Of a stretch of 64,000 nt of DNA, positions 1 through 64,000 are shown one piece after another (position 1 is the stretch's first letter; every line of letters starts with the position of its first letter). Under the pieces are notes generated by a model. The model had not been told where the DNA came from and ran no database searches. It saw nothing but the letters and a program-made list of their open reading frames with translations. Where the stretch lies: the NCBI GenBank assembly GCA_900540875.1, contig UQHT01000004.1, positions 28,972-92,971 of the forward strand, written 5' to 3'. The position numbers and the translations under genes were made by a program. The stretch comes from an uncultured Collinsella sp. (lineage in GTDB: Bacteria; Actinomycetota; Coriobacteriia; Coriobacteriales; Coriobacteriaceae).

Positions 1-402
1 GTTATTGCTCGCGAGCGCGATGCGTGATGCCAAATGCACAAGGCATGTCGAAAGGTCTCTCGTGTCGTAGCCTTCCGAGGCGAGCACCGTTTGGACGCGA
101 GGGTCTGCGAAATAGGTGGTGAGGCTTTTGGCCCGGTACACGTACACGAGCGCTCCGCAGGGCCGCCAGACCAAAACACTCAGGTGGATGCCGAGCGGGT
201 CAAGCTCGCGATTGCACTGGGCGATAACCTTGAGCAGGTGTGCTCGGCGTTCTGCGATGGTTTCGGTTGCGGTCGAGCCGTCCCCGTGGGCGTAGGCGCC
301 TGGATAGGTAAAGAGCGATGCGGGCTTGATGCCCGCGAGCGTGGGAGAGCAGTTGCGCACGACTGCTGCCTGAAACGTTGGGATGTCTATGGTTCGAGTC
401 AC
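1..402 (-). CDS. Partial CDS (N-terminal part; runs off window start), DUF3793-like hypothetical protein
   Basis: Minus-strand translation from GTG at 402 reads MTRTIDIPTFQAAVVRNCSPTLAGIKPASLF... with AAGGAG 4 nt upstream. There is no stop codon before the window edge. The listed + ORF 34..435 is its antisense. Confidence 0.4.
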   Translation of the reverse strand, partial: MTRTIDIPTFQAAVVRNCSPTLAGIKPASLFTYPGAYAHGDGSTATETIAERRAHLLKVIAQCNRELDPLGIHLSVLVWRPCGALVYVYRAKSLTTYFADPRVQTVLASEGYDTRDLSTCLVHLASRIALASNN

Positions 403-576
403 GGCGCTCCTTACGGATCTAAACTGTTAGCCTAGGAAAACTTATACACGAAAGTAAGCCATGGTCAACAAAAAAGTTTGAAGCGGGAAACTAATTGACC
501 GAACCGACACGAGTTTGGAGTAAGATGGGAACACCCCATGGGGGTATCTAGATAGGGCTACTTGAAAGGGGAACGC

Positions 577-960
577 ATGAGTGACTTGCTCAACCCTGCG
601 AATCTCATCGTGCTGGCCGTCATTGCCGTCGGCATGTTTTTTGGACTGCGTCGCATTGCCGCTTCGACACACGGGAAGAGTTGTTGCAGCGATGGCGCGA
701 GCAGCAAGAAGGCCAAAAAGGTTGTTGTGACGGATACCGATGCGTCGCACTATCCCTATAGCGATGAGCTGCTCATCGGTGGCATGAGTTGCGACGGCTG
801 CGCTCAGAACGTGGCGAATGCCCTCAATGCCCTGGATGGCATTTGGGCCACGGTGACGTATGCGGACCACACGGCGCGCGTGCGCTCTAAGCAGCCGATC
901 GATCGCGGTGCTCTCGTGGCGGCCGTGAAGGACGCGGGTTACTACGTCATGACGCTGTAG
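577..960 (+). CDS. Heavy-metal-associated (HMA) domain protein, CopZ-like metallochaperone with N-terminal membrane segment
   Basis: GMSCDGCAQNV is an MxCxxC metal-binding motif. A hydrophobic N-terminus precedes it. An RBS-like AAAGGGGA lies before the ATG at 577. Confidence 0.7.
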   Translation: MSDLLNPANLIVLAVIAVGMFFGLRRIAASTHGKSCCSDGASSKKAKKVVVTDTDASHYPYSDELLIGGMSCDGCAQNVANALNALDGIWATVTYADHTARVRSKQPIDRGALVAAVKDAGYYVMTL

Positions 961-986
961 GTCTTGCCTTGGATGCGCGTCCTTGT

Positions 987-1412
987 CTAGGCTCGTCCGC
1001 GCAGTTCGATGTCTTGGATGTCATCGAAGTCGATGGCGATGTCTTTGAGCTTGAGGAGTTTGAAGGCAGGGAGTACCTCGTCGAGGATGCCGGTGCGAGA
1101 GCGATAGCCGTACGTATCGTAATAGGTGACGCGGACCAGGTCGCCACGTTTGAGGCCCTCGAGCTTATGCGAAAGCTCGAGGGCTTTCTCTTCCGTTAGC
1201 TCACATTTTGGTTCGACGGTGATCTCTTGCTTGCGCACGAGCTCGTAGTATCCCGTGAGGGCGGCAAAGGGCATAAACTGTGCGGCGCGGTTGGCGCGCA
1301 AGGCACCGTTGGCGGTGAGTCTGGGGTCGGTGAATCGACGTCTTCCCTCGGGGTCCGCTAGACGTTCAAAAGGCGTCGGTGGCCGCATCGGCCGTTGTTG
1401 GGACTTAGGCAC
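987..1412 (-). CDS. YolD-like protein
   Basis: A 141-aa protein whose sequence pattern matches YolD-like proteins. It lies immediately downstream of and overlapping (8 nt) a Y-family polymerase gene, the usual pairing. Confidence 0.6.
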   Translation of the reverse strand: MPKSQQRPMRPPTPFERLADPEGRRRFTDPRLTANGALRANRAAQFMPFAALTGYYELVRKQEITVEPKCELTEEKALELSHKLEGLKRGDLVRVTYYDTYGYRSRTGILDEVLPAFKLLKLKDIAIDFDDIQDIELRGRA

Positions 1413-2910
1413 GATGTCCTCCTACCTGATCGTTGCGTTCGCGTGCGGTGGCCCCGGCGGTAAAGCTCAATCCTTTGACCAGGGCGTTCTTGCCATATTT
1501 GCCTTTCACGGCTAACACGGCGCGTGCCAGGTCGCGCTCGCGCTCATCGGCCTTAACGTCGCTAAACAGATCGATGGTGGCAAATTCCTCGGGCACCAGA
1601 TTGCCAAAGCCCAGATTGATACGCTTGACCGGTCGCTTGGGGTCGACCGTTTGTGCCCAAAGGTCATCGAAATACCCCATGATCTTCTTAAACGAATTAG
1701 TGCTCTCGGGCAGCTTGCGCGAGGCGTTGGAGTGCGCAAAGAGCGCGGCATAGCCACCACGCGGCTTGCCGCCGTGTTCGCCCACAAAGATGCCATCAAT
1801 CGCCTGTGCCTCTCGCACCAAACGTCGGCGTTCGTCATCTCGCTGGACGGGTTTCGGTGCGCGGTGCGCGAGCTCGGGGCCGTCGGTCGCTGCGGGCTCG
1901 ATGCCCGAAGTGCTCGAGCGCAGGTGTCCGCAGCCGTCTATATACTGCGCCGTGCCGCTGGCGTTGAGCCGGCGTATGTCGGCGCGCTCGCTTGCATAGC
2001 CCACAAAGAGCGAGATGCTGTCGCACACCACGTGCTTGTCGATCAAATCCAGCACGGCGGCATCGACCATTTCGCGCAAGACGGTGTAGGCCTGCTCGTA
2101 GGCATAGCCCTTCGAGAGCACCTGCCCTGTGGTGGTCGAGGTCGCTTGCGGGCGATAAGCTTGGATATCGGCGATGGTTGTCGGCTCACGCCCGAAGGCG
2201 TGGTCGATAAGATATTCGGCATTGACGCCGAGTTCGTCGTAGAGCAGGTTCTCGTTGAGTGCGGCGACGCCCATCAGGTCGTAGACGCCGTATTTCTCGA
2301 GACGGGCCGCCACGCCGGGGCCGATGCCCCAGATGTCGGTGATGGGGCGATGGGGCCAGATCTCCTTGCGAAAGGTCTCGTCGTCGAGTATGCCGATACG
2401 GCTGGGCACGTGCTTGGCGGTAATATCGAGTGCAACCTTGGCCTGGAATAGGTTGGGGCCGATGCCGACCGTCGCCGTGATGCCGGTGCGCGCCAGGACC
2501 TCGTCGCGCAATATGCAGGCGAAGCCTTCCGCATCGGTGTGATAGAGGTCCAGATAGGGTGTCACGTCGATAAAGCACTCGTCAATTGAGTAGACGTGAA
2601 CGTCTTGCGGACTGACGTATTTCAGGTAGATACCGTAGATCTGCGCCGACACCTCCATGTAGTGCTGCATGCGCGGTATGGCCTTAATGTAGTCGATGCC
2701 ATCGGGTATTTCGAACAGGCGACAGCGGTTGTGAATCCCTAGGTCCTTCATGGCCTGCGTGATAGCGAGGCAGATGGTCGTGCGTCCGCGCGATTCGTCG
2801 GCAACGACCAGGTTGGTGGTGAGCGGATCGAGCCCACGATCGACGCACTCGACGCTGGCATAAAACGTCTTGAGGTCGATACAGATGTAGGTGTGCTGCT
2901 CGTGCGCCAT
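1405..2910 (-). CDS. Y-family DNA polymerase (UmuC/ImpB/UvrX-like translesion polymerase)
   Basis: N-terminal CIDLKTFYASVEC catalytic motif and full-length similarity to UmuC/DinB-type polymerases. The ATG at 2910 has AAAGGA 5 nt upstream. The ORF track start at 2931 is a GTG. Confidence 0.85.
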   Translation of the reverse strand: MAHEQHTYICIDLKTFYASVECVDRGLDPLTTNLVVADESRGRTTICLAITQAMKDLGIHNRCRLFEIPDGIDYIKAIPRMQHYMEVSAQIYGIYLKYVSPQDVHVYSIDECFIDVTPYLDLYHTDAEGFACILRDEVLARTGITATVGIGPNLFQAKVALDITAKHVPSRIGILDDETFRKEIWPHRPITDIWGIGPGVAARLEKYGVYDLMGVAALNENLLYDELGVNAEYLIDHAFGREPTTIADIQAYRPQATSTTTGQVLSKGYAYEQAYTVLREMVDAAVLDLIDKHVVCDSISLFVGYASERADIRRLNASGTAQYIDGCGHLRSSTSGIEPAATDGPELAHRAPKPVQRDDERRRLVREAQAIDGIFVGEHGGKPRGGYAALFAHSNASRKLPESTNSFKKIMGYFDDLWAQTVDPKRPVKRINLGFGNLVPEEFATIDLFSDVKADERERDLARAVLAVKGKYGKNALVKGLSFTAGATARERNDQVGGHRA

Positions 2911-3081
2911 CCGTGTCCTTTCATCAAACACATGTTCTTATCGAATACCTGTTCGATAATACCGGCTCGTCCGGACATCGTCAAAACCTGCCAAAAAGGG
3001 ACAGGTTTATTTTGGTCGGTTTACCGAGTGCTTACAGTGAGCCGGTAGCCTTAATGTGTTGAATACGCTGAGGGGGTATGG

Positions 3082-3705
3082 ATGACCATCGATAAGGGTG
3101 ATCTTGCACTTCTGATACTGTTCGTGCTGTGCCTTGCGATCTTTGTTTACCTGCTGATCAAGGTGCTCAAAGGACGGGCTATAAGAATCGATGAGGTGGG
3201 TTACTTGCTGATTGTCGAGAGGCTTCGGTCGCCGGTGTTGACGGCCGTGATGAAAGCCGCCTCGAGTTTGGCGTCGCTGCCGTTTGTCGTCGGTGTGCTA
3301 GCCGCGGCGATGCTGTGGGCGCCCAATTGGCCCCATGTTGTCTGGGCCGCCTTCAATGTCGGTGCTATCAGCGCAATCGACCAGCTGTTAAAGGTCCTTG
3401 TGCATCGACCTCGTCCACAGGGATCTCGGCTTGTCGAGGCGCCGGGGCTGAGCTTCCCCTCGGGCCACTCGATGGCGGCCATGGCGTTTTATGGCTATGG
3501 TATATGGTTGGTGCGGTGTGGCGTGTGTGGCCTTCCGTTCGGCGCCGCCATCGAGGTTGCACTTGCGTGCGTCATCCTTGCGGTGGGCGTCAGCCGTGTC
3601 TATCTGGGCGTGCACTACGTTTCGGATGTGCTGGGCGGGTTTTGCCTGTCTTTTATCTGGCTCATCCTGTTCGTGCGTCTTGGCCCTTGGATTTTGACCG
3701 TCTAA
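3082..3705 (+). CDS. PAP2-family membrane phosphatase (undecaprenyl-diphosphatase-like)
   Basis: PAP2 motifs are present: KVLVHRPRP, PSGHS and SRVYLGVHYVSD. The protein has multiple TM helices. Confidence 0.8.
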   Translation: MTIDKGDLALLILFVLCLAIFVYLLIKVLKGRAIRIDEVGYLLIVERLRSPVLTAVMKAASSLASLPFVVGVLAAAMLWAPNWPHVVWAAFNVGAISAIDQLLKVLVHRPRPQGSRLVEAPGLSFPSGHSMAAMAFYGYGIWLVRCGVCGLPFGAAIEVALACVILAVGVSRVYLGVHYVSDVLGGFCLSFIWLILFVRLGPWILTV

Positions 3706-3795
3706 TTGTCGTAACTGGACGCCATGTCGGATCGAATCTGATTTTAACGCAGCCCTAAAGAGCGCGAAACAGCTCGGAAAAGCTCGCTTCGTAGC

Positions 3796-4371
3796 ATGAG
3801 CCTAACGATCGATACCACCATAAAGCATGGAAGGGTTGTGGGGATAATGGTCAACTATGGGTTTGGTATGCCGACGCGCTTGGTTGCGGATGGGGATGTG
3901 GCTCGCTGGTGCGGACGACTGGTTGCCCACTATGGCGGCACCAAGGCACTGGTCGTGCTGGGAGGCGACAAGCACACGCGTGATGAGCTTGTTTCGGCGG
4001 CGCTGGGCTCGCTCGATCGCGCCCTGCTCGAACGCATACTCTTTCGTTGCGGCTTGGTCGGGGGCGATGGGGGAGACGATTTGGTCGATGAGGCCGTAGC
4101 CCTGGCGACCGATGAGGGCGTGGACTTTGTCCTGGCGATCGGCGATGCCGATACGGCGAGCTTTGTGCGCGAACTCGCTCGTCGCATGGCCGTGCTCGAT
4201 GCCGGCGAGGACGGCTTTGTTCCCTACGGGTGCATCGTCTCCGAGGGAAAAGTGCCCGCCGTTGTGGGTGCCGGCGAGGTTCCCGTTTTTGCTATCATCG
4301 CGCCCGAACTGCTGGAGGGCATCGGGTCTCCCTTGCGCGAGCTGCTCGGCAGCGTATGCGCCGCGGCATAA
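3796..4371 (+). CDS. Fe-ADH / dehydroquinate-synthase superfamily-like domain protein, apparently truncated (191 aa)
   Basis: Pattern GxGxxxxL...GTKALVVLGGD...DFVLAIGDADTASFVRELA resembles the N-terminal Rossmann half of iron-containing alcohol dehydrogenases. The C-terminal metal-binding half is absent. Confidence 0.35.
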   Translation: MSLTIDTTIKHGRVVGIMVNYGFGMPTRLVADGDVARWCGRLVAHYGGTKALVVLGGDKHTRDELVSAALGSLDRALLERILFRCGLVGGDGGDDLVDEAVALATDEGVDFVLAIGDADTASFVRELARRMAVLDAGEDGFVPYGCIVSEGKVPAVVGAGEVPVFAIIAPELLEGIGSPLRELLGSVCAAA

Positions 4372-4571
4372 TGGCCTGCCAGGAAGGGACAGGTAAATTA
4401 TGGTGGGTAAAGCGTTTGACCTGCCAAAATAAACCTGTCCCGTTTTGGTCGGTCGCCGTTCGGGGGCCGATTGGCAACGCTCGCTGATTACGGTCTTGAC
4501 CTGCGTTAGAATAAGGGCATCTGATTATCCGGGCGCATGGAGGAATGCGCCCGTATGCTGAGGAGGACTCT

Positions 4572-6266
4572 ATGGCAACTGTTGCCGCACCTATCGATGC
4601 TACGTCGACTGCCGCTTGGAAGGCGCTCGAGGCTCATCAGGAGAAGCTCGAGGCCGAGGGCATCGACCTCAAGGCCTGGTTCGCTGCTGACGCCGACCGC
4701 GTGAATAAGTTGAGCTTTGACGCCGGCGACCTTCACTTCGATCTGTCCAAGAACCTGGTGACCGATGAGACCGTCAAGCTGCTGTGCGATCTTGCCCGCG
4801 AGGTGAAGCTCGAGGAGCGCCGCGACGCCATGTTCTCCGGCGAGCACATCAACACCACCGAGGACCGCGCTGTTCTGCACACCGCACTTCGCCGTCCGGC
4901 AAGCGAGAAAGGCCAGCTCATCGTTGACGGCCAGGATGTCGTCGCCGACGTGCACGAGGTCCTCGACCGCATGTATGCCTTCGCCGAGCGCGTGCGCTCC
5001 GGTGAGTGGAAGGGCGTAACCGGCAAAAAGATCGAGCACCTGGTGTCCATCGGCATCGGTGGCTCCGATCTGGGCCCGGTCATGGCTTACGAGGCTCTGC
5101 GCCCCTATGCCGATGCCGGTATCGATTGCCGCTATATCTCCAACATCGATCCCAACGACCAGGCCGAGAAGCTCAAGGGTTTGGATCCCGAGACCACGCT
5201 CGTGATCATCGTCTCCAAGACCTTTACCACGCTCGAGACCCTCACCAATGCCCGCGAGGTCAAGACCTGGATGCTCGAGCAACTCAAGGCTCAGGGTGCC
5301 ATCGATGGCTCCGAGGAGCAGAACGCCGAGGCCGTGGCAAAGCACTTCGTCGCCGTTTCCACCGCACTCGAGAAGGTTGAGGCCTTCGGTATTGACCCTG
5401 CCAACGCCTTCGGCTTCTGGAACTGGGTCGGCGGCCGCTACTCCGTCGACTCCGCTGTTGGCCTGTCGCTGATCGTCGTGCTCGGCCCCGAGCGTTTCCA
5501 GCAGTTCCTCGAGGGCTTCCACGCCATCGACGAGTACTTCTGCAACACGCCGCTCGAGAACAATGCCGTCGCGCTGATGGGCCTGCTCAACGTCTGGTAC
5601 GTCAACTTCTTCGATTCCAAGAGCCACGCCGTGCTTCCGTACTGCCAGTACCTGCACCGCTTCCCGGCCTACCTGCAGCAGCTCACCATGGAGTCCAACG
5701 GCAAGCATGTTCGCTGGGACGGCAGCGCCGTGACCTCCGACACCGGTGAGATCTTCTGGGGCGAGCCCGGCACCAACGGCCAACATGCCTTTTACCAGCT
5801 GCTGCACCAGGGCACCGTGGTGGTCCCGGCCGACTTTATCGCCTTCGCCAACACCGCCAACCCTGCGACCGACAACGGTCAGGACGTGCACGAGCTGTTC
5901 CTGGGCAACTTCCTGGCCCAGACCAAGGCGCTCGCCTTTGGTAAGACGGCCGATGAGGTTCGTGCCGAGGGCACGCCCGAGCAGATCGTCCCAGCCCGCT
6001 GCTTTGAGGGCAACCGTCCGACGACCTCGATCTTCGGCGACACGCTGACCCCGTTCGCACTCGGCGAGCTCATCGCCCTGTACGAGCACATCACGTTTGT
6101 CGAGGGCACGGTCTGGGGCATCGACTCCTATGACCAGTGGGGCGTTGAGCTGGGTAAGCAGCTTGCCAAGCAGATCACCCCTGCCTTCCACGATGACGCC
6201 ACCAAGGCCGAGCAGGATGCTTCGACCCAGGCGCTCATTGAGTTCTACCGCGCTCACCGCAAGTAG
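4572..6266 (+). CDS. pgi: Glucose-6-phosphate isomerase
   Basis: Full-length similarity to long-form PGI, including [21 protein letters not shown] precedes the ATG at 4572. Confidence 0.9.
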
Positions 6267-6500
6267 TCTTTGTTGCCGAGATAGGTCATGGCCGAAGGGG
6301 CCCGTATCCGTTGGGATGCGGGCCCTTTGCTATTTGGATAGGATGGAATGTATCGGGAGGCGCCTCGACGGGCATCGCAATCGTCGAAGGCGCGCCGTTC
6401 ATGTTTGGGACAATATGACATTTTCCCGTTGCAAACAGCGCCGCCGTGGGTGTTCTGTATGATGGCTCAGACAAGGTTGTTCAATGACAGGGAGGCACGT

Positions 6501-7343
6501 ATGGCAATCAAGGCCATCGCAATGGATATCGACGGTACGCTCACCAATGACCAGAAGGTAATTAGCCCGCGCACGCGCGAGAAACTGCTCGCAGCGCAGG
6601 AGTCGGGCATTAAGCTCATTTTGGCCTCGGGCCGTCCCGCGTGGGGCCTTCATGCCCTGGCGCAGGAGCTCGATCTTCAGAGCCACGGTGGCCTGCTGGT
6701 GGCCTTTAACGGTGCGCACGTGGTCGATGCTCAGACCGACGAGGTGCTGTTCGACCAGGCCATGCCGGTCGACGAGTTGCATCGCTTGCTCGACCATCTG
6801 CGTAACTTTGACGTGATCCCCATGATTTCGCTCGGCCGCGATCTGCGTGTCGTGGACTCGTATCGCTGCATGATCACGCTGCCCGACGGCTCGCAGAAGA
6901 ACATTGTCAAATATGAGCGAGACGCATGCGACCTTAAAATCCGCGAGGTCGAGAGCCTTCATGAGGTTGCGGATGCCTATCCGGTGGACAAGCTGCTCAC
7001 TGCGGGCGATCCGGCCTATCTGCAGGCGCATCACGAGGAGATGTACGCACCCTTTACTGAGACGCTTTCGGGCATGTTTACGGCCGACTGGTACTTTGAG
7101 TTTACGGCTCCCGGTATCGATAAGGCGCGTGCGCTGCGGGGCGCTCTGCCCAAGCTAGGCATTGATGCCAGCGAGGTCGTATCGTTTGGCGATGGTCAGA
7201 ATGACAAGTCTATGATCGAGTGGGCCGGCATCGGTGTTGCTATGGGTAATGCTATCGATGAGGTCAAGGCCGTGGCTCAGATGGTGACTGCGAATAACAA
7301 CGAAGACGGCATCGCGGTGGCACTTGACCAGTTACTGGGCTAG
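6501..7343 (+). CDS. Cof-type HAD-IIB sugar phosphatase
   Basis: MAIKAIAMDIDGTL DxDGT motif, C-terminal GDGxNDxxM motif, GGGAGG RBS. The ORF track start at 6348 is an upstream extension. Confidence 0.85.
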   Translation: MAIKAIAMDIDGTLTNDQKVISPRTREKLLAAQESGIKLILASGRPAWGLHALAQELDLQSHGGLLVAFNGAHVVDAQTDEVLFDQAMPVDELHRLLDHLRNFDVIPMISLGRDLRVVDSYRCMITLPDGSQKNIVKYERDACDLKIREVESLHEVADAYPVDKLLTAGDPAYLQAHHEEMYAPFTETLSGMFTADWYFEFTAPGIDKARALRGALPKLGIDASEVVSFGDGQNDKSMIEWAGIGVAMGNAIDEVKAVAQMVTANNNEDGIAVALDQLLG

Positions 7344-7406
7344 AATCGCCGATAGTGCATGGTTCGGGCGTCTGCTTGCAGGCGCCCTTTTGTTAGGGAG
7401 GGTGCC

Positions 7407-8066
7407 GTGTCCGCATTTCCGTTCGACGCCGTTATCTTTGACATGGACGGCGTCATCGTCGATACCGAGTATTACTACCTGGGAGAGACCGCTGCGTTTG
7501 CCAAAGAGCTTGGGCTGAACCTGAGTCAAGAAGATCTGAACGCGCAGGTCGGTGCCTCACACCAGTTCTTTTTGCATATGCTGGTCGATTGGTTTGAACG
7601 CGCCGGAAAGGGGCACTTTACCGGCGAGGAGGCGCTTGCCCGCTGGGACGAGTGGGCACATAAACGCCCGCGCGATTATCAGGCCCTGATTAATCCCGGC
7701 GCTGTGGAAACGATTCGCGAGCTCCCGCGTCGCGGCGTACGCGTGGCGCTGGCCAGCTCATCTTCCATGAATAGCATCGTGGAGGTGCTTGGCGCGTGCG
7801 GCCTGTCGGATGCCTTTGAGTATGTGGTGAGCGGCGAGCAGTTTAAGGAGAGCAAGCCCGAGCCCGATATCTACCTACATGCGTTGGATCTGCTGGGGCT
7901 GCCCGCGAATCGCTGCTGCTGCGTTGAGGATTCCGTTCCGGGCATTACCGCGGGTAAGCGAGCCGGCCTGACGGTGATTGCCAAGCGTGAGGAGCGCTTT
8001 GGCTTTAGCCAGGATGCCGCGGACAAGATTATCGACCAACTGCCGGAGCTGCTCACGCTTTCTTAG
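7407..8066 (+). CDS. HAD-IA hydrolase (beta-phosphoglucomutase-like phosphatase)
   Basis: FDAVIFDMDGVIVDT motif and SKPEPDIY. GTG start at 7407 with AGGGAGGG RBS. Confidence 0.8.
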   Translation: MSAFPFDAVIFDMDGVIVDTEYYYLGETAAFAKELGLNLSQEDLNAQVGASHQFFLHMLVDWFERAGKGHFTGEEALARWDEWAHKRPRDYQALINPGAVETIRELPRRGVRVALASSSSMNSIVEVLGACGLSDAFEYVVSGEQFKESKPEPDIYLHALDLLGLPANRCCCVEDSVPGITAGKRAGLTVIAKREERFGFSQDAADKIIDQLPELLTLS

Positions 8067-8215
8067 GAGCGCGGTAGTTGCGCGTTTTTCGGGTCTGATG
8101 AGTAAGTGCCCGGCATTTTGGTGCGGCAACAAGCATACTTTATGCTAATGCGGCTCAAGGGCTTGTTGAATGCCCTTGAGCCCGCTTTAGACTTAATTGT
8201 GCTGGGAGAGGGTAT

Positions 8216-8959
8216 ATGCCACCGACTGAAGGGCTAACTGACGGTAAAGCAGCGATACCGCTGTACCAACAGGTTATCGATATCATCAAAAACGAAATCA
8301 ACTCCGGTGCCTACAAGGCAGGTGCGCGGATACCCAACGAATTCGAATTGGCTGAGAGCTATAAAGTTGGCCGCGTTACCGTGCGACGCGCTATTGAGGA
8401 GCTCGTCCAGCAGGGTTATCTAACGAAGCGACAGGGGAAAGGCACGTTTGTCAATGCCCCCAAGCTCAAGCGCAAGATTCGCCAGAAGGATGACGTCCAG
8501 AGTTTTTCGGACGCATGCCGCGTTAACGGAATGGAACCGGGGGCGCGTGTCATTTCGAGAAAGATACTGCCGACGGATTCCACCGAAGCGCAGTTCTTTG
8601 GTGTTCCCGTTGGAACTGACCTGATTTGCGTTGAGCGCGTACGTACTGCCGATGGCGTCCCTGTCATGCTTGAGAACAACATATACGTTTACGAGGACAA
8701 CGCCTATCTATCAACGGCACCTCTATCTAACCAATCCATTTTTGAGTTCGTGCGCAACCGGACGGGCCGCACACCCGCGTTTACCGACCCGTGCACGCTC
8801 GAGATCGCGTGCGCATCGCCCGAGGTCGCTCGGCTGTTGGCAGTTCCCGTTGGCGAACCCTTGTTTTATATGGAAGCCTTCTTTTTCGATGAGCAGCGGC
8901 GGCCGTTTATCATCGGTCGTCAGCGGATCGTTGGATCTCGCTACGTTTTTGACATCTAG
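8216..8959 (+). CDS. GntR-family (HutC/UTRA-type) transcriptional regulator, FrlR-like
   Basis: N-terminal winged HTH LPSERELAE-like (NEFELAESYKVGRVTVRRAIEEL) followed by a UTRA effector domain. It heads the fructosamine-type locus. Confidence 0.85.
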   Translation: MPPTEGLTDGKAAIPLYQQVIDIIKNEINSGAYKAGARIPNEFELAESYKVGRVTVRRAIEELVQQGYLTKRQGKGTFVNAPKLKRKIRQKDDVQSFSDACRVNGMEPGARVISRKILPTDSTEAQFFGVPVGTDLICVERVRTADGVPVMLENNIYVYEDNAYLSTAPLSNQSIFEFVRNRTGRTPAFTDPCTLEIACASPEVARLLAVPVGEPLFYMEAFFFDEQRRPFIIGRQRIVGSRYVFDI

Positions 8960-9176
8960 GACATTGCGAATGGAGACGCCCGGTGGATCATCTCAACGGG
9001 CGTCTCCATGCCGTTCACGGCGCGAACGCAACCGTTCAACCGCGTTACGGCAATCAGTTTGAAATAATCTTGATGACTTGAAAAGCTGCTGGTAATCTAT
9101 GGAACGTCATAGAACGTTTGCTTGTGCAAGCGTTGAAGCGAGATGCGATGCAGTCTTGAGTTCTTTGGAGGTATCT

Positions 9177-10640
9177 ATGTCAGATACGAAGGCGAAGAAG
9201 ACAAACAGACGTTTTAAGTTCAAATTACCGCATGTCTATACAATCATGTTCTTGCTGATCGTTGTCTTTGCGGTCCTGACTTGGATCGTTCCTTCTGGTC
9301 AGTATCAGCGCAAGACGATTTCGACAGCGGCGGGTGAGCGTGAAGTCGCCGTTGCTGGAACCTATGAACAGGTCGATAAGAACTACACCGATTCCGAGAC
9401 CGGCGAGACCATCAATCTGGGCCAGGATATCTTTGCGGTCCTGCAAGCGCCTACTAAGGGCATCCAGGAGGCTGCCGACGTCGTTGCGTTCGTCTTATTG
9501 ATTGGCGGATCGTTCGCAGTCATCACCAAGACCAACGCTTTGAATGCCGGCATGAGCCGTGTGATTAAAAAGCTCAAGAACAAGGACATCCTCATCATTC
9601 CCATCACGATGACGTTGCTGTCCATTTGCGGCACTACGTTTGGTATGTCTGAGGAAGCCCTGCCGTTCTATGCCATCTTCATTCCCATCATGATGGGTAT
9701 CGGTTATGACTCGATGACGGCATTCATCATCTGCTTCCTTGGTCCTAACCTGGGCTATTGTGCCTCGACCATCGACCCGTTTAATGTTTTGATCGCCCAA
9801 GGCATCATTGGCATCGAGGGCAATCCGCAACTGTGGCTGCGCGCCGTTTCTTGGGTCATCTTCACCGCCGTTGGCATCGCATGGGCCATGCGCTATGCCA
9901 TGCGCGTCAAGAAAAACCCCGAGTCGTCCATTACGTACGAGGACGACAAGCTCAAGCGTGTTGAGTTTTCCGTGACCGATGCCTCCATCGAGGAAGAGTT
10001 CACTACCCGTCAGAAGCTCGTGCTTATCGATTTTGCTTGCGGTATGGGCATTATCGTCTGGGGTCTTGTTACCCAGGGCTGGTACATGAATGAGATTTCC
10101 GCCGTGTTCCTTGGTATGGGCTTGCTTGCCGGTATCCTGGGCGGCCTTGACCAGCAGACGATCGCCGAGGAGTTCGTTAAAGGCATTGCCGACTTTGCGT
10201 ATGCCGCTATCGTCATCGGCATCGCTCGCGGTATCTTGGTCATCGCAGAGGGCGGCATGATCATCGACACCATTCTCCAGGCGCTCGCTACTGCGCTCGC
10301 CGGTGCACCCGCCGCCGTCTATACCACGTTTATGTATATCGTCCTTGGCCTGCTCTCTTTGCTGGTTCCCTCGAGCTCTGGACTTGCGGCGCTCACCATG
10401 CCCGTCACGGGTCCGCTGACCGAGCTTATGGGCCTCAATCCCGAGGCGGCCGTCACCGCGCTCCAGTTTGCCAACCAGACCATCAACACCATCAGCCCCG
10501 TGGCGGGCATGACAGTCGCCGGCCTTGCCGTGGCTAAGATTTCGTTTGGCCAATGGTGGAAGACCATTTGGAAGTTCTTCATTTTCATGGTCGTCTTTGG
10601 CCTGATCGTAACGGCAGTCTCTGGCATGCTTCCGGCGTAG
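9177..10640 (+). CDS. YfcC/DcuC-superfamily membrane transporter (putative substrate importer for the locus)
   Basis: About 12 TM helices and YfcC-family-like sequence. GGAGG RBS 6 nt before the ATG at 9177. Confidence 0.75.
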   Translation: MSDTKAKKTNRRFKFKLPHVYTIMFLLIVVFAVLTWIVPSGQYQRKTISTAAGEREVAVAGTYEQVDKNYTDSETGETINLGQDIFAVLQAPTKGIQEAADVVAFVLLIGGSFAVITKTNALNAGMSRVIKKLKNKDILIIPITMTLLSICGTTFGMSEEALPFYAIFIPIMMGIGYDSMTAFIICFLGPNLGYCASTIDPFNVLIAQGIIGIEGNPQLWLRAVSWVIFTAVGIAWAMRYAMRVKKNPESSITYEDDKLKRVEFSVTDASIEEEFTTRQKLVLIDFACGMGIIVWGLVTQGWYMNEISAVFLGMGLLAGILGGLDQQTIAEEFVKGIADFAYAAIVIGIARGILVIAEGGMIIDTILQALATALAGAPAAVYTTFMYIVLGLLSLLVPSSSGLAALTMPVTGPLTELMGLNPEAAVTALQFANQTINTISPVAGMTVAGLAVAKISFGQWWKTIWKFFIFMVVFGLIVTAVSGMLPA

Positions 10641-10649
10641 GTGGTTGTG

Positions 10650-12236
10650 ATGTCTGATCGTTTAATAACGGTCCTGACGTCTAAGAGCGTCTTTACCGGT
10701 ACGGGGGACCTGCCGTTTGAAGGTTTCGTAGCGGTCCGTGGCAATCGAATTGAGGCGGTTGGCACCAAGTGTGAGGTAGCTTCGTATTTGATCCAGGCGG
10801 ACGAGGTAGTTGACCTGGGCGACCGCACCGTCATGCCTGGCCTGATCGATGTTCATACCTTCTATACGGGCTGGGCGCTGCGGACGTTGGGGTCTGATCT
10901 GTCCGGCATCGCTGATGCCGAAGAGGCCGTGTCGCTCTTGCGTGCATGGAAAGAAGATCATCCGGATTGCGCGGCGGCTTTTGGCCACAACCTGCCCGAA
11001 ACGTTGGCATCGGATGCCGAGAACGCAAATACGGCAGCTGTGTTTGACGATTGTTTTGGCGATATCCCTGTCGTCTGCTTTACACCGGGTGCGGAGACCT
11101 GCGTTCTCAATGCTGCCGCCAGTGCGCGATACGGCTTCACACCCCAGGCGTGCTATGCCGAGAAGATCTGGCGCATGATGAGCGATTTCCTCGCGCTGCC
11201 CGAGGTACGTGCGGGGTATTCGGACTACATGAGCATGCTTAACGAGCGCGGCGTTACCGCCATCAAGGAGATGGCGTTTGATGACTACTACGGTTTTGCC
11301 GACGAAATGGCTCGCCGTGAGGAATCTGGTCAGCTGACAGTTCGTGTCTCTATGATGTCGCAGCCGGTGGGTGCCGGTGCAAATCTGTCATATGCTCGCG
11401 AGGCACGAGAGCGCTTCCGGGGTCCGTTCGTTCGTTTTTCTGGCTTCAACCGTATGACCGATCGAGGCGTATGGGCGGGGCTTGCCGAGATGATTGACCC
11501 CTATGAGGACACGGCCGATGCGGGAGCTGCCGGCAAGACGGTTGTCGAGGAGCCCGAGTGGGATCTGATTGAGAACGAGCTGCGCGCAATTGATGCTGAC
11601 GGCTTCCGATATTCCTTGCATTGCCAGGGCGATGGCGCCGTTCGTCGCACCGTGGCGCTCTATGCCTCGCTGCCTCGAGACGAGCATGGACGGTTGCTTC
11701 GCCGCCATGCGATTACCGATCTCGAGAACTCTGATCCGACCGATCTTGTCGAGTTTGGCAAGTTAGGTGGAATTTGCGAGGTCTATCCGCAGATTTTGAC
11801 GCTGGACCGGCGCGAGGATTGCCTGTCGATGATGCGTCGACAAATTGGCGAGACGCGACTTATGCACAGCTGGAATCGCCGCGGCATGGAAGATTCCGGA
11901 TGCACGGTGTGCTGTGGTACGGATTTGCCACTGCTGATTCCGAGCCTGGGCGAGTCAATCTACAGCGCGTGCGGTGGATACTTCGACGATGGACTGCCCG
12001 TGAATGAGGCCAACGCGCTGACGCTTGTCGAGCTCTTGCGTGCTTGGACTGCCGGGGGCGCGTACGATCTGATGCGCGAAGACGAGCTGGGTACGCTTGA
12101 GGTCGGCAAGCTTGCCGATATCTGCGTGCTCGATCGGGATGTGTTCGACCTCGATTATCGCGACGCACGCGATCTTTCGGTTGATATGACGATGTCGGAC
12201 GGACAAATCGTGTTCGATCGAAATAAGGAGGCATAA
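10650..12236 (+). CDS. Amidohydrolase-family metal-dependent hydrolase (amidohydrolase-3-like)
   Basis: VMPGLIDVHTF motif near the N-terminus. A 529-aa TIM-barrel hydrolase pattern. Confidence 0.7.
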   Translation: MSDRLITVLTSKSVFTGTGDLPFEGFVAVRGNRIEAVGTKCEVASYLIQADEVVDLGDRTVMPGLIDVHTFYTGWALRTLGSDLSGIADAEEAVSLLRAWKEDHPDCAAAFGHNLPETLASDAENANTAAVFDDCFGDIPVVCFTPGAETCVLNAAASARYGFTPQACYAEKIWRMMSDFLALPEVRAGYSDYMSMLNERGVTAIKEMAFDDYYGFADEMARREESGQLTVRVSMMSQPVGAGANLSYAREARERFRGPFVRFSGFNRMTDRGVWAGLAEMIDPYEDTADAGAAGKTVVEEPEWDLIENELRAIDADGFRYSLHCQGDGAVRRTVALYASLPRDEHGRLLRRHAITDLENSDPTDLVEFGKLGGICEVYPQILTLDRREDCLSMMRRQIGETRLMHSWNRRGMEDSGCTVCCGTDLPLLIPSLGESIYSACGGYFDDGLPVNEANALTLVELLRAWTAGGAYDLMREDELGTLEVGKLADICVLDRDVFDLDYRDARDLSVDMTMSDGQIVFDRNKEA

Positions 12237-12237
12237 G

Positions 12238-13089
12238 ATGCCTGAATCCAAACCGACGCTGCGCCGCGAACAGATTGCGGGCATGAATATCCACTACATC
12301 ATGTGGTCGCTCGATTACTTCCTTGATGTGCAGCAGCGTTTGGGCTTTGAGTCCATTGAGCTGTGGTGTGCGGAGCCGCATGTGACGCTCGACCACACGG
12401 GCTACTTTGAGGCTGAGGTCCTGGCGAAAAAGGCTGCAGATCGTGGGCTTAGGTATCGTACTCTGTGCCCCGAGAATGTTGTCTATCCTTGGCAGTACTG
12501 CGCACGTAAACCGCTGCATGAGCAGCGCAGCCTGGCGTATTTTAAGCATGGCATTGAGCTTGCTGAGGTACTTGGGTGCGACCGTATGTCCGTTAACTCG
12601 GGCTGGGGCGACTGGGACGAGGACCGTGAGGAAGCCTGGAAGCGCAGCCGCGAGCACTTGTCCATTCTGGCGGAGTATGCCGGCGAGCACGGTCTGGTGC
12701 TTACGATGGAAAGCCTGCGTCCCGAGGAGAGCCACCTTGTGACGACGGTTTCCGATGCGAAGCGCATGATTGACGAGGTCGCGAGTCCGTACTTACAGCC
12801 CATGGTTGATACAACCGCGATGGGCGTTGCAGGCGAGACGCTCGAGGACTGGTTTGCCGCCTTTGGTGATGGGGCAATTCACGAGATGCACTTTATCGAC
12901 GGCGACCCGTATGGCCATCTGGTGTGGGGCGAAGGCAAGCACGATATGGACGCCTTCGTCGCCACGCTCAACGCCCATGGTTTCGACGGCATGCTGGGCC
13001 AGGAAATCACGGACGGCCGTTACTACGATGACCCGGAGGCGGCAGATGCCAAGAACATGGCCGCATTCGAGAAATATCTGATTGACTAA
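12238..13089 (+). CDS. Sugar phosphate isomerase/epimerase (xylose-isomerase-like TIM barrel), FrlC-like
   Basis: A 283-aa AP-endonuclease-2/xylose-isomerase-like TIM barrel. Size and context match fructoselysine 3-epimerase-type enzymes. Confidence 0.7.
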   Translation: MPESKPTLRREQIAGMNIHYIMWSLDYFLDVQQRLGFESIELWCAEPHVTLDHTGYFEAEVLAKKAADRGLRYRTLCPENVVYPWQYCARKPLHEQRSLAYFKHGIELAEVLGCDRMSVNSGWGDWDEDREEAWKRSREHLSILAEYAGEHGLVLTMESLRPEESHLVTTVSDAKRMIDEVASPYLQPMVDTTAMGVAGETLEDWFAAFGDGAIHEMHFIDGDPYGHLVWGEGKHDMDAFVATLNAHGFDGMLGQEITDGRYYDDPEAADAKNMAAFEKYLID

Positions 13090-13151
13090 AACAACTATCG
13101 GCCACGCAGCCAACGTCATTGATTGCGGGCCAAACAAGAAAGGAACTGGAT

Positions 13152-14120
13152 ATGAACGCACACGATCTGATCAAAGAGGCAATTGCCGAGAAGGGCAAGT
13201 TCGACAGCGTCTACTGGATTGCTTGCGGTGGCTCCATGATCGATTTGATCCCGGCTCATGAGCTTCTGCAGCGCGAGGCAACCACCTTCACTTCGTATAT
13301 CTATACGGCTCGCGAGTTTGATATCATGCGCCCGCGCCGCTTGGGTGAGAAATCCCTGGTCATTGCTTGCAGCCACAGTGGCAACACCCCCGAGGTCGTC
13401 GAGGGCTGCGAGATTGCCCTTGCTGCCGGCGCTACGGTGATCGCCCAGACCGACAACGCTGGATCCAAGATTGACTCCGGCAAGTGGACCACGTGGGTCT
13501 ACCCGTGGGGCGAGGGCGTGCCGCAGGCCGAGGTCCCCGCTGGCATTTCGCTGTCGCTTGCGGCCGAGCTGCTCAATCAGCAGGAGGGCTACGCCGATCT
13601 TGCCGATATGTATGCCGGTATCGCCGAGATGGATAAGATTCTTCCCCCGGCACGTGAGAAGGTAAATGCCGAGCTGGGCGATCGCTTTGCCAAGCTTTGC
13701 CAGGAGCACGAGTTCTTCTACATTCTGGGCAGCGGTCCCAACTTTAGCCAGACCTACGGTTTCGCTATCTGCTCTCTTATGGAGATGCAGTGGCAGCACT
13801 GCAGCTACATCCACTCTGCCGAGTACTTCCACGGCCCCTTCGAGGCTACTCAGGATGGCGTTTTTTACTTCTTGCAGATGGGCTCCAGCGAGTGCCGTGC
13901 TATGGACGAGCGCGCCCTTGCGTTCCTTAAGACGCATACCGATACGCTGATGGTGCTCGATGCCAAGGAGTACGGTATGGAAGCCGTGCCGGCGAGTGTC
14001 CGTGCCTATCTGGACCCGGTGCTGTTCTACGCCATGAACTGCGAGCTGCGTGCTGCACGCGGCAAGGTGTTTGATCACGATCCCGATTTCCGTCGCTATA
14101 TGGGTGTTGTCGAGTACTAG
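13152..14120 (+). CDS. SIS-domain protein, FrlB-like fructosamine-6-phosphate deglycase
   Basis: Two SIS domains (CGGSM..., SHSGNTPE). About 320 aa, like FrlB/GlmS-type deglycases. RBS AAAGGAA. Confidence 0.75.
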   Translation: MNAHDLIKEAIAEKGKFDSVYWIACGGSMIDLIPAHELLQREATTFTSYIYTAREFDIMRPRRLGEKSLVIACSHSGNTPEVVEGCEIALAAGATVIAQTDNAGSKIDSGKWTTWVYPWGEGVPQAEVPAGISLSLAAELLNQQEGYADLADMYAGIAEMDKILPPAREKVNAELGDRFAKLCQEHEFFYILGSGPNFSQTYGFAICSLMEMQWQHCSYIHSAEYFHGPFEATQDGVFYFLQMGSSECRAMDERALAFLKTHTDTLMVLDAKEYGMEAVPASVRAYLDPVLFYAMNCELRAARGKVFDHDPDFRRYMGVVEY

Positions 14121-14134
14121 AAGGGGCAAAGGCC

Positions 14135-14998
14135 ATGGCATTTAACGTTAACGCGCTCGGATTTGGCGACAACGTCGTCGATCGCTACGAGCATATCCAC
14201 ACCATGTATCCCGGCGGCAATGCGGTGAACTTCGCCGTTTATGCCAAGAAATGCGGTGCCGCACGCTCTGCATACATGGGCATTTTTGGCAATGACGCCG
14301 CTGCCGAGCATGTCATTGCAAGCCTCGAGGATGAGGGTATCGAGCTTGACAAGTGCGAGCAGATGATTGGCGAGAACGGAGCGGCTCGCGTGACCGTCGT
14401 TGACGGTGACCGTGTCTTCCTTGGCTCCAATGAGGGCGGTATCCGTGGCGATGCGCGCTATGTCCTCGATCGCTTTGACCTTGCGTACATGAAGCAGTTC
14501 GATGTGGTTCATTCGGGCAACTATTGCTTTACCGAGCGCGAGCTTCCCAAGTTGAAGGCTGCGGGCGTCACGGTCTCTTTTGACTTTTCGGACGACTCCA
14601 CCGACGAGTACTACGAGCAGATTGCGCCCTACGTCGATTTTGCTTTCTTTAGTGCGGCGGATGCCGCGAGTGAGGACGAGATTCGCGAGCGTCTGGCGTG
14701 GGTGAAGGGCTTGGGTCCGCGTTTTGTGTCGGCTACGGCGGGCGCCGAGGGCTGCATTGCTTACGACGGCGAGCGTTATTACCGCCAGCTGGCTAAACCG
14801 GTAACGGACATGAAGGACACCATGGGGGCGGGCGACTCGTTCCTCACCTCGTTTTTGATGTGCTATCTCGATTCCGCCAAGCGTGGTGAGGATGGCGCCG
14901 AGGCCATCGAGCGCGCGCTCGACTTTGCTGCTGGGTTTGCCTCGACCGTGTGCGGCATGGAAGGTTCTTGGGGCCACGGAGCACCAATCGTCGAATAG
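14135..14998 (+). CDS. PfkB-family sugar kinase, FrlD-like fructosamine kinase
   Basis: N-terminal GDNVVDRY and C-terminal GAGDSF PfkB signature. Confidence 0.8.
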   Translation: MAFNVNALGFGDNVVDRYEHIHTMYPGGNAVNFAVYAKKCGAARSAYMGIFGNDAAAEHVIASLEDEGIELDKCEQMIGENGAARVTVVDGDRVFLGSNEGGIRGDARYVLDRFDLAYMKQFDVVHSGNYCFTERELPKLKAAGVTVSFDFSDDSTDEYYEQIAPYVDFAFFSAADAASEDEIRERLAWVKGLGPRFVSATAGAEGCIAYDGERYYRQLAKPVTDMKDTMGAGDSFLTSFLMCYLDSAKRGEDGAEAIERALDFAAGFASTVCGMEGSWGHGAPIVE

Positions 14999-15119
14999 CT
15001 TAAGAAAGCGTACGGCGGTCTGGCTATGAGGCCTTGGACAGCCGATGCAAAACAATAAGCGAAACGCGAAAAGGGGGCTTGCCATGTGGTGGGTCCCCTT
15101 TTGAACATTGGAGAAGACC

Positions 15120-15920
15120 ATGGGTATTAAAGCGTGTGCGGCTGGTTTTTGCTGTGCGGACGTCTATCAAAACATCGGCGTGTTCTATCCGACTGGTAAT
15201 GGCATTGACTGGGGTATCCATCTTGCACGAATGGGCGTTTCGGTATCCGCCGTGTCGGTTGTCGGCAAGGACGAGTACGGAGACAAGATGAGAGAGGCGC
15301 TGGCCGCCGAGGGGTTTGATATCTCTCATCTGCGGGTGGAGGATGGCGACACCTCGGTGATGCTCATGGCATTGAAAGACGGCGTCGATCGCGTGCATCT
15401 CGAGGCAATCGATGGCGTAATGGAGACATATCGTCCGAATGAAGATGACCGGGCGTTTATCCTAGAGCATGACATCATTCATACCGACCTGTTTGGCAAT
15501 TGTTTGGACCTCCTGCCCGAATGGCATGATGCGGGCAAGACGGTGGTTATGGACTTCTCGGTGTTCAGCCAGGATCCCGAATATGCATGCGAGGCTCATT
15601 TTCCTTACGTAGACTATGTGTTCATGTCGTTTGAAGAGGACACTCCGGAGCTGCGGGACTGGGTACGCCACGCGCAGGAATTGGGACCGCGCGTTGCGGT
15701 TGCCACGCTTGGCGAGAAGGGGAGCATTGCCTATGACGGTGAGCGCTTCTATGAGTGCGGGATCGTACCGGCGGAGAAGGTCGTTAATACCGTGGGTGCC
15801 GGCGATTCGTATATTGCCGGGTTTACCAAGGGCGTGATCGATGGCCTTGATATTCCGGCGTGTATGAAGGCGGGCGCTGAGCTGTCGTCCCGAGTGATTG
15901 GTTCGTTTGAGCCGTACTAG
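15120..15920 (+). CDS. PfkB-family sugar kinase (second copy)
   Basis: GAGDSY signature. Paralogous to the preceding kinase. Confidence 0.75.
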   Translation: MGIKACAAGFCCADVYQNIGVFYPTGNGIDWGIHLARMGVSVSAVSVVGKDEYGDKMREALAAEGFDISHLRVEDGDTSVMLMALKDGVDRVHLEAIDGVMETYRPNEDDRAFILEHDIIHTDLFGNCLDLLPEWHDAGKTVVMDFSVFSQDPEYACEAHFPYVDYVFMSFEEDTPELRDWVRHAQELGPRVAVATLGEKGSIAYDGERFYECGIVPAEKVVNTVGAGDSYIAGFTKGVIDGLDIPACMKAGAELSSRVIGSFEPY

Positions 15921-15947
15921 GGTCAAATGCCTGGAAAGGAGTACGAA

Positions 15948-16808
15948 ATGGTTATCGACATGTTGGTCCATCCTATGCTCTACGGCGAGATCTGCACGCC
16001 GGGTGATGAGCCTGATGGATTCGGTTTTTGGTCACGAGAATTTGGTATGGGGCATATGGGCCCCATGGATTGGGATGAGCTTCAAGTCGAGATGGACGTC
16101 TGCGATGTGCAGAAGAGCGTGCTCATGCCGCTCGATGTAACCACGGCATGCGGAGGGCACTTTGGCACCAATGATCAGATTGCCATGCTGGTTGCCGCAC
16201 ATCCCGAGCGTCTGTGGGGATTTGCGAGCGTAGACCCGCAGGTGAGCGGTGCCGCAGACGAATTGGAGCGCGCCTTTACCGAGTTGGGGGCAAAGGGGCT
16301 TTGCCTGCATCCTGCAAAGCAGGGTTTTGCCCCCGATGATGCTGTGGCCGAGCCGCTTTACGAACTGTGCGAGCGCTATAACAAGCCGGTGGTTTTCCAT
16401 GCCGGTATGTCTTGGGAGCCGGGCGCAGAGCTCTCGCGCAGTAACCCGCTTGCATTTGAGCACACAATCGCAACGCATCCAAATGTGCGTTTTAGTTTGA
16501 CCCATTTTGGCTGGCCCTGGGTGCGCGAGACCGTGGCGATGCTGCTCAAGTATCCCAACTGCTACGCGGACACCTCTATCACTTACATCGATTCGCCCGA
16601 GGAGATGATGCAGCGTCTTTTCACGGTCGATATGGGGCCGCTGTGGTATGAGCGCGCGCTATCGCACCAAGTGATGTTCGCCAGCAATACGCCGCGCTTC
16701 CGTGCATTCAAACTCAAGCGGGCGCTCGATACCGTGCCCATGCGCGATGATGCGCGAGAAAGGCTCTACTGGGGTAATGCCCTGCGTTTCCTTGAAGGGG
16801 ATGAGTGA
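15948..16808 (+). CDS. Amidohydrolase-2 family (TIM-barrel metal-dependent hydrolase/decarboxylase)
   Basis: Amidohydrolase_2-like pattern (HxH...HPxxxFxLTHFGWP). AAGGAG RBS 6 nt before the ATG. Confidence 0.75.
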   Translation: MVIDMLVHPMLYGEICTPGDEPDGFGFWSREFGMGHMGPMDWDELQVEMDVCDVQKSVLMPLDVTTACGGHFGTNDQIAMLVAAHPERLWGFASVDPQVSGAADELERAFTELGAKGLCLHPAKQGFAPDDAVAEPLYELCERYNKPVVFHAGMSWEPGAELSRSNPLAFEHTIATHPNVRFSLTHFGWPWVRETVAMLLKYPNCYADTSITYIDSPEEMMQRLFTVDMGPLWYERALSHQVMFASNTPRFRAFKLKRALDTVPMRDDARERLYWGNALRFLEGDE

Positions 16809-16810
16809 AC

Positions 16811-17239
16811 ATGGTGACGCTCGAGACATTGAGCTATCTATCGACTGCTCCGGACCAGTTCATCGATATTACCGAGGACGTGCACGCTGCCATCGAACGC
16901 AGCTCGGTGACCAATGGCTTGGCGGCGATTATTTTGTCGCATACGACCTGCGGAATCGTGGTAAACGAGGGGCTGCCCTGCGTGGAGACGGATCTTATGG
17001 AGACGCTTGATCGCATCGCCCCACTCGATGCTCCCTATGCGCATGCACACTTCCTGCCGAGCTATGGAGCCACCGGTAACAACTCCTGTGGGCATATCAA
17101 GAGCATGATTTGTGGAAACAGTTGCTTCTTTCCCGTCCAAGATGGCCACATCGTGTGCGGAAGTGCCCAGAACATCTATCTTGCGGAGTTTGACGGTCCG
17201 CAGAAGCGAAAAGTGTACGTCGAGGTGCTGGGGGAGTAA
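16811..17239 (+). CDS. YjbQ/UPF0047 family protein
   Basis: A 143-aa protein whose sequence pattern matches the YjbQ/UPF0047 family. It overlaps the upstream gene's stop. Confidence 0.75.
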   Translation: MVTLETLSYLSTAPDQFIDITEDVHAAIERSSVTNGLAAIILSHTTCGIVVNEGLPCVETDLMETLDRIAPLDAPYAHAHFLPSYGATGNNSCGHIKSMICGNSCFFPVQDGHIVCGSAQNIYLAEFDGPQKRKVYVEVLGE

Positions 17240-17372
17240 CGTCCCTGCAATAATGAACTGCACCCCAAAACTTGGACGGCTTAAATAAGAACTACGCCGC
17301 AAGGGACTGGCTCCGGAACTCCTCCGGGGTCAGTCCCTTCAGTTTAGTCTGCGTCCTCTGCCAGGTGATCCG

Positions 17373-18101
17373 TTGTATTATCCGGGCGGAAGCGTATCGC
17401 AAGTCGTGGAAGCCGCCAAGCGCGATCTCGAAGCGTTGCAACAGGGCGGTGTCGATGGCATTTTGATTACCAATGAGCGCTCGATGCCCTATGAGCAGCA
17501 CGTCTCCCCCTCGACTTTTGCAGCTATGGGATATGTAATCGGGGCTCTATCCCATGATTTGTCGACCCCTTGGGGAGCTGAGGCTATTTACGATGGTGAT
17601 GCCACAATCGAGCCGTGCGCTGCCGTCGATGCGCAGTTCACTCGCTGCAATTTTTGTGGTGCCTGGGCCGGTGATCTCGGGCTGATTAACCGAGATTCCG
17701 CTCACACCATGCGCCGCAAGGCCGCGCTGCGCTTGGACGACCATAAGCTTTTTCACTTCATCACGAGCGAGGGGGAGGTTTATCTCAACGACCGCACGAC
17801 TGCGGACATTGCCGATTCGCTTCTCTTTAATTGCCTACCGGATGCGATGGTCATCGGCGGTTCGGCTGCCGGTCGTGGTGCTTCGGGCGAGCTTGCCGAT
17901 GAGGTCCGCGAGCGTGTTGGCGAAGTACCTGTGGTATGTGGCACCGGTTGTCGTGAAAATACCGTGGCTGACGTATTTGCTCACTACGATGGCGCGTTTG
18001 TCGGCACGTGCTTAAAGCGCGACGGAAAGCTGGATGCCCCGGTTGATGTTGAGCGGGTAGTTCGTTTTATGGCTGCCGCTCGTGCGGCGCGAGGGGAGTA
18101 G
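17373..18101 (+). CDS. BtpA/SgcQ-family protein (possibly N-terminally disrupted)
   Basis: ALQQGGVDGILITNE and the rest match BtpA. The conserved LRPLPGDP N-terminal motif is encoded in-frame upstream of the first usable start (TTG at 17373), behind a TAA at 17286. Confidence 0.6.
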   Translation: MYYPGGSVSQVVEAAKRDLEALQQGGVDGILITNERSMPYEQHVSPSTFAAMGYVIGALSHDLSTPWGAEAIYDGDATIEPCAAVDAQFTRCNFCGAWAGDLGLINRDSAHTMRRKAALRLDDHKLFHFITSEGEVYLNDRTTADIADSLLFNCLPDAMVIGGSAAGRGASGELADEVRERVGEVPVVCGTGCRENTVADVFAHYDGAFVGTCLKRDGKLDAPVDVERVVRFMAAARAARGE

Positions 18102-18107
18102 GCACCT

Positions 18108-19625
18108 TTGGCGTTCTATCTGGGTATTGATATTGGGGCAAGCGCCTCTAAAGGCGTTTTAATCGACGATCGATGCAACATTGTTTGCCAAGCCTCTTGT
18201 GGACATGAGACGGACAACCCGCGTGATGGATGGTATCAGCATGATGCGGAGGCAGTTTGGTGGGGCGATTTTTGCCGCTTGTCGCGCGAGCTGGTGGTGC
18301 GATCGGGGGTTAACGCGGCGCAGATTGGATGCGTGGGCCTTTCCGCATTGGGTTGCGACTGCGTGCCGGTCGATACCGAGTGCAACGCGCTGGCGCCCGC
18401 GATTTTGTATGGAGTCGATGCACGTTCGAAGCCGCAGATTGACGAGCTTCTTTCCGAATATGGGTCAGATCGCGCACGCGAGCTTTTCGGGCACGATCCC
18501 TGTTCGTCAGATATTGCTCCCAAGATCTTGTGGTTTAAGGAGAATATGCCCGAGGTGCACGAACGTGCCGCGAAGTTCCTGACGGTGTCATCGTTTGTAT
18601 GCGCAAAGTTGACGGGGCGTTTTACGGTGGACCGTTATTTGGCGGAGGATTTTCTTCCCCTATATGACCGCCACACTTGGAAGGTTGATGCTCGGGAATG
18701 TGCTCGTTTCTGCCAGCCTGACCAGATGGCGGAGGTCATGTCGGCTACCGATATTGCCGGGGTGATTACGCAGCGTGCGGCTGAGGCGACAGGGCTCGCG
18801 GCAGGGACACCTGTCTTAGTGGGAACGGGCGACTCTGGTGCCGAGGCCATTTCGACGGGTGTCTTCCGTCCCGGCGATATGATGGTTCAGTTGGGGAGCA
18901 CGGCGTATTTCATCTACCTAGCTGATCATATGGTCGATGATGCCCGCCTGTGGCCAGGGACGTTTATCATTCCCGGAACTTACGGGATCTGCGCGGGGAC
19001 CAATACGGCGGGTGCGCTCACATCGTGGCTGCGCCAAGAGCTGTATCGCGACGCCGTGGAGGCCGAGGGCCACGGTGGCCCCGATGCATATTCGGTTATG
19101 GCGCATGATGCCGCCGATGTGGCGCCGGGTGCCGATGGGCTCCTGTGTCTGCCGTACTTTGCGGGTGAGCGTACTCCGCTCAACGATCCCGAGGCGCGTG
19201 GCGTCTTCTTTGGCCTGACCGGAAGGCATACGCGAGCCCATATGGTTCGCGCCGCCTTGGAAGGCGTCGCGCATACCGTTGCGTCCCATGTCGACATTAT
19301 CGAGCGAGAACATGGACTGCCGATTGGGCGCATTATGCTTGTCGGAGGTGGAACCAAGAATCCAGTTTGGATGCAAGTTATCGCCGATGTATGCGGGCGC
19401 GAGGTCTCGGTTGCCAAGGTTACGGTGGATTCATGCTTCGGTGATGCCATCATGGCGGCTCTCGCAGGTGGCGCCTATGCATCATGGGATGAGCTCGCCC
19501 AAGTCCTTGGCGTTGCGCAAACAATCGTGCCCGATATGGCTGCCCACGAGTTATATACGTCGCGTCGTCATATTTTCGATGAACTGTATGCGCGTAACTG
19601 CGATCTTGTGCATGAACTGGCGTAG
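18108..19625 (+). CDS. FGGY-family carbohydrate kinase (xylulokinase/glycerol-kinase-like)
   Basis: LGIDIGASASKGVLID N-terminal FGGY motif. 505 aa. Confidence 0.8.
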   Translation: MAFYLGIDIGASASKGVLIDDRCNIVCQASCGHETDNPRDGWYQHDAEAVWWGDFCRLSRELVVRSGVNAAQIGCVGLSALGCDCVPVDTECNALAPAILYGVDARSKPQIDELLSEYGSDRARELFGHDPCSSDIAPKILWFKENMPEVHERAAKFLTVSSFVCAKLTGRFTVDRYLAEDFLPLYDRHTWKVDARECARFCQPDQMAEVMSATDIAGVITQRAAEATGLAAGTPVLVGTGDSGAEAISTGVFRPGDMMVQLGSTAYFIYLADHMVDDARLWPGTFIIPGTYGICAGTNTAGALTSWLRQELYRDAVEAEGHGGPDAYSVMAHDAADVAPGADGLLCLPYFAGERTPLNDPEARGVFFGLTGRHTRAHMVRAALEGVAHTVASHVDIIEREHGLPIGRIMLVGGGTKNPVWMQVIADVCGREVSVAKVTVDSCFGDAIMAALAGGAYASWDELAQVLGVAQTIVPDMAAHELYTSRRHIFDELYARNCDLVHELA

Positions 19626-19771
19626 TTTTACAGAACTGGTATTCGATACTGCTCGGGTACAGGAGGATTCAGTAATTTGTGGAGTACGAGGCGCGTGTTC
19701 CGCGCTTCCTTGTGACTCGGTGGGCAAAAAATGCCAAATATGAGTACTGTCACTATTTTAGTAACAGCAAA

Positions 19772-19827
19772 AACAAGCCTTCGAGGCTCTAGTTGAGCGC
19801 CCGGGGGCGATTAAAGCTTGTTTTTTA
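19772..19827 (+). terminator. Intrinsic terminator after FGGY kinase operon
   Basis: Stem AACAAGC/GCTTGTT with a long loop, followed by TTTTTT. Confidence 0.5.
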
Positions 19828-19844
19828 CGGCTTAAGACATGCTA

Positions 19845-19890
19845 AAACACCCCGTTAATGAACGCCTGTGCATTAACGGGGTGTTGTTTA
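19845..19890. terminator. Strong palindromic hairpin (bidirectional terminator candidate) between convergent operons
   Basis: AAACACCCCGTTAATG...CATTAACGGGGTGTTGTTT. Perfect 15-bp stem with T-rich and A-rich flanks. Confidence 0.55.
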
Positions 19891-19954
19891 GTCGCTAAAT
19901 AATGTGACTAGCTTTGCAACAGTACTCACATTTGGTGTTTTTTGCCCACCGGGG

Positions 19955-20737
19955 TCAGCGGAAGTCAAATATGAAGCGCGAATTTTCCAAAACGATCGAT
20001 TCGGCGCTCTCCACGACGCAGTTTTTAAGTTCGGCGATGTGCAGGGAGGCGCTTTTAAGCGATGTGATGAGCTGTCGCGCGCTTGCATCTGCTTGCGGTT
20101 CGGCTGGAGCGTCGGTTTCGAGCAGCAGACGGTCGAGTGGGATCTGTCGGGCGTATTCACGACCACGCTTGGTAGCGAGCATCCGCTCGTTCACGGAAAA
20201 ATAGCAGCCTGCGTTTCGCGCGTGGACGAACTCGTTCGAGGTGCCGCTAAACCAGTGGAAGATGATGGCGGGGGAGTTGGGGCTTGGGGTGAGTAATCCA
20301 TATGACTCAAGGGCATCCAGTACGGTTCCTGCCGAACGAACGGCGTGAATTGATATCGCGCGCCCGGTAAGAGGATGCTGCACGAGTGTATCGCAGAGCC
20401 GGTCAAGTGCCTGTGTTTGCAGCGGCTCGCTTCCGGCAAAGCGCGCGGAAAAGTCGAGTCCCACCTCGCCGATGTAGCGCTCTTGGGCCGCAGCTTCGCA
20501 AAGCAGATTGACTTCGGCGGGACCACAGCGGCCGTCGACGAGCCACCAGGGATGGAGGCCGACGCCCGCGATAATGTTTGGGTAGCGGCTGGCACGCTTT
20601 TTTGCTGCCGCGAAGTCGCGTGGGTCGACCCCGCAATCAAAGACCCCCAGCCCTGTAGCCGCAGTTTCGTCGGCAACAGCATTCGGGTAAGCCATTAAAT
20701 CAAGATGGCAGTGTGCGTCAATTAACCGGGGTTCCAT
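19955..20737 (-). CDS. TatD-family metal-dependent hydrolase/DNase
   Basis: DAHCHLD N-terminal motif and TatD-like length (260 aa). Confidence 0.85.
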   Translation of the reverse strand: MEPRLIDAHCHLDLMAYPNAVADETAATGLGVFDCGVDPRDFAAAKKRASRYPNIIAGVGLHPWWLVDGRCGPAEVNLLCEAAAQERYIGEVGLDFSARFAGSEPLQTQALDRLCDTLVQHPLTGRAISIHAVRSAGTVLDALESYGLLTPSPNSPAIIFHWFSGTSNEFVHARNAGCYFSVNERMLATKRGREYARQIPLDRLLLETDAPAEPQADASARQLITSLKSASLHIAELKNCVVESAESIVLENSRFIFDFR

Positions 20738-20751
20738 CGCGGTGCGCCTCG

Positions 20752-21549
20752 CTAGTCCAAGCGCTGGCCGTCAGCACGCACGCGCTCAGCGCCGCGCCCA
20801 CTGATCTGGCGAATGACCTCGCCGGCAATCATCTGACCCATGATGGGCGGCATATAACTGGCGGTTCCGAGCTCGGTACGCTCGTGGATGTTGGAGGGGT
20901 CACGGCGCTGGGTCTTGACCGACTCCTCGCAGCTAAACAGTACATGAAGACTTTTGATGCCGCGCTTCTTGCACTCTTTGCGCATGATGCGGCTCATGGG
21001 ATCGCGGACCGTTTCGAAAATGTCGGCAAAGCGCAGGCACTCGGGATGCAGCTTGTTGCCGCCGCCCATGGAGCTAACCAAACGAATGTCGTGGTCCTGA
21101 GCATATTTGGCAACGGCGAGCTTGGCGGAGATGGTGTCAATGGCGTCGATGACGTAGTCGATCTTGCCACCTGTCTGCTCAAAAACGCTCGCGAAGAATT
21201 CGTCGATGTTATCGTTCAACAGATATTCAGTGCGTTTGATAACGGTGGCGGCTGGATTGATGTCGTGGATCATGGCTTCCATCACGTCCACCTTGCGCTT
21301 GCCGATGGTGCTGTGAAAGGCGATGGCCTGGCGGTTAATGTTGCTGGGCGCGATGATGTCTTTATCCAGAATTACGAAATGGCCAATGCCGCCGCGGGCA
21401 AGTGCCTCGCAGCAATTGGAGCCCACGCCACCGCAGCCGAGTACCAGCACCGTGGCGTCAGCGAGCCTGTCGAGTGCCTCGCGGCCCATGATGATCTCGA
21501 GCTTGGTGTCGCGCGTCTCGATGGGTGAAGCGGCTACGGTTTCGGTCAT
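20752..21549 (-). CDS. tcdA: tRNA threonylcarbamoyladenosine dehydratase (ThiF/MoeB E1-like, TcdA/CsdL)
   Basis: LVLGCGGVGSN Rossmann motif and a ThiF-family pattern. GGAGG 6 nt before the second ATG (MTETV). Confidence 0.75.
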   Translation of the reverse strand: MTETVAASPIETRDTKLEIIMGREALDRLADATVLVLGCGGVGSNCCEALARGGIGHFVILDKDIIAPSNINRQAIAFHSTIGKRKVDVMEAMIHDINPAATVIKRTEYLLNDNIDEFFASVFEQTGGKIDYVIDAIDTISAKLAVAKYAQDHDIRLVSSMGGGNKLHPECLRFADIFETVRDPMSRIMRKECKKRGIKSLHVLFSCEESVKTQRRDPSNIHERTELGTASYMPPIMGQMIAGEVIRQISGRGAERVRADGQRLD

Positions 21550-21755
21550 AAACATCCTCCGATGGGGAAGCGGTCGTGTTTTAGCTATCGCCATTATAGG
21601 TATTATCGCGATTCCATCTAAGCCCTAGGGGCTTGTTGAAATGAGATCGGGATTCGCATAAGATGAAGCAGATGGCACCCGTTGCCGCGGGCTAGCCAAC
21701 TCCGAAACACGTTTATGGCGTGAGAAGTGGCCGTCTTCGCATTACGCGGGGGCGG

Positions 21756-21842
21756 CTATTTCATTCGACCTCCCATGTGGATGCCGAGCTCCACAGCCGC
21801 GATTACAAGCAATAACAACGCTAGGACATCGTCAATACTCAT
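21756..21842 (-). CDS. Candidate small hydrophobic peptide (28 aa)
   Basis: AAGGAG 7 nt upstream of the ATG. MSIDDVLALLLLVIAAVELGIHMGGRMK has a single predicted TM helix. It is divergent from the ArsR/SdpI pair. No homology support. Confidence 0.25.
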   Translation of the reverse strand: MSIDDVLALLLLVIAAVELGIHMGGRMK

Positions 21843-21928
21843 AGTCCATCTCCTTCTTGGGAAGAGGGAGCTGGACTATCTGCTTCTGCGCCCATTCTAT
21901 CTAAAAACGAACGCGCGTTCTATGCTTA

Positions 21929-21952
21929 TTGTCTAATTGAATAGTTAGACAA
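21929..21952. promoter_or_regulatory. Palindromic operator candidate upstream of the ArsR-family gene
   Basis: TTGTCTAA-TTGAATAG-TTAGACAA: 8-bp inverted arms with an 8-bp spacer, 57 nt upstream of the start. This is typical geometry for ArsR/SmtB autoregulatory operators. Confidence 0.35.
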
Positions 21953-22008
21953 ACATCTAAATATAGAGTATAGTGTGCGCGTCGAACGAAATACTGAGAG
22001 GAGGCTCT

Positions 22009-22287
22009 ATGCCGGGAGAGGGTTTTAAGGCGCTGGCCGATCCTACACGACGGCACATTTTGGAACTGCTGCGCGAGGGCAATTGTACTGCCGGGGAACT
22101 TGCCGAGCATTTTGACATGAGCAAGCCGTCGCTCAGCCATCATTTGGCGACGCTCAAAAACGCCGGGTTGGTGACCGACGAACGCCATGGTCAAAACATC
22201 GTATACAGCTTAAACACCACCGTCATGCAGGACTTGATCGGCTGGTTTATGGGCTTTACAGACACCGAAGGAGATAAGGATGAATAA
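22009..22287 (+). CDS. ArsR/SmtB-family transcriptional regulator (SdpR-like)
   Basis: LADPTRRHILELL..ELAEHFDMSKPSLSHHL winged-HTH signature. AGGAGG RBS. Confidence 0.8.
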   Translation: MPGEGFKALADPTRRHILELLREGNCTAGELAEHFDMSKPSLSHHLATLKNAGLVTDERHGQNIVYSLNTTVMQDLIGWFMGFTDTEGDKDE

Positions 22288-22984
22288 CGAAAACAAGGGC
22301 ATTCACGCCACGGGGGTATCGCCACGCGTGTGGATTGTGCTGGTCGCTCTGTGCGTCGCCAACGTCGCAGCGCACCTTATGGTGATGCCGAGCCTGCCGG
22401 CGCAGATTCCCACGCACTGGGGAGCGAGCGGCGCCGTTAACGGTTGGGGTCCCAGCTGGATGGCATCGGCGCTCGGCGCGTTGCCGCTGGTGTTGCTCGC
22501 GATGTTCTACGTGTTGCCACGCATTGACCCCAAGGGCGAGGCGTATCGGACCTCGGGCAAGTTCTACCAGAGTTTCGTAATTGCTTTCACGGTATTCATG
22601 TGTGTTATAAGCTGGCTGGGAGAGCTTACGGTGTGGGGCGTTGTGCCCGCGGTCGGAACGGTCAACGTGCTGACTTCCGGTGCTGTCGGTTTGCTGCTCA
22701 TCGGCGTAGGCAACTACCTGCCGCGCGTGAAGCAAAACTACACGCTGGGCATCAAGACGCCCTGGGCGCTTGCCGATCCCGAGAACTGGCGCCGTACGCA
22801 GCGTTTTGGCGGCGCCTGTCTTATGGTGCTGGGTGTTGGCCTGATTGTGATGGGCGTGGCGGGAAGCGTGCTTTCGAGTGAAGTCGTCGCCGCGGTGATA
22901 GCGGTTCTGGCGCTTGGTTCGGCCGGAGCTGCCTATGTCTACTCGTATCTGCTGTGGCGCAAATCGCAGCGAGCCGCTCGTTAA
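22280..22984 (+). CDS. SdpI/YhfL-family membrane protein (DUF1648 + SdpI domain)
   Basis: Six predicted TM helices. IPTHWGASGAVNGWG matches the DUF1648/SdpI signature. It overlaps the ArsR gene end by 8 nt, so the two are an operon. Confidence 0.7.
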   Translation: MNNENKGIHATGVSPRVWIVLVALCVANVAAHLMVMPSLPAQIPTHWGASGAVNGWGPSWMASALGALPLVLLAMFYVLPRIDPKGEAYRTSGKFYQSFVIAFTVFMCVISWLGELTVWGVVPAVGTVNVLTSGAVGLLLIGVGNYLPRVKQNYTLGIKTPWALADPENWRRTQRFGGACLMVLGVGLIVMGVAGSVLSSEVVAAVIAVLALGSAGAAYVYSYLLWRKSQRAAR

Positions 22985-23048
22985 GGTTGCGGAAAACTAG
23001 CGTACGCAGTTCATAGTATGTTCTGGGGGACTTTTCCCAGGTAGTATT

Positions 23049-23077
23049 AGGGGCGTGGGCAACCATGCCCCTTTTTC
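23049..23077 (+). terminator. Intrinsic terminator after SdpI-like gene
   Basis: AGGGGCGTGGGCAACCATGCCCCT followed by TTTTTCG. Confidence 0.6.
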
Positions 23078-23167
23078 GTTAAGTTTCAGAGCTGGTTTCC
23101 TCATTTCGTTTCCACTAAAACGAAACAAGAATAGGGAAACAGCGGGTAGAAAGGATAAAACAGGCAA

Positions 23168-24847
23168 ATGGCAGAGTTTATCTACCAGATGTATCAGGCT
23201 CGCAAGGCCCATGGCGACAAGGTGATCCTTGACGACGTGACCCTGAGCTTCTATCCCGGTGCCAAGATCGGCGTCGTGGGCCCCAACGGCATGGGCAAGT
23301 CGACCCTGCTCAAGATCATGGCCGGTATCGAGGAGGTCTCCAACGGCGATGCCAGGCTTACCCCTGGCTATACCGTGGGCATCCTGCAGCAGGAGCCGCC
23401 GCTCGACGACGACAAGACCGTCATCGAGAACGTGCGCATGGCGTTTGGCGACATGATCGCCAAAGTCGATCGCTTCAATAAGATCGGCGAGGAGATGTGC
23501 GACCCGGATTGCGACATGGACGCCCTCATGGCCGAGATGGGCAAGCTCCAGGACGAGATCGACGCCGCCGACGGCTGGGATATCGATTCCAAGCTCGGCC
23601 AGGCCATGGACGCCCTGCAGCTGCCCGATTCCGACATGCCGGTCAACGTGCTTTCCGGCGGCGAGCGCCGTCGCGTGGCCCTGTGCAAGCTGCTGCTCGA
23701 GGCTCCCGACCTGCTGCTGCTCGACGAGCCTACCAACCACCTGGACGCCGAGTCGATCCTGTGGCTCGAGCACTTCCTGCATAACTACCAGGGCGCCGTG
23801 CTTGCCGTCACGCACGATCGCTACTTCTTGGATAACGTTGCCGAGTGGATCTGCGAGGTCGACCGTGGTCACCTTTATCCCTACAAGGGCAACTACTCCA
23901 CGTATCTGGAGACCAAGGCCGCGCGTATCGAGGCACAGGGCAACCGCGACGCCAAGCTCGCCAAGCGCATGGAGGCCGAGCTCGAGTGGGTGCGCAGCTC
24001 GCCCAAGGCCCGTCAGGCCAAGAACAAAGCCCGTCTGGCTCGCTACGAGGAGATGGAGGCCGAGGCCCGCGCAAGCCAGAAACTCGACTGGACCGACATC
24101 CGCATCCCTGTGGGCCCGCGTCTGGGTAACAAGGTACTCGAGGCCCATCACCTGCACAAGGAGTTCGATGGCCGCGTGCTCATCGATGACCTTTCGTTCA
24201 CCCTGCCGCGCAACGGCATCGTGGGCGTCATCGGCCCCAACGGCGTGGGCAAGACTACGCTCTTCAAGACCATCGTGGGCCTGGAGCCGCTGACTTCGGG
24301 CGAGCTCGAGGTGGGCGAGACCGTCAAGATCTCCTATGTCGACCAGAACCGTTCCGGCATCGACCCCGATAAGAACCTATGGGAGGTCGTCTCGGACGGC
24401 CTGGACCACATGATGGTCGGTGAGACCGAGGTTCCGAGCCGCGCGTACGTGGCGAGCTTTGGCTTTAAGGGCCAGGACCAGCAGAAGCGCGCTGGCGTAC
24501 TCTCCGGTGGCGAGCGCAACCGTCTGAACTTGGCGCTTACGCTCAAGCAGGGCGGCAACCTGCTGCTCCTCGACGAGCCCACGAACGACCTCGATGTCGA
24601 GACGCTGTCCTCGCTCGAGGCGGCGCTGCTCGAGTTCCCGGGCTGCTCGGTGGTCATTAGCCACGACCGTATGTTCCTTGACCGCGTCGCCACGCACATT
24701 CTGGCGTGGGAGGGCACCGACGAGAATCCGGGCAACTGGTATTGGTTCGAGGGTAACTTTGAGGCCTACCAGGCCAACCGTATCGAGCGTCTGGGCGAGG
24801 ACGCAGCTCAGCCGCATCGTATTCACCGCAAGCTGACGCGCGACTAG
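23168..24847 (+). CDS. ettA: ABC-F ATPase EttA (energy-dependent translational throttle)
   Basis: Two ABC ATPase domains with no TM domain. Its 559 aa and N-terminal MAEFIYQMY...VGPNGMGKST are characteristic of EttA. The antisense ORF 22997..24157 is spurious. Confidence 0.9.
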   Translation: MAEFIYQMYQARKAHGDKVILDDVTLSFYPGAKIGVVGPNGMGKSTLLKIMAGIEEVSNGDARLTPGYTVGILQQEPPLDDDKTVIENVRMAFGDMIAKVDRFNKIGEEMCDPDCDMDALMAEMGKLQDEIDAADGWDIDSKLGQAMDALQLPDSDMPVNVLSGGERRRVALCKLLLEAPDLLLLDEPTNHLDAESILWLEHFLHNYQGAVLAVTHDRYFLDNVAEWICEVDRGHLYPYKGNYSTYLETKAARIEAQGNRDAKLAKRMEAELEWVRSSPKARQAKNKARLARYEEMEAEARASQKLDWTDIRIPVGPRLGNKVLEAHHLHKEFDGRVLIDDLSFTLPRNGIVGVIGPNGVGKTTLFKTIVGLEPLTSGELEVGETVKISYVDQNRSGIDPDKNLWEVVSDGLDHMMVGETEVPSRAYVASFGFKGQDQQKRAGVLSGGERNRLNLALTLKQGGNLLLLDEPTNDLDVETLSSLEAALLEFPGCSVVISHDRMFLDRVATHILAWEGTDENPGNWYWFEGNFEAYQANRIERLGEDAAQPHRIHRKLTRD

Positions 24848-24850
24848 ATC

Positions 24851-25000
24851 GTTACGCGGTTTTCCAAACCGCGTAACTGCTCGACGCTGCGCGGGCCGCA
24901 AGCGCCCCATCTTGCCGTTCAGGCCGTCGCTCGCGTACCGAAGTACGCGTCGCTCCTCTTTCACGGCAACCTGGGGCACTTGCGGCCCGCTCGCTGTTGG
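24851..25000 (+). repeat. Structured extragenic repeat family A, copy 1 (3' of ettA)
   Basis: Begins 4 nt after the ettA stop with the perfect hairpin GTTACGCGGTTTTCCAAACCGCGTAAC, followed by GCTCGACGCTGC. It has the internal long-range helix GCGGGCCGCAAGCGCCCC / GGGGCACTTGCGGCCCGC and the GCGTACCGAAGTACGC hairpin. It is homologous to copies at 39086..39232 and 60259..60415. Confidence 0.65.
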
Positions 25001-25060
25001 TTATGCAACATCAACAAATAAAACGGCTCAAATCCAAATCAGGATTTGAGCCGTTTGTCG

Positions 25061-26362
25061 TTACTGCTCGGGTTCTTCGACCTTGTCGATGGCCCAGGTG
25101 GCTCCGAGACCGCCGGTGGTGTTGCGTCTGATGCGCACGGTGACTTCGTGGCGCTTGCCGGCCTGCGTGTAGCGCAGGGGGGAGCTTGCGCGGTTTCGCG
25201 CGGCCTCGATGGTACCGCGCTCGCGGGCGATCCAGTAGTACTCGCCGACGATGCCGAGCGTGTCGGCGCCGTAGGGGAGATAGGTCGACAACTGGTGTAG
25301 CAATGGGCCGGGGCAGAAGACCTCGGTTGCGAAATCGACGGGGAAGTCCTCGGGGATGGCGGGCGCTACGGGTGTGGGGGCCGGTGCTGCAGCGGGGGCC
25401 GGAGCCGCTGCAGGCACAGGAATCTGGTCATAGACAGGTGCGGATGTGGACTCGATGACGGGTGCAGACTCAGGCACCGGTTCCGGCTTAACTGCGGAAT
25501 CTGTCGGTTCCACGGAGACGGATGTGTCTTCAGTCTCGGTTTTTGCATCGGCTTGCGGAGTGTCCTCTGCCTCGACAGACGGCTTTGCCTCGATGGGCGT
25601 GGAGGCCATGGTGGTGATGCCGGCGTTGGCGTTCTCGGGGTCATAGACGACCGTGAGCGAGATGGCAGGCTGCGGCGCCTCGGGCTCCGGCGTCGGCTCG
25701 GTAGCGTCTTGATCGTCGGGCTCGTCGGGCTGATCGTCTTCGGCCTCGTCGCCAAAGACATCGCTGTTTTGGAACGCAGGCGTCTCGGATTGGTTAGCGG
25801 CTTCTTCGGCTGTCGACTTGGGGGCCTTGTTGAGCTCCGCAGTGGCTTCCTGCTCGGATATGACTTCGGGATCGGTCGTGGCGGCGATTTCGGTTTCGGC
25901 CTCTGCTGTTACTCCAATAGCGACTTCGATCTCTGTCTCGGGCTCCGGCACGGCTCCAACCATGGCTTCGGGCTCGGGACGCTTAACGTGCTTGGGGCGC
26001 ACGGCCTTCAGGTCCTTCTTGCCGCGCTTTTTCTTTTTGTAGGACTGCTTGGCGCCCTTGGCGGTCTTGGGCTTGTCCTCGCCCGTGGCAAGTGCGGCAT
26101 CCCAGGCCTCGTTGGCGATGACGGTGGCATACAGGCGGCCGCCTTTGAAGACGGTCAGCTTAATGCAGTCGTTAAGCTCCTCGAGCAGCTCGCGCGTGGA
26201 CTCAAAGCCTAGGTCATAAGCAGTCATGTCGTCTGCGGCGAGCGCCTCCTCGACCTGTGTCATAAATGTTTGCTTGCCGCATCCAATTGCATCGCGCAGC
26301 AGGCGATACAGATAGATGTGGTTGCCCAGCGCAAGCGTGGGCCTAACTATTGTCTTGCTCAT
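25061..26362 (-). CDS. Hypothetical protein with conserved N- and C-terminal domains separated by a long acidic/Pro-rich disordered linker
   Basis: AGGAGA RBS 6 nt before the ATG at 26362. There is a lysine-rich stretch (KKKKRGKK) then about 200 aa of E/D/P/T-rich low complexity. The C-terminal domain FCPGPLLHQLSTYLPYGADTLGIVGEYYWIA was not recognised. Confidence 0.55.
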   Translation of the reverse strand: MSKTIVRPTLALGNHIYLYRLLRDAIGCGKQTFMTQVEEALAADDMTAYDLGFESTRELLEELNDCIKLTVFKGGRLYATVIANEAWDAALATGEDKPKTAKGAKQSYKKKKRGKKDLKAVRPKHVKRPEPEAMVGAVPEPETEIEVAIGVTAEAETEIAATTDPEVISEQEATAELNKAPKSTAEEAANQSETPAFQNSDVFGDEAEDDQPDEPDDQDATEPTPEPEAPQPAISLTVVYDPENANAGITTMASTPIEAKPSVEAEDTPQADAKTETEDTSVSVEPTDSAVKPEPVPESAPVIESTSAPVYDQIPVPAAAPAPAAAPAPTPVAPAIPEDFPVDFATEVFCPGPLLHQLSTYLPYGADTLGIVGEYYWIARERGTIEAARNRASSPLRYTQAGKRHEVTVRIRRNTTGGLGATWAIDKVEEPEQ

Positions 26363-26502
26363 GGCAAATCTCCTCTTTACATATGTAAAGCATCTTACCA
26401 TCGCAGAGCGTTCGCCATGGCGGCGCCCAAGGCAAACGGGCGCGAACCGCTGTCGATTCGCGCCCGTTATACAGGTCGGTTATCTATGAGAGGCAAATGT
26501 GC

Positions 26503-27465
26503 TTAGTTGCCCGATGCCGTGCCTTGGCTCGAGTTGTCGGATGCCGTGCCAGACGCGGTTCCGCTCGAGCTGTTCGAGCTGTTGGTGTTGCTGCTGTCTG
26601 CTGTTCCCGTTCCCGACGTGGTGTCGCTCGTCTGGCCGCCCGTGCTCGGCTGCGAACCGTCAGTCGTTTGGCTTGAGTCGGTCGTGCCGGACGGCGTGCT
26701 GTTGTTGGCCGTAGAGGAATCGGTGCCCTGCGATTGGTTTTGGGTGTTCGAGGACGAATTGGCAGAGGTAGAACTCTCTTGCGTATCGTCCGTCTTTGCC
26801 TGCTGATCCTGCGACCGGGTGTTGCCATCTGCATCGCTCTCGGTCGTGCGCGACGAAAGGATAGGCTCGGGACGCTCGCCCAGACCCTCACCGGCAGTGG
26901 TGATAAGGATGGCGCCGGCGCAGGCGATGACCGCGACTATGGCGATAGCGATCGAGAAGATGATGACCTTCTTTTGCGTCTGGCTGCGCTCGGCCGCCGC
27001 CTTGGCGCGCAGGCTGTTGGGAGCGACGCGCGCCGTGGTCGCGCGTCCCGCAACCTGGCGCATCTCCTGCGTGGTTGCGGCGCCACCTAGGTGCTCCTCG
27101 ACATTGGGCTCAACGGGCTCGTAGGCGCCGGTAGGGTAGTCGACAGCGGCATGCGTGCCCTTGATTGCTTCGGCGCTGGCAGAGATAAAGTGGCGATAGA
27201 CCTGCGAAGACACAACAGTGATGACTGAGCTCACGGCGGCACCAATCACCGAGCCGGCAATGCCGATCTTTGAAGCAAGTGCCACGCTCGTGGCGGCAGC
27301 CGCGGCGCCGGCGATGATTTGGGGAATGGAAATGTCATCGAACAGGCCCTTTTTGGGCGCGATGGCCATGGTCTGGCCGATGGAATGGTTTTCGTGAACG
27401 CCGTTGTTCAGTGCGGCGGGAGTCATGACACGCGTGCGCGGCGCGTCGGTGTACTTGGTCGTCAT
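26503..27465 (-). CDS. Hypothetical membrane protein with Ser/Thr-rich C-terminal tail
   Basis: GGAGG RBS 7 nt before the ATG at 27465. It has one amphipathic segment, one clear TM helix, and about 110 aa of S/T/N/Q low complexity. Confidence 0.5.
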   Translation of the reverse strand: MTTKYTDAPRTRVMTPAALNNGVHENHSIGQTMAIAPKKGLFDDISIPQIIAGAAAAATSVALASKIGIAGSVIGAAVSSVITVVSSQVYRHFISASAEAIKGTHAAVDYPTGAYEPVEPNVEEHLGGAATTQEMRQVAGRATTARVAPNSLRAKAAAERSQTQKKVIIFSIAIAIVAVIACAGAILITTAGEGLGERPEPILSSRTTESDADGNTRSQDQQAKTDDTQESSTSANSSSNTQNQSQGTDSSTANNSTPSGTTDSSQTTDGSQPSTGGQTSDTTSGTGTADSSNTNSSNSSSGTASGTASDNSSQGTASGN

Positions 27466-27639
27466 ACGGGGTCCTCCCGGTGTAAATCTGCTTCGTTTCG
27501 TGTAGCCATCAGGGTACCCACCAGATGTGAATCGTACGTGACATTTAACAGATACCATCAACTCATCAAGGGGGCTTGCTGTCTTTGGTGCAATAGCTTG
27601 ATGCTAAACTGGATTTATATTTGCGAGGTGGTTTACGTG

Positions 27640-27909
27640 ATGTACCCGTATATGACATTCGAAGATGGAACCGAGGTCATTCATTCTGACCTGATTACAG
27701 ATGGCGATATCGAAAAGGTTATCGTGCATTTTGAACGACCGACGGCAGAGGGCTTTGACTCCGCTCGTTGTGAGCTACCTTCTTACAATTGGACCATGTG
27801 GGAGGGGCGTTTCACCGACGAGGAGAAGCGAGGCTTTGAGACTTTTCTGAGCAATAACGCCCATCTGCTGTATCGCTACGCCGCAAGCGGAGGAGCAAAA
27901 GTTGCCTAG
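27640..27909 (+). CDS. Hypothetical small protein (89 aa) in a low-GC patch
   Basis: GAGGTG RBS. No recognisable domain. Local GC is clearly lower than the surroundings. Confidence 0.3.
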   Translation: MYPYMTFEDGTEVIHSDLITDGDIEKVIVHFERPTAEGFDSARCELPSYNWTMWEGRFTDEEKRGFETFLSNNAHLLYRYAASGGAKVA

Positions 27910-28213
27910 CCTATTTCTTATTAGCGGCTATCGGGCACTCTTTCTTGTGGACGAGATCTCGTTCTACTGCTAAATGCTATTCTGACTTCTCTTTTCCAAT
28001 CTTAATCATGAGCTCGTTCCATTAGCGCTGATCGCACATGACAGTACAATGGAGGCGACCGCCGCCTGCGCCCTCCTGGCGCTGCAGGATACCCTGAAAA
28101 TGAGAATCAAGGCTCGCCTCGCGAGGGCCTTTCTCTAGTGGTGCCTGTTGACTGACTTCGATTCCGTGTGAATAATCAACCTCGTGGCACTCCTGTGCCA
28201 AGTGGGGAGCAGC

Positions 28214-29050
28214 ATGAAGATTCTTAAGCGAATAAACAACAACACGGTTATCTGCGTCAATGCCAAGGGGCGCGAGCTTGTGGCGCTCGGTCGTGGCATC
28301 GGGTTTCCCGACGGCCCTGACGAGGTCACGCTCGACAAGATCGAGCGCACGTTCTACGGCGTCGACTCTCGCTATCTGGCGCTCCTCGACGAAATTGATC
28401 CGCAGGTGATGGAGTTTTCCGCCCAGATCGCCGATATTGCGCGCTCCAACATCTCGCGTGAGCTCTCGGCCAACCTGCCCTTTACCATGGCCGACCACAT
28501 CGCCTTTGCCATCAAGCGCTGCCGCGAGCACATGTTTGTTCAGATGCCGCTTTCTTATGACGTGCGGCAGATGTATCCCATCGAGTACAAAATTGCAAAG
28601 TTTGCGCTTGAGGGCATCAATCGCGAGTTCAACATCAAGATGCCGCCGAGTGAAGCGAGCGGCATCGTACTTTGCATCGTCAACAGCGTGGTGGCATCTT
28701 CTTCCAAGGCCAAGTCCAACACGGTCCGCAAGGATGAAGCACTCCTTGAGAAGTTTACCGAGATTATCGAGTCTCAGCTTGGCGTTGGCGTTGATCGCGA
28801 CGGTTTTGATTTCTGCCGTTATGCCACGCATGTGCGTTACCTGCTTGAGCGCGTGCAGAGCGGCGAGCCCCTCAATACTGAGAACGGCTCGCTCTATGGG
28901 CCGCTCTGCGAGCAACATCCCGATGTGGCCGCGTGCGTGGACCGCTTGACCGAGCTTATCGCCGAGCGCTTTGGTGCCGAGCTCACCGATGAGGAGAAGG
29001 TCTACCTGATGCTCCATGTCAACCGCGTCTGCGCGGGGTCGCGTACGTAG
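28214..29050 (+). CDS. BglG/LicT-family transcription antiterminator (CAT RNA-binding domain + two PRDs)
   Basis: N-terminal MKILKRINNNTVICVN CAT domain. Histidine-containing PRD regions follow. Confidence 0.85.
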   Translation: MKILKRINNNTVICVNAKGRELVALGRGIGFPDGPDEVTLDKIERTFYGVDSRYLALLDEIDPQVMEFSAQIADIARSNISRELSANLPFTMADHIAFAIKRCREHMFVQMPLSYDVRQMYPIEYKIAKFALEGINREFNIKMPPSEASGIVLCIVNSVVASSSKAKSNTVRKDEALLEKFTEIIESQLGVGVDRDGFDFCRYATHVRYLLERVQSGEPLNTENGSLYGPLCEQHPDVAACVDRLTELIAERFGAELTDEEKVYLMLHVNRVCAGSRT

Positions 29051-29159
29051 AACGCCGTTCGCCGCTGTATTTTGACCGTTTGCCGGATTGGACAATCCTA
29101 TTGGGGCACGCTCTGGCATTCCGGTCTTAAGATTACTTACACATAAGGTGTTATTCGAG

Positions 29160-29227
29160 AAGAGTTTCGAAGCATGACGCAGACAGTTCCCTGTCCGTAT
29201 TATGCTTCGGGGCTCTTCTGTTTTTTT
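29160..29227 (+). promoter_or_regulatory. RAT-like element overlapping an intrinsic terminator upstream of the PTS gene
   Basis: Terminator stem GAAGCAT...ATGCTTC followed by GGGGCTCTTCTGTTTTTTT. Its 5' half (GAGTTTCGAAGCATGACGCAGACAGTTCC) resembles the BglG/LicT RAT consensus GGATTGTTACTGCATTCGCAGGCAAAACC. Confidence 0.5.
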
Positions 29228-29332
29228 GTCATTCTTCCTTCTTTTTGAATCGCCTGATGTCAGGCCTGCCGTTATCGATACGCTCCGCATGCGCGCAAAC
29301 GCGGGGCGCCGGAAAAGCAAGGGAGTTCAGCC

Positions 29333-30757
29333 ATGGCTGACAACAAAAAGATTGCAGCAGACGTGCTCGAGGCCGTTGGCGGCAAGGAAAACGTAACGTT
29401 TGTTGCGCACTGCATGACGCGTTTGCGCTTCAATCTCAAGGATATCGATGCGCCCGATATCAAGAAGATCAAAAAGATCAACGGCGTGCTTGGTGCCCAG
29501 ATTTCGGGATCGCAGTTCCAGGTGATCGTGGGCCAGAATGTGCCCAAGGTTTATGACGAGCTCTGTAAGCTCGGCGGCTTTGCCAAGCAAGACGCCGTCG
29601 ATGAGAATCTTGATAAGCCCAAGGAAAAGCTTACACCCAAGGCAATCGGCAACAATATCCTTAACTACCTGTCGAGCTCCATGGTGCCGATGATCCCCGT
29701 TATGATGTGCGCCGGTCTCTTTAAGACCATCGCCGTAGTCCTCGGTCCCACGATGGCCAATGTTATCGCTGAAACGAGCGACCTGTATGTTCTTATGAAC
29801 ATGGTCTATGATGCAGCTTTCTACTTCATCCCCATTTACCTTGGCTATAACGCCGCCAAGAATATCGGCGTGACGCCAGTGCTCGGTGCGTTTATGGGCG
29901 GCATTCTCATTGATCCGACGATGATTCAACTGGCTGCGGACGGTGCCCCGTTCTCTGTCTACGGTATTCCCTGCGTTGCGGGCAACTACGCGCAGTCGGT
30001 GATCCCCATCCTGCTCTCCGTTTGGGCGATGAGCTATATCGAGCGCTTGTTCAAGAAGGTCATGCCCGATACTCTCTCCACGGTGTTCACCCCGTTCTTT
30101 ACAATGCTCGTAACGGTGCCGGTGTCGCTTTGCGCTCTTGCGCCACTTGGCTCTTGGCTCGGTAACGGTTTGGCGGCATTCTTTGAGATGCTCGGTTCCA
30201 CGGGTGGTGTTGTCGCGATTCTCGGCGCCGGCTTGTTGGCGGCAGCTTGGCTTCCCATGGTAATCTCGGGCATGCATGTGGCTCTCATCATGATCGCCAT
30301 CGCTAACTTTATGGCCACCGGTGTCGACTCGTTTATCCTGCCTGCCACCACGCTGAGCCTCTGGGCGGCATACGGAGTCGAAGTCGCATCTTGGCTCAAG
30401 CTCCGAAACAAAGACGAAAAGACCCTCTGCCTGGGCTACGTAATCGCCAATATGGTTGGTGGCGTGGGTGAGCCCTTTATCTACGGTGTGATGCTGCGCT
30501 ATCGCCGCACTTTTGCCATGGCTATCGCCGGCGCGTTTGTCGCGGGTGCCTTGGGCATGTCTCTCGGTGTGAGCGTCTACGTTGCCGGTACTGCCTCCAA
30601 TGTTCTCAATCTGCTCGCCTTTGTGGGCGGTGACGTGCAGAACTTCATCAACGCCTGCATCGCCGGTGCTGTAGGGTTTATCGCGGCCTTTGCCCTTACG
30701 TTCTTCTTTGGGTTTACCGAGGACGAGCTCGAAAATGGACCTGTTTCCGAGCGCTAG
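29333..30757 (+). CDS. PTS glucose/beta-glucoside-family EIIBC component
   Basis: N-terminal EIIB with active-site Cys (FVAHCMTRLRF) followed by an EIIC membrane domain. No fused EIIA domain (474 aa). Confidence 0.85.
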   Translation: MADNKKIAADVLEAVGGKENVTFVAHCMTRLRFNLKDIDAPDIKKIKKINGVLGAQISGSQFQVIVGQNVPKVYDELCKLGGFAKQDAVDENLDKPKEKLTPKAIGNNILNYLSSSMVPMIPVMMCAGLFKTIAVVLGPTMANVIAETSDLYVLMNMVYDAAFYFIPIYLGYNAAKNIGVTPVLGAFMGGILIDPTMIQLAADGAPFSVYGIPCVAGNYAQSVIPILLSVWAMSYIERLFKKVMPDTLSTVFTPFFTMLVTVPVSLCALAPLGSWLGNGLAAFFEMLGSTGGVVAILGAGLLAAAWLPMVISGMHVALIMIAIANFMATGVDSFILPATTLSLWAAYGVEVASWLKLRNKDEKTLCLGYVIANMVGGVGEPFIYGVMLRYRRTFAMAIAGAFVAGALGMSLGVSVYVAGTASNVLNLLAFVGGDVQNFINACIAGAVGFIAAFALTFFFGFTEDELENGPVSER

Positions 30758-30829
30758 TATCAACTCAGCGATGTTTAAACTTGGAAAGCGGCCTTGCGGG
30801 GCCGTTTTCCGCTATCGATAGGAGCACAT

Positions 30830-31711
30830 ATGACTATCAACGATGTTATCGAGGCCGTGAAGGGATATTGCTCCAGCATGGATGCCTTTACCGGCAAGCC
30901 CATCGATCCGGCGACGACGCGCGATCAGGTGACCTTTGGCGCCGAGGCGCTCGACTGCGCCTGCGCGGGCGTTGTGACCTGTATCTGGCCTACGGTCGAG
31001 GTAGTGCGCCGTGCGAAGGAGCTGGGCGCCAATCTAATCATCTCGCACGAAGCAATCTTCTGGAACCACGGCGACCATCGCGATGTCGTGGCTGGTAATG
31101 CCTCATTTAAGGCTAAGGTTGCCCTGCTTGAAGAGTGGGATGGCACGGTTTGGCGCTGTCATGACTACATTCATGCCGGTGTGCCGCTCGAGGCGGACGG
31201 TTCCCTTGCCGATGGCATCTTTTACGGGCTTGCCGATAAGCTCGGCTGGCTCGATTGTCGCATCGAGCGTGATTGCATGGATTTCGAGATTCCCGAGATG
31301 CTGGCGCGCGAGCTGGCGGCATATGTTGTCGAGCGTTTGGGGCTTGCCGGTACGCGTGTGATTGGCGACATGGATGCTCCCGTGCGCCGTGTGCGCATCC
31401 CCATGCATATCATGGGGCATCCCATGGGCGATACCGAGACACTCAACAAGATGGATGCCGAGGGTATCGATTGCCTGCTCGCCATGGAGCTTATCGATTT
31501 TACGGCGAGCGAATACGTGCGCGACGCCGCGATGCTCGGCCAGGGCAAGTGCATTATCCACATGGGGCATTTCAACGGTGAGGAACCGGGCATGGAATAC
31601 ATGGCAACCTGGGTGCCGCGTGCGCTCGAGGGGGCGGGATTGGATTCTGCCAAGGTGCCGGTGAGCTTTGTGCCCATGGGGGATACCTATCAGTACGTGC
31701 TGGCACGCTAG
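30830..31711 (+). CDS. Nif3-family dinuclear-metal-centre protein (YqfO/YbgI-like)
   Basis: AKELGANLIISHEAIFW and IIHMGHFNGEE match Nif3-family metal-ligand regions. AGGAG RBS. Confidence 0.6.
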   Translation: MTINDVIEAVKGYCSSMDAFTGKPIDPATTRDQVTFGAEALDCACAGVVTCIWPTVEVVRRAKELGANLIISHEAIFWNHGDHRDVVAGNASFKAKVALLEEWDGTVWRCHDYIHAGVPLEADGSLADGIFYGLADKLGWLDCRIERDCMDFEIPEMLARELAAYVVERLGLAGTRVIGDMDAPVRRVRIPMHIMGHPMGDTETLNKMDAEGIDCLLAMELIDFTASEYVRDAAMLGQGKCIIHMGHFNGEEPGMEYMATWVPRALEGAGLDSAKVPVSFVPMGDTYQYVLAR

Positions 31712-31718
31712 CTGAGAG

Positions 31719-31748
31719 TGGGGAGGCGGCTTTTGTGGCCACCTCCCG
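31719..31748 (+). terminator. Terminator hairpin after Nif3-like gene
   Basis: GGGGAGGCGGC-TTTTGT-GGCCACCTCCC. Confidence 0.45.
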
Positions 31749-32157
31749 CTGTACGTATTTCAGGTAACTTTTCGTGCCCCATCCTGCTGTCCTAGATATG
31801 CACAGCGCGCCGGCCGGGAAGGACGGCCAATCCTGGGGCGTCGGCTGGGGACGCTGCATGCGTCAATGCGCTCGCTACTCTTCGCTTGCCCCCGCAGCGG
31901 TTTCCATGAGGCAAATCGGGAACATTGTGGCAGGCGAGCTCTTCGCCCGTGGTTTCTTGGGCCTCGGTACCTTGGAATGTGCGAGCAAACTCGGGAAGCT
32001 TGTCGTGCGTCCATGTATTTAGTTCCATATGCGCTCCGTCTCTCAAGGATTTGACGAGGCCTATCGTATCCCGCGGAGCGCGCCTAAAACGACGGCGCGC
32101 AGGCAAGGCGCTACAATGGTGCCCATAAGAATCGCCTTTATGCGCAAGGAGCATGCT

Positions 32158-34161
32158 ATGGATACAGAGCTCAACCAGACGGGCGCCGTGTGCGCGAAAG
32201 CAAACGACGGCTTTTTGCGTGTGGCGGCGGCGTCGCCGCTGATTCGCGTGGCCGACGTCGAGGGCAATACCGAGGTTGCGTTGGCGGCTGTTCGCGAGGC
32301 TGCCGAGCGTGGCGTTCGCGCGCTGGTGCTGCCCGAGCTCAACTTGTGCGGCTATACCGCGGCCGATCTGTTCCATAACCGCACATTACTGCATGCCTGC
32401 GAGGCGGCGCTTGAGTTTATCCTCGATGAAACCCGCGAGCTGCCGATTGTCTTTACCGTCGGTCTTCCCGTTGCGGTTGCCGAGAATATCTACAACTGCG
32501 CCGCCGTGTGCTGCGCGGGCGAGCTTTTGGGCCTCACGGCCAAAAAGTATCTGCCTAACTATGGCGAGTTCTATGAGCGCCGTTGGTTTGCTCCGGCGCC
32601 TGCGGATCCCGTGTGGGTTGAATTTGCCGGTCAGGGTCCGGTTCCGCTTGGCTCGGGGCTTGTCTACCGCTGCTGCGATGAGGGTGCCGAGGACCTGGTG
32701 CTGGGTGTTGAGGTCTGTGAGGACCTATGGGTGCCGGCACCCCCTTCGACCGAGATGGCGCTTGACGGTGCGACGGTGATTCTCAACCCGTCGGCCTCGG
32801 ACGAGATTATCGGTAAGGCAGATTACCGCCGCGGCCTTATCTCTAACCAAAGCGCGCGCCTGTACTGCGCCTATGCCTATGCAGACGCGAGCGAGGGCGA
32901 GTCCACGACCGATATGGTCTTTGCGGGCGAGAACCTTATCTACGAAAACGGCTCGAAGCTCGCCGCGACCAAGCTGCTTACCTGCGATATGGCCGTCGCC
33001 GACGTTGACCTTGACCGCCTGGTTGCCGAGCGCCGCCGCTCGACGACGTGGACCCGCGCGGACGATGCGCCGGAGGCCACGACCGTTGAGTTTTCGTTTG
33101 AGGGCGTGCCGGCCAAAGAGCCTGTCCTGCGCAACGCCTGCGACATCGACCGTGTCTTCCCCCGCGCGCCCTTTGTGCCGGCCGACCATGGTGACCTGGC
33201 CGAGCGCTGCGAGACCATCCTCGACCTGCAGACCGCCGGCCTCAAGACCCGCCTTGCCCACACGGGCACCAAGGCTGCGGTCATCGGCCTTTCCGGCGGC
33301 CTCGATTCCACGCTGGCGCTACTCGTGACCGTGCGTGCCTTCGATGCGCTGGGGCTGCCGCGCACGGGTATCACGGCGGTCTCCATGCCAGGTTTTGGCA
33401 CGACGCATCGCACCAAGTCGAATGCCGAGTCGCTCGCCCGCGACTTGGGTGTGAGCTTCCGCGAGGTTTCGATCCACGCGGCCGTGGAGCAGCACTTCAA
33501 GGACATTGAGCACGATTCGGCCGTGCAGGACGTGACCTACGAGAACAGCCAGGCCCGCGAGCGTACGCAGATTTTGATGGATCTGGCCAACCAGGCTGGC
33601 GGTTTTGTCATCGGCACGGGCGATCTGTCGGAGCTGGCGCTCGGCTGGGCCACCTATAACGGCGACCACATGAGCATGTACGCCGTCAACGCGAGCGTAC
33701 CCAAGACGCTTGTGCGTCATCTGGTGCGTTATGCGGCTGATGTCTTTGGCGGGCGTATTGCCGAGGTGCTGCTCGATATCCTCGATACGCCGGTGTCCCC
33801 CGAGCTTCTGCCGCCCACGGGCGATGGCGAGATTGCGCAGAAGACCGAGGATTTGGTGGGCCCATATGAGCTGCACGACTACTTCCTCTACTACCTGCTG
33901 CGTTTTGGCTTTGAGCCGGGCAAGATCTACCGCATGGCGCTCAAGAGCTTCGAGGGCGTCTACGACGCCAAGACCGTCCACACGTGGCTGCGTACGCTCT
34001 ATCGTCGCTTCTTTGCCCAGCAGTTTAAGCGCAGCTGCCTGCCCGATGGTCCCAAGGTGGGCTCGGTGACGCTCAGCCCGCGCGGCGATTGGCGTATGCC
34101 GAGTGACGCCAGCTCGCGTCTATGGCTTGCGCAGATCGACGCGCTCAATGCAATTGACTAA
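32158..34161 (+). CDS. nadE: Glutamine-dependent NAD+ synthetase (CN-hydrolase + NAD synthase domains)
   Basis: N-terminal nitrilase-like domain and C-terminal GLSGGLDSTL PP-loop. AAGGAG RBS 6 nt before the ATG at 32158. Confidence 0.9.
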   Translation: MDTELNQTGAVCAKANDGFLRVAAASPLIRVADVEGNTEVALAAVREAAERGVRALVLPELNLCGYTAADLFHNRTLLHACEAALEFILDETRELPIVFTVGLPVAVAENIYNCAAVCCAGELLGLTAKKYLPNYGEFYERRWFAPAPADPVWVEFAGQGPVPLGSGLVYRCCDEGAEDLVLGVEVCEDLWVPAPPSTEMALDGATVILNPSASDEIIGKADYRRGLISNQSARLYCAYAYADASEGESTTDMVFAGENLIYENGSKLAATKLLTCDMAVADVDLDRLVAERRRSTTWTRADDAPEATTVEFSFEGVPAKEPVLRNACDIDRVFPRAPFVPADHGDLAERCETILDLQTAGLKTRLAHTGTKAAVIGLSGGLDSTLALLVTVRAFDALGLPRTGITAVSMPGFGTTHRTKSNAESLARDLGVSFREVSIHAAVEQHFKDIEHDSAVQDVTYENSQARERTQILMDLANQAGGFVIGTGDLSELALGWATYNGDHMSMYAVNASVPKTLVRHLVRYAADVFGGRIAEVLLDILDTPVSPELLPPTGDGEIAQKTEDLVGPYELHDYFLYYLLRFGFEPGKIYRMALKSFEGVYDAKTVHTWLRTLYRRFFAQQFKRSCLPDGPKVGSVTLSPRGDWRMPSDASSRLWLAQIDALNAID

Positions 34162-34229
34162 GGTTGGCTAAATTGAACCAATGCAGGGTTTGTAAGCGTT
34201 ACACTTTTGCAATCTGATGGCCCGTATCG

Positions 34230-34262
34230 CGCGGCGCTCTTGTCGGAGCGCCGCGTTTTTTA
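34230..34262 (+). terminator. Intrinsic terminator after nadE
   Basis: GCGGCGCTCTTGTCGGAGCGCCGC followed by GTTTTTTAT. Confidence 0.6.
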
Positions 34263-34279
34263 TATCGAAAGGTGGCACC

Positions 34280-35443
34280 ATGCAGGCATCGCAGCGTCTC
34301 GACCACTTTGGCGCGGAGGTTTTCGCCTCGCTCAATAACAAGCTCCTCGCGCTGAAGGCTCAGGGCAAGACCATTTACAACATGAGCGTGGGCACGCCCG
34401 ACTTTAAGCCGTACGACCACGTGGTCGAGGCGCTCACGCGAGCAGCCCAAGATCCCGAGATGTGGAAGTATGCCCTGCGCGACCTGCCCGAACTCAAGCA
34501 AGCCGTGTGCGATTACTATGAGCGTCGCTTTGGCGTTTCGGGCATTACGCCGTCCATGGTGCAGTCGTGCAACGGCACGCAGGAGGGCGTGGGCCATTTG
34601 GGCCTGGCCCTGCTCGATCCGGGTGACACCATTCTGGTTCCCGATCCGTGCTACCCGGTCTTTGAGGCGGGTGCCAAGATCGCCGATGCCAAGCTCGAGT
34701 ACTATCCGCTGGTTGCCGAGCACAATTACCTGCCCTATGTGGCGGGCATCGATCCCGAGGTGGCCGATCGTGCCAAGTACATGATTGTGTCGCTGCCCGC
34801 CAACCCGGTGGGCTCGGTGGGCACGCCCGAGGTCTACGAGGAGATCATCGCTTTCGCCCGCGAGCACGACCTGCTCATCGTCCATGACAATGCCTACTCC
34901 GACATCGTGTTCGACGGCGATCCGGGTGGAAGCTTCTTGCAGTACCCTGGCGCGCTCGAGGTGGGCGTTGAGTTCTTCTCGCTCTCCAAGTCGTTTAACG
35001 TCACCGGTGCGCGTATCGGCTTTTTGGTCGGCCGCGAGGATGTGGTCTCTGCCTTTGCCAAGTTGCGCAGTCAGATTGACTTTGGCATGTTCTTCCCGAT
35101 CCAGAAGGCTGCAATCGCGTGCCTTAATGGCCCGCGCGATGAGGTCGAGGCACAGCGTCTGAAGTACCAGGATCGCCGCGATGCCCTGTGCGACGGTCTT
35201 GAGGACCTGGGCTGGGAACGTCCCAACGCGCATGGTTCTATGTTTGTGTGGGCCAAGCTTCCCGGTGGTCGCACCGATTCCATGGCGTTTTGCGAGGAGC
35301 TCATGGAGAAGGCCGGCGTTGTGGTGACGCCGGGCGCGAGCTTTGGTCCTTCGGGCGAGGGACACGTGCGCATGGCGCTGGTCCTGCCGCCCGATCAGAT
35401 TGCTTTGGCTGTCGAGGCCATTCGCGAGGCGGGCCTGTATTAA
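34280..35443 (+). CDS. Class I/II PLP-dependent aminotransferase
   Basis: SLSKSFNVTGARIGF PLP-lysine motif. About 390 aa. It could be the N-acetyl-LL-DAP aminotransferase of the DapH route, but specificity is not determinable from sequence. Confidence 0.8.
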   Translation: MQASQRLDHFGAEVFASLNNKLLALKAQGKTIYNMSVGTPDFKPYDHVVEALTRAAQDPEMWKYALRDLPELKQAVCDYYERRFGVSGITPSMVQSCNGTQEGVGHLGLALLDPGDTILVPDPCYPVFEAGAKIADAKLEYYPLVAEHNYLPYVAGIDPEVADRAKYMIVSLPANPVGSVGTPEVYEEIIAFAREHDLLIVHDNAYSDIVFDGDPGGSFLQYPGALEVGVEFFSLSKSFNVTGARIGFLVGREDVVSAFAKLRSQIDFGMFFPIQKAAIACLNGPRDEVEAQRLKYQDRRDALCDGLEDLGWERPNAHGSMFVWAKLPGGRTDSMAFCEELMEKAGVVVTPGASFGPSGEGHVRMALVLPPDQIALAVEAIREAGLY

Positions 35444-35644
35444 ATAGCTATTTCGGCTCGTCAATAGATCGAAACCGATTTCGTACAGTTATTTTACGAA
35501 TCCTGCAAACATTTTCGGTAAACGGTCGATTTTTGTCCTCGAATAGGAGCATAATCAAAGTCCCGATTGGATGTATTGGGATTACGGCAAGCCGCTCGGG
35601 TCGTTCCCGGGCGGCTTGCTTGTGGAGAGAGATGGGAGTTTCTA

Positions 35645-36595
35645 ATGGTTAACGAGAAGAAGGTCGCTATTGTCGGTTGCGGTTTCGTCGGTTCGTCTTC
35701 GGCGTTCGCGCTGATGCAGAGCGGTCTGTTCTCTGAAATGGTCCTCATCGACGTGGACAAGAACCGCGCCGAGGGTGAGGCTCTGGATATCGCGCACGGC
35801 ATGACGTTTGCCGAGCCGATGAAGATCTATGCCGGCGATTATTCTGATGTCGCCGACGCCGCTATGATCGTCGTCACCGCTGGCGCTGCCCAGAAGCCCG
35901 GCGAGACCCGCCTGGACTTGGTCAACAAGAACGTCAACATCTTCAAGTCCATTATTCCCGAGATTAAGAAGTCTGGCTTCGACGGCATTCTGCTCATCGT
36001 CTCCAACCCGGTCGATGTTCTGACCTATGCCGCCATCAAGATGTCCGGCCTGCCCGAGGGCCATGTCATCGGCTCCGGCACCGTGCTCGACACCGGTCGT
36101 CTGCAGCAGATGCTTGGTGCCCACGTTGAGGTCGACCCGCGCGATGTCCAGGCCTATGTCATGGGTGAGCACGGCGACTCCGAGTTCGTTGCTTGGTCCA
36201 GCGCCCAGGTTGCCGGCGTTCCGCTGAACACCTTCTGCGAGCTTCACGGTCATCTGGAGCATGAGGCTGCCGAGAAGCGCATCGCCGAGGACGTCAAGAA
36301 CTCCGCCTACACCATCATCGAGAAGAAGCACGCCACCTACTATGGCGTCGCCATGGCCGTCAAGCGCATTTGCACCGCCGTCATGCGTGACGAGCAGACC
36401 GTTCTGCCCGTCTCCTCGCTCATGGTGGGCGAGTATGGCCTGTCCGATCTTGCCATCTCCATGCCGACCGTCGTTGGCCGCGACGGCGTTGTCTGCCGCG
36501 TCCCCGTGCCGCTGAACGATGACGAGCAGCATGAGCTCACCGCCTCTGCAAAGGCCCTCAAGGACATCATCGACAGCGTCGACTTCTCCTGCTAA
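35645..36595 (+). CDS. ldh: L-lactate dehydrogenase
   Basis: VAIVGCGFVGSS NAD-binding motif and a catalytic His region. Ldh-family pattern. Confidence 0.9.
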   Translation: MVNEKKVAIVGCGFVGSSSAFALMQSGLFSEMVLIDVDKNRAEGEALDIAHGMTFAEPMKIYAGDYSDVADAAMIVVTAGAAQKPGETRLDLVNKNVNIFKSIIPEIKKSGFDGILLIVSNPVDVLTYAAIKMSGLPEGHVIGSGTVLDTGRLQQMLGAHVEVDPRDVQAYVMGEHGDSEFVAWSSAQVAGVPLNTFCELHGHLEHEAAEKRIAEDVKNSAYTIIEKKHATYYGVAMAVKRICTAVMRDEQTVLPVSSLMVGEYGLSDLAISMPTVVGRDGVVCRVPVPLNDDEQHELTASAKALKDIIDSVDFSC

Positions 36596-36626
36596 ATCAA
36601 GCTCTTTTGGGCAACAGGCTACAATG

Positions 36627-36662
36627 AAAGGCGTCCGGTCCACACGGTCCGGGCGCCTTTTT
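36627..36662 (+). terminator. Intrinsic terminator after ldh
   Basis: AAAGGCGTCCGG...CCGGGCGCC followed by TTTTT. Confidence 0.6.
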
Positions 36663-36693
36663 GGTGCAAAGTAACCTGACCCCAATGCACCAT
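36659..36693 (+). repeat. Hairpin motif TTGGTGCAAAG-AACCTG(A/T)CCCC-ATGCACCA, copy upstream of DUF2974 gene
   Basis: A near-identical copy lies at 37871..37908. The 7 to 9-bp stem encloses the AACCTGNCCC core shared with the family B hairpins. Confidence 0.5.
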
Positions 36694-36709
36694 AGTTGAT
36701 GGGAGCGCC

Positions 36710-37870
36710 ATGTCGGATTCGCCTAATTTTTTGACCTATGCCCAGACGGCGTTTGACCCGTTTGAGGAACGGCCGTTCTGCGCGGTGGATAGCCTGGTCT
36801 TTGCGTGGTTGTCCTATTTGCGTTTGCCGGGTGATATGGCGGAGCTGACGAACTGGCAGGGCCTAGACGTACGCGAGCTGCTTCGTGCCGAGTGCTACCG
36901 GGACATGATTGGCGACCTGTGGGATCCAGAGGGGAGCAGGGCCTTGTTGGAGGCCGTGGCAGCAAGCCCTCGCTACCGTGGCGTGCACGTTTGCGGCTAT
37001 CGTGCCGTGAGCGATGTGGTGGCGACAGAGCAGTTTGCAGCCATGGCGTTCCGGTTTCCGGCGGGGTTTAGCTATCTTTCCTTCCGGGGGACCGACAGCA
37101 CGATTGTGGGCTGGAAAGAGGACTTCAACATGGCGTTCCGGTGTCCCGTGCCGGCCCAGGAATCTGCGGCGCGTTATGTGGACGAGGCGGCGGATGCGAT
37201 TGACGGGCCGCTTTTGTGCGGAGGTCATTCCAAGGGCGGAAACCTTGCGGTGTACGGTGCGGCGATGTGCTCCGACGTCGCCCGTGAGCGAATCGAACGG
37301 GTGTATTCCCATGATGGTCCGGGCTTCGTCGAGGATTTTCTGAACGGCAACGCCTTTGCCGATCTTTCCGGTCGAATCGACAAGACGCTACCTCGGTCGT
37401 CGATCTTTGGCATGATGTTCGAGACACAGGAGGACTATGCCATCGTTGAGAGCACCGAGTTCAGCCTGCTGCAGCACAATCCCTTTAGCTGGGTGGTTGA
37501 TGGCCGCGACTTCGTGTACTGTGAGCGCCTGTCCGCCGGTGCTCGATACGTTGATGGCTCCATTCGCGAGATGCTGCTTGCAGTGTCGCCTAGCGAGCGC
37601 GAGCGTTTTGTAGATGCGTTGTTCTCCGTGTTTGAGGCTACGGGTGCTGAGCGGTTTGCGGATATCGCCGGGAATCTGCGCGAGAGCCTGCCCGTGATGC
37701 TCCAGGCTGCACAAGGCTTTGACAAGGATACGCGACGCTTTGTCTCGCAGACCATCGTGGCAATCCTTAAATGCGCACTGCTGCCCAAACGACCCCAGTT
37801 CGACATGTCCGCTGCCGGTAAGAGTCTGGCAGAACAGCTCGAGGCTTGGCAGTCCGAGCTTCTGCGCTAA
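36710..37870 (+). CDS. Mbeg1-like/DUF2974 alpha/beta-hydrolase-like protein
   Basis: GGHSKGG nucleophile elbow and a DUF2974-like pattern. Confidence 0.65.
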   Translation: MSDSPNFLTYAQTAFDPFEERPFCAVDSLVFAWLSYLRLPGDMAELTNWQGLDVRELLRAECYRDMIGDLWDPEGSRALLEAVAASPRYRGVHVCGYRAVSDVVATEQFAAMAFRFPAGFSYLSFRGTDSTIVGWKEDFNMAFRCPVPAQESAARYVDEAADAIDGPLLCGGHSKGGNLAVYGAAMCSDVARERIERVYSHDGPGFVEDFLNGNAFADLSGRIDKTLPRSSIFGMMFETQEDYAIVESTEFSLLQHNPFSWVVDGRDFVYCERLSAGARYVDGSIREMLLAVSPSERERFVDALFSVFEATGAERFADIAGNLRESLPVMLQAAQGFDKDTRRFVSQTIVAILKCALLPKRPQFDMSAAGKSLAEQLEAWQSELLR

Positions 37871-37908
37871 CCATTGGTGCAAAGCAACCTGTCCCCGATG
37901 CACCAATC
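37871..37908 (+). repeat. Hairpin motif copy 2 (downstream of DUF2974 gene, upstream of NdpA-like gene)
   Basis: CCATTGGTGCAAAGCAACCTGTCCCCGATGCACCAATC. Direct repeat of 36659..36693. Confidence 0.5.
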
Positions 37909-37972
37909 TTCGATGCGCTCGGGGAGGGCTCGACCGCTATACTGGTTCGTGCCGAAATCGATCTAGAACGGA

Positions 37973-38986
37973 ATGCCGTATATGAAAATCAATCACGCGA
38001 TTCTGCATATCCTGGACTTTGACTCTGCCGTCAACGTTATGAGCCAGCGCGAGCTCGATATCGAGAGCCGTACCGTGCGCAACTTCGTGACCACGCATCT
38101 GCGCCGCGCACGTACCTCGGCTGACAATAAACGCGCCACGTTTGCCGAGAACTCTGCGTTTGGCGGCGAGCTCAAGGGTTATTTCTTTGGCGAGCGCGAG
38201 TTCGTGGACCTGTCGCAGCAGATTGCGGAGTTTATCTCCTCCGAGCTCACCAAAGCCGAGAAAGCCGAGTCCACCGACGTGCTCGTGGCTGATTTTGACG
38301 ACGATGAGGATGCCCGCTGGTTTGCCGTGATGCTGCTGGGCTCCAAGCAGGCTTTTATGCACGAAGTGGGCCGCGAGGAGGGGGAGGTGCGCAACGACAT
38401 CGCGCGCCACTACGCTATCCTGCCGAACCCCTCACAAAAGGTGCCGAGCTATGCCATCGTGCGCGCGAGCACCATGGAGATCGGCTACGTGGACAAGAAG
38501 CGCAAGATTGCCGGCGAAGACCGCATGCTCATTCCCGATGGCCTGCTGCAGTGCGACACGGGCGTATCTGGCAAGGAGGTCATCGACACCGTGACGCGTG
38601 TGGTCGAGGAAGTCGCCGAGGAACACGGCGCCAACACGGCCGTGGCGCTCGCCAAGGTTAAGGCTGCTGTGGCCGAGAAGGTTGAGGATGACGAGGAACT
38701 GCCGCCTTGGGATATCGTCGATGAGGTCTTTGAGGACGAGCCGGTCATCAAGGAAAGCGTGCGCGCGGCGCTGACCGAGGAGAAGGTGCCCGATCGTGTG
38801 CCCGTGGAGCGCAAGCAGGTCGAACGCGCCGCCGTTCGCAACCACAAGATCCGTACCGACACGGGTATCGAGATCAGCTTCCCGGCCGAGATGGGTTCTA
38901 ACTCCGAGTACATCGAGTTCGTCAACGAGCCCAACGGCCTCATCTCCATCGAGCTCAAGAATATCGGCAGCATCGAGAATCGATAA
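37973..38986 (+). CDS. Nucleoid-associated protein NdpA/YejK-family-like
   Basis: N-terminal MKINHAILHILD resembles the YejK N-terminus (INQIALHQL). Acidic C-terminal half. The start could be at 37973 or 37982. Confidence 0.5.
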   Translation: MPYMKINHAILHILDFDSAVNVMSQRELDIESRTVRNFVTTHLRRARTSADNKRATFAENSAFGGELKGYFFGEREFVDLSQQIAEFISSELTKAEKAESTDVLVADFDDDEDARWFAVMLLGSKQAFMHEVGREEGEVRNDIARHYAILPNPSQKVPSYAIVRASTMEIGYVDKKRKIAGEDRMLIPDGLLQCDTGVSGKEVIDTVTRVVEEVAEEHGANTAVALAKVKAAVAEKVEDDEELPPWDIVDEVFEDEPVIKESVRAALTEEKVPDRVPVERKQVERAAVRNHKIRTDTGIEISFPAEMGSNSEYIEFVNEPNGLISIELKNIGSIENR

Positions 38987-39013
38987 GTTGCGTTACGCCT
39001 GCAGCGAGAAAGC

Positions 39014-39050
39014 GAAGGCCGAAGCCTCGGATGAGGGCTTCGGCCTTTTT
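39014..39050. terminator. Hairpin terminator between convergent operons
   Basis: AAGGCCGAAGCC...GGCTTCGGCC followed by TTTTT. Confidence 0.6.
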
Positions 39051-39085
39051 ACTTGGGGCTTAATTTCGCTACTGGTTGAGCATAA

Positions 39086-39232
39086 GTCAGCGAAAACGCC
39101 CCAGAGCGAGCAAGGTGACGTGAAAGAGGAGGGCATTGACCTTCTGGTCATGCTCGACGATTGAACGTCAGATTGCCGCTCTGGGGCGTTTGCAGCGTCG
39201 GCTAGTTACGCGGTTTGATAAAACCGCGTAAC
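39086..39232 (-). repeat. Structured extragenic repeat family A, copy 2 (3' of dapH, minus orientation)
   Basis: Reverse complement starts directly after the dapH stop with GTTACGCGGTTTTATCAAACCGCGTAAC. It then reads TAGCCGACGCTGCAAACGCCCCAGAGCGGCAATCTGACGTTCAATCGTCG ... CACGTCACCTTGCTCGCTCTGGGGCGTTTTCGCTGAC. Confidence 0.65.
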
Positions 39233-39233
39233 C

Positions 39234-39953
39234 CTACAGCTGGCGCAGGCCTTCCTCGAGACCGGTCTTGCTGTCGGTCTGGGCGTCGCGCATCTTGATG
39301 ACGCGGGCGGGGACACCGGCCACGACGGCGCCGGCGGGGACGTCCTCGACGCACACGGCGCCGGCGGCGACAACAGCGCCCTTGCCCACGCGCACGCCTT
39401 CCAGGACCACGGCGTTGGCGCCGATCATGACGTCGTCTTCGATGATGACGGGCGTGGCGCTCGCGGGCTCAACGACGCCTGCCAGTACGGTGCCGGCGCC
39501 GATGTGGCAGTTCTTACCCACGGTGGCGCGGCCGCCCAGCACGGCGCCCATGTCGATCATGGAGCCTTCGCCAATGACGGAGCCGATGTTGATGATGGCA
39601 CCCATCATGATGACGGCGCGATCGCCGATCTCGACGCGGTCACGGATGATCGCGCCCGGCTCGATGCGGGCGTTGATGCCCTTGAGGTCGAGCATGGGCA
39701 CGGCGGAGTTGCGGCAGTCATTCTCGACGTCGTAATAGTCGATGGAGTCGGCGTTGGCGTCGAGGATTGCTTTGAGCTCATCCCAGTCGCCAAAGACGGT
39801 CTTGCCACGACGACCGCCGTAGACGTGTGCGTCGCCCCAGGCAACCTTCATGCCGGGCTTCTCGCGCACGTACAGTTTGACGGGCGTTTTTTTGGGCGCG
39901 GTGGCGATGTAGTTGATAATCTCCTGTGCATCCATCTCGGCTGCATTGCTCAT
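39234..39953 (-). CDS. dapH: 2,3,4,5-tetrahydropyridine-2,6-dicarboxylate N-acetyltransferase (DapH-type)
   Basis: Hexapeptide-repeat left-handed beta-helix. 239 aa with DapH-like N-terminus. Confidence 0.8.
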
Positions 39954-39992
39954 TTGCTGTCTCTCCTTTGGGTGGATCTGGTTGATACCTGG

Positions 39993-40733
39993 TTAGGCGA
40001 ACATGACCTGGTCGAACGTATAGAAGCCGTGCTCGCGGGTGACGAGCTTCTGGGCGGCGGCCAGGGCGCCGTTGACGAAGATCTGACGGCTCGTGGCGCG
40101 ATGCGTGAGCGTGACTTCTTCGTCCTGGCCAAAGAAACTCACTTCGTGCACGCCGGCGACAGTGCCACCGCGCAGCGAGTGCATGCCGATCTCCTTGGGG
40201 TCGCGCGCTCCGCACATGCCCTCGCGGCCATAGACAGGGTGGTAGCCTACCTCGGGCTCAGCTTCGACGACGGCATCGAGCAGTAGCTTGGCAGTGCCGC
40301 TGGGGGCGTCGACCTTTTGGTTGTGGTGCTTCTCGACAATCTCGCAGTCAAAGCCGGGCAGTTCGCGCGTGGCCTGGGCAACCAGATGGCGCAGGGCGGC
40401 GATGCCGATAGAGTAGTTGCCCGAGTGCATGACGCGGGCATTCTGGCCCAGCTCGCGCAGGCGGTCCATCTGCTCGGGCGTATAGCCCGTGGTGCCGGAA
40501 ACGAGTGCGGCGCCCGTGCGCTCGACATAGGCGACGACGGCATCGAAGGTCACGACGTTCGAGAAGTCGATGATGACGTCGGCCGTCGGTGCGCTCTCGA
40601 GCTCGGACAAGTCAAAACCGATCTGGGCCACGATATCAAAAACGGGCTCTCCAGCGGCGTTGACAATGCCCTCGGCGGTAGTGTGGATGAGCGAGCCCAT
40701 GCGGCCCGTTCCCATAATGACGGTCTTAATCAA
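39993..40733 (-). CDS. dapB: 4-hydroxy-tetrahydrodipicolinate reductase
   Basis: VIMGTGRMG Rossmann motif and a DapB-family pattern. Its start overlaps the upstream ORF's stop. Confidence 0.9.
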   Translation of the reverse strand: MIKTVIMGTGRMGSLIHTTAEGIVNAAGEPVFDIVAQIGFDLSELESAPTADVIIDFSNVVTFDAVVAYVERTGAALVSGTTGYTPEQMDRLRELGQNARVMHSGNYSIGIAALRHLVAQATRELPGFDCEIVEKHHNQKVDAPSGTAKLLLDAVVEAEPEVGYHPVYGREGMCGARDPKEIGMHSLRGGTVAGVHEVSFFGQDEEVTLTHRATSRQIFVNGALAAAQKLVTREHGFYTFDQVMFA

Positions 40734-43035
40734 GCAGACCAGCTCCCTTCAGAGCATCGGTAAGTGCGGCGCGCGTGTTATCGGCCATGGGGCACAGCGG
40801 CATGCGGTAGTTGGCTTCGATCATGCCCATCTGGGCGAGTGCCTCCTTGACGGGGATGGGGTTGACCTCGCTAAAGAGGGCATTGATGAGCGGCTGGCCG
40901 GCAATTTGGATATCGCGGGCGCGCTCCACGTCGCCGTCCAGATAGGCGCGGCACATGTCGTGCACGAGCTGCGGCTGAACATCGGCCCACACGCTGATGG
41001 TGCCCGAGGCGCCCAGGCTCATGAGCGGCACGGTGAGCGTGTCTTCGCCCGAGTACATACGGAAGTCGTCGGACAGCAGGTGGGCGATCTTGGCCGCGTA
41101 GGCGACGTTGCCCGAGGCTTCCTTAATACCCATGATGTTGGGGTGCGCGGCCAAGCGCTCTACGTTGCGCTCGCTGATGCCGCAGCCGCAGCGGCCGGGG
41201 ATGTTGTACAGGATGCAGGGGATATCTACGGCATCGGCAACGGTCTTAAAGTGCTGGTAGATGCCCTCTTCATTAGACTTGTTGTAGTAGGGGGTAATGA
41301 GCAGCAGGCCGTCGGCGCCCAGGCCCTGATAGGTGAGCGACTTGGTGAGCATGGTTTGCGTGGAGTTGGAGCCCGAGCCGGCGATGACGGGGACGCGGCC
41401 TGCAACCTGCTTGACCACGGCGGCGACGACGGAGTTGTCCTCGTCATCGGTCATCGTGGCGCTCTCGCCGGTGGTGCCCAGGGTGAGGATGGCGTCGGTG
41501 CCATTTTGCAGGTGGAAATCGATAAGGCGCTCGAGTGCGTCAAAGTCGACGCTGCCGTCCTTTTTAAACGGCGTAACAAGGGCGACGATCGAGCCCTCGA
41601 GGTTGCGGATATCCATGTTCTTCTCCTTCGCTTCCGCGATCTGGATGCGTTTGTTCCATTGGACGGCGACGGCCAGGCGCTCGTCCTGAGCGCGACGACG
41701 AGCGCTTTCGGCGCGCGACTTGGCCAGCAGCTCTCGGCCGCTCGGCAACACGTCGAGCGTGGCAAAATAATCGCCCGGGCGCTCGGCGCGGCGGATAAGG
41801 TCGGCCGAGCCGTCGGGGCGCAGCAGCACCTCGGCGGAGCGCAGACGGCCGTTGTAGTTGTAGCCCATGGAGTAACCATGCGCGCCGGTATCGTGGATCA
41901 CGAGCACATCACCCATGTCGACCCGCGGTAGCTCGCGGTCGATGGCGAACTTGTCGTTGTTCTCGCACAGATTGCCCGTAATGTCGTACGTGTTTGTGAC
42001 AGGCGCCGCGGTCTTGTCGGAGCCACCCGGCTGGCCCATCACCGTAATGTGGTGGTAGGCGCCATACATGGCAGGGCGGATCAGATCGACGGCGCTTGCG
42101 TCGACACCGATATAGTCCTTGTAGATTTGCTTCTCGTGGATGGCCTTGGTGACCAGGCAGCCGTAGGGGCCCATCATAAAGCGGCCCATCTCGGTGCAGA
42201 TTGCCACATCGCCCATGCCGGCGGGAACCAGAATCTCGTCGTAGGCCGCATGCACTCCTTCGCCGATGGCATGGATATCGTTGGCCTGCTGCTCGGGCAG
42301 GTAGGGGATGCCGACGCCGCCGGACAGATTGATAAAGGCGACGTGTGCGCCGGTCTCGCGCTCCAGGCGCACGGCAAGCTCAAAGAGGATGCGCGCGAGC
42401 TTGGGGTAGTAGTCGTTGGTGACGGTGTTGCTGGCAAGGAATGCGTGGATGCCAAAGTTTTCGGCGCCCTTGGCCTTGAGCGTGCGAAAGGCCTCGAAGA
42501 GCTGCTCGGTGGTCATGCCGTATTTGGAGTCGCCGGGGTTGTCCATGATGCCGTTGGAGAGCTGGAACAGACCGCCCGGATTAAAGCGGCAGCTGACCGT
42601 CTTGGGGATGGGGCCTGCGACGCGCTCAAAGAACTCGATGTGGCTGATGTCGTCAAAGTTGACGATGGCGCCCAGCTTGTCGGCGAGCTCAAAGTCCGCT
42701 GCCGGCGTGTCGTTGGATGAGAACATGATGTCGTGTCCCGTGATACCCAGCGAGCGGGCGATCATGAGCTCGGTATAGCTCGAGCAATCGCAGCCGCAGC
42801 CGTATTCGTTGAGAATGGAGATGAGCGCCGGGTTGGGATTGGCCTTGACGGCAAAGTATTCCTTAAAGCCCGGGTTCCATGCAAAGGCGTCGCGCACCTC
42901 TTGCATGTTGCGGCGGATGCCCGCCTCGTCATATAGATGAAACGGCGTGGGGAACTGCTCGACGATATGCTCGAGCGTCTCCTTGTCCACAAACGGCTGC
43001 TTGGCCGTATATGCCTCGTTGGGAGTCAATGACAT
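40726..43035 (-). CDS. Diaminopimelate decarboxylase (LysA) fused in-frame to 4-hydroxy-tetrahydrodipicolinate synthase (DapA); DapA part 40726..41616 may also be made from an internal start
   Basis: Residues 1 to about 440 are the PLP fold-III decarboxylase (FAVKANPNP...). Residues 474 to 769 are DapA (MDIRNLEGSIVALVTPF). There is no stop between them. AAGGAG lies 6 nt before the internal ATG at 41616. Confidence 0.8.
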   Translation of the reverse strand: MSLTPNEAYTAKQPFVDKETLEHIVEQFPTPFHLYDEAGIRRNMQEVRDAFAWNPGFKEYFAVKANPNPALISILNEYGCGCDCSSYTELMIARSLGITGHDIMFSSNDTPAADFELADKLGAIVNFDDISHIEFFERVAGPIPKTVSCRFNPGGLFQLSNGIMDNPGDSKYGMTTEQLFEAFRTLKAKGAENFGIHAFLASNTVTNDYYPKLARILFELAVRLERETGAHVAFINLSGGVGIPYLPEQQANDIHAIGEGVHAAYDEILVPAGMGDVAICTEMGRFMMGPYGCLVTKAIHEKQIYKDYIGVDASAVDLIRPAMYGAYHHITVMGQPGGSDKTAAPVTNTYDITGNLCENNDKFAIDRELPRVDMGDVLVIHDTGAHGYSMGYNYNGRLRSAEVLLRPDGSADLIRRAERPGDYFATLDVLPSGRELLAKSRAESARRRAQDERLAVAVQWNKRIQIAEAKEKNMDIRNLEGSIVALVTPFKKDGSVDFDALERLIDFHLQNGTDAILTLGTTGESATMTDDEDNSVVAAVVKQVAGRVPVIAGSGSNSTQTMLTKSLTYQGLGADGLLLITPYYNKSNEEGIYQHFKTVADAVDIPCILYNIPGRCGCGISERNVERLAAHPNIMGIKEASGNVAYAAKIAHLLSDDFRMYSGEDTLTVPLMSLGASGTISVWADVQPQLVHDMCRAYLDGDVERARDIQIAGQPLINALFSEVNPIPVKEALAQMGMIEANYRMPLCPMADNTRAALTDALKGAGLLD

Positions 43036-43099
43036 GTCCCGTAAACCTCGCTATCCAGACGGCGCTACCTGCGCATCGAATCCGCATAGCGTGGACCCA

Positions 43100-43268
43100 A
43101 TGTCCGGATAGCGCTCCCGCATTGCTGCAGACAGTCCTGCGGGTGTTTCCCGCAGGCCCACCAGGCTGTTCGTGCCCGAAAAACCCAGTTCGGCGGGTTT
43201 CGCCTCCCCGCGGGGTCAAAGCCTGCCGGCTCGCCCGCGGCTCTTCGTGCCCGCGCCTCTATCAAGTG
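43100..43268 (-). promoter_or_regulatory. Lysine riboswitch (L-box) in 5' leader of lysA-dapA-dapB-dapH operon
   Basis: Minus-strand sequence contains GATAGAGGCGC, GGGGAGGCGAAACCCGCCGAAC, GGACTGTCTGCAG and GGGAGCGCTATCC. These match the conserved L-box blocks. P1 is GATAG/CTATC. Confidence 0.75.
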
Positions 43269-43414
43269 GTAACGACCCTACCACGTTGCACTTTACCAAA
43301 CAAGAGTATTCGTATATAACGTTTAAAAAATGCAGGGATATGCTGGAAATAAGGGTGTAGCAATCTTGCGGCACAATAGATAGCAGCCGACGCGCACCTA
43401 CGAAAGGAACCAAT

Positions 43415-44602
43415 ATGGCCGAGCTCCAAGAACTCCGTCGCTACCGCCGCGACTTGCACAGGATCCCGGAGCTCGACTTCGATCTTCCGCAGACGATCGC
43501 CTATATCGAGGGCGTGTTGGCACCGCTCACCTGCGAGGTGACCCATCCGTGCCCCGGCTGCGTCTGCGCTTTCTTCGACGCTGGCGTTGGCGCCGCGCAT
43601 GCCACGGCGATTCGCGCCGATATGGATGCGCTGCCCATTGCCGAGGCAACGGGGGCAGCGTTCGCTTCGACCCATCCCGGCAAGATGCATGCTTGCGGGC
43701 ACGATGGACACATGGCCATGGCGCTTTCGGCGGCAACCTTTGTCGACCGTACGATCCGTGAGCAGCCGGGCGCCATTAAGCGCAATGTGCTCTTTGTGTT
43801 TCAGCCGGCCGAGGAGACGACTGGTGGTGCCAAGACGGTGTGCGAGAGCGGCGTGTTCGAGCGCTACGGGGTGGATCGCATCTTCGGCTTCCACGTGTGG
43901 CCCGATCTGCCCGCCGGCACGTTGGCGAGCTGCTCCGGTCCGCTGCTGGCGCGTTCGAGTGAGATGCACATTCATATTCACGGGACGAGCATCCATATCG
44001 CTAAGACCTATGGCGTTCCGGTCGAGGAGTCGCACGATGCGGCGCTGGCGGCTGCCAAGTTCTTGGTTTCCGAGCGCGAGCTCATGGACGAGTTGGGTGT
44101 CGACGAGCCCTGCATTGGTAAGTTCGGCCTGCTGCAGGCCGGCACCGTCTGCAATGCGGTGGCGGGGGAGGCCCATGTTGCCGGCAGCCTACGTGTGTTT
44201 ACGGACGACATGTTCGACCGCGCGCGCGAGGGCGTGCGCCGCGTGCTGGACGATGCCTGCGTCGCAACGGGCTGCACATATGACCTCGATTTTGCCGAGG
44301 GCTATCCGCCGGTCGATAACGACCCCGAGCTGTTCGCCCACATTGCGCCCGCCTTGTCCGAGCTGCAACTTGTGGACGAGCCGCTGCTAATCGCCGAGGA
44401 TTTCGCGTTCTATCAGCGCCATCTGCCGGGCGTGTTTTTCTTGCTGGGCACGGGCGTGCCAGAGGGACAAGAAAACCCGATCGACGCTGATGGCTGCCCA
44501 GCCTATGCCACAAGCGCTCTGCATACCGATAGCATGCTCTTCGACGAGGAAATCCTACTCAAGGGCCTCGATGTCTACAAACGATTGCTTTTGCTTGACT
44601 AA
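43415..44602 (+). CDS. M20-family amidohydrolase (N-acetyldiaminopimelate deacetylase-like)
   Basis: HACGHDGH metal-binding motif. It is divergent from the lys operon. The role is inferred from the DapH-pathway context. Confidence 0.7.
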   Translation: MAELQELRRYRRDLHRIPELDFDLPQTIAYIEGVLAPLTCEVTHPCPGCVCAFFDAGVGAAHATAIRADMDALPIAEATGAAFASTHPGKMHACGHDGHMAMALSAATFVDRTIREQPGAIKRNVLFVFQPAEETTGGAKTVCESGVFERYGVDRIFGFHVWPDLPAGTLASCSGPLLARSSEMHIHIHGTSIHIAKTYGVPVEESHDAALAAAKFLVSERELMDELGVDEPCIGKFGLLQAGTVCNAVAGEAHVAGSLRVFTDDMFDRAREGVRRVLDDACVATGCTYDLDFAEGYPPVDNDPELFAHIAPALSELQLVDEPLLIAEDFAFYQRHLPGVFFLLGTGVPEGQENPIDADGCPAYATSALHTDSMLFDEEILLKGLDVYKRLLLLD

Positions 44603-44704
44603 GGCGTGAAGGACTATTTGTTCTAGATAATACGAACAAACGTACGATATAATAGAGATGTAAGTCTATAGAAACGTTTGACGTTACTAACGTAAGGCGA
44701 TACT

Positions 44705-44986
44705 ATGATTGCATCGTATAAAGATGAGGATACCGAACGCTTTGCCATGGGTGTGCGGGTCAGGAAGTTCGTGCCTTTTGAGCGTGTTGCGTTGAGGAAG
44801 ATTCGCCAACTGCAGGTTTGTGCATCGCTTGATGATCTTCGCGTTCCACCAGGCAACCGCCTAGAAGCTTTGAAGGGCGATCGTGCCGGTCAATATAGCA
44901 TCCGTGTTAACGAGCGCTATCGGGTCTGTTTTGAGTGGAGACAGGGGATGGCTTGGAATGTCGAAATCGTCGATTATCACAAGTGA
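44705..44986 (+). CDS. higB: HigB-family toxin (RelE/ParE superfamily)
   Basis: LRVPPGNRLEALKGDRAGQYSIRVNERYRVCF matches the HigB signature closely. Confidence 0.85.
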   Translation: MIASYKDEDTERFAMGVRVRKFVPFERVALRKIRQLQVCASLDDLRVPPGNRLEALKGDRAGQYSIRVNERYRVCFEWRQGMAWNVEIVDYHK

Positions 44987-45299
44987 TGAGACTGCGTCCG
45001 ATTTGCTGCCGCCGGTGACTCCTGGTGAGCTTCTCAAAGAGGATTTTCTTGTCCCCATGGGCATTTCGCAATATCGCCTTGCTAAGGAGACCGGGATTCC
45101 GGCCCAGCGCATTGGGCAGATTATCTTGGGAAGGCGTCGCGTGACGGCCGACACCGACCTTCGCCTTTGTCGCTACTTTGGTCTGACGGATGGTTATTGG
45201 CTGCGCGCCCAGATAGCGTTTGATCTCGAGGCGGAGAAGAGGCGCATCGAACCGGAACTGGATAAGATCGTTCCTGTTCAGCAGGCTATAGCATTGTAG
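44958..45299 (+). CDS. higA: HigA-family antitoxin (XRE HTH)
   Basis: PGELLKEDFLVPMGISQYRLAKETGIPAQRIGQIILGRRRVTADTDLRL HTH pattern. It overlaps higB by 29 nt. Confidence 0.8.
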   Translation: MSKSSIITSDETASDLLPPVTPGELLKEDFLVPMGISQYRLAKETGIPAQRIGQIILGRRRVTADTDLRLCRYFGLTDGYWLRAQIAFDLEAEKRRIEPELDKIVPVQQAIAL

Positions 45300-45328
45300 T
45301 GTTCAAAGATGTTGAGGTTGGAGTGACG

Positions 45329-45652
45329 ATGGGGCGACGCCGACAATCTGCCGTTTATAGTCCCGGTGGGTGTGGATGCGGCTTGTTATTGCTTCCGGTT
45401 ATTGCCGTGAGCATTGGCGTGATGTTTGCGCTTGCCGGGTTGGCAGCAGCGGCACTCGTGCTGTTGATTGTGGCCATTGGCGTGACGATCTGGCTGTGTC
45501 GTTCTCGCGAACAGCGCCGTGCCGAAGGCAAGAGCAATGTTGGATGGACCATCTTTTTGGTTATTGCCTATCTGCTGAGCATCAGTTACCTGGCGTTCTT
45601 TATCCTGCTGCTCATTAGCACCTTTACCGGGGAATCCGTCACGGTGGGTTGA
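45329..45652 (+). CDS. Hypothetical small membrane protein
   Basis: Two or three predicted TM helices. GGAG 5 nt before the ATG at 45329. No homology recognised. Confidence 0.35.
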   Translation: MGRRRQSAVYSPGGCGCGLLLLPVIAVSIGVMFALAGLAAAALVLLIVAIGVTIWLCRSREQRRAEGKSNVGWTIFLVIAYLLSISYLAFFILLLISTFTGESVTVG

Positions 45653-45758
45653 TATACTGCCAGCGGACGGTCGCGCAAAGCGCGTTTGCTCGGCGTTTGG
45701 ATAACTGCATGGGCCGTTTACCGCAACCTTAGCTCACAGCTAATGAATTCAAGTTCAA

Positions 45759-45811
45759 TCCTTCCTACGATGTGCTGTGTGCCGGCGCGGTAGCCGGATC
45801 GTAGGAAGGAT
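45759..45811 (+). promoter_or_regulatory. Long perfect hairpin abutting start codon of lipoprotein gene (RBS within 3' arm)
   Basis: ATCCTTCCTACGAT ... ATCGTAGGAAGGAT: 14-bp perfect inverted repeat with a nested CCGGC/GCCGG stem. The only SD-like sequence (AGGAAGGA) is in the 3' arm, 3 nt before the ATG. Confidence 0.4.
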
Positions 45812-45813
45812 GC

Positions 45814-46359
45814 ATGATGAAAAAGCTCGATAACGAAGTACTGCTGAGCCGTCGCGCTGCACTTGGCGCATTCGCCACCGTCGCCTTGGGGAGTGCCGGT
45901 CTTCTTTCCGGGTGTGGTAGCGATAAGGCGACCATCACCGAGGACGCTGGCGATGGCGACAAGAAGGAAGAGGCGAAGAAGGAAGAGCAGTCTACGACTG
46001 ACTTGGCGGTTGGTACGACGGTGACCACGACTGCTGGCCTTTCCGTCGTCGTCGATTCCGTCCAGCCCGGTCTCACAAATTTTGACGGTTCGACCATGAC
46101 GGGTATTCACGTCACGTACGTCAACAATGGCGATGAGGGCGCAGATTACAATATTTACGACTGGAAGGGCGAGGACGCCAACGGCGCTCAACAGAATCAG
46201 GGTTACTACAGCGAGGGCTCCGATGAGCTGCAGTCTGGTACCCTTGCCGCCGGTGGCTCCGTGGCGGGCAATATCTACTTTGATGGTGACATCAAGAAGG
46301 CACTCTATTTTGCCAACATGTTTGATAAGTCCGCGACTGCGAGCTGGGTGCTCGCCTAA
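45814..46359 (+). CDS. Lipoprotein with DUF4352-like beta-rich domain
   Basis: Signal peptide with lipobox LLSGC. K/E-rich linker. Confidence 0.65.
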   Translation: MMKKLDNEVLLSRRAALGAFATVALGSAGLLSGCGSDKATITEDAGDGDKKEEAKKEEQSTTDLAVGTTVTTTAGLSVVVDSVQPGLTNFDGSTMTGIHVTYVNNGDEGADYNIYDWKGEDANGAQQNQGYYSEGSDELQSGTLAAGGSVAGNIYFDGDIKKALYFANMFDKSATASWVLA

Positions 46360-46397
46360 CTTGTTGCCGCTATTGACCGTATGGGAGGTGAAGTCGT

Positions 46398-46820
46398 ATG
46401 CCCGATAAAAAGCTGACCGAGGAGTTGCTCAATGAGCTTCTCGATGCGCCGAACATCGATGGCTATATCAGGGAGCACGACTTTGCCGCCCCGTCGCTTT
46501 CGGACTACCTGAAGCAGCTGCTGCAGGAAAAGGGCTTGGAGCGCTCGCGCGTGGTTCGTATGGCCGATCTCAATGAGACCTTTGGCTATCAGATCTTTAC
46601 TGGTGCGCGTCACCCGAGTAGCAATAAGGTGCTGCAGATTGCCTTTGCGATGGCGCTGACGCTCAAAGAGGCCAACCGTGCGCTGACGGCTGCCGGGGTA
46701 AGCGTCCTTAACTGCAAGGATCGCCGCGATGCGATTATCATCTTTTGCATCGATCGCGGGTGCAGCCTCCAAAAGGTCAACGAGGAGCTGTATCGCTTTG
46801 GCGAGGAGACGGTGAGTTAG
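46398..46820 (+). CDS. XRE-like helix-turn-helix domain protein
   Basis: LSDYLKQLLQEKGLERSRVVRMADLNETFGYQIFTGARHPSSNKVLQIAFAMAL fits HTH_XRE. GGGAGGTGA RBS. Confidence 0.5.
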   Translation: MPDKKLTEELLNELLDAPNIDGYIREHDFAAPSLSDYLKQLLQEKGLERSRVVRMADLNETFGYQIFTGARHPSSNKVLQIAFAMALTLKEANRALTAAGVSVLNCKDRRDAIIIFCIDRGCSLQKVNEELYRFGEETVS

Positions 46821-46888
46821 CGGCTGATATCTGAGCCGGCGGAGCTGTCGAACAACGATGCAAACGAACGGGGCGCGGATGCCATGGG

Positions 46889-48298
46889 GTGTCTGCGCCC
46901 TGCGCTATGATGGAGGCTATGGATACTCAGACCCCAACATATCCCGATGACGAGCTGACCGCAGCGCTTGCCGAGCACCTGGCGTCGCTCGATCGCGACG
47001 ACAGCTATCGCGTGGAGCGTGTACTTAAGCGCTCGTCCGTTGAAACAACCGAGCTCGTGTACTTTGAAGGAACCGGCGGTGGTTCGCTCGGCCCCTTTGT
47101 CCGTAAACGCATCGATGCTTCGGCTCAAATCGGCGGGGCATACGAGCGTCTGTTTGCCGCTCAGCGGGCAGGCAGGCGTTTTGAGCACCTGCCCAGAATC
47201 GTCGATTGTCGTCGTGTGGGCGACGAGCTCAACGTGGTTATGGAATACATCGAAGGGGAGACGCTCCGGGCGCTGGTGGACCGTCTGGGAGCTACCCCCG
47301 ATTATGCGCGCGAAATGTATCCTGCCCTATGCGATGCCGTGGGCGAGCTCCATGCCGGTTTTGCAATGGCGGGGGAGACGTCGGCGCCGGTGATCCATCG
47401 CGACCTCAAGCCGTCGAATATCATCGTGACAGGTGCGAACTGTACGCTCGATGAGGGCCTGACGTTTTCGTCGCTGGTGATTATCGACTTGGGGATCGCG
47501 CGCGTGTGGCGCGATGGCGCCGATGCAGACACCGTCAAGTTCGGCACGCGACCCTATGCGCCACCCGAGCAGTATGGGTTTGGGCAGACGAGTGTACGCA
47601 GCGACGTCTACGCACTTGGCGCCCTGTTGTTCTTCTGCTTGACGGGAGTCGACCCTAAACCAGGGCTCGACATGCGCGAGCAATGCGAGGCACGTGGCAT
47701 TCCCACTCCACTTGCCGATGCCGTCTGCATGTCGATGGCGCTCGACCCGGCCAAGCGTTTTGCGAGTGCGGAAGCGTTGGGACGGGCGACGCGCTCGGCA
47801 TACGATCTGAGCCGCCCCGTGCGGCCTCCTACACCTGCGCCTGTCCGTACTCCGGCCTCGGAGACGGTGTTGACGCTCCAAGGGCTCCAGAACCCCGCAG
47901 GGCTTCCTAGGCCTGCCGCCTCCGCTGCATGCGGTCTGCTCTCTCGCGTTCCGGAGTCTCTGGGGCGCATTTGGAATACGCTTGTCTGCTTCTCGCTACT
48001 TGTGTTCTTTGCCGGAAGTCACTTTGCCGTCTTTCACCCCACGGGAGCAAACCAAAGCTACCCGACGTGGTTTCTCATAATCGAGTATTTTTTCTTTGTC
48101 GATGGCCTTATGGTGCTTATGCATTTTGCGCTGCTCGATAAGCGCCGTCTTCGTCGGCGATTCGCACTGCTCGACAGCTATCGCGGCATGAAACTCGCGA
48201 AACTCTGGCTCAAGGCATTGGGTGTGCTGCTCCTATGCATGATCGTCATAGTCGCGATTGCCAATGCGACCGGCGTCGTCGATACCTCCGCTACCTAA
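46889..48298 (+). CDS. Hanks-type Ser/Thr protein kinase with C-terminal multi-TM region
   Basis: HRDLKPSNII catalytic loop, DLGIAR, APE. Three or four C-terminal TM helices. No PASTA domains. Exact start uncertain. Confidence 0.85.
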   Translation: MSAPCAMMEAMDTQTPTYPDDELTAALAEHLASLDRDDSYRVERVLKRSSVETTELVYFEGTGGGSLGPFVRKRIDASAQIGGAYERLFAAQRAGRRFEHLPRIVDCRRVGDELNVVMEYIEGETLRALVDRLGATPDYAREMYPALCDAVGELHAGFAMAGETSAPVIHRDLKPSNIIVTGANCTLDEGLTFSSLVIIDLGIARVWRDGADADTVKFGTRPYAPPEQYGFGQTSVRSDVYALGALLFFCLTGVDPKPGLDMREQCEARGIPTPLADAVCMSMALDPAKRFASAEALGRATRSAYDLSRPVRPPTPAPVRTPASETVLTLQGLQNPAGLPRPAASAACGLLSRVPESLGRIWNTLVCFSLLVFFAGSHFAVFHPTGANQSYPTWFLIIEYFFFVDGLMVLMHFALLDKRRLRRRFALLDSYRGMKLAKLWLKALGVLLLCMIVIVAIANATGVVDTSAT

Positions 48299-48335
48299 AA
48301 GAAAAGGGCCCCATTGGGGCCCTTTGCAGTTGCGC

Positions 48336-49469
48336 TTAGATGCGGTTCATCTGAGCGGCGACTTTGTTGTACCAGTCCTGCCACGTGGGCGGGCAGTACT
48401 TTTTGGCCGCTGCCGGGGTAAGGGTGGAGCCGTAGTTGGCACCCAGATAGGCAACGTGAGCGGAGATGCCCTCGCTCCAGCTGCCAAAGCTGCGCCAACC
48501 GCCGCCACGGGCACTCCAGCCCCAGGCGTTGTAAGAATTGGCGCAATAAGCACCCTTGGTGCTCTCGATGCAGGCGATGGCGGGGGACCAACGGGGGTCG
48601 ACACCGGTATTCCAAGCGGCGACGGCAAAGTTATAGCCCTGGCCTGCCATGGGGGAGCCGGCGAGATAATTGTCGATGCGGCTCGTCCACTCATTAATGA
48701 ACGAATCGTAATCGGAGCTACCGGTATTGGCGTTGTTCACCGTGGTGTCGATGGTGGTGTTGGTGTTGGTGGCCTGGCTGCTGGAATTGCTGCCGCTTAC
48801 GCCCTCGCCCGAGATCTTCTCGGCGGCAGCGGCCTTATCGGCCTCAAGCTTGGCAAGCTCGGCGGCATTTTCCTGCTCGGCTTTTGCCTGTGCCTCGCTG
48901 CGGAGCTGCTGGGCCTGCGCCAGCGCATCCTCGGCGTTTTTCTGCTCTGCCTCAAGCTGTGACTTGGCCTGCTGGAGCTCGGCCTTGTTCTGCTCGAGTT
49001 CGGTTTGCATATTATTGAGCTCTTCGATCTCGTCGACGCTCGAGCTCGTGATCTGGTTGGTGTATTTGCAGGTCGTGATGAACTCACCCAGGCTCTGCGC
49101 ATTGACCAGGAAGCTCACGATGGGATTGGTGCCCTTCTGATACTTGTACAGATCGCGCATGGCGGAGCTTGCCTTGGCCTGCTGCTCGGGAAGCTTAGCC
49201 TCGATTTCCTCGATGCTTGCCTCGTTGGAGTCAATCTGCTTTTGCAGGTCATCGAGTTTGGTGCGGGCGTCGTTGTAGGCGCTCGTGGCGGCTTCGATCT
49301 TCTGCTGGGCTGCGGAAAGCTGGTCCTGCGTTGCCTGCGAGGCGGCATACGCCGCAACGGGGGAGAGCATCGGCGTGGCCGTCAGCGCAACGGCGAGCGC
49401 GGCGCTCGTGATGATACGAGCCGGCTTCGACGCAATGAGCGCTGCGGTGCGATGATTCGAATGCTGCAT
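48336..49469 (-). CDS. Secreted coiled-coil protein with C-terminal lysozyme-like/transglycosylase-like domain (putative cell-wall hydrolase)
   Basis: Signal peptide. About 200 aa of heptad-like Q/E/A/K-rich coiled coil. C-terminal WSPAIACIESTKGAYCANSYNAWGW resembles transglycosylase-like domains. GAGGGA RBS. Confidence 0.55.
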   Translation of the reverse strand: MQHSNHRTAALIASKPARIITSAALAVALTATPMLSPVAAYAASQATQDQLSAAQQKIEAATSAYNDARTKLDDLQKQIDSNEASIEEIEAKLPEQQAKASSAMRDLYKYQKGTNPIVSFLVNAQSLGEFITTCKYTNQITSSSVDEIEELNNMQTELEQNKAELQQAKSQLEAEQKNAEDALAQAQQLRSEAQAKAEQENAAELAKLEADKAAAAEKISGEGVSGSNSSSQATNTNTTIDTTVNNANTGSSDYDSFINEWTSRIDNYLAGSPMAGQGYNFAVAAWNTGVDPRWSPAIACIESTKGAYCANSYNAWGWSARGGGWRSFGSWSEGISAHVAYLGANYGSTLTPAAAKKYCPPTWQDWYNKVAAQMNRI

Positions 49470-49860
49470 CCAGTCCCTCTGCAATCAATCGTAGGTTATG
49501 GTTCGAACGGTATTCTACTACTGCTTTCGACCTCAACTTGAACCTTAAAGGTTCCAAAGGGTCAAGTTGAACTTGAGGCTTTGGCTTTGACCTGCAGTTA
49601 TGATGAATTGTTGAGAAACCATAGAGTTCAACTTTAGCGTTACGGAACCCTGTCGAGAGGGTTTTTTTATCAAAAGTCGCCTCATGTGGGGTTTTGCAAC
49701 TACAGGGTCCCATTACGGCGAGGGCGGATTTCATGCTGGATAATTGCGCTGATTGCCATAGATACGGTGGAGCTTTGGGTGCCGGCGGCTCGGCACGCTA
49801 GAATAAATCAGTTGCACAAAGACCGCCCGTCGTGTGGGCAGTTCATGATAGGAAGTTTCC

Positions 49861-51117
49861 ATGGCATTGCAGTTTACAGAGCGCGAGTTTATTCCCGTGC
49901 TGCTCGGCGGCGACATCAACGCGTATTCGGTGGCGCGCGCCTTCTACGAGGAGTATCAGGTCAAGAGCCTGGTCTTTGGCAAGTATCAGACGGGCCCTGC
50001 GTATCGCAGCCAGATTATCGACTACACGCCTAACGTGGATATCGACACCATGCCCGTGATGCTTAAGACCGTCAACGGTATCGCTCGGGCACATGCCGAA
50101 AAGACGATTGTCCTGATGGGCTGCGGCGATAACTATGTTGCCCTGGTGGCCCAGGCCAAGGATGCCAACGAGCTGGCGGATAACATCGTTGCGCCTTACG
50201 CGCGCTATAGCATGCTTGAGCAGTGCCAGAAGAAGGAGATCTTCTACGAGCTGTGCGAGAAGCACGGTGTGCCCTATCCGCATACGTTTACCTTTACCAT
50301 GGCGATGCTCAACGCTCAGGGTGAGGCTCCCGCCGAGGTGCTCGACCAGATCGACTTTCCCTACCCGATGATCCTGAAGCCTTCCGACGGCATCATGTGG
50401 TGGCAGCACGAGTTCGAGGGCCAGAAAAAGGCCTATGAGATTGCCGACCGTGCCGAGCTGGAACAGGTCATTCGCGACTCGTATGCCAGCGGCTACACCG
50501 ACGACCTGATCTTGCAGGATCGCGTGCCCGGCAACGACGAGTATATGCGCGTGCTCACCAGCTATTCCGACCGCAACGGCAAGGTCCGCATGATGTGCCT
50601 GGGCCACGTGCTGCTCGAGGAGCATCAGCCTCACGGTGTCGGCAACCACGCCTGTATCATCACCGAGCCCAATGACGAGCTCATGGGCGGCGTGCGCAAG
50701 TTGCTCGAGGACCTTCACTTTGTGGGCTATTCCAACTTTGACGTTAAGTACGACGAGCGCGACGGCTCGTTTAAGTTCTTCGATTTCAACACGCGCCAAG
50801 GTCGCAGCAACTACTACGTCACTAACAGCGGCTTTAACGTTGCCAAGTATGTGGTGGACGAGTATGTGTTCAACCGTCCGTTTGAGCCGGAGTTTGTGAC
50901 GGCGCAGGACGAGGCGCTGTGGATGGTCGTCCCCATGGGCGTCGTCGACAAGTACGTCAAGGATCCCGAGCTGCGCGCTAAGGTGCATCGCCTGGACAAG
51001 GAAGGCAAGGGCGCCGACCCTTCGTTTATGAAGGGCGACTTTGTCTTTAACCGCTGGCTGCGCATGTGGCACACCAAGCTGCGCCACTTTAAGCTGTTCA
51101 AGACGTATTACAAGTAG
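49861..51117 (+). CDS. ATP-grasp enzyme, D-aspartate ligase-like (peptidoglycan cross-bridge)
   Basis: ATP-grasp pattern. It is adjacent to an aspartate racemase, as in Lactococcus/Enterococcus aslA-racD pairs. Confidence 0.6.
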   Translation: MALQFTEREFIPVLLGGDINAYSVARAFYEEYQVKSLVFGKYQTGPAYRSQIIDYTPNVDIDTMPVMLKTVNGIARAHAEKTIVLMGCGDNYVALVAQAKDANELADNIVAPYARYSMLEQCQKKEIFYELCEKHGVPYPHTFTFTMAMLNAQGEAPAEVLDQIDFPYPMILKPSDGIMWWQHEFEGQKKAYEIADRAELEQVIRDSYASGYTDDLILQDRVPGNDEYMRVLTSYSDRNGKVRMMCLGHVLLEEHQPHGVGNHACIITEPNDELMGGVRKLLEDLHFVGYSNFDVKYDERDGSFKFFDFNTRQGRSNYYVTNSGFNVAKYVVDEYVFNRPFEPEFVTAQDEALWMVVPMGVVDKYVKDPELRAKVHRLDKEGKGADPSFMKGDFVFNRWLRMWHTKLRHFKLFKTYYK

Positions 51118-51201
51118 ATGAGTGCGGCGCCCGTCCGGTTTACATCGGGCGGGCGCGGGTATGATACGCGCAATTGCGCAAGCGTCACCAAGGAGGCGGC
51201 G

Positions 51202-51948
51202 ATGGAAAAGCTGGGAGTTATCGGCGGCATGGGCGCCGAGGCCACGTCATATTACTACGACCAGGTGGTGCGTCATACGGCTGCTGCCTGCGATCAGGAA
51301 CATATCGACATGGTGGTGCTCTCCAAGTCGACCATGCCCGACCGCACGCTGGCCATTAAGACCGGCGAGCATGCCAAGCTGCTGGCGACCATGAAAGAGT
51401 GTGCCCAGGCACTCGAGTCGCTGGGCTGTGCGCACATTGCCATTCCCTGCAACACGTCACACTACTTCTACGACCAGATCCAGTCGTTTACGAAGGTGCC
51501 GATTATCCACATGCCGCGTGAGTCGGTGCGCTATGCCCTTGCGGGTGCGGTGATGGGGGAGTGCGAGTTCGACCCCAACCTGAGTATGCCGGCCGAGCCG
51601 GTGCGCAAGATTGGCATCATGGGCACCGACGGAACCGTGGGCGCGGGCGTCTACGGCCGCGAATGCGAGGCCGCGGGTGTTGAGGTTGTCTATCCCAGCG
51701 AGAAACGTCAGAACGATGTGATGTCGCTTATCTACGATGATGTGAAGGCCGGACGTGAGCCCGATATGGATAAGTTCGACCGCGTGATGTGGGAGTTCGC
51801 CCGTAGCGGCTGCGACCGTGTCATTCTGGCCTGCACCGAGCTATCGGTGCTGCAGAAGTATCGAGAGATGCCCGAGATCACCCTCGATGCCATGGATGTC
51901 CTGGTGCGCGAATCCATCATCCGCAGCGGCGCCCCCTACCGCCTCTAG
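51202..51948 (+). CDS. Aspartate racemase (Asp/Glu/hydantoin racemase family)
   Basis: GVIGGMGAEATSYYY N-terminus and both catalytic Cys/Thr regions. AAGGAGG RBS. Confidence 0.8.
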   Translation: MEKLGVIGGMGAEATSYYYDQVVRHTAAACDQEHIDMVVLSKSTMPDRTLAIKTGEHAKLLATMKECAQALESLGCAHIAIPCNTSHYFYDQIQSFTKVPIIHMPRESVRYALAGAVMGECEFDPNLSMPAEPVRKIGIMGTDGTVGAGVYGRECEAAGVEVVYPSEKRQNDVMSLIYDDVKAGREPDMDKFDRVMWEFARSGCDRVILACTELSVLQKYREMPEITLDAMDVLVRESIIRSGAPYRL

Positions 51949-51954
51949 CTCCCG

Positions 51955-51995
51955 ACCTGTCAAAAAGGGACAGGTTAATTTTGGTAGGTTTTATC
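51955..51995 (+). repeat. Family B hairpin motif copy (ACCTGTC-AAAAAG-GGACAGGTTAATTTTGGTAGGTTTT)
   Basis: Starts 7 nt after the racemase stop. Related copies are at 2986..3023 and 4374..4460. Confidence 0.5.
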
Positions 51996-52007
51996 TGGTG
52001 AAACAGT

Positions 52008-52046
52008 AAAGGCCTCGGCTCGTTTGGTGCGAGCCGAGGCCTTTTG
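52008..52046. terminator. Bidirectional intrinsic terminator between racemase and ecfT
   Basis: AAAGGCCTCGGCTC...GAGCCGAGGCCTTTT. Confidence 0.7.
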
Positions 52047-52073
52047 CGTTGGGCGGTTGCTGCCGGTGGCGAA

Positions 52074-52820
52074 CTAGAACAGGAAGCCGATGGCGATGAG
52101 GGCGATGCTGACGATGAGCACGGCGATGTCCAGGCCCTTGATGGGGTAGCGCTTGTACGAGCTGGCGCGTGTACGCAGATAGAAGCCGCGCTGTTCTGCC
52201 GCCAAGGCTGTGGCATCGGTCTTGCCCACGCTCGAGATGAGCAGTGGCACGCACAGTGGCAGCATGAGCTTAAGCTTCTTGATGGGGTTCTTGGTGTCGT
52301 ACTCGACGCCGCGTGCGGTCTGCGCTTCCATGATGGCGTTCATCTCCTGACCAAACACCGGCACAAAGCGTAGCGCCGTGGTAAAGGTGAAGGCATAGCG
52401 ATACGGCACGTGCAGCACCTCGACGCAGGCGTTGGCGAGGTCGTTGAGCTTGGTCACCATAAGCATGAGGATGAGTGGCAGCGCCACGCCCAACAGGCGT
52501 AGGCAGGCCTTCGATCCGGTAATGAGGCCCGTGTCGGTGATAAAGCCCCACACTATGTTGCCGTCGCGCATAAAGGCCAGCTGAAGCACCAGCATGATAA
52601 GTGCGAGCGGAATCAGCAGCTTGAGTAGCGAGAGCAGACGGTCGACGACACCGGCATAGGCGCCCAGTGCGAGGGTGAGTGCCAAAAAGCCCAACAGCGC
52701 CACGTAGGTGTCGGACAGGAAGATGCCGATGATGATGGCGGCGGCAAGGCCCAGTTTGACGACCGGGTTCAAGCGGTGCAGCAGTGTGTCGCCCGGCATA
52801 TAGTCGATGACGTTAACCAC
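52074..52820 (-). CDS. ECF transporter T component (EcfT/CbiQ family)
   Basis: A 248-aa multi-TM protein with CbiQ-like pattern. It overlaps the EcfA gene end. Confidence 0.8.
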   Translation of the reverse strand: MVNVIDYMPGDTLLHRLNPVVKLGLAAAIIIGIFLSDTYVALLGFLALTLALGAYAGVVDRLLSLLKLLIPLALIMLVLQLAFMRDGNIVWGFITDTGLITGSKACLRLLGVALPLILMLMVTKLNDLANACVEVLHVPYRYAFTFTTALRFVPVFGQEMNAIMEAQTARGVEYDTKNPIKKLKLMLPLCVPLLISSVGKTDATALAAEQRGFYLRTRASSYKRYPIKGLDIAVLIVSIALIAIGFLF

Positions 52821-54564
52821 GGTGGACCATCTCCTCGGTAATGCGAACGATATCGGTGACCTCGCTCACCTGTGCAAAGACGGGAGAGACGGAGGATGCC
52901 AGACGATGAGAAAGCTCTATGACCTGAGGTGGCTCAACGTAGGCTTGCTGCATGAGCTCGATGTTCGAGAATAGCTCGTGCGTGCGGCCGCGGTCGAGGA
53001 TACGACCGTCGGCCATTACTACGATACGCTCGGCAAAGTCGGAAACGACTTCCATGTCGTGACAGACCATAATCACGGCGCAGCCGCGCTCGGCCATGGT
53101 GCGCACCGTTTCCATGACGGTCATGCACTCGCGGTAATCAAGGCCGCTCGTGGGCTCGTCGAGCACGACGATCTTGGGCTCAACAACTACGACGGAGGCA
53201 AGCGCCACCATTTGTCGCTGGCCGCGCGAAAGCGAGAAAGGTGCCTCATCGGCAGGCAGGCCAAAGCGGTCGATAACGAGTCGAGCGCGACGCAGAGCCT
53301 CGGCACGGTCGATGCCGGCAAGCTCCAGGCCAAAAGCGACCTCGTCGAGTACGGTATCCTTGCAGATCTGGCGGTCGGGGTTTTGGAAGAGGGTTGCGAC
53401 TTCGCGGGCGATGCGGCTCGTGGGAACGGCTGCGGTGTCCAGCCCCGTAACGCGCACGCTGCCCGAGGCGGGCTTAAGCAGGCCTGTGAGCAGCTTGGTG
53501 AGCGTGGTCTTGCCGGCACCGTTCTGGCCGACGATGCCCACGAGCTCGCCGGGATAGAGGGTCAGGTTGAGGTCGTGTACGGCGGCGCCGCCATTGGGAT
53601 AGGCAAACTCAACGTGATCGAAGGTGAGCACGGGCTCGGCGTCCTTGGCGTGCGGGCGCAACGACGGTGCATGCGGGGAGCCGGCGGGCGCCTGGGCTTC
53701 GCTGGCCGCGTGTGCGGGGTCGACAATGCCCGAAATCAGGCGCTCGGCCTCATCGACATCCAAGCAAGGGGTACCGCTTACCAGGCCATCGGCCTCGAGG
53801 CTATTGAAGATACGCGTGACGCGAGGGCAGTCGACGCCGATGGCACGGAGCTCGTCGGTATGCGCGAAGACCTCGTGTGGCTCGCCCTGCAGCGCGATTT
53901 CGCCACGGTTGAGCACGAGCACGCGGTTGCAGTACTCCGAGAGTAGGGCGACCTTTTGCTCAACGACGACGATGGTGATTCCAAGCGCGCGGTTTGCCTC
54001 ACGCAGCGTCTCGAAGACCAACGTGGAGCTGGCGGGGTCGAGTGCCGCGGTGGGCTCGTCGAGAACCAAGACGCGCGGACGCATAGCGAGGATGGCAGCG
54101 ATGGCTACCTTTTGCTTCTGTCCGCCCGAGAGGGTGGCGATCTCGCGGTCGCGCAGGTCGCTGATGCCGACGGTCTCGAGGGTTTCGGTGACGCGCTGCT
54201 CAATCTGGTCGTGCGGCACGCCAAAGTTCTCGAGGCCAAAGAGCATCTCATCCTCAACCACGGAGGCGACCATCTGCGTGTCGATATCCTGCAGCACGCT
54301 GCCGACGATTTGCGACACGTCGGTCAACGAGACCTCGCAGGTGTCGTGGCCGTCAACCATGACGGACCCAAAGAACGTGCCGGTGTAGTGGTGGGGCACG
54401 GCGCCCGACAGGCAGGCGGCAAGCGTGGACTTGCCGGCGCCCGAGGGCCCGATAATGCCGATGAAATCTCCCTTGTTCACGCTGAGTGAGATGTGGCTGA
54501 GCGCCCGCTCGGTCTGCGTGCCATAGGAGAACGAGACATCGTCGACGTTGATGATCGTTTCCAT
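52813..54564 (-). CDS. ECF transporter ATPase, fused EcfA1-EcfA2 (two ABC domains)
   Basis: Two Walker A motifs (GPSGAGKST, GQNGAGKTT) and two LSGGQ signatures in one 583-aa ORF. Confidence 0.85.
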   Translation of the reverse strand: METIINVDDVSFSYGTQTERALSHISLSVNKGDFIGIIGPSGAGKSTLAACLSGAVPHHYTGTFFGSVMVDGHDTCEVSLTDVSQIVGSVLQDIDTQMVASVVEDEMLFGLENFGVPHDQIEQRVTETLETVGISDLRDREIATLSGGQKQKVAIAAILAMRPRVLVLDEPTAALDPASSTLVFETLREANRALGITIVVVEQKVALLSEYCNRVLVLNRGEIALQGEPHEVFAHTDELRAIGVDCPRVTRIFNSLEADGLVSGTPCLDVDEAERLISGIVDPAHAASEAQAPAGSPHAPSLRPHAKDAEPVLTFDHVEFAYPNGGAAVHDLNLTLYPGELVGIVGQNGAGKTTLTKLLTGLLKPASGSVRVTGLDTAAVPTSRIAREVATLFQNPDRQICKDTVLDEVAFGLELAGIDRAEALRRARLVIDRFGLPADEAPFSLSRGQRQMVALASVVVVEPKIVVLDEPTSGLDYRECMTVMETVRTMAERGCAVIMVCHDMEVVSDFAERIVVMADGRILDRGRTHELFSNIELMQQAYVEPPQVIELSHRLASSVSPVFAQVSEVTDIVRITEEMVHRG

Positions 54565-54776
54565 GGATACCTTTCATAGTTATTGGGGACGTTCTTACAT
54601 GACTAGTCGTTTAAGAACGTCCCCAAGAGCTAGTTGTTTGGGACAGTCTTTGTTGGTGGAGTGCGGAGACGGCTTTACGAGGGGCCCCAGGTTGGCGCGA
54701 AAGAGGAGCGAAGCGTACTTGGGTACGCGAGCGACGAATGAACGCCAAGATGGGGTGGCTCATAAAGCCGAGCGGG

Positions 54777-55349
54777 TTAGTTGAGCTTCAGGGCCTTCTG
54801 GATGGGCAAGTAGAGGGCGCCGACCAGAATGGCGTTAAAGACGGCGGTCATGGCGACGACGGGCAACATGGCGGCGGCGAGCTCGCCCACCACGCCGAGC
54901 ATGGCCATCTTGATGACCATGAAGATGGCGCCGGAGACAAAGGTGGTCACGAAGGTTGCGACGATGGCGACGGCAGGCTTGACCTGACCGTTCTTGCCGG
55001 CGGCGTTGACGATGCCGGCCATGAGCATGGCGGCGATGCCCTCGGCGGCAAAATCGACGAACGGCGAAGTGGTGGTGATCTGGATCACGGCAGCCGAGAT
55101 GAGGCCAATGACGAGCGCCTGGCCGATGTTGGGGCGAACGACCAGGATGGTGAGGCAGAAGGCCGAGATGATGAACTCGGGGCTGATCATGCCGCCCGAG
55201 ATGCCCGAGATTGCCTTGCCGACGGTGAAGTTGAGGATGAAGCCGGCGGCGAGCAGGATGGCGAGCAGGACGAGGTCGCGGACATCGAGTTTGCCGCGAT
55301 CGGCGGTATGGACGGTGCGGGGCTGGGTGGCGGTGGTGTTCTGAGACAT
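54777..55349 (-). CDS. ECF transporter S component (substrate-specific; TrpP-like inferred from leader)
   Basis: A 190-aa protein with 5 to 6 TM helices. It is the first gene of the S-A1A2-T operon. AAAGGA RBS 8 nt before the ATG at 55349. Confidence 0.7.
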   Translation of the reverse strand: MSQNTTATQPRTVHTADRGKLDVRDLVLLAILLAAGFILNFTVGKAISGISGGMISPEFIISAFCLTILVVRPNIGQALVIGLISAAVIQITTTSPFVDFAAEGIAAMLMAGIVNAAGKNGQVKPAVAIVATFVTTFVSGAIFMVIKMAMLGVVGELAAAMLPVVAMTAVFNAILVGALYLPIQKALKLN

Positions 55350-55426
55350 GGTGAAAATCCTTTCGGAAGGGGATTGCAAGAGAAAAGCGGAGGCGCGTGA
55401 TGCGAATGCGATCGGGCTCGAGATAG

Positions 55427-55455
55427 AAAAAGGCCCCCGGTCGAAACCGGAGGCC
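55427..55455 (-). terminator. Strong intrinsic terminator inside the 5' leader of the ECF operon
   Basis: Minus strand reads GGCCUCCGG-UUUCGA-CCGGGGGCC followed by UUUUUCU. Confidence 0.65.
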
Positions 55456-55493
55456 TTCCAATCACCTAGAGCGCAAAAACAGGCGTGAGGGAC

Positions 55494-55562
55494 TCACTGT
55501 CGACCGATCGTATTCGCATCACGCCACCACCAGTTGTTGAGAGGTTTCATCGTGTTCTTCAT
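55494..55562 (-). CDS. Leader peptide ORF, 22 aa, with three consecutive Trp codons (MKNTMKPLNNWWWRDANTIGRQ)
   Basis: AAAGGAG 8 nt upstream of the ATG. UGG UGG UGG at 55532..55524. The ORF ends 38 nt before the terminator. Not in the ORF track because it is under 60 aa. Confidence 0.5.
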   Translation of the reverse strand: MKNTMKPLNNWWWRDANTIGRQ

Positions 55563-55689
55563 GTTGGTGGCTCCTTTCGTGATGCCGTGGCGCGGTCGCA
55601 CCTAGTTGCTGTTGCGCTGCACTATAGCACAGCGAAGTGTGTGCGGGGAAATCTTTTTTAAAAAGATTTCAGGCGGGTTTCCCGTCGGT

Positions 55690-55745
55690 CAAAAGAGCGG
55701 GCTAAGCGGGCGAGGCTGCCATTGCTGCCTCGCCCGCTCAGCTAA
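55690..55745 (-). terminator. Terminator candidate after the C69 dipeptidase gene
   Basis: Perfect palindrome AGCGGGCGAGGC-N10-GCCTCGCCCGCT, followed on the minus strand by TAGCCCGCTCTTTTG. Confidence 0.45.
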
Positions 55746-55749
55746 GACG

Positions 55750-57693
55750 TTACTCCTTATTGCGACGGTAGAGGAAGTAACCGCCTGCGGAGATGACGGC
55801 AACGCCAGCGATGGCGAATGCAGCCACCACGCGGCCATCAAAACTATCACCGGTGGTGGGCAGGCCGCCCTTGGTGTTCGTCTTGTTGGTGGTTACTGTG
55901 GTCGTGGTGTCGGACTTGCCAGGCTTCTCGGGCTTGGTGGTGGGCTGCTCGGGCTTAGCGGGCTGCTCGGGGGTACCGGGCTGCTCAGGAGTACCAGGCT
56001 GCTCGGGGGTGCCAGGCTGATCCGGGGTTACCGGGTCGGTGGCAAGAGCGTCCTTGGCGTAGGTGATGGACACCTTGAGGCCGTTGGTCTCGGTGTTCAG
56101 GTCGCTCGGGGTGAAGGGCGTGCTGAAATCCTCAGCCTTCAGATAAGCGCGCATCTCCTGGAGAAGGGCCTTGCACTTGACGTAGGTGTTCTCAGTGGCA
56201 GCCTTGCCGGCCTTGTTTGCCAGGGCGGTGCGGCCCTCAGTGGTGGTCTCGGCCTGCATAGCAGCATCGACCTCAAGGTTCTGCTCGATGAGCTCGTTCT
56301 GGAGAGCGTCGAGGTAGGCGCGAACGCCGGTGCCGAGCTGCTCGCGGTGCTCGTAGCAGAGGGAACTAATGTCCATGAGGACGTAGTTGATGGAGTTCTC
56401 GGGCTCCTCGTTGTTCACGATGTCCGTCTCTTCGCAGTGATCGTAGGAGACATCCTGATTGCTGAAGTAGGGGCTGACCTCGGTGAGCAGTGCAGAGTAC
56501 AGAGGAATAGCGACGGAGTAGGCGGCGCGGGAGAGCATCTCCCACTGAATGGTCGCGATCTCGGGGTCCATGCCCTGACGGATCTGGAAGAGGTTGGTCT
56601 CGGTGCTTCTTTCGGTGCCGATGGCGTAGACACCGTCGGTGTTGGCGTTGAGGCCGGGGACATTTTCGCCGCGGTTGCCAAATGCACGGATCATCTCAAA
56701 GGTGTTCCAGTCGGACTTGCCGGGCTTGAAGAACAGGGGCTGGATCTCGCTGACCATGGCTCCGATTTGGTCGGGGCCTTTTTCCGGTTTAACCGTGACG
56801 ATGTCGTAATCCGCACCCTTGGTCAACGGGGCCATGAAGTAATCGCGGCCCTGGACATAGCGAGTCCACTGATGAACGCCGGAATCGGCGACGCTTTTGC
56901 CATAGGTCTTGGCAACGTCGAACTTGCCGTCGGTGTACTCGGCGAAGCCATTTTTCTCGGGCATGGTCTGGATGCCCTCGGAGTGGAGGCAGTTCTCGAC
57001 GTCATCAAGGTTGACATCGTAATTGAGTCCGCCGATGTTGGGGTTGAGTGAGGCGACGTCATCGGCGAGCTTCATGGCGATCCACTGGTGGCCGGAAAGT
57101 GCGGCAAACAGCCAAGTCTCGTTGCTGTCGGCGATGATAATCTGATCGTTGCCGTTGGCGCCCTGCTCGTCGATGATCTTGCCGAGGAGCTCGACACCCT
57201 CACGTGCTTTGGCACTTTCGCCTAAGATAACGCTGCCGTAGCTATACTCGCCAATGCCAGTGTCGGTCAGGGGGTCTGCCTTGGCGGCTTTATCGTTCAT
57301 GTTGGTGGTCAGCGTTGCGGAGCAGGACACGCCCTTCTCATTGATGCCTGCCTCAGAGTAGGCATCATAGCGCCCGTGCCACTGCGAAGGATGATCGCGC
57401 ACGTAGCTATAACGATATGTAGTCTTGGTCGACCTGTATGAGAAGTCGGACTCGTCTGAGCCGTAGGTATACCCGGGGGCATGCGACGGCTCAATGCCAA
57501 AGTGCTTGAGGTAGCGCGGGCCAAAGTCCTCGGCGCGACCATAGTACGTGTTGTTGTCGGCCGTAAGGTTTTTGCCCATGTACATTTGCGTGCAGGCGAG
57601 CGCAGATGTCGGCATGGACATGATGGTCGCAGCTCCAAAGGCGAGGCCTATGCCTAGCTTCTTGAGCGCGTTGACGGGGCGAGTTTTCCTCAT
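55750..57693 (-). CDS. C69-family dipeptidase, secreted, LPXTG cell-wall anchored
   Basis: Signal peptide. ALACTQMYMGK has the Cys nucleophile right after the signal. C-terminal PGTPEQ x3 repeats, then an LPTTG sortase motif, a hydrophobic stretch and RRNKE. Confidence 0.85.
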   Translation of the reverse strand: MRKTRPVNALKKLGIGLAFGAATIMSMPTSALACTQMYMGKNLTADNNTYYGRAEDFGPRYLKHFGIEPSHAPGYTYGSDESDFSYRSTKTTYRYSYVRDHPSQWHGRYDAYSEAGINEKGVSCSATLTTNMNDKAAKADPLTDTGIGEYSYGSVILGESAKAREGVELLGKIIDEQGANGNDQIIIADSNETWLFAALSGHQWIAMKLADDVASLNPNIGGLNYDVNLDDVENCLHSEGIQTMPEKNGFAEYTDGKFDVAKTYGKSVADSGVHQWTRYVQGRDYFMAPLTKGADYDIVTVKPEKGPDQIGAMVSEIQPLFFKPGKSDWNTFEMIRAFGNRGENVPGLNANTDGVYAIGTERSTETNLFQIRQGMDPEIATIQWEMLSRAAYSVAIPLYSALLTEVSPYFSNQDVSYDHCEETDIVNNEEPENSINYVLMDISSLCYEHREQLGTGVRAYLDALQNELIEQNLEVDAAMQAETTTEGRTALANKAGKAATENTYVKCKALLQEMRAYLKAEDFSTPFTPSDLNTETNGLKVSITYAKDALATDPVTPDQPGTPEQPGTPEQPGTPEQPAKPEQPTTKPEKPGKSDTTTTVTTNKTNTKGGLPTTGDSFDGRVVAAFAIAGVAVISAGGYFLYRRNKE

Positions 57694-57920
57694 TTTCCCT
57701 CCCAGCGTGCGAAAGCCCTCTGTCGCCAGAGGGCTTCAGCCAATAAAGACACCTCATTAGCGTAACGAACTTGAAACAATATTCATCTATGAAAGAAACT
57801 TACTCGATAAGCGTGATGAAATATGCGATGAACGGTTAATCGTACTCAGTTTGCAGCTTTACTTTAATAAAGACGCCCTGTAATTACTGTAGCCGAATAA
57901 AGTAGCTGGGAATGCCCGAA

Positions 57921-57962
57921 ATGAAAATCCCCCGCTGTTTGACGAATGCATAAACAGCGGGA
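57921..57962 (-). terminator. Intrinsic terminator downstream of lipid-kinase/small-ORF unit
   Basis: Minus strand CCCGCTGTTT-ATGCATTCGTC-AAACAGCGGG followed by GGATTTTCATTT. Confidence 0.5.
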
Positions 57963-57999
57963 GAGTCGATAACTGGATGAATATCATACCAATGTGGAT

Positions 58000-58092
58000 T
58001 TACTTCTTTCGGCGGTGAATCACGTTGATGGCGTAACCGACGAGCATGGCCAAGACGATGACAATAAAGCCGATCAGGGGATTGTCGTTCAT
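58000..58092 (-). CDS. Candidate small membrane peptide (30 aa) co-transcribed with lipid kinase gene
   Basis: AGGAGG 5 nt before the ATG. MNDNPLIGFIVIVLAMLVGYAINVIHRRKK has a single TM helix and basic tail. It lies 9 nt after the upstream gene's stop. Confidence 0.3.
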   Translation of the reverse strand: MNDNPLIGFIVIVLAMLVGYAINVIHRRKK

Positions 58093-58101
58093 AGGGTCCT
58101 C

Positions 58102-59019
58102 CTATTTTCCGAGCGGGGAGAATTCGTCGACGATGAGGTCGAGGCATTGCGGAAGCGCGCGGGCTCCAAAGACGCCCGAATTGCTGGAGATAATCTCGCC
58201 ATCGAACTGCATGCCCAGTGACGGGGTGCAGGTGATCTTGGCTTCCTTGGTCTGGATGATCTTGAACTGTGGGCGCCCGAGTACCTTACCGGCGGGGTCA
58301 AGCGCAGCGGTGATCACAGTAGGCAGCAGCTGAACGGTGCGCACGGGTTCGATGACCGCAATATCGACCATGCCATCGTTCATGCGGCAGTCGGGGAACA
58401 GGTTGATGTCGTTTTGAATGACCGAGGTATTACCCGCCATGCAGCAGATGCCGTCGAGCTCCTCGACAATGCCGTCGTGCTCAATGGTAAAGTGCGCCAC
58501 CGTGGGGTTGGGCGTGGCGAGAGCGGAGAGGAAGTAGGCGATCTCGCCGATGTCGTTTTTGGTGGGAGCGGCCTTCATCATGATCTCGGCGTCGAAGCCC
58601 GAGCCGGCGATGATGATGAAGCCGTGGCGCTTCTCTCTGCCGTTCTCGTCGAGCCAAAAGAGCTCGCCCATGTCCACTTTGACCGTGCGACCGGCGCGGC
58701 AAGCCTTGGCGAGCGCCGCCGCCTCAGGGGCATTGCCGATGTTGTTGAAGAACAGGCAGGCCGTGCCGGAGGGGAAGACGAGCGTGGGGACGCCGCATCC
58801 GCGCATCTGGTCGAGAACGTTGGAGACGGTGCCGTCGCCGCCCGAAATCACCACGCGATCAAACTCGCGCACGTCTGCCACGGCGTCCTCGGGTTCCATG
58901 CCGTCGCCGATAAAACGCATCACGACCTCGTCGCCGCCCTGCGCGAGGGCGTGCGTGAATGCGTAGATTTCATCTGAGCTGGGGCCCGATGCCGGGTTGT
59001 GGATGATAAGGCAGCGCAT
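58102..59019 (-). CDS. Diacylglycerol-kinase-family lipid kinase (YegS/DagK catalytic domain)
   Basis: N-terminal MRCLIIHNPASGP...ISGGDGTV DAGK_cat motif. Confidence 0.8.
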   Translation of the reverse strand: MRCLIIHNPASGPSSDEIYAFTHALAQGGDEVVMRFIGDGMEPEDAVADVREFDRVVISGGDGTVSNVLDQMRGCGVPTLVFPSGTACLFFNNIGNAPEAAALAKACRAGRTVKVDMGELFWLDENGREKRHGFIIIAGSGFDAEIMMKAAPTKNDIGEIAYFLSALATPNPTVAHFTIEHDGIVEELDGICCMAGNTSVIQNDINLFPDCRMNDGMVDIAVIEPVRTVQLLPTVITAALDPAGKVLGRPQFKIIQTKEAKITCTPSLGMQFDGEIISSNSGVFGARALPQCLDLIVDEFSPLGK

Positions 59020-59117
59020 ACTTACGTTCCCGTTCTGTGACTAACCGAGTATAGTTGTAAGACAATGCCGTTATCCTACCCGTGTTTTTCGGGCCTAACC
59101 TTATTCGATGGGTTGAT

Positions 59118-60251
59118 ATGTACATTTCCACACATCAGGCTCTACTCGACTTTTGCCAGCGCGCCCGTGAGTTTGACGCGATTGCCGTCGATACCGAGTT
59201 TTTGCGCGAGCGCACGTTCCATCCGCGCCTGTGTTTGGTTCAGATTGCCACCCCTGCCGAGAGCGTCGCGGTCGACCCTCTGGTGATCGACGACCTGTCG
59301 CCGCTGGCCGAGCTTATGGCTGACGAGAGCGTGACCAAGGTGTTCCATGCTTGCTCGCAGGACATGGAAGTTATGCTTCATACCGTAGGCGTGTTGCCGC
59401 GTCCGATTTTTGACACGCAGGTGGCCGCCGCCTTTTTGGGCGAACGCCAGCAGATTTCCTACGGCGCGCTCGTGCAGACGTTTTGCGGCGTCTCGCTGCC
59501 CAAGACTGAGTCGCTGACCGACTGGTCGCGTCGCCCGCTGACCGATAAGCAGATTGAGTATGCGATCGATGACGTCAAGTACCTGATCGTCGCCTATACC
59601 GAGATGATGAGCCGCCTGCGCGAGCTGGGCCGTGTGGACTGGGTGCTCGACGAGCTGCGCCCGCTGGCTGACGAGTCGCACTATCGCGCCGATCGCCACG
59701 AGGCGTTCCGCAAGGTCAAGCGCATCAATTCGTGCAGCCGTCACCAGCTGGGTATCGCGCGCGAGCTCGCCGCCTGGCGCGAGGACCGCGCCGAGCGCCG
59801 TAACATCCCGCGCAAGTGGGTCATGTCCGACGACACGCTGCTTGCGCTCGTTAAGCGCAATCCCGTCCGCGTTGAGGAGTTCCGTAGCATTCGCGGTACC
59901 GACCAGCTGGGGGAGCGCGACGTGGACGGTGCGCTCATGGCCATCAAGCGCGGCGCGAGCTGCCCGCACGATCGCCTGCCGCTCATGGTGCGCGGACACC
60001 GTCAGATCTCGCCGGAGCTGGAGAGCGTGACGGACCTGATGTATGCGCTCATCCGCCTGGTTGCCGAGCGCTCGGGGGTGGCGACCTCGGTCATTGCCTC
60101 GCGCGATGACCTGGCCGATTACATCGAGCATCCTGAGCAAAGCCCCCTGCGCGAAGGCTGGCGTTTTGAGCTTGTGGGTTCGCGCCTGGACGATCTGCTT
60201 TCCGGCAATATGGGGCTCACCGTGAAGGACGGAAAGATTGAGTTGTTATAG
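59118..60251 (+). CDS. rnd: Ribonuclease D (3'-5' exonuclease + HRDC domain)
   Basis: DEDDy exonuclease motifs (AVDTEF, YAIDDV) and a C-terminal HRDC-like region. Confidence 0.8.
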   Translation: MYISTHQALLDFCQRAREFDAIAVDTEFLRERTFHPRLCLVQIATPAESVAVDPLVIDDLSPLAELMADESVTKVFHACSQDMEVMLHTVGVLPRPIFDTQVAAAFLGERQQISYGALVQTFCGVSLPKTESLTDWSRRPLTDKQIEYAIDDVKYLIVAYTEMMSRLRELGRVDWVLDELRPLADESHYRADRHEAFRKVKRINSCSRHQLGIARELAAWREDRAERRNIPRKWVMSDDTLLALVKRNPVRVEEFRSIRGTDQLGERDVDGALMAIKRGASCPHDRLPLMVRGHRQISPELESVTDLMYALIRLVAERSGVATSVIASRDDLADYIEHPEQSPLREGWRFELVGSRLDDLLSGNMGLTVKDGKIELL

Positions 60252-60258
60252 GTATATA

Positions 60259-60415
60259 GTTACGCGGTTTTACCAAACCGCGTAACAGCTCGACGCTGCA
60301 AACGGCCGAGAGCGGCAATCTGACGTTCAATCGTCGCTCGCGTACCAAAGTACGCGTCGCTTCTCTTTCACGTCACCTTGCTCGCTCTCGGCCGTTTTCG
60401 CTGACATTGCCAAAA
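60259..60415 (+). repeat. Structured extragenic repeat family A, copy 3 (3' of rnd)
   Basis: Starts 7 nt after the rnd stop: GTTACGCGGTTTTACCAAACCGCGTAAC-AGCTCGACGCTGC-AAACGGCCGAGAGCG...GCGTACCAAAGTACGC...CGCTCTCGGCCGTTTTCGCTGAC. The internal helix is compensated relative to copies 1 and 2. Confidence 0.65.
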
Positions 60416-60489
60416 CATCGATGTTGATTTGCCTGCTGGGCGAGTGGGTAGAATGCCTCCAACGTGTAACTCGATTTGGAGGAATTCGC

Positions 60490-61194
60490 ATGCCCTATTA
60501 CTATGGATATGGCTTTGGCATCGACCCGCTGTACCTGCTGGTTGTTCTTGTCTGCACGGTGCTTGGCCTTGCTGCGCAGAGCTATATCAATTCGACGTAC
60601 AAGACGTGGTCCAAGGTTCGCTCGGACGGCGACACGGGTGCCACGGTCGCTCGCCGCATGCTCGACGCCGACGGTTGCAACGCCGTGGGTATCAAGGGCG
60701 TCGCCGGTGAGCTCACCGACCATTACAACCCGCAGGACAATAACCTGTATCTGTCGGATTCCAACCGTTCGGGCGGCTCGGTCGCAAGCGTTGCTGTCGC
60801 TTGTCACGAGGCAGGCCATGCCGCGCAGCGTCAAAGCGGCTATGCCATGATGAAGGTACGCACCGCCCTCGTGCCGGTCGTCAACTTTACCCAGAACACT
60901 TGGACCATCGTGCTGCTCATGGGCCTGTTTATGAACATCGCGGGACTCACGACCCTCGCACTGATCTTCTTCTCGTTTAGCGTGCTGTTCCAACTGGTTA
61001 CGCTACCGGTCGAGATTGATGCTAGTCGGCGCGCCGTGGCGTATATTGAGCAGTCGGGTATGAGCTCCCAGCAGGTCAACGGTGCCAAGAAGGTGCTGAC
61101 GGCCGCCGCGCTTACCTATGTGGCTGCGGCGCTCACCTCGATTATTCAGCTGCTCTATCTTATGGCTCGATACAACAGAAACTCCAACCGATAA
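60490..61194 (+). CDS. Membrane zinc metallopeptidase (YugP/Zn_peptidase_2-like)
   Basis: HEAGHA zinc motif, flanking TM helices, GGAGG RBS. Confidence 0.7.
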   Translation: MPYYYGYGFGIDPLYLLVVLVCTVLGLAAQSYINSTYKTWSKVRSDGDTGATVARRMLDADGCNAVGIKGVAGELTDHYNPQDNNLYLSDSNRSGGSVASVAVACHEAGHAAQRQSGYAMMKVRTALVPVVNFTQNTWTIVLLMGLFMNIAGLTTLALIFFSFSVLFQLVTLPVEIDASRRAVAYIEQSGMSSQQVNGAKKVLTAAALTYVAAALTSIIQLLYLMARYNRNSNR

Positions 61195-61390
61195 CAAATT
61201 GGGTCGCTGGGCGCCGCGGGGATTCGTGTCCTCGCGGCGCTGTACTATGTGTTGGACTTGAATTTGCGCAGGGCCGAAGCCCTTGTGCACGATGACGAAA
61301 GGGGGCTGCGTGGCAGGCTGGAATCTAACCGGCAATGCCGTTTCCGCCGAGTTCGACGGTTCGGACGAGCAGGAGCGTAAGGAGCTCAGC

Positions 61391-62761
61391 GTGAGCCAGG
61401 CGGTAGAGATCGCCGCCGGTGCGCTCGATGCCATTCCGCAGCTGAGTGTCCTGGGCGAGGTCACGGGTTTCCGTGGTCCCAATGCCCGAAGCGGCCACTG
61501 CTACTTCCAGATTAAAGACGACTCGGCCGCCGTCGACTGCATCATCTGGAAGGGCGCCTATCTCAAGCGTACCTTCGATCTGCGTGACGGCATGCAGGTG
61601 AGCTTTAAGGGCAGCTTCAATCTCTATAAGGCCACGGGCCGCATGAGCTTTGTCGCTCGCTCGTTTTCGCTGGCGGGGGAGGGTCTGCTGCGTCAACAGG
61701 TGGCGCAGTTGGCCGAAAAGCTACGCCGCGAGGGACTGATGGACGAGTCCCGCAAACGCCGCATCCCGGTGTTTTGCTCACGCGTGGCGGTCGTCACCTC
61801 GCTTTCCGGTGCGGTAATCGACGACGTCAAGCGTACGCTGCGCCGTCGCAACCCGCTCGTCGAGCTTGTCTGCGTGGGTGCCAAGGTGCAAGGCGAGGGT
61901 GCGCCGGCCGAGCTCATTGATGGCTTGCGCCGCGCCGCTTCCATTACGCCGGCGCCCGACTGTATTTTGCTGGTGCGCGGCGGCGGCTCCTTTGAGGACC
62001 TCATGACCTTTAATGACGAGGAGCTTGCCCGCGCGGTGGCGGCTTGTCCTGTGCCCGTGGTGACCGGCATTGGCCATGAGCCCGATACCTCGATTTGCGA
62101 CATGGTGAGCGACCGACGCGCCTCCACGCCCACGGCGGCGGCAGAATCGGTGGCGCCGGCTATGACGGAGTTGGCCGATGTGCTCGAGGCGCGCCATCAG
62201 CGTCTGGGTGCCGCGATGGCATCGATGATTGGGTCGGCCCAGGTCGACCTGGAGATGCTCGATCAGCGCGGTCGCCGTGCCTGGGATACCTATACGGCTC
62301 GCTTGGGTGATGCGCTCGATGCCGCTGCGTGTCGCCCGTGCCTCAACGACCCCACATTTATGGTCGAGCGTCGCGAATCGGAGCTTGCACTGACTGCCGA
62401 TCGCCTGTCGGGCGCCATAGTACGCTCGGTCGGGACATTCCGCTCCAACTTTGAGCGCTTGCCCGAGCGTCTGATTACAAGCACCTCGGGGCTCGATGGT
62501 AAGCGCCATGCGCTCACGCTTGCGAGTTCCCGCCTAGAGCATCAAGGGCGCACGATGCTCAGCAAGCCAGCGTCCGACCTGAGCCGTGCGGCAGCGTCGC
62601 TCGATGCCCTGTCGCCGCTCAAAGTGCTTGCTCGCGGCTATTCCATCGCGTACAGCGATGATGGTGTGGCTACGAGTGCCAAGACCTTTAAGCCTGGCGA
62701 CGCCATTCGCGTGCGCATGGCAGACGGCAACGTGGCAGCAACGGTCGATACGGTCGAGTAG
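61391..62761 (+). CDS. xseA: Exodeoxyribonuclease VII large subunit
   Basis: OB-fold N-terminus (LSVLGEVTGF) plus a catalytic domain. AAGGAG 6 nt before the GTG at 61391 gives 456 aa. The ORF track start at 61283 is probably an upstream extension. Confidence 0.8.
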   Translation: MSQAVEIAAGALDAIPQLSVLGEVTGFRGPNARSGHCYFQIKDDSAAVDCIIWKGAYLKRTFDLRDGMQVSFKGSFNLYKATGRMSFVARSFSLAGEGLLRQQVAQLAEKLRREGLMDESRKRRIPVFCSRVAVVTSLSGAVIDDVKRTLRRRNPLVELVCVGAKVQGEGAPAELIDGLRRAASITPAPDCILLVRGGGSFEDLMTFNDEELARAVAACPVPVVTGIGHEPDTSICDMVSDRRASTPTAAAESVAPAMTELADVLEARHQRLGAAMASMIGSAQVDLEMLDQRGRRAWDTYTARLGDALDAAACRPCLNDPTFMVERRESELALTADRLSGAIVRSVGTFRSNFERLPERLITSTSGLDGKRHALTLASSRLEHQGRTMLSKPASDLSRAAASLDALSPLKVLARGYSIAYSDDGVATSAKTFKPGDAIRVRMADGNVAATVDTVE

Positions 62762-62803
62762 ACCGCGTTTCGCAGTGATAGACCCTTAGGAAAGGAAACA
62801 GAT

Positions 62804-63070
62804 ATGGCAGAGAAGACCCCGGTCGAGCAGCTTACGTACAAGCAGGCCTCGCAGGAGCTGGAGCTCATCATCCGCAGCCTGGAGTCGGGCGATATGGAGC
62901 TTGAGGAGTCGCTCGAGAGCTACACCCGCGGCGTCGAGCTCCTCAAAAGCCTGCGCACCCGCCTGTCCGATGCCGAGCAGAAGGTCTCGGTGCTCCTTAA
63001 GGACGTCGACGGCAACGATGTGCTCGCCGACGGCGAGGCCGCCAACACCGATGATAACCTTTCGTTCTAA
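62804..63070 (+). CDS. xseB: Exodeoxyribonuclease VII small subunit
   Basis: An 88-aa helical protein immediately downstream of xseA. XseB-like pattern. Confidence 0.85.
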   Translation: MAEKTPVEQLTYKQASQELELIIRSLESGDMELEESLESYTRGVELLKSLRTRLSDAEQKVSVLLKDVDGNDVLADGEAANTDDNLSF

Positions 63071-63119
63071 GCATCTCGACCAAATATAATTACCTTGGTC
63101 TGTAAGAAAGGAACCAGCT

Positions 63120-63455
63120 ATGTGCGATTGCATCTTCTGTAAAATTGCCAACCACGAGATCCCCTCGACCGTTGTCTATGAGGACGACCAGGTCATCGCC
63201 TTCGACGACCTCAACCCGCAGGCGCCGGTCCACACGCTCGTGATCCCTAAGAAGCACTACAGCGACATCGCCGACAACGTACCCGCCGAGACCATGGGCG
63301 CCATAGCTCACGCCATCCAGGAGGTCGCCAAGGCCAAGGGTCTGGAGGACGGTTTCCGCGTCATCTCCAACAAGGGCGTCAACGCCGGCCAGACCGTCAT
63401 GCACTTCCACATGCACGTCCTCGGCGGCAAAAACCTGGGCGAGAACCTCATCTGA
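63120..63455 (+). CDS. HIT-family (histidine triad) nucleotide-binding protein
   Basis: HFHMHVLGG histidine triad. N-terminal CIFCKI. Confidence 0.85.
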   Translation: MCDCIFCKIANHEIPSTVVYEDDQVIAFDDLNPQAPVHTLVIPKKHYSDIADNVPAETMGAIAHAIQEVAKAKGLEDGFRVISNKGVNAGQTVMHFHMHVLGGKNLGENLI

Positions 63456-63496
63456 GGGCGCTTGGCCCGTCGACTTGGCTGCCTTTGGAGTAATCT

Positions 63497-64000
63497 ATGC
63501 AGCTTTCTCAACTCGAATACCTTCAAGCGGTAGCGAACTATGGCGGCGTGCGCAAAGCAGCTCGCGCCGTTCATGTGAGTCCGCAGGCCGTTTCGTCGGC
63601 AATCAAAAAGTTGGAATCTGAGTATCAGATTGTTTTGCTCGACCGATCGGCGGGGGAGGCTGTTTTGTCTCCGGCGGGCAGAGAGCTCGCACGTCGCGCA
63701 CGTATGATCCTGGCACAAGTCGACGATCTCAAAAAGTACGTTCAATCGAGGGGCGGCGGCGTTTCGCCCGATGGCCACTTTCGTCTTTACGCCCCCTGCC
63801 TTCATGGGCGGGGGTGCCTTTTTGCCGAAAGCTGGTATGACTCGTTTGAACGCTCGCACCCTCAGATTCACCTTGATGTGTGGCATCAGCCAACGGCTAC
63901 ATGCTTTGAATCACTTGTGCTTGGCATTTCGGATGCGGCTATCTCATTCGAGGAACCACGGGACAGCGTCCTTTCTTCAAAATATTTGGGTGAAAAGGAG
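63497..64000 (+). CDS. LysR-family transcriptional regulator (partial, continues past window end)
   Basis: N-terminal MQLSQLEYLQAVANYGGVRKAARAVHVSPQAVSSAIKKLE LysR HTH. GGAG RBS. No stop before position 64000. Confidence 0.7.
   Translation, partial: MQLSQLEYLQAVANYGGVRKAARAVHVSPQAVSSAIKKLESEYQIVLLDRSAGEAVLSPAGRELARRARMILAQVDDLKKYVQSRGGGVSPDGHFRLYAPCLHGRGCLFAESWYDSFERSHPQIHLDVWHQPTATCFESLVLGISDAAISFEEPRDSVLSSKYLGEKE

What the first reader, a model, noticed from the sequence alone, without database searches (positions are those of the whole stretch)
24851..25000. Novel ~150-nt structured extragenic repeat family (3 copies) placed immediately after stop codons, with compensatory base changes
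Directly read: three homologous elements at 24851..25000 (+), 39086..39232 (-) and 60259..60415 (+). Each begins 4 to 7 nt after the stop of a gene (ettA, dapH, rnd) and is in that gene's orientation. All start with the perfect 12-bp hairpin GTTACGCGGTTT-N4-AAACCGCGTAAC, then (A/T)GC(T/C)CGACGCTGC. They contain a long-range helix whose two strands differ between copies in a compensatory way. Copy 3 has AAACGGCCGAGAGCG/CGCTCTCGGCCGTTT, copy 2 has AAACGCCCCAGAGCG/CGCTCTGGGGCGTTT, and copy 1 has GCGGGCCGCAAGCGCCCC/GGGGCACTTGCGGCCCGC. A middle hairpin (GCGTACCAAAGTACGC) is replaced in copy 2 by a different hairpin in the same place. Covariation indicates selection on RNA or DNA secondary structure rather than sequence. 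The first hairpin is not followed by a U-tract, so it is not a simple intrinsic terminator. Candidates are a 3'-UTR stability or processing element, a REP/BIME-like element, or a small-RNA family (inference).
Basis: seen in the sequence. Interest (0 to 1): 0.75.

Follow-up and report, generated by a model that had tools for sequence, protein, structure and literature searches.

The report
Stop-codon-hugging palindromic repeat family in Collinsella
This is a previously unannotated family of about 170-base double-hairpin DNA repeats, found in the human gut bacterium Collinsella. It resembles the REP/BIME elements of E. coli but sits almost always right after a gene's stop codon, facing the same way as the gene, and is gained, swapped and lost between strains.

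Summary
The window, from a Collinsella genome, holds four copies, not three. Each full copy is about 170 nt: a 12-bp hairpin (H1), an invariant linker CGACGCTGC, a roughly 100-nt long hairpin (LH) and a roughly 29-nt tail.

- **Structure:** covariation is strong. 26 of 48 pairs show double changes, and 95.8% of cells pair versus 80% in shuffles. H1 also covaries.
- **Position:** in 2 Mb of Collinsella DNA, about 249 of 265 copies start -1 to +8 nt from the stop codon of a long ORF, in sense orientation.
- **Strand signal:** G·U and A·C mismatches are equal (56 vs 49), so nothing points to RNA-specific selection.
- **Turnover:** strains with identical flanking proteins carry full, composite, internally deleted or empty sites. 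The element's divergence does not track that of the flanking gene.
- **Modules:** parts recombine and cluster with a second, GTAG-tagged REP family.
- **Databases:** no Rfam family, no annotation and no paper was found.

Best reading: a new REP/BIME-like mosaic repeat that is co-transcribed as a 3'-UTR double hairpin. Its likely effects are on mRNA 3'-end stability or termination and on terminating ribosomes. The mobilising enzyme and the cause of the stop-codon anchoring are unknown. Interest is moderate.

The parts
24851..24877 (+). Copy 1, module H1: perfect 12-bp hairpin GTTACGCGGTTT-TCC-AAACCGCGTAAC, 3 nt after the TAG of the ettA-like gene (23168-24847)
24878..24890 (+). Copy 1, linker TGCT-CGACGCTGC (CGACGCTGC is invariant in the family)
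24891..24990 (+). Copy 1, long hairpin (LH), type B inner stem CCCCATCTTGCCGTTCA...CACGGCAACCTGGGG, apical GCGTACCGAAGTACGC
24991..25019 (+). Copy 1, tail TCGCTG-TTGGTTATGCAACATCAACAAAT. A separate bidirectional terminator hairpin follows at 25020-25056 and is not part of the repeat
39205..39232 (-). Copy 2, H1, 1 nt after the TAG of dapH (39234-39953, last gene of a lysine-riboswitch operon)
39192..39204 (-). Copy 2, linker TAGC-CGACGCTGC
39094..39191 (-). Copy 2, long hairpin, type A (GCAATCTGACGTTCAA...TTTCACGTCACCTTGC), apical GCATGACCAGAAGGTCAATGC
39067..39093 (-). Copy 2, tail TCGCTG-ACTTATGCTCAACCAGTAGCG (tail type 2). A terminator-like hairpin follows at 39007-39050
60259..60286 (+). 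Copy 3, H1, 7 nt after the TAG of rnd (59082-60251). The 7-nt spacer looks like a TAGTTATA duplication of an ancestral TA|GTTAC junction
60287..60299 (+). Copy 3, linker AGCT-CGACGCTGC
60300..60397 (+). Copy 3, long hairpin, type A, apical GCGTACCAAAGTACGC
60398..60426 (+). Copy 3, tail TCGCTG-ACATTGCCAAAACATCGATGTTG (tail type 1). The -10-like TAGAAT and the RBS of the next gene follow
54670..54770 (-).
54577..54629 (-). Neighbouring unit of a second repeat family (REP2: inverted pair around GGGGACGTTCTTAA), the usual downstream partner of the element in mosaic clusters

Best explanation
The element is a Collinsella family of REP/BIME-like, non-autonomous, modular palindromic DNA repeats. A full unit has four modules: H1 (a 12-bp hairpin), the linker CGACGCTGC, LH (a roughly 100-nt interrupted hairpin with interchangeable outer, middle and apical segments) and a roughly 29-nt tail. 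It is often followed by GTAG-tagged REP2 units.

What is shown:
- Copies lodge -1 to +8 nt after the stop codon of a gene, in that gene's orientation.
- Their number is kept up by active turnover. They appear at new gene ends, are replaced by other variants at the same site, form chimeras and tandem composites, and decay by internal deletions.
- Pairing in both hairpins is preserved through compensatory changes on either strand equally.

What is inferred:
- New copies arise by a hairpin-recognising, strand-specific DNA process and by gene conversion that uses the constant H1/linker and tail as homology arms.
- The unit lies between the stop codon and whatever ends the transcript, so it is co-transcribed as a 3'-UTR double hairpin (about -17 and -50 to -58 kcal/mol).
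- In that form H1 would act as a 3'-exonuclease barrier or U-tract-less terminator. LH would be an RNase III-type processing or termination hairpin.
- H1 lies inside the footprint of a terminating ribosome, so it would also modulate termination, as shown for E. coli REPs within 15 nt of a stop codon.
For:
- **Copy number:** 4 copies in this 64-kb window, 3 in 40 kb of an annotated C. aerofaciens record, and 1 extra copy per 39 kb in ascertained loci.
- **Position and orientation:** 101 of 103, then about 249 of 265, copies follow an ORF of at least 100 codons (median 359) within -1 to +8 nt, in sense. With PGAP coordinates the spacers are -1, 1 and 2 nt.
- **Strand specificity:** covariance-model scores are 145-177 bits on the sense strand against 24-37 on the reverse strand.
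- **Covariation:**. H1 variants differ by compensatory changes: GTTACGCGGTTC/GAACCGCGTAAC, GTTACGGCGTTT/AAACGCCGTAAC, GTTCCGCCGTTC/GAACGGCGGACC, GCTAC/GTAGC and GTTGC/GCAAC.
- **No strand bias in mismatches:** 56 G·U versus 49 A·C.
- **Modularity:** solo H1, LH without H1, tandem H1a-H1d units, chimeric LH arms, and loss of LH between GACGCTGC repeats.
- **Strain-level turnover with identical DapH or Rnd proteins**.
- **Decoupled divergence:** element divergence of 0.033 against 0.13 at third codon positions, with no scaling, and 25% of orthologous pairs carry a different variant.
- **Mosaic partner:** REP2 follows 46% of elements versus 6.5% of control gene ends.
- **Precedents:** REP termini abutting or supplying TAG stop codons (PMC3733652). 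REPs fewer than 16 nt from a stop codon down-regulate translation (summarised in PMC12306157).
Against: - No cognate transposase or RAYT was found. A Y1-transposase search of all ORFs in 2 Mb found only two IS200-like copies with unrelated ends. No recurrent mobile gene lies next to the elements.
- There is no target-site duplication. 'Empty' alleles differ by replaced sequence or carry deletion remnants rather than clean excision sites.
- Unlike classical BIMEs, units do not alternate in orientation. A TAG directly abutting H1 is seen at only 14 of 34 independent sites.
- Transcription, RNA 3' ends, RNase III cleavage and ribosome effects were not and could not be tested here.
- Frequent decay by deletion at two loci argues that any benefit to the host is weak at those genes.
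Confidence: 0.6

Rival explanations
1. A host-selected 3'-end cassette. The double hairpin is primarily a functional cis-RNA (terminator, 3'-end stabiliser or processing site) that supplies transcript ends in a lineage poor in canonical terminators. Its spread by recombination is secondary.
For: - Sense orientation and stop-codon adjacency hold in over 90% of copies.
- Within a variant, sequence is about 4 times more conserved than third codon positions.
- Only 16% of control gene ends have a canonical hairpin plus T-tract within 150 nt, and only 12 of 106 elements are followed by one.
- Type A long hairpins end in GGGGCG-TTTTCGCTG, which is U-tract-like.
- Elements are enriched at convergent junctions, 51% versus 33% of controls.
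Against: - G·U equals A·C, so there is no RNA-specific signature.
- Strains with identical flanking proteins have lost or truncated the element.
- Chimeras with mismatched outer stems persist.
- Copies 1 and 2 are followed by separate terminator hairpins.
- Low divergence is equally explained by concerted evolution.
Confidence: 0.2
2. A PATE/REP-type element mobilised as single-stranded DNA by an HUH (Y1) transposase of the IS200/IS605-RAYT superfamily. The enzyme would insert 3' of a TAG/TAA-containing target on the coding strand. That would set both the position and the orientation.
For: - H1 abuts TA so that its G completes TAG at 14 of 34 sites. TA|GTTAC also recurs where the true stop lies upstream (rnd, L007, L128, L177).
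- There are hairpin ends and no TSD.
- Collinsella carries IS200-like elements inserted 3' of CTTTAG, with a GC hairpin 3 nt from the junction.
- The partner family REP2 is GTAG-tagged. GTAG REPs are cleaved by RAYTs (PMC3733652).
- Elements lie on the positive-GC-skew strand at 26 of 35 sites.
Against: - No Y1 gene with matching ends was found in 2 Mb around 240 ascertained copies.
- The replication-strand bias is not significant against the 60% of genes on that strand (p = 0.12). In this uniformly positive-skew window, copies are 2 on each strand.
- A 3-nt target cannot by itself explain more than 90% use of the stop codon rather than other TAG/TAA triplets in intergenic DNA.
- Spacers vary from 0 to 8 nt.
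Confidence: 0.2
3. A classical MITE. The long hairpin would be the two terminal inverted repeats of a deleted DDE-transposon, inserted with a target duplication.
For: - LH is a roughly 100-nt near-palindrome.
- It is flanked by the direct repeat GACGCTGC ... GAC(G/T)TTGC.
- One orthologue (L062) lacks exactly the segment between two GACGCTGC copies.
Against: - The 5' repeat is invariant at all sites while the 3' one is degenerate, so it is part of the element and not a duplicated target.
- L062 is most simply a deletion between direct repeats.
- No parent IS with these ends was seen.
- The covariance model scores the two strands very differently.
- Stem sequences differ between copies by compensatory changes, which TIR recognition by a transposase would not predict.
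Confidence: 0.07
4. A double-stranded DNA site. H1, a perfect 12+12 palindrome, together with the three direct G(A/G)CG(C/T)TGC motifs, would be binding sites for a dimeric protein (nucleoid protein, gyrase, recombinase or transcription roadblock). The hairpin potential would then be incidental.
For: - H1 is nearly invariant compared with LH.
- The linker CGACGCTGC is invariant and is echoed twice in the tail.
- Mismatch statistics are symmetric between strands.
- REP/BIME elements bind gyrase, IHF and Pol I (established knowledge, not tested here).
Against: - H1 invariance is largely ascertainment, because the scans required it.
- Unascertained copies show H1 variants that keep pairing while changing 1-4 positions per arm. 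That pattern favours a hairpin over a fixed operator sequence.
- Strict co-orientation with the upstream gene is not needed for a palindromic DNA site.
Confidence: 0.1
5. An independently transcribed small-RNA gene family.
For: Strong, conserved secondary structure.
Against: - It starts 0-8 nt after a stop codon, with no room for a promoter, and no promoter-like site was found.
- There is no Rfam match.
- Roughly 60-140 polymorphic, decaying copies per genome.
- No G·U excess.
Confidence: 0.03

Closest known systems
REP / BIME elements of Enterobacteria and Pseudomonas (including REPINs, and the GTAG- and CGTC-tagged REP superfamilies of Di Nocera et al. 2013, PMC3733652)
   Same: - Short GC-rich palindromic units at high copy number, confined to extragenic DNA.
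- Assembled with other conserved motifs into mosaics.
- Pairing kept by compensatory change.
- Lie in 3' regions of genes, and REP ends can abut or supply the TAG stop codon.
- Polymorphic between strains.
   Different: - The unit is composite: a 28-nt hairpin plus a 100-nt hairpin plus a tail.
- All modules share one orientation tied to the upstream gene, instead of alternating.
- Over 90% start within 8 nt of the stop codon. In E. coli, 260 of 496, or about 11% in a wider REP set, lie within 15 nt (PMC12306157).
- The GTAG tag is not conserved.
- No RAYT was found.
- The host is an actinobacterium (Coriobacteriia).
E. coli REPs within 15 nt of a stop codon that stall ribosomes and trigger trans-translation (work summarised in PMC12306157)
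   Same: A stable hairpin begins inside the footprint of the terminating ribosome. Here it begins 0-8 nt after the stop.
   Different: The effect is untested here. In Collinsella the close spacing is the rule rather than a subset.
Hairpin-forming MITEs co-transcribed with neighbouring genes (Neisseria Correia/NEMIS, Yersinia ERIC/YPAL, Stenotrophomonas SMAG)
   Same: - 100-170-nt near-palindromes next to coding sequences.
- Fold into long RNA hairpins that stabilise or destabilise mRNA. NEMIS hairpins are RNase III substrates (as cited in PMC3733652).
   Different: - No TA or other target duplication.
- No IS-like terminal repeats with a known transposase.
- Strict sense orientation.
IS200/IS605-derived PATEs
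   Same: Hairpin ends, no TSD, and a junction motif (TAG) on one side. IS200-like elements exist in the same genomes.
   Different: The ends are unrelated to the IS200 copies seen. The replication-strand bias is not significant.

Membership tests
REP/BIME | Short (20-40 bp) GC-rich imperfect palindrome, many copies, extragenic only | tested here: met
   H1 is 27-28 nt and roughly 60-140 copies per genome are estimated. Half-sites occur almost only as hairpins outside genes, 518 of 529.
REP/BIME | Units combine with other conserved motifs into mosaic clusters | tested here: met
   H1, linker, LH, tail and REP2 occur in varying combinations and tandem arrays.
REP/BIME | Conserved unpaired GTAG (or CGTC) tag at one end of the palindrome | tested here: inconclusive
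   TAG directly abuts TTACGCGG at 14 of 34 independent sites. Elsewhere the stop codon lies 0-8 nt away with variable spacers. The partner family REP2 does carry (G)TAG.
REP/BIME | Cognate RAYT (Y1 transposase) gene flanked by the repeats | tested here: inconclusive
   phmmer with IS608 TnpA against all ORFs of 2 Mb found only two IS200-like genes with unrelated ends. RAYTs are distant from the query and whole genomes were not available.
REP/BIME | Successive REPs in a BIME alternate in orientation | tested here: not met
   Tandem H1 units and LH all share the orientation of the upstream gene.
MITE | Terminal inverted repeats plus a target-site duplication that varies with the site | tested here: not met
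   LH arms are inverted repeats. The flanking direct repeat is the same sequence everywhere, and no variable TSD is seen at filled versus empty alleles.
MITE | Parent IS with the same ends | tested here: inconclusive
   None among about 240 ascertained loci. Complete genomes were not searched.
Intrinsic (rho-independent) terminator | GC-rich hairpin immediately followed by a U-tract | tested here: not met
   H1 is followed by NNNN-CGACGCUGC. The scan calls no terminator at H1. Type A LH is followed by UUUUCGCUG, which is weak, and type B by CUCGCUG.
Integron attC site | RYYYAAC ... GTTRRRY at the outer ends, arrays of promoterless cassettes, an integrase nearby | tested here: not met
   H1 has the opposite polarity (GTTACGC...GCGTAAC). 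Copies are dispersed after housekeeping genes on both strands.
DNA uptake sequence (DUS/USS) pairs | The 10-12-mer is also abundant as single copies, including inside genes | tested here: not met
   Only 11 of 529 half-sites are unpaired, and all 11 are decayed elements.
Any Rfam family (including Collinsella-1) | Match to a curated covariance model | tested here: not met
   The only gathering-level hit in the window is a lysine riboswitch. At E up to 10, the repeats match only miRNA-precursor-type hairpins by chance.
IS200/IS605-derived PATE | Insertion 3' of a fixed tetra- or pentanucleotide, with orientation following the replication fork | tested here: inconclusive
   The TA(G) junction is enriched but not fixed. 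26 of 35 sites lie on the positive-skew strand versus 60% of genes, p = 0.12. Copies are 2 and 2 in this window.

The most novel reading that the evidence does not exclude
The stop-codon anchoring is produced by a dedicated mechanism rather than by selection after random insertion. One possibility is an unidentified hairpin-recognising recombinase or transposase that targets the TAG/TAA end of genes on the coding strand. Another is a domesticated, exchangeable '3'-end cassette' system. Such a system would supply transcript ends (H1 barrier plus LH processing site) to about 5% of genes in a lineage with few canonical terminators. It would be reshuffled between genes using the constant H1/linker and tail as recombination arms.
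Probability: 0.15. Interest if true: 0.75.

Novelty: new variant of a known kind. Interest (0 to 1): 0.5.

Why it matters
Collinsella is one of the commonest human gut actinobacteria, and the elements follow about 5% of gene ends (4 of roughly 47 genes in this window). That has three consequences.

1. The elements are a large, unannotated source of strain-level variation and of assembly or 'HGT breakpoint' artefacts in gut metagenomes.
2. They offer a natural experiment, with full, truncated and empty alleles behind identical proteins. It can test whether a stable hairpin inside the terminating ribosome's footprint changes protein output, mRNA half-life or read-through. For E. coli REPs that question rests on a few model genes.
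3. The near-absolute position and orientation rule is stricter than for any REP family I know of. It poses a clear mechanistic question about how extragenic palindromes choose their sites.

Tried and rejected
- **Stop-codon recoding signal (PYLIS/SECIS-like).** The raw count was TAG 75, TAA 25, TGA 1. Collinsella genes in general rarely use TGA (about 8-10%), and element-bearing genes (TAG 60%, TAA 40%) resemble the background (TAG 54%) once orthologues are discounted. Rejected.
- **Antisense small ORF behind the SD-like GAAAGAGGAGG.** It is present only in some apical variants. Variants differ by non-triplet indels and compensatory pairs. Rejected by inspection.
- **Integron attC, DUS/USS and Rfam families.** Rejected (see the membership tests).
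- **Canonical terminator downstream as a test of 3'-UTR status.** Uninformative, because only 16% of control gene ends have one by my criteria.
- **Distance to the first hairpin at control gene ends by MFE folding.** The method was artefactual, since the 5' end is almost always paired. Discarded.
- **Clean empty sites to define the ends.** ettA alleles without the element have wholly different downstream DNA. dapH 'empties' are deletion remnants: half of H1, or the last 5-6 nt of LH plus the tail. rnd empties differ by replaced sequence. No TSD could be defined.
- **Replication-direction bias.** Suggestive at copy level (77-83% versus 60%) but not significant at the level of independent sites.
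- **A mobile gene recurring next to elements.** None was found.
- **Phage, plasmid and viral carriage.** None, except a 900-kb C. aerofaciens replicon fragment filed as a plasmid.
- **Literature.** Searches for Collinsella plus REP or MITE found no description of this family.

Full report
**1. What is in the window**

Each has four modules:
- H1, a perfect 12-bp hairpin GTTACGCGGTTT-N3/4-AAACCGCGTAAC;
- a 13-nt linker ending in the invariant CGACGCTGC;
- LH, a 98-100-nt interrupted hairpin;

The RNA folds have z-scores of -8 to -10 on either strand. H1 alone is about -17 kcal/mol and LH about -48 to -58 kcal/mol. A covariance model built from 27 non-redundant copies was run over the whole window without filters. 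It finds the three copies at 145-177 bits. It also finds a fourth, diverged copy at 54669-54770 (-) at 39.5 bits, E 3e-9. That copy has LH only and lies 6 nt after the TAA of a 200-aa membrane-protein ORF. The reverse strands of the same loci score only 24-37 bits. The element is therefore not a simple palindrome: it has a polarity. Upstream genes are confirmed as an ABC-F/EttA-type ATPase, DapH and RNase D. The spacers between stop codon and H1 are 3, 1 and 7 nt.

**2. Whose DNA, and how many copies**

Among plasmid and phage records, the only hit is a 900-kb C. aerofaciens replicon fragment filed as 'plasmid 6'. PGAP annotates nothing under the match in that record. Three density estimates are available: 4 copies per 64 kb here, 3 per 40 kb in that record, and 1 unascertained copy per 39 kb around ascertained ones. 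Together these give roughly 60-140 copies per 2.3-Mb genome. No Rfam family matches. Full-text searches found no description of the family.

**3. Position and orientation**

Of 103 oriented copies with enough upstream sequence, 101 follow an open reading frame (median 359 codons) whose stop ends -1 to +7 nt from the first G of H1. In the enlarged 2-Mb set, about 249 of roughly 265 genuine copies do so. With real PGAP coordinates the three copies in L267 lie -1, 1 and 2 nt after annotated CDSs on the same strand. At 14 of 34 independent sites the G of H1 is itself the third base of a TAG stop. Most other spacers are runs of 0-3 G or 1-8 other bases. Exceptions exist but are rare: one site in a divergent promoter region, one after a terminator, and one antisense to a gene end.

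Stop-codon identity is not special. Collinsella rarely uses TGA anyway. GC skew is positive across the whole window while copies lie on both strands, so orientation follows the gene and not the replication fork. A replication bias beyond that of genes is not significant at the level of independent sites (26 of 35 versus 60%, p = 0.12). Elements sit at convergent junctions (51%) more often than control gene ends do (33%).

**4. Structure conservation**

On the 27-sequence alignment, 26 of 48 pairs show changes on both sides. 95.8% of cells pair, against 80.1% in column shuffles (0 of 500 reach it) and 33-42% when partners are slid. The covariation score is 0.386 against about 0.06. H1 looked invariant only because the scans demanded it. 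Copies found through LH carry H1 variants that differ by compensatory changes...GGTTC/GAACC......ACGGCG/CGCCGT..., GTTCCGCCGTTC/GAACGGCGGACC, GCTAC/GTAGC and GTTGC/GCAAC. In 98 distinct full-length copies there are 4452 Watson-Crick cells, 56 G·U and 49 A·C. An RNA under selection on one strand should show far more G·U than A·C. The symmetry means the pairing constraint could equally act on DNA hairpins, or on both strands.

**5. Modularity and turnover**

The modules occur separately and in combinations:
- solo H1 after a stop codon;
- linker plus LH, or LH alone, directly after a stop codon;
- tandem [H1a-linker][H1d-linker]LH arrays in either order;
- LH chimeras whose two arms come from different variants;
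- one orthologue that has lost exactly the segment between two GACGCTGC repeats.

At one and the same gene end, different Collinsella species carry different LH variants, H1 variants and junction spacers.

Among strains encoding an identical DapH, the site takes four forms. It is full, or composite, or reduced to the 5' half of H1, or reduced to the last 5-6 nt of LH plus the tail. Among strains encoding an identical RNase D, it is full, internally deleted in two ways, empty, or occupied by an unrelated palindromic element.

Across 428 orthologous pairs, third-codon divergence averages 0.13. Element divergence is 0.033 for the 75% of pairs that share a variant. It does not increase with gene divergence, and the other 25% of pairs carry another variant. 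Copies therefore decay quickly by deletion yet stay abundant and homogeneous. That pattern requires ongoing copying, through insertion and/or gene conversion, or strong selection. The constant H1/linker and tail would serve as natural homology arms for swapping the variable LH (inference).

**6. Company it keeps**

46% of full elements are followed within 90 nt by units of a second family, REP2, against 6.5% of control gene ends. REP2 has the form (G)TAG-TCATTGGGGACGTTCTTAAATGACTA and often occurs in inverted pairs. Window 54577-54629 is an example. This is the BIME pattern of mixed motifs. REP2 has the GTAG tag typical of RAYT-associated REPs (PMC3733652).

**7. What it most likely is and does**

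The anatomy, copy number, extragenic confinement, mosaicism, compensatory evolution and strain polymorphism place it with REP/BIME-like palindromic repeats. It differs from them in five ways:
- the composite short-plus-long hairpin unit;
- a uniform, gene-tied orientation;
- near-obligatory abutment to the stop codon;
- no conserved tag;
- no identified transposase.

A Y1-transposase search of every ORF in the 2 Mb found only two IS200-like elements with unrelated ends. Interestingly, these are inserted 3' of CTTTAG with a hairpin 3 nt from the junction. No mobile gene recurs beside the elements.

The element lies between the stop codon and any downstream terminator or promoter. It should therefore be transcribed with the upstream gene (inference). 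From that, three effects can be inferred from established REP, NEMIS and ERIC biology, and none was tested here:
- H1 is a plausible 3'-exonuclease barrier or U-tract-less terminator.
- The 40-45-bp LH is a plausible RNase III or termination hairpin.
- H1 at 0-8 nt must be melted by the terminating ribosome. [quoted passage not shown]

How the element finds stop codons is unexplained. Candidate causes are a TAG/TAA-containing target for a single-strand transposase, selection against insertions elsewhere, or both.

**8. Verdict**

'Structured RNA' as such is not demonstrated, and 'small-RNA family' is unlikely. This is a new, genus-restricted variant of a known kind of element, of moderate interest. 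The stop-codon rule and the natural allelic series are its most useful features.

Noticed in passing
window 43101-43269 (-): A lysine riboswitch (76 bits) lies upstream of a 770-aa ORF (40726-43035) with Orn_DAP_Arg_deC and DHDPS domains, apparently a lysA-dapA fusion. dapB and dapH follow. Repeat copy 2 therefore closes a lysine-riboswitch-controlled operon.
   Followed up: partly
window 54577-54629 (-); many loci, e.g. L028, L019, L007 downstream of the element: A second repeat family (REP2) has the form (G)TAG-TCATTGGGGACGTTCTTAAATGACTA, often in inverted pairs forming a 15-bp GGGGACGTTCTTAAA stem. A related GGCACTTGGGGACGTTCC unit also occurs. There are 175 core hits in 2 Mb. It follows 46% of the elements versus 6.5% of control gene ends. 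It is GTAG-tagged like RAYT-associated REPs.
   Followed up: partly
L138:2377-2520 (rnd locus of another strain): A different roughly 140-nt palindromic element (GTGGGACAAATTCATCAGTAGTGCA...TGCACTACTGATGAATTTGTCCCAC) sits 9 nt after the same rnd stop codon. That gene end appears to be a hot spot for several hairpin repeats.
   Followed up: no
L008 ~183 and L105 ~1055, L113 ~5130, L094: An IS- or MITE-like sequence with terminal inverted repeats (CAGAATGAGCGTGGATAATCTCCC...GGGAGATTATCCACGCTCATC) is inserted after CTG, inside the long hairpin (...GGCAATCTG|CAGAATGAG) or just after the tail. This recalls IS elements that target REPs.
   Followed up: no
L095:6062-6560 and L008 (minus strand, ~1300-1910): IS200-like Y1 transposase genes (E 6e-21 and 3e-18 to IS608 TnpA) are each inserted just after a terminator, 3' of CTTTAG. 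A GC hairpin lies 3 nt from the left junction. The right end is ...AAACCACCC-loop-GGGTGGTTTTGATT.
   Followed up: partly
whole window and loci: TGA is a rare stop codon in these genomes: 5 of 47 crude gene calls in the window and about 8% in the loci. TAG is as common as TAA, despite 58-60% G+C.
   Followed up: partly
element linker and tail, e.g. window 60291-60299, 60401-60409, 60418-60426: Three direct copies of a G(A/G)CG(C/T)TGC-like motif bracket the long hairpin: CGACGCTGC before it, and GAC(G/A)TTGCC ... G(G/A)(C/T)GTTG after it. The 5' copy is invariant. This may be a protein-binding or recombination motif, but it is unexplained.
   Followed up: no
window 60249-60262 versus L140:2368-2378: The 7-nt spacer at the rnd copy (TAG-GTATATA-GTTAC, or TAG-TTATATA-GTTAC in L137) looks like a short tandem duplication of the TA|GTTAC junction seen in sister strains (CTATAGTTACGCGG).
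   Followed up: partly
window 25020-25056 and 39007-39050: Conventional bidirectional terminator hairpins are shared with the convergent genes. They lie just beyond the repeat tail at copy 1 and about 17 nt beyond it at copy 2.
   Followed up: partly
NZ_OY725717.1 (L267): A 900-kb circular record of C. aerofaciens TSDC17.2-1.1 is filed in PLSDB as 'plasmid 6'. It carries housekeeping genes (tRNA ligase, queA, tgt, pstSCAB), so it is probably a chromosome fragment or a very large secondary replicon rather than a plasmid.
   Followed up: no

What the first reader, a model, noticed from the sequence alone, without database searches (positions are those of the whole stretch)
55350..55620. Tryptophan-codon leader peptide (WWW) in front of an ECF transporter operon: a candidate ribosome-mediated Trp attenuator
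Directly read: on the minus strand a 22-codon ORF MKNTMKPLNNWWWRDANTIGRQ starts at 55562 with AAAGGAG 8 nt upstream. It contains UGG-UGG-UGG. A strong intrinsic terminator (GGCCUCCGG/CCGGGGGCC + UUUUU, 55455..55427) lies downstream of it. The S-component gene starts at 55349. Three tandem Trp codons in a 22-aa ORF with a near-consensus Shine-Dalgarno are very unlikely by chance, since Trp is the rarest codon. Such leaders are the hallmark of Trp-sensing attenuation in E. coli trpL and actinobacterial trp leaders (established knowledge). Here it would control an ECF S-A1A2-T importer, which would make the S component a tryptophan-specific TrpP-type protein (inference). I could not identify a convincing antiterminator that competes with the terminator, so the mechanism may be non-classical.
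Basis: partly seen in the sequence, partly recalled or inferred. Interest (0 to 1): 0.8.

Follow-up and report, generated by a model that had tools for sequence, protein, structure and literature searches.

The report
Tryptophan-sensing leader controlling an ECF importer
A tiny upstream gene with three consecutive tryptophan codons, followed by a transcription stop signal, most likely switches on a tryptophan importer when this gut bacterium (Collinsella, a reported tryptophan auxotroph) runs short of tryptophan; it is a textbook mechanism found in a new place.

Summary
On the minus strand, a 22-codon ORF (55562-55494, MKNTMKPLNNWWWRDANTIGRQ) with a Shine-Dalgarno is followed by an intrinsic terminator (55455-55427) and an S/A1A2/T ECF operon.

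The window is from the Collinsella aerofaciens group. The leader is conserved in all 80 Collinsella loci, in seven more distant protein-retrieved lineages including Olsenella, and in 76 metagenome loci. It always has N-WWW, nine codons, then UGA, and where enough sequence is present it always precedes a TrpP-like S gene.

Covariation supports two helices:
- P1: the Trp/Arg codons pair with a segment just after the stop.
- The terminator stem.

A third hairpin reuses the P1 3' strand and extends into the terminator's 5' arm through the invariant UCGGUCGA-nn-GUGAGUC. This gives a plausible antiterminator that a ribosome at the stop codon would mask. That part is inferred and is weakest in the window's own lineage.

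Eggerthellaceae relatives of the same S-component carry a T-box with a UGG specifier instead, which supports tryptophan as the signal and induction on starvation.

Two features are non-classical: the leader's own ribosome-binding region and a post-terminator element both pair with the Trp codons.

Verdict: a new member of a known kind.

The parts
55621..55629 (-). Extended -10 promoter-like box TGCTATAGT. The -35 region is weak in the window.
   Evidence: Read. A TA(T/A)(A/T)GT box at the same position is conserved in all 8 protein-retrieved lineages. The strict sigma-70 scan found nothing, so this is an inference from conservation only.
55565..55584 (-). Region 0: CAUCACG-AAAGGAG-CCACCA. It includes the leader's Shine-Dalgarno (55577-55571) and is complementary to the Trp/Arg/Asp codons (helix P0).
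   Evidence: The minimum-free-energy fold pairs it with 55532-55515. The duplex is -20.6 to -21.0 kcal/mol. Leader initiation regions average -14.6 kcal/mol against -10.3 for 168 control initiation regions (Mann-Whitney p = 7e-10; the leaders are related to each other).
55494..55562 (-). Leader ORF of 22 codons plus UGA: MKNTMKPLNNWWWRDANTIGRQ*.
   Evidence: It is conserved with an in-frame SD+AUG in 41 of 41 representative leaders, with no out-of-frame alternative, while the AUG-to-WWW distance varies from 24 nt upward in multiples of 3.
55524..55532 (-). Three tandem Trp codons UGG-UGG-UGG, the regulatory codons.
   Evidence: Invariant in 80 Collinsella loci and 7 other protein-retrieved lineages. 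The stop is always 9 codons after the third UGG.
55515..55529 (-). Region 1: UGGUGGCGUGAUGCG (second and third Trp codons plus Arg-Asp-Ala codons). It is the 5' strand of P1, and a ribosome stalled on the Trp codons would mask it.
   Evidence: RNAalifold helix with compensatory changes. Pair counts on 41 sequences: the synonymous third base of the Arg codon covaries with region 2 (CG in 33, UA in 6).
55491..55509 (-). Region 2a: GA-UCGGUCGA-CA-GUGAGUC, containing the stop codon UGA (55496-55494). This is the proposed basal 5' strand of the antiterminator, and a ribosome sitting on the stop codon would mask it.
   Evidence: UCGGUCGA-nn-GUGAG is invariant in all 8 protein-retrieved lineages, although the encoded residues vary (V/I/L before it; Q/L/S/W at the last codon). 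GGU is 12% of Gly codons and CGA is 2.7% of Arg codons locally. In the fold with a stalled ribosome, 55509-55504 pairs with 55450-55445.
55482..55488 (-). Region 2b: UCACGCC, the 3' strand of P1. It is reused as the 5' strand of the 2:3 hairpin (H3 is 55485-55480 with 55468-55463).
   Evidence: P1 duplex is -13.4 to -13.9 kcal/mol in the window. It is compensatory across lineages: GGCGUGA:UCACGCC, GGCGCAG:CUGCGCC, GUGGCGCGA:UCGCGCCAU. H3 is present in all 41 leaders with mean z of -1.17.
55427..55455 (-). Intrinsic terminator: 5' arm GGCCUCCGGU (55455-55446), loop UUCG, 3' arm ACCGGGGGCC (55441-55432), U-run 55431-55427.
   Evidence: -23.9 kcal/mol. It is conserved with 5 pairs changed on both sides and 97.7% of cells paired.
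55391..55408 (-). Region 5: CAUUCGCAUCACGCGCCU, a post-terminator element complementary to region 1. Its function is unexplained.
   Evidence: Duplex of -26.2 kcal/mol against -18.8 +/- 2.3 for shuffled spacers (0 of 200 shuffles as good). It covaries with the Arg and Asp/Ala codons in other lineages and is absent in some lineages.
54777..55349 (-). ECF S-component (190 aa), TrpP-like; inferred to be tryptophan-specific.
   Evidence: Pfam PF17099 TrpP at 23.8 bits (cut-off 27.2) covering profile positions 2-168 of 169. It is the only family hit in 15 of 15 homologues. It is 41% identical over its full length to a T-box-controlled Eggerthellaceae homologue.
52813..54564 (-). Fused A1A2 ECF ATPase (583 aa).
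   Evidence: Two ABC_tran domains; TIGR04520 at 461 bits and TIGR04521 at 439 bits.
52074..52820 (-). ECF T component (248 aa, CbiQ family).
   Evidence: PF02361 at 92.6 bits.

Best explanation
This is a ribosome-mediated (leader-peptide) transcription attenuator that senses the supply of charged tRNA-Trp. It controls a dedicated ECF-type tryptophan importer (TrpP-like S, fused A1A2, T) in a Collinsella genome.

Transcription starts at a promoter about 40-60 nt upstream of the leader AUG (inferred).

When Trp is plentiful:
- The ribosome translates the 22-codon leader and reaches the UGA stop.
- There it covers UCGGUCGA-nn-GUGAGUC and the following UCACGCC (region 2).
- The terminator's 5' arm stays free, the 55455-55432 hairpin forms, and transcription ends at the U-run.

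When Trp is scarce:
- The ribosome stalls on UGG-UGG-UGG and covers region 1 only.
- Region 2 is left naked. It folds with the downstream spacer (the 2:3 hairpin) and with the terminator's 5' arm and loop, forming the antiterminator.
- RNA polymerase reads through into the transporter genes.

Without a ribosome, region 1 can pair with region 2 (P1).

Shown here: the ORF, its conservation and reading frame, P1, the terminator, the operon link, and the replacement of the leader by a T-box in relatives. Inferred: the antiterminator pairing, the timing, the promoter, the substrate, and the response to Trp.

Two extra partners of region 1 are conserved additions whose roles are unknown: the leader's own ribosome-binding region (P0) and a post-terminator element (region 5).
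For: - The ORF, SD, WWW and terminator read as claimed. Chance expectation is 0.005 per window.
- The leader is conserved in 80 of 80 Collinsella loci and in 7 further lineages retrieved through the S protein, including Olsenella.
- 76 metagenome loci carry about 30 distinct peptides. Every locus with enough downstream sequence has a TrpP-like S gene at 40-88% identity.
- SD+AUG is always in frame despite variable N-terminal length. The stop is always UGA, 9 codons after the third Trp codon.
- P1 plus terminator: 93% of cells paired, 8 pairs changed on both sides, 0 of 500 shuffles reach this, and slid registers give 38-58%.
- The 2:3 hairpin is present in all 41 leaders and reuses the P1 3' strand.
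- The terminator's 5' arm has pairing probability 0.70 with the ribosome on WWW against 0.46 at the stop. Its pairing with the ORF-end segment is 0.64 against 0.42 for shuffled segments.
- Nucleotide-level conservation of UCGGUCGA-nn-GUGAG uses rare codons.
- Eggerthellaceae relatives of the S protein carry a full-length T-box (62.7 and 75.4 bits, E = 2.5e-13 and 1.3e-16) with AAA-UGG at the specifier position.
- Collinsella and Olsenella are reported Trp auxotrophs (PMC10665431).
- B. subtilis trpP is in the TRAP regulon (PMC10877136).
Against: - There are no expression data of any kind.
- The antiterminator's basal helices are invariant on both strands, so they show no covariation.
- Duplex energies between the ORF end and the 5' arm are no better than shuffles in single sequences.
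- In the window's own lineage the effect is weak: 0.51 against 0.30, with 25% of shuffles as good.
- The strict promoter scan found nothing.
- The TrpP Pfam score is below the curated cut-off.
- The 76 metagenome leaders were fetched with a pattern that required AACTGGTGGTGGC and TCGGTCGA. Their invariance at those positions is by construction, so only the 8 protein-retrieved lineages are unbiased.
- The P0 helix is stronger than P1 in the window (-21 against -13 kcal/mol). It could change the default state in ways the classical model does not predict.
Confidence: 0.8

Rival explanations
1. TnaC-like sensor. The nascent peptide (NWWWR...GR-x-stop) binds free tryptophan in the exit tunnel and stalls the ribosome at the stop codon, so that HIGH tryptophan induces the transporter.
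For: The peptide has a conserved core (N-WWW-R, then G-R two residues before the stop) at a fixed distance from a UGA stop. E. coli tnaC controls a Trp permease (tnaB) together with tryptophanase (my own knowledge).
Against: - Conservation is at the nucleotide level, not the amino-acid level. The residue before G is V/I/L/F but always xUC. The last residue is Q/L/S/W/R but always xxG. GGU and CGA are rare codons.
- The residues after WWW vary: R or H, then D/N/S/G.
- There is no C-terminal Pro.
- A ribosome held at the stop would mask region 2 and favour the terminator, the opposite of induction.
- Sister clades use a T-box, which induces on starvation.
Confidence: 0.04
2. The ORF is not the sensor. 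The conserved RNA (or DNA) motif UCGGUCGA-nn-GUGAG and the helices are bound by a protein or small molecule that controls the terminator, and the Trp codons are there only as one strand of a helix.
For: UCGGUCGA-nn-GUGAG is invariant and I could not prove what it pairs with. The UGG run is itself one strand of P0 and P1.
Against: - An SD and an in-frame AUG are kept in 41 of 41 leaders while the N-terminal length and sequence drift in multiples of three, with no out-of-frame starts.
- The stop codon sits inside the invariant motif at a fixed distance.
- No Rfam family matches.
- The geometry fits ribosome footprints: region 1 lies within about 12-15 nt of the Trp codons and region 2 lies around the stop.
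Confidence: 0.05
3. Reverse polarity. The Trp-codon strand itself (AACUGGUGGU) is the antiterminator strand that pairs with the terminator's 5' arm (CCUCCGGUU). A stalled ribosome would then block antitermination, and expression would drop on starvation.
For: A fold of the partial transcript pairs AACUGG.GGU with GCC.UCCGGUU. That complementarity (6 bp, a mismatch, then 3 bp) can be read in other lineages because both strands are conserved (direct reading of the alignment).
Against: - That fold is no better than shuffles (z = +1.05).
- It makes no physiological sense for the importer of an auxotroph.
- It contradicts the T-box replacement in relatives.
- P1 has covariation support and this pairing has none.
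Confidence: 0.03
4. The unit is mainly a small RNA or small protein gene. The terminated leader RNA or its peptide acts in trans (as rnTrpL/peTrpL do in Sinorhizobium), and the transporter has its own promoter downstream of the terminator.
For: Region 5, downstream of the terminator, is complementary to the leader's region 1 with covariation. That would also fit a trans target site. rnTrpL is a precedent (PMC6614838, listed).
Against: - The leader is always physically linked to the S gene, at 77-181 nt in the eight protein-retrieved lineages and as little as about 45 nt in some metagenome leaders, in every lineage.
- I noticed no conserved promoter-like box in that spacer, though I ran no dedicated scan there.
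- A trans role would add to, not replace, cis attenuation.
Confidence: 0.04

Closest known systems
E. coli trp operon leader (trpL) attenuator, Rfam Trp_leader RF00513
   Same: It has a short SD-preceded ORF with tandem UGG codons. It has a 1:2 helix that includes the Trp codons, and a stop codon placed so that a terminating ribosome covers region 2. A GC-rich terminator with a U-run lies about 65-70 nt after the stop. The logic is the same: starvation gives read-through.
   Different: - No sequence or structure match to RF00513, even at E <= 10.
- Three Trp codons instead of two, placed 9 codons (not 3) before the stop.
- It controls an importer, not biosynthesis.
- The Trp-codon strand has extra partners: P0 (sequestering the leader's own ribosome-binding region) and a post-terminator region 5.
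Actinobacterial trp attenuators of Corynebacterium and Streptomyces (Seliverstov et al. 2005, PMC1262725)
   Same: Same phylum. They have leader peptides with double or triple UGG, GC-rich terminators with poly-U, and conserved GGCC-type complementary triples.
   Different: Those precede biosynthetic trp operons and trpS2. That paper never mentions a transporter and its genome set contains no Coriobacteriia. Here the target is an ECF transporter in organisms reported to lack Trp synthesis.
Trp-specific T-box leaders (RF00230) upstream of TrpP-type transporters
   Same: Same regulated gene family, same signal (tRNA-Trp charging), same output (terminator read-through on starvation). Found here upstream of Eggerthellaceae homologues of this S component.
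   Different: The sensor is entirely different: direct tRNA binding rather than ribosome stalling. The window has no T-box.
TRAP control of B. subtilis trpP (yhaG)
   Same: A TrpP-family transporter under tryptophan-responsive RNA-level control (PMC10877136).
   Different: TRAP is a protein that senses free Trp and binds (G/U)AG repeats. No such repeats and no TRAP logic are seen here.
TnaC leader of the E. coli tna operon
   Same: A short leader peptide containing Trp, upstream of an operon that includes a Trp permease (my own knowledge; PMC8429421 is listed).
   Different: TnaC senses free Trp through the nascent chain and blocks Rho, and high Trp induces. Here conservation is at the nucleotide level, the terminator is intrinsic, and the inferred polarity is the opposite.

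Membership tests
Ribosome-mediated (leader-peptide) transcription attenuator | A short ORF with its own Shine-Dalgarno and start codon in the 5' leader of the operon, conserved as an ORF. | tested here: met
   AAAGGAG-8 nt-ATG. An in-frame SD+AUG is present in 41 of 41 leaders with variable N-terminal length and no out-of-frame alternative.
Ribosome-mediated (leader-peptide) transcription attenuator | A run of regulatory codons for the amino acid related to the controlled genes. | tested here: met
   UGG-UGG-UGG is invariant in all protein-retrieved lineages. The operon encodes a TrpP-like importer.
Ribosome-mediated (leader-peptide) transcription attenuator | An intrinsic terminator between the leader ORF and the first structural gene. 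| tested here: met
   55455-55427, -23.9 kcal/mol. Covariation in 5 pairs and 97.7% of cells paired.
Ribosome-mediated (leader-peptide) transcription attenuator | A 1:2 helix that includes the regulatory codons. | tested here: met
   P1 is GGCGUGA:UCACGCC, with compensatory changes across lineages.
Ribosome-mediated (leader-peptide) transcription attenuator | An antiterminator (2:3) mutually exclusive with both 1:2 and the terminator. | tested here: inconclusive
   A 2:3 hairpin reusing the P1 3' strand is present in all lineages. The ORF end is complementary to the 5' arm in 82% of cells but both strands are invariant, so there is no covariation. 5' arm sequestration is 0.64 against 0.42 for shuffles on average and weak in the window lineage. 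Single-sequence duplex energies are not significant.
Ribosome-mediated (leader-peptide) transcription attenuator | The stop codon is placed so that a terminating ribosome masks region 2. | tested here: met
   The UGA lies inside the invariant UCGGUCGA-nn-GUGAGUC, and the P1 3' strand starts 6 nt after it. The spacing is fixed in 41 of 41 leaders.
Ribosome-mediated (leader-peptide) transcription attenuator | Read-through rises when the cognate amino acid or charged tRNA is limiting. | not testable with these tools
   This needs expression data. The only indirect support is the T-box replacement in relatives.
Rfam Trp_leader (RF00513) | A match to the covariance model. | tested here: not met
   No hit, even at E <= 10 with permissive filters on 54500-56500.
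T-box leader (RF00230) | A match to the covariance model, with a specifier loop and a T-box bulge. | tested here: not met
   No hit in the window region. Hits exist only in Eggerthellaceae relatives.
TrpP tryptophan transporter family (Pfam PF17099) | A score at or above the curated cut-off. | tested here: inconclusive
   23.8 bits against a cut-off of 27.2, but the match covers profile positions 2-168 of 169 and is the only family hit in 15 of 15 homologues, with best E = 2.2e-6.
ECF transporter with a dedicated module (S, A, A', T in one operon) | S-component, two ATPase domains and a CbiQ-type T component encoded together. | tested here: met
   S at 54777-55349; fused A1A2 at 52813-54564 (TIGR04520/TIGR04521 above cut-off); T at 52074-52820 (PF02361).
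TnaC-type arrest peptide | Amino-acid-level conservation of the sensor residues (W, D, C-terminal P) with the stop codon as the arrest site. | tested here: not met
   There is no C-terminal Pro. The last residue is Q/L/S/W/R. The residues after WWW vary. Conservation is on nucleotides.

The most novel reading that the evidence does not exclude
The attenuator may be more than a four-region switch. The Trp-codon strand (region 1) has three conserved RNA partners:
- the leader's own SD/AUG region (P0, -21 kcal/mol in the window);
- the post-stop segment (P1);
- a post-terminator element (region 5, -26 kcal/mol, covarying).

This could form a second, post-transcriptional layer. In read-through mRNA, ribosome occupancy of the Trp codons would decide whether region 5 is free, and so tune translation or stability of the S-gene message. 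Alternatively, the abundant terminated leader RNA could pair in trans with region 5 of full-length messages, as rnTrpL does. P0 would limit the leader to one round of translation or set the default state.
Probability: 0.25. Interest if true: 0.6.

Novelty: new member of a known kind. Interest (0 to 1): 0.45.

Why it matters
It gives a concrete, testable regulatory link for how abundant gut Actinobacteria (Collinsella, Olsenella), reported as tryptophan auxotrophs, sense and respond to tryptophan scarcity. That bears on competition for tryptophan between microbiota and host.

It assigns a likely substrate to an unannotated ECF S-component family in Coriobacteriia, using two independent regulatory signals: the UGG leader and the UGG T-box.

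It extends leader-peptide attenuation from biosynthetic operons to an ECF importer and to a bacterial class where it had not been described in the papers I could search.

It also offers a natural experiment. The same transporter clade is under a T-box in one family and under a leader peptide in another, and TRAP controls the family's founding member in B. subtilis.

Tried and rejected
- **Rfam scan of the region at E <= 10:** only noise; no Trp_leader, no T-box.
- **Strict sigma-70 scan:** no hit. The promoter rests on a conserved extended -10 only.
- **Folding the partial transcript to find an antiterminator using the Trp codons and the 5' arm:** not better than shuffles. Rejected as the main switch.
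- **RNAduplex of the ORF end against the 5' arm, per sequence:** not significant against shuffles.
- **UCGGUCGA pairing with the terminator loop and 3' arm (UCGACCGG):** considered and set aside. A competitor for the 3' arm cannot pre-empt the adjacent 5' arm, and the loop bases are not conserved (UCGA, UAGA, UGGA, GCGA; direct reading).
- **A small self-hairpin around GGUC inside UCGGUCGA:** 5-7 bp in 5 of 8 lineages, but broken in the window and in L092/L094 (direct reading). It does not explain the invariance.
- **Genome-contig scan:** returned only near-identical Collinsella. Diversity had to come from protein look-ups and one DNA-pattern scan.
- **Five metagenome loci that seemed to have another gene downstream:** these were artefacts of my ORF picker.
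- **Rodionov 2009 and Vitreschak 2008:** could not be read. Statements about Firmicute Trp T-boxes on trpP rest on my own knowledge.
- **Literature searches for a prior description:** none found.
Full report
**1. The observation**

- AAAGGAG lies at 55577-55571, and 8 nt later the ATG lies at 55562.
- The 22-codon ORF MKNTMKPLNNWWWRDANTIGRQ ends with UGA at 55496-55494.
- UGG-UGG-UGG lies at 55532-55524.
- The hairpin GGCCUCCGGU/UUCG/ACCGGGGGCC lies at 55455-55432, with UUUUU at 55431-55427. It folds at -23.9 kcal/mol and is also picked up by the terminator scan.
- The next gene starts at 55349.

Simulated sequences with the window's dinucleotide statistics give 0.005 ORFs of this kind per 64 kb (ATG, SD, 40 aa or fewer, containing WWW). 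The window has exactly one.

**2. Context**

The three downstream genes form a dedicated ECF module:
- a 190-aa S-component whose only Pfam match is TrpP (23.8 bits, cut-off 27.2, but covering profile positions 2-168 of 169);
- a fused A1A2 ATPase (TIGR04520 and TIGR04521, far above their cut-offs);
- a CbiQ-type T component.

The upstream gene is a C69 peptidase with an LPXTG anchor. It ends at 55750 and has its own terminator-like hairpin at 55735-55708.

An extended -10 box, TGCTATAGT (55629-55621), lies between that hairpin and the leader. It is conserved in all the more distant relatives. The strict promoter scan found nothing, so the promoter is an inference.

The window comes from the Collinsella aerofaciens group. 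The 80 best genome hits are all Collinsella at 97-99% S-protein identity.

**3. Conservation**

- All 80 Collinsella loci keep the ORF and WWW. Substitutions fall in the N-terminal half.
- Seven more distant lineages, reached through S-protein homologues of 76-85% identity and therefore unbiased with respect to the leader, have the same design. One of these homologues is named as an Olsenella uli protein. Their peptides are:
  - MINFSNNSVMNWWWRDAYTVGRL
  - MNKSAMSTSNNWWWRDAFSVGRL
  - MSAMQNLPMNWWWRDANTVGRL
  - MNRIAMLSNNWWWHGSLTVGRS
  - MSRIARTSMNWWWRSLSAVGRS
  - MFQSMNNNWWWRNS(I/N)SLGRW
- A metagenome scan with a leader DNA pattern gave 76 more loci with about 30 distinct peptides. Wherever enough sequence is present, a TrpP-like S gene follows, at 40-88% identity to the window's. 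Those loci were fetched by the motif, so their motif invariance is by construction.
- After de-duplication there are 41 leaders in 14 clusters at 85% identity.
- In all 41 there is exactly one SD+start. It is always in frame with WWW although the AUG-to-WWW distance varies, and there is never an out-of-frame alternative. The stop is always UGA, nine codons after the third Trp codon.

This is what a translated regulatory ORF looks like.

**4. RNA structure that is well supported**

RNAalifold on eight lineages recovered two helices, both with compensatory changes.
- P1 pairs the last Trp codon and the following codons with a segment 6 nt after the stop. In the window this is GGCGUGA (55525-55519) with UCACGCC (55488-55482).
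- The second helix is the terminator.

On 41 sequences, 93% of cells are paired and 8 pairs change on both sides. None of 500 shuffles reaches these values, and slid registers drop to 38-58%.

The synonymous third base of the Arg codon (CGU or CGC) covaries with the partner base in region 2, which is RNA-level selection inside the ORF.

Examples: GGCGUGA:UCACGCC (window), UGGCGCAG:CUGCGCCG (L081, Olsenella), GUGGCGCGA:UCGCGCCAU (L097), UGGCGCGAUG:UAUCGCGCCA (L109).

**5. The antiterminator (inferred)**

The end of the ORF is invariant as nucleotides, UCGGUCGA-nn-GUGAG(UC), while the amino acids change. The codon before it is GUC, AUC or CUC. The last sense codon is CAG, CUG, UCG or UGG. GGU and CGA are rare codons here, at 12% and 2.7%.

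Between the stop and the terminator every lineage has a hairpin (H3) whose 5' strand reuses about half of the P1 3' strand (mean z = -1.17). So region 2 can pair either with region 1 or with region 3, as in classical attenuators.

I folded the nascent RNA up to the terminator loop with a ribosome footprint placed in two positions.
- With the ribosome on the Trp codons, 10-18 kcal/mol of structure appears that is absent with the ribosome at the stop.
- In the GGGCUCCCGG-arm lineages this structure is one long imperfect hairpin. H3 is at the tip, and CGAnnG:CGGUU and GAGUC:GGCUC are at the base, sequestering the 5' arm.
- In the window it is a branched version: 55509-55504 with 55450-55445, 55497-55493 with 55489-55485, and 55484-55481 with 55456-55453.

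Averaged over the 41 leaders, the 5' arm's pairing probability is 0.70 when stalled against 0.46 at the stop. Pairing with the ORF-end segment is 0.64 against 0.42 for shuffled segments.

There are three limits on this evidence:
- The basal helices are complementary in 82% of cells, but both strands are invariant, so there is no covariation.
- Single-sequence duplex energies are not significant.
- The window's own lineage shows the weakest effect (0.51 against 0.30).

The geometry fits. A ribosome with a Trp codon in its A site covers region 1 but stops short of UCGGUCGA. A ribosome on the UGA covers UCGGUCGA-nn-GUGAGUC and most of UCACGCC.

**6. Independent evidence for signal and polarity**

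A second protein search started from the most divergent leader-associated S protein. It led to Eggerthellaceae homologues at 64-76% identity to that query and 41% to the window's S. Five of their loci, chosen without regard to the upstream region, have no Trp-codon ORF.

Instead they carry a T-box. Two were tested and both match the full Rfam model (positions 1-219) at 62.7 and 75.4 bits, E = 2.5e-13 and 1.3e-16. That is below Rfam's cut-off of 93.

All five align with each other. They share AAA-UGG at the specifier position and a UGGC acceptor bulge.

T-boxes switch genes on when the cognate tRNA is uncharged. So the same transporter clade is wired to tRNA-Trp charging by two different sensors. 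That supports both the Trp specificity of the S-component and the starvation-ON polarity of the leader.

Two published points fit this picture:
- Collinsella and Olsenella are singled out as tryptophan auxotrophs among Actinobacteria (PMC10665431).
- B. subtilis trpP is under TRAP (PMC10877136).

**7. Non-classical extras**

*Region 0 (P0).* The leader's own initiation region is complementary to the Trp codons. In the window, CAUCACG...GCCACCA (55584-55565) pairs with UGGUGGC-GUGAUG at -21 kcal/mol. Across the leaders the mean is -14.6 kcal/mol against -10.3 for 168 ordinary initiation regions (p = 7e-10, with non-independence as a caveat).

*Region 5.* A post-terminator element (55408-55391, CAUUCGCAUCACGCGCCU) is complementary to the same strand, at -26.2 kcal/mol against -18.8 +/- 2.3 for shuffled spacers. 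It shows two independent compensatory changes in other lineages but is missing in several. Because it lies after the terminator, it cannot take part in the termination decision. Its role is unexplained.

**8. Comparison with known systems, and novelty**

The element works like the E. coli trpL attenuator and the Corynebacterium/Streptomyces trp attenuators (PMC1262725). It does not match Rfam Trp_leader. It has three Trp codons nine codons before the stop. It controls an ECF importer rather than biosynthesis.

The papers I could search contain no description of a Trp-codon leader in front of an ECF/TrpP transporter or in Coriobacteriia. Two key comparative papers could not be read.

I class it as a new member of a known kind, of moderate interest. 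The upside lies in the extra pairings and in the swap between leader and T-box.

Noticed in passing
window 55391-55408 (minus strand): A post-terminator element, CAUUCGCAUCACGCGCCU, is complementary to the Trp/Arg/Asp/Ala codons of the leader (-26.2 kcal/mol). It covaries with them in several lineages and is absent in others. Its function is unknown.
   Followed up: partly
L172-L176, about 100-450 nt upstream of the S gene (locus positions about 2050-2400): Eggerthellaceae homologues of the S-component carry T-box leaders with a UGG specifier. The two tested score 62.7 and 75.4 bits, below Rfam's gathering cut-off of 93. The default Rfam annotation therefore misses them, and they were invisible in the gathering-threshold scan.
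   Followed up: partly
L084 3639-4184, L087 3890-4435, L090 3742-4311, L094 3618-4166: Many relatives have two tandem TrpP-like S-component genes after one leader, whereas the window has one. In L092/L093 the second copy is a 67-71-aa remnant, and in L089 it is split into two ORFs.
   Followed up: no
window 52813-54564 compared with L172-L176: The two ECF ATPase domains are fused into one 583-aa protein in Collinsella/Olsenella-type operons. In the Eggerthellaceae operons they are two separate genes of about 280-320 aa each.
   Followed up: no
window 55750-57693 (minus strand): The upstream gene encodes a 647-aa peptidase C69 family protein with a C-terminal LPXTG cell-wall anchor, followed by its own terminator-like hairpin at 55735-55708.
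   Followed up: no
window 55352-55375 (minus strand): Just before the S-gene start, AAUCC...GGAUU can form a 5-bp hairpin that includes the GGA of the S-gene Shine-Dalgarno (GAAAGGA, 55364-55358). It may act as a translational brake. Its conservation was not tested.
   Followed up: no
L040 (contig CAVEET010000032.1): A contig labelled 'Bulleidia sp.' carries a 97% identical copy of this Collinsella S gene and leader. It is probably a binning or labelling error in that assembly.
   Followed up: no
L102 and L123, leader region: In these leaders the SD-proximal start codon is TTG (MARIANTAMVSKNAMNWWWRGVETVGRS). They belong to the S-protein clade that otherwise uses T-boxes, which marks a recent swap of sensor type.
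   Followed up: partly

What the first reader, a model, noticed from the sequence alone, without database searches (positions are those of the whole stretch)
55392..55525. 22-nt inverted repeat bracketing the leader terminator and overlapping the Trp codons
Directly read: plus-strand 55504..55525 (CCGATCGTATTCGCATCACGCC) and 55392..55415 (GGCGCGTGATGCGAATGCGATCGG) are reverse complements, 20 of 22 identical plus a 2-nt indel. In the RNA the upstream arm begins inside the third UGG codon and covers leader codons 13 to 20. The downstream arm lies after the terminator and about 30 nt before the S-component RBS. The 5' end of the upstream arm (GGCGUGA) can alternatively pair with UCACGCC (55488..55482), which is followed by UGUUUUUG. 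A duplex of this length is far beyond chance and must be functional. Inference: a stalled ribosome at WWW would mask the upstream arm and decide between alternative folds. A 22-bp duplex is also a potential RNase III substrate. A DNA-level protein site is also possible.
Basis: partly seen in the sequence, partly recalled or inferred. Interest (0 to 1): 0.6.

Follow-up and report, generated by a model that had tools for sequence, protein, structure and literature searches.

The report
Long RNA helix closing tryptophan attenuator
In the leader of a Collinsella tryptophan-transporter operon, an RNA helix of 21 to 29 base pairs joins the three tryptophan codons of a leader peptide to a segment just past the leader terminator; related bacteria keep it through compensating base changes, and it probably lets a stalled ribosome control a second checkpoint on transcripts that escaped the first terminator.

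Summary
The inverted repeat is real. The arms are 55395-55415 and 55504-55524, 21 nt with one mismatch, and chance expects 0.00 such pairs in the window.

It lies on the minus strand, in the leader of an ECF tryptophan-uptake operon of a Collinsella aerofaciens-group genome. The order is: leader ORF MKNTMKPLNNWWWRDANTIGRQ*, terminator T1, downstream arm, TrpP-like S gene, ATPase, T component.

The pairing acts in RNA, not DNA:
- 88.8% of cells pair across 13 distinct sequences, against 29-45% in slid controls.
- Six pairs change on both sides, and G.U replacements occur.
- Two diverged lineages (L189, L135) keep the same register with different sequences.

The helix can exist only in transcripts that read through T1. 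Its outer 13-19 nt are what a ribosome stalled at UGG would cover.

In the window and its closest relatives (L222, L220, L085), the helix is directly followed by a U-run. That gives it the anatomy of a second, long-range terminator blocked by the stalled ribosome.

Other lineages with the helix lack the U-run, and Olsenella-type leaders lack a significant arm. The function is therefore inferred, not shown. RNase III cleavage and simple structural closure remain rivals.

I rate it a new variant of a known kind.

The parts
55621..55631 (-). Probable extended -10 promoter TGTGCTATAGT. The transcription start is inferred near 55614.
   Evidence: Read directly. TGnTA(T/A)AGT is conserved at the same distance in relatives. 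The consensus scan found no -35/-10 pair, so this is inference.
55565..55585 (-). 'Region 0': the 5'-UTR GCAUCACG (55585-55578), the leader Shine-Dalgarno AAGGAG (55576-55571) and the spacer GCCACCA (55571-55565). The flanking segments pair with UGGUGGC and CGUGAUGC of the upstream arm.
   Evidence: I7, I8, D4. This pairing is in the MFE of the terminated transcript. The opening energy of the leader start region is 12.9 kcal/mol in terminated RNA and 4.4 in full-length RNA.
55494..55562 (-). Leader ORF MKNTMKPLNNWWWRDANTIGRQ*, with three UGG codons at 55532-55524.
   Evidence: Homologous leaders ..N(N)WWW[RH]x6GRx* are found in every relative examined.
55504..55532 (-). 5' strand of the closing helix ('U').
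55500..55510 (-). 'AT' element CGAUCGGUCGA, the candidate antiterminator. It is complementary to the tip of the T1 5' strand (CCGGUU) and to the T1 apex and 3' strand (UCGACCGG). Its 5' part also belongs to the upstream arm.
   Evidence: GGUCGA is invariant in the 16 lineages examined, although GGU (11%) and CGA (2%) are rare codons in five neighbouring genes. The GAUCGG:CCGGUU pairing is predicted before the T1 3' strand is made. Its role is inferred.
55482..55488 (-). 'Region 2', UCACGCC. It is the alternative partner of GGCGUGA (55525-55519), forming the classical 1:2 hairpin.
   Evidence: Across 15 lineages, 88.5% of cells pair against 24-57% in slid controls, and 3 pairs change on both sides.
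55425..55457 (-). Leader terminator T1: a 12-bp GC-rich hairpin with a UUCG loop, followed by UUUUUCU.
   Evidence: (I2). It is conserved in all relatives.
55388..55415 (-). 3' strand of the closing helix ('D').
   Evidence: CG(C/U)AUCACGCGCC(U/C)C is conserved in the Collinsella-type lineages.
55378..55387 (-). CUUUUCUCUU, a U-run directly after the helix. It is the candidate U-tract of a second, long-range terminator (T2).
   Evidence: CCUCCG(C/U)UUUU is kept in the window, L222, L220 and L085 while the sequence beyond diverges. It is absent in L089, L147, L176, L189 and L191.
54777..55349 (-). TrpP-like ECF S component (190 aa), the first regulated gene. Its Shine-Dalgarno GAAAGGA is at 55364-55358.
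   Evidence: Pfam TrpP scores 23.8 bits, below the 27.2 cutoff, but aligns over the full length. All 13 aligned homologues match only TrpP.
52074..54564 (-). Fused ECF A-A' ATPase (54564-52813) and T component (52820-52074).
   Evidence: TIGR04520 and TIGR04521 at 461 and 439 bits; CbiQ at 92.6 bits.

Best explanation
The two arms are the strands of an RNA helix that closes the whole attenuator of a tryptophan-responsive leader.

Order of events:
1. A ribosome translates the leader ORF.
2. If Trp-tRNA is short, the ribosome stalls at UGG-UGG-UGG and RNA polymerase passes terminator T1. This is classical attenuation.
3. Only then is the downstream arm D transcribed.
4. D pairs first with the exposed CGAUCGG. 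It then zips outward over codons 14-19 and the three UGG codons, displacing their earlier partners: the 5'-UTR and start region of the leader, and UCACGCC.

The outer 13-19 nt of the 5' strand are what a ribosome stalled at UGG covers. The helix can therefore close only when no ribosome is stalled.

I propose that it is a second, negative checkpoint on transcripts that leaked through T1 when tryptophan is sufficient. In this window and its nearest relatives the closed helix is directly followed by a U-run. It would then act as a back-up intrinsic terminator (T2) whose 5' strand is directly occluded by the stalled ribosome.

Status of each step:
- Shown: the helix, its conservation and covariation, its position, and the U-run.
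- Inferred: the ribosome gating and the negative sign.
- Speculative: termination at T2.
For: - Beyond chance.
- Covariation at RNA level: 24 pairs over 13 distinct sequences are 88.8% paired, against 29-45% in slid controls. Six pairs change on both sides. The covariation score is 0.184, and no shuffle out of 500 reached it.
- Single changes within Collinsella include one repair of the A:C mismatch and two changes to G.U, against one break.
- Diverged lineages keep the register with other sequences. L189 beats 0 of 500 shuffles. L135 has an 11-bp perfect run at U9-19, matched by 11 of 2000 shuffles.
- The core attenuator is classical. The 1:2 hairpin covaries, T1 and the leader are conserved, and the operon is TrpP-type ECF.
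- In all 10 arm-bearing sequences folded (9 Collinsella-type/L189 plus L135), the fold is a rod-like closing helix; in the 9 Collinsella-type/L189 sequences it ends at CCUCC(G/A) opposite the UGG codons.
- The U-run directly follows the helix in the window, L222, L220 and L085, and conservation ends just after it.
- Constrained folds with RNA polymerase at the end of the U-run: 16.1 outer base pairs are expected with no ribosome, 13.9 with a ribosome at the stop codon, and only 4.7-7.7 with a ribosome stalled at UGG-1 or UGG-2.
Against: - There are no expression, 3'-end or cleavage data.
- The U-run is missing in L089, L147, L176, L189 and L191. T2 cannot be the ancestral or general role of the helix.
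- Olsenella-type leaders (L081, L092, L153, L214-L219) have no significant arm, so the helix is dispensable for attenuation itself.
- An intrinsic terminator whose stem encloses 88 nt is far from the canonical short-loop form, and I know of no documented case.
- The gating result follows from the imposed constraints.
- The sign of the effect (negative) rests on regulatory logic only.
Confidence: 0.4

Rival explanations
1. RNase III entry site. The closed rod (U:D helix, then the GCUC/GAGC helix, then the T1 hairpin) is cut by RNase III when no ribosome is stalled. Cutting would detach the leader and speed decay, or alter the stability, of the transporter mRNA.
For: - The window has a near-continuous duplex of 21 bp, up to about 27 bp with extensions. 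L147 and L189 have similar lengths.
- RNase III cuts at or next to leader-peptide attenuators in E. coli (hisL, pheM, tnaC), and decay of the downstream pheM transcript is faster (PMC5371410).
- This explanation also fits the lineages that lack the U-run.
Against: - L085, L089 and L191 have 11 bp, then an internal loop, then 4-7 bp. L176 has only 11-13 bp.
- In the same E. coli study, 10 other leader transcripts were not cut in vitro.
- There are no cleavage data for this organism.
Confidence: 0.2
2. Structural closure with a neutral or positive role. D simply parks the G-rich stall region and the antiterminator element after the decision. The result is a compact, nuclease-resistant leader, and the leader's own start region is released so that the leader ORF stays translated on full-length mRNA.
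For: The predicted opening energy of the leader start region falls from 10.8-15.4 kcal/mol in terminated RNA to 4.4-11.0 in full-length RNA. It rises again when D is scrambled in the window (9.2) and L147 (14.9). All elements are paired in the read-through MFE.
Against: - A stabilising hairpin would not need to pair specifically with the stall site.
- The effect is small in L085 and L089.
- The calculations are purely thermodynamic.
- It does not explain the conserved U-run.
Confidence: 0.18
3. Translational control of the S gene. The helix clamps the UGG codons onto a CCACC-rich stretch in the S-gene start region, blocking initiation unless a ribosome is stalled on the UGG codons. This resembles the base stem of the actinobacterial LEU element.
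For: - CCACC(ACC) lies at -7..-4 or +11..+15 of the S gene in 12 of 14 lineages, against 2 of 28 background ORF starts.
- In the window and L085 the ensemble pairs the UGG codons with S +12..+31 (7.2-7.5 bp expected). Scrambling D lowers this to 0.01 bp in the window and 2.4 bp in L085.
- Precedent: Leu codons are predicted to pair with the leuA Shine-Dalgarno (PMC1262725).
Against: - Dinucleotide shuffles give only modest significance.
- No such pairing is predicted in the other 11 lineages tested; only L135 shows a partial one (4.7 bp) that does not depend on D.
- Accessibility of S -18..+13 does not change consistently with the stall or with D.
- D lies 27 to about 140 nt from the Shine-Dalgarno sequence.
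Confidence: 0.1
4. DNA-level element: a protein-binding inverted repeat, or the inverted repeats of an invertible (phase-variable) segment that carries the terminator.
For: Two 21-bp inverted arms flank an 88-bp segment that holds a terminator.
Against: - All 81 Collinsella sequences are collinear, with no inverted copy.
- The arms differ, and they tolerate G.U-type replacements that break DNA identity.
- The distance between the arm and the terminator, and the arm length, vary between lineages.
- The flanking genes checked are a peptidase and the ECF transporter genes, not a recombinase.
Confidence: 0.03
5. A functionless remnant of a recent inverted duplication.
For: Across the 81 Collinsella genomes the arms show only a handful of single-base changes in a few sequences, which could reflect recent common ancestry.
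Against: There are compensatory changes (A-U to G-C at columns 25/60 in 6 versus 5 sequences). The L189 and L135 sequence types sit in the same register. The pairing has persisted across S proteins only 76-85% identical.
Confidence: 0.03

Closest known systems
Classical leader-peptide transcription attenuators: the E. coli trp leader (Rfam RF00513) and the trp attenuators predicted in Corynebacterium and Streptomyces (PMC1262725)
   Same: A short ORF with tandem UGG codons. A 1:2 hairpin starts in the Trp/Arg codons. A GC-rich terminator with a U-tract precedes the regulated genes. The ribosome stall site overlaps region 1 (PMC4615214).
   Different: - There is no Rfam match.
- It regulates an ECF uptake system, not biosynthesis.
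- It has an extra strand after the terminator that pairs with region 1, the antiterminator element and the Trp codons. To my knowledge this is not part of any described attenuator model.
- The antiterminator itself could not be defined.
Actinobacterial LEU element (Seliverstov et al. 2005, PMC1262725)
   Same: A base stem is formed by the run of regulatory codons of a leader ORF and a distant downstream segment, enclosing the rest of the leader. It occurs in Actinobacteria.
   Different: In LEU the partner is the Shine-Dalgarno box of leuA and there is no terminator. Here the partner lies 27 nt or more upstream of the Shine-Dalgarno box, and the stem encloses a strong terminator.
pyrBI / pyrE attenuation in E. 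coli (from my own knowledge, not checked here)
   Same: A translating ribosome physically prevents a terminator hairpin from forming, instead of acting through an antiterminator.
   Different: There the leader ORF runs through a local hairpin and the signal is UTP-dependent polymerase pausing. Here the occluded strand is 100 nt or more upstream of its partner and the signal is a stall at Trp codons.
Two-level control of the B. subtilis trp operon by TRAP (from my own knowledge, not checked here)
   Same: The same sensor site controls a terminator and, in read-through transcripts, a second long-range refolding that involves a post-terminator segment.
   Different: The sensor there is a protein bound when tryptophan is in excess, and the second output is a hairpin that sequesters the Shine-Dalgarno box.
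RNase III sites in the hisL, pheM and tnaC leaders of E. coli (PMC5371410)
   Same: Long duplexes within or next to leader-peptide attenuators.
   Different: Those sites lie in the attenuator hairpins themselves. No post-terminator arm and no ribosome gating are described.
Attenuator-derived trans-acting sRNA rnTrpL of Sinorhizobium (PMC6614838)
   Same: A terminated Trp leader RNA that has base-pairing targets.
   Different: It acts in trans on other operons. Here the complementary target is on the same transcript, and no second copy exists in the window.

Membership tests
Ribosome-mediated (leader-peptide) transcription attenuator | A short ORF with a Shine-Dalgarno box, a start codon and tandem codons for the regulating amino acid | tested here: met
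   AAGGAG, 8 nt, ATG; a 22-codon ORF with WWW. It is conserved in all relatives.
Ribosome-mediated (leader-peptide) transcription attenuator | An intrinsic terminator between the leader ORF and the structural gene | tested here: met
   A 12-bp GC-rich hairpin followed by UUUUU. It is conserved.
Ribosome-mediated (leader-peptide) transcription attenuator | A 1:2 hairpin whose 5' strand overlaps the regulatory codons | tested here: met
   GGCGUGA/UCACGCC: 88.5% of cells pair in 15 lineages, against 24-57% in slid controls. Three pairs change on both sides.
Ribosome-mediated (leader-peptide) transcription attenuator | An antiterminator structure mutually exclusive with the terminator | tested here: inconclusive
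   RNAalifold finds no conserved helix. The only candidate is the invariant CGGUCGGUCGA, which is complementary to the T1 strands.
Ribosome-mediated (leader-peptide) transcription attenuator | The regulated genes concern the same amino acid | tested here: met
   TrpP is the only Pfam match for all 13 homologues. The window protein scores 23.8 bits, below the 27.2 cutoff.
Rfam Trp_leader (RF00513) or any other Rfam family | A covariance-model match | tested here: not met
   No leader family appears among 21 weak matches at E <= 10, and none reaches its gathering score.
Intrinsic terminator (proposed T2) | A GC-rich stem directly followed by a U-run | tested here: met
   The helix ends at CCUCCG and is followed by CUUUUCUCUU in the window and UUUUU in L222, L220 and L085.
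Intrinsic terminator (proposed T2) | A compact hairpin with a short loop | tested here: not met
   The stem encloses 88 nt, including T1. The terminator scan, which allows loops of 3-8 nt, does not report it.
Intrinsic terminator (proposed T2) | The U-run is conserved wherever the helix is present | tested here: not met
   It is absent in L089, L147, L176, L189 and L191.
Intrinsic terminator (proposed T2) | Transcript 3' ends at the U-run | not testable with these tools
   This needs Term-seq or in vitro transcription.
RNase III substrate | A duplex of about two helical turns (20 bp or more) | tested here: met
   The window has 21 bp with one mismatch, plus extensions. The length is not conserved: L176 has 11-13 bp.
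RNase III substrate | Staggered cleavage by the enzyme | not testable with these tools
   No data are available.
Invertible DNA switch | Both orientations of the flanked segment occur in populations | tested here: not met
   All 81 Collinsella sequences are collinear.
LEU-element-like translational attenuator | The regulatory codon run pairs with the Shine-Dalgarno box or start of the structural gene | tested here: inconclusive
   D is not the Shine-Dalgarno box. A CCACC motif in the S start region is enriched, but it is weakly significant and pairing is predicted only in the window, L085 and partly L135.

The most novel reading that the evidence does not exclude
One stalled ribosome gates two successive terminators by two different mechanisms. 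T1 is controlled by alternative folding, the classical route. T2 is a long-range terminator whose 5' strand is the stall site itself and is directly occluded by the ribosome. More generally, continued translation of the leader on full-length mRNA would let the helix report Trp-tRNA status in real time and switch off (by termination or RNase III) only those transcripts made without a stall. This would be a new attenuator logic: one sensor, two gates.
Probability: 0.3. Interest if true: 0.7.

Novelty: new variant of a known kind. Interest (0 to 1): 0.55.

Why it matters
Leader-peptide attenuation is a textbook mechanism, and its models end at the terminator. A conserved strand beyond the terminator that pairs back onto the ribosome stall site would add a second layer using the same sensor. 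It would tighten the off state, or allow control of transcripts already made, without any extra factor.

The finding also documents an undescribed Trp attenuator family in front of ECF TrpP transporters. The hosts are Coriobacteriia, which are abundant human gut bacteria, so the family bears on how these organisms sense and compete for tryptophan.

The proposal is directly testable by 3'-end mapping and compensatory mutagenesis.

Tried and rejected
- **Rfam scan of 54500-56500 at E <= 10.** Only noise was found and no leader family.
- **Genome-contig scan with the S protein.** All 80 loci were near-identical Collinsella, which helped for microvariation only.
- **Metagenome pattern scan, TGGTGGTGG..GGTCGGTCGA.** Of 120 stretches, only about 9 were real leaders; the rest were chance hits in GC-rich coding DNA.
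- **RNAduplex energies against shuffles.** These had little power, because G-rich U pairs promiscuously with C-rich spacers. I replaced them with helix-type scores.
- **Search for a conserved antiterminator with RNAalifold.** None was found.
- **Does the stall or D change S-gene start accessibility?** There was no consistent effect. The WWW:S-start pairing is predicted only in the window and L085, and partly in L135.
- **Does D shut off leader translation?** The opposite trend was predicted.
- **Second leader between tandem S genes in L085.** None was found.
- **Other leader-peptide attenuators in the window.** None was found.
- **Literature searches** for Trp leader with ECF/TrpP, Collinsella attenuators, and tandem or second terminators. 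No description of this element turned up.
- **Inverton and protein-site readings.** Rejected on collinearity and G.U changes.
- **Rho-based models.** Rejected on logic: a free D would coincide with starvation, when expression should be on.

Full report
**Observation**

The repeat finder gives arms 55395-55415 and 55504-55524: 21 nt, one mismatch, 88 nt apart. The 21-mer with up to three mismatches occurs only at these two sites in the window, and 100 dinucleotide-preserving shuffles expect 0.00. The 156-nt RNA 55535-55380 folds at -81.7 kcal/mol (z = -7.85), and the long-range helix is in both the MFE and the centroid structure.

**Context**

Everything lies on the minus strand. The order is as follows.
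- A probable extended -10 promoter, TGTGCTATAGT (55631-55621). This is inferred from conservation, because the consensus scan found nothing.
- A 5' UTR.
- The Shine-Dalgarno box AAGGAG.
- The leader ORF 55562-55494, MKNTMKPLNNWWWRDANTIGRQ*.
- A strong terminator T1, with its hairpin at 55457-55430 and a U-run.
- The downstream arm.
- A 190-aa ECF S component, whose only Pfam match is TrpP (23.8 bits, under the 27.2 cutoff, full length). All 13 aligned homologues match TrpP only.
- A fused ECF ATPase and a T component.

The genome is from the Collinsella aerofaciens group; the S protein is 97-99% identical to that of 80 Collinsella species-level genomes. No Rfam family matches the leader. I found no paper describing it.

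**The core is a classical Trp attenuator**

I gathered diverged leaders upstream of S-protein homologues 76-87% identical to the window's. These include Olsenella uli. A metagenome pattern scan added more.

All of them share these features:
- a leader ..N(N)WWW[RH]x6GRx*;
- a GC-rich terminator with a U-tract;
- a short hairpin between GGCG(U/C)(G/A)N, which starts in the third UGG, and a segment just after the stop codon.

That 1:2 hairpin is 88.5% paired over 15 lineages, against 24-57% when slid. Three of its seven pairs change on both sides.

The codons GGU-CGA near the end of the leader are invariant, although GGU and CGA make up 11% and 2% of Gly and Arg codons in five neighbouring genes. 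The sequence CGGUCGGUCGA is complementary to both the tip of the T1 5' strand and its apex and 3' strand. It is my candidate antiterminator. RNAalifold finds no conserved antiterminator, however, so this step stays unresolved.

**The long-range helix is a conserved RNA structure in one clade**

Among 81 Collinsella sequences the arms show only four kinds of single change. One repairs the A:C mismatch, two create G.U pairs and one breaks a pair. All sequences are collinear, so the flanked segment is never inverted.

In more distant leaders the arm is again found after the terminator, at 0 to about 70 nt from the U-tract. Against dinucleotide shuffles of the post-terminator spacer, complementarity to the stretch from the Trp codons to the stop codon scores as follows.

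| Group | Lineages and result (shuffles reaching the observed score) |
|---|---|
| Significant | window (0/500; 13-bp run, 1/2000), L220 (0/2000), L147 (0/500), L189 (0/500), L089 (7/2000), L135 (11-bp perfect run, 11/2000) |
| Borderline | L085 (13/500), L191 (51/2000) |
| Not significant | L176 (a short 11-13 bp arm abutting T1) and the Olsenella-type leaders L081, L092, L153, L214, L216, L218, L219 |

L189 and L135 use different sequences in the same register. L189 has GGCGCG..CGAAACGG pairing with CCGUUUCG..CGCGCC. L135 has GCGCGAUUCGC pairing with GCGAAUCGCGC.

On an ungapped alignment of 13 distinct arm pairs:
- 88.8% of 312 cells pair, against 29-45% in slid controls;
- six of 24 pairs change on both sides, for example A-U in five sequences and G-C in six at columns 25/60;
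- the covariation score of 0.184 exceeds all 500 shuffles.

G.U replacements and compensatory changes argue for RNA and against a DNA site.

In the nine Collinsella-type/L189 sequences folded, the predicted helix runs on over all three UGG codons and ends at CCUCC(G/A). This explains the conserved GCGCCUCC motif.

**What the helix competes with**

The stretch UGGUGGCGUGAUGC has three alternative partners:
- the 5'-UTR GCAUCACG plus the leader start spacer GCCACCA (I7/I8, D4; this pairing is in the MFE of the terminated transcript);
- UCACGCC (region 2);
- D.

D is by far the most stable partner and wins in every full-length fold. D is transcribed only after polymerase has left T1, so it cannot influence the T1 decision. 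It acts on read-through transcripts only.

**Mechanism**

A ribosome with UGG-1 to UGG-3 in its A site covers roughly 55547-55514. That is the outer 13-19 nt of the 29-nt 5' strand. The footprint size comes from established toeprint data and from PMC4615214. The helix can therefore close fully only when no ribosome is stalled, which means when Trp-tRNA is sufficient. For an uptake operon, a structure that forms specifically in the sufficient state is most simply a negative element acting on transcripts that leaked through T1.

In the window the helix end CCUCCG is followed by CUUUUCUCUU. In L222, L220 and L085 it is followed by UUUUU, and sequence conservation stops right after the U-run. That is the anatomy of an intrinsic terminator whose stem is the long-range helix.

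I ran constrained folds with polymerase at the end of the U-run. The expected number of outer base pairs is 16.1 with no ribosome, 13.9 with a ribosome on the stop codon, and 4.7-7.7 with a ribosome stalled at UGG-1 or UGG-2. In the stalled cases 9-13 unpaired nt lie between the helix and the U-run. This result illustrates the gating and does not prove it.

D's 5' part pairs with the exposed CGAUCGG first and zips toward the U-run as D emerges. That is the right order for a terminator 3' strand.

**Limits**

- Five helix-bearing lineages lack the U-run, so termination cannot be the general role.
- Olsenella-type leaders do without the arm.
- Stems that enclose 88 nt are not canonical terminators.
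- RNase III cleavage of the rod is a serious rival. E. coli RNase III cuts at the hisL, pheM and tnaC leaders (PMC5371410), but the helix length is not conserved here.
- A neutral or positive closure role is also possible. The predicted opening energy of the leader start region drops from 12.9 kcal/mol in terminated RNA to 4.4 in full-length RNA in the window, and returns to 9.2 when D is scrambled. L147 shows the same trend, but the effect is weak in L085 and L089.
- A LEU-element-like translational role (PMC1262725) is suggested by a CCACC motif in the S start region of 12 of 14 lineages. Its significance is modest. Pairing is predicted only in the window, L085 and partly L135. S-start accessibility does not respond consistently.

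**Comparison and novelty**

The core is a new member of the leader-peptide attenuator class. It is the first I can find in front of an ECF TrpP transporter and in Coriobacteriia.

The post-terminator strand pairing back onto the stall site is not part of the trp, his or leu models, nor of the actinobacterial trp attenuators of Seliverstov et al. The nearest ideas are:
- the LEU-element base stem, where a codon run pairs with a distant segment;
- direct ribosome occlusion of a terminator in pyrBI (from my own knowledge);
- two-level TRAP control in B. subtilis (from my own knowledge).

I rate it a new variant of a known kind.

**Verdict**

That the helix is functional as RNA is well supported. 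Ribosome gating is a sound inference. The output remains open: a back-up terminator in this subclade, RNase III cleavage, or structural closure.

| Measure | Value |
|---|---|
| Interest | 0.55 |
| Confidence in the checkpoint/T2 explanation | 0.4 |

Noticed in passing
window 55335-55356 (S-gene start, minus strand); same region in L085, L135, L153, L191, L214, L216: The S-gene start region carries CCACC(ACC), complementary to the leader's UGGUGG. It sits either just before the AUG (CACCACCAUG) or at codons 5-6 (ACC ACC), and it occurs in 12 of 14 lineages. Lineages without Thr-Thr codons have it upstream instead. Only 2 of 28 background ORF starts in the window have a run of 5 or more.
   Followed up: partly
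window 55565-55585 (minus strand): The 5'-UTR GCAUCACG is a direct copy of part of the downstream arm. Together with the leader start spacer GCCACCA it pairs with CGUGAUGC and UGGUGGC, and is predicted to close the leader's own start region in terminated transcripts. L222 (GCAUCAUG) and L220 (GCGUCACG) keep the pairing through G.U.
   Followed up: partly
window 55500-55505 (leader codons 20-21): The Gly-Arg codons GGU-CGA are invariant in all 16 lineages examined, although their usage in five neighbouring genes is 11% and 2%. GGUCGA is complementary to the terminator apex UCGACC.
   Followed up: partly
L085 3890-4435, L089 3639-4184, L216 2118-2666, L219-L221: Many relatives carry a second TrpP-like S-component gene in tandem between the first S gene and the ATPase. 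The window has only one. No second leader lies between the two in L085.
   Followed up: partly
window 55648-55670: A perfect AT-rich palindrome, GAAATCTTTTT-A-AAAAAGATTTC, lies just upstream of the probable -10 box of the leader promoter. It is present in L222 but not in more distant relatives. Its function is unknown; it could be an operator or part of the upstream gene's terminator region.
   Followed up: no
L176 (minus strand), about 7691-7805 in reverse-complement coordinates: The arm is reduced to CGUAUCACGCGCC and abuts the T1 U-run. The MFE then pairs the leader with the T1 3' strand plus this arm, giving an extended antiterminator instead of forming T1. This may be the ancestral layout.
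   Followed up: no
window 55384-55394 and 55444-55454: The direct repeat GCCUCCG(C/G)UUU shows that the 3' flank of the downstream arm copies the 5' strand of T1. It could also pair with the T1 3' strand, CGGGGGC.
   Followed up: no
window 55416-55419 with 55469-55472, and flanks: A further short helix, GCUC(UAGGU)/(AUCU)CGAGC, flanks T1 inside the closing helix. The read-through leader is therefore predicted to be one long rod with T1 at its tip. The helix is partly conserved in L220.
   Followed up: no
window 55750-57693 (minus strand): The upstream gene encodes a C69-family peptidase with an LPXTG cell-wall anchor and a PEQPGT-type repeat near its C terminus. Its own GC-rich hairpin (about 55708-55733) precedes the leader promoter.
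   Followed up: no
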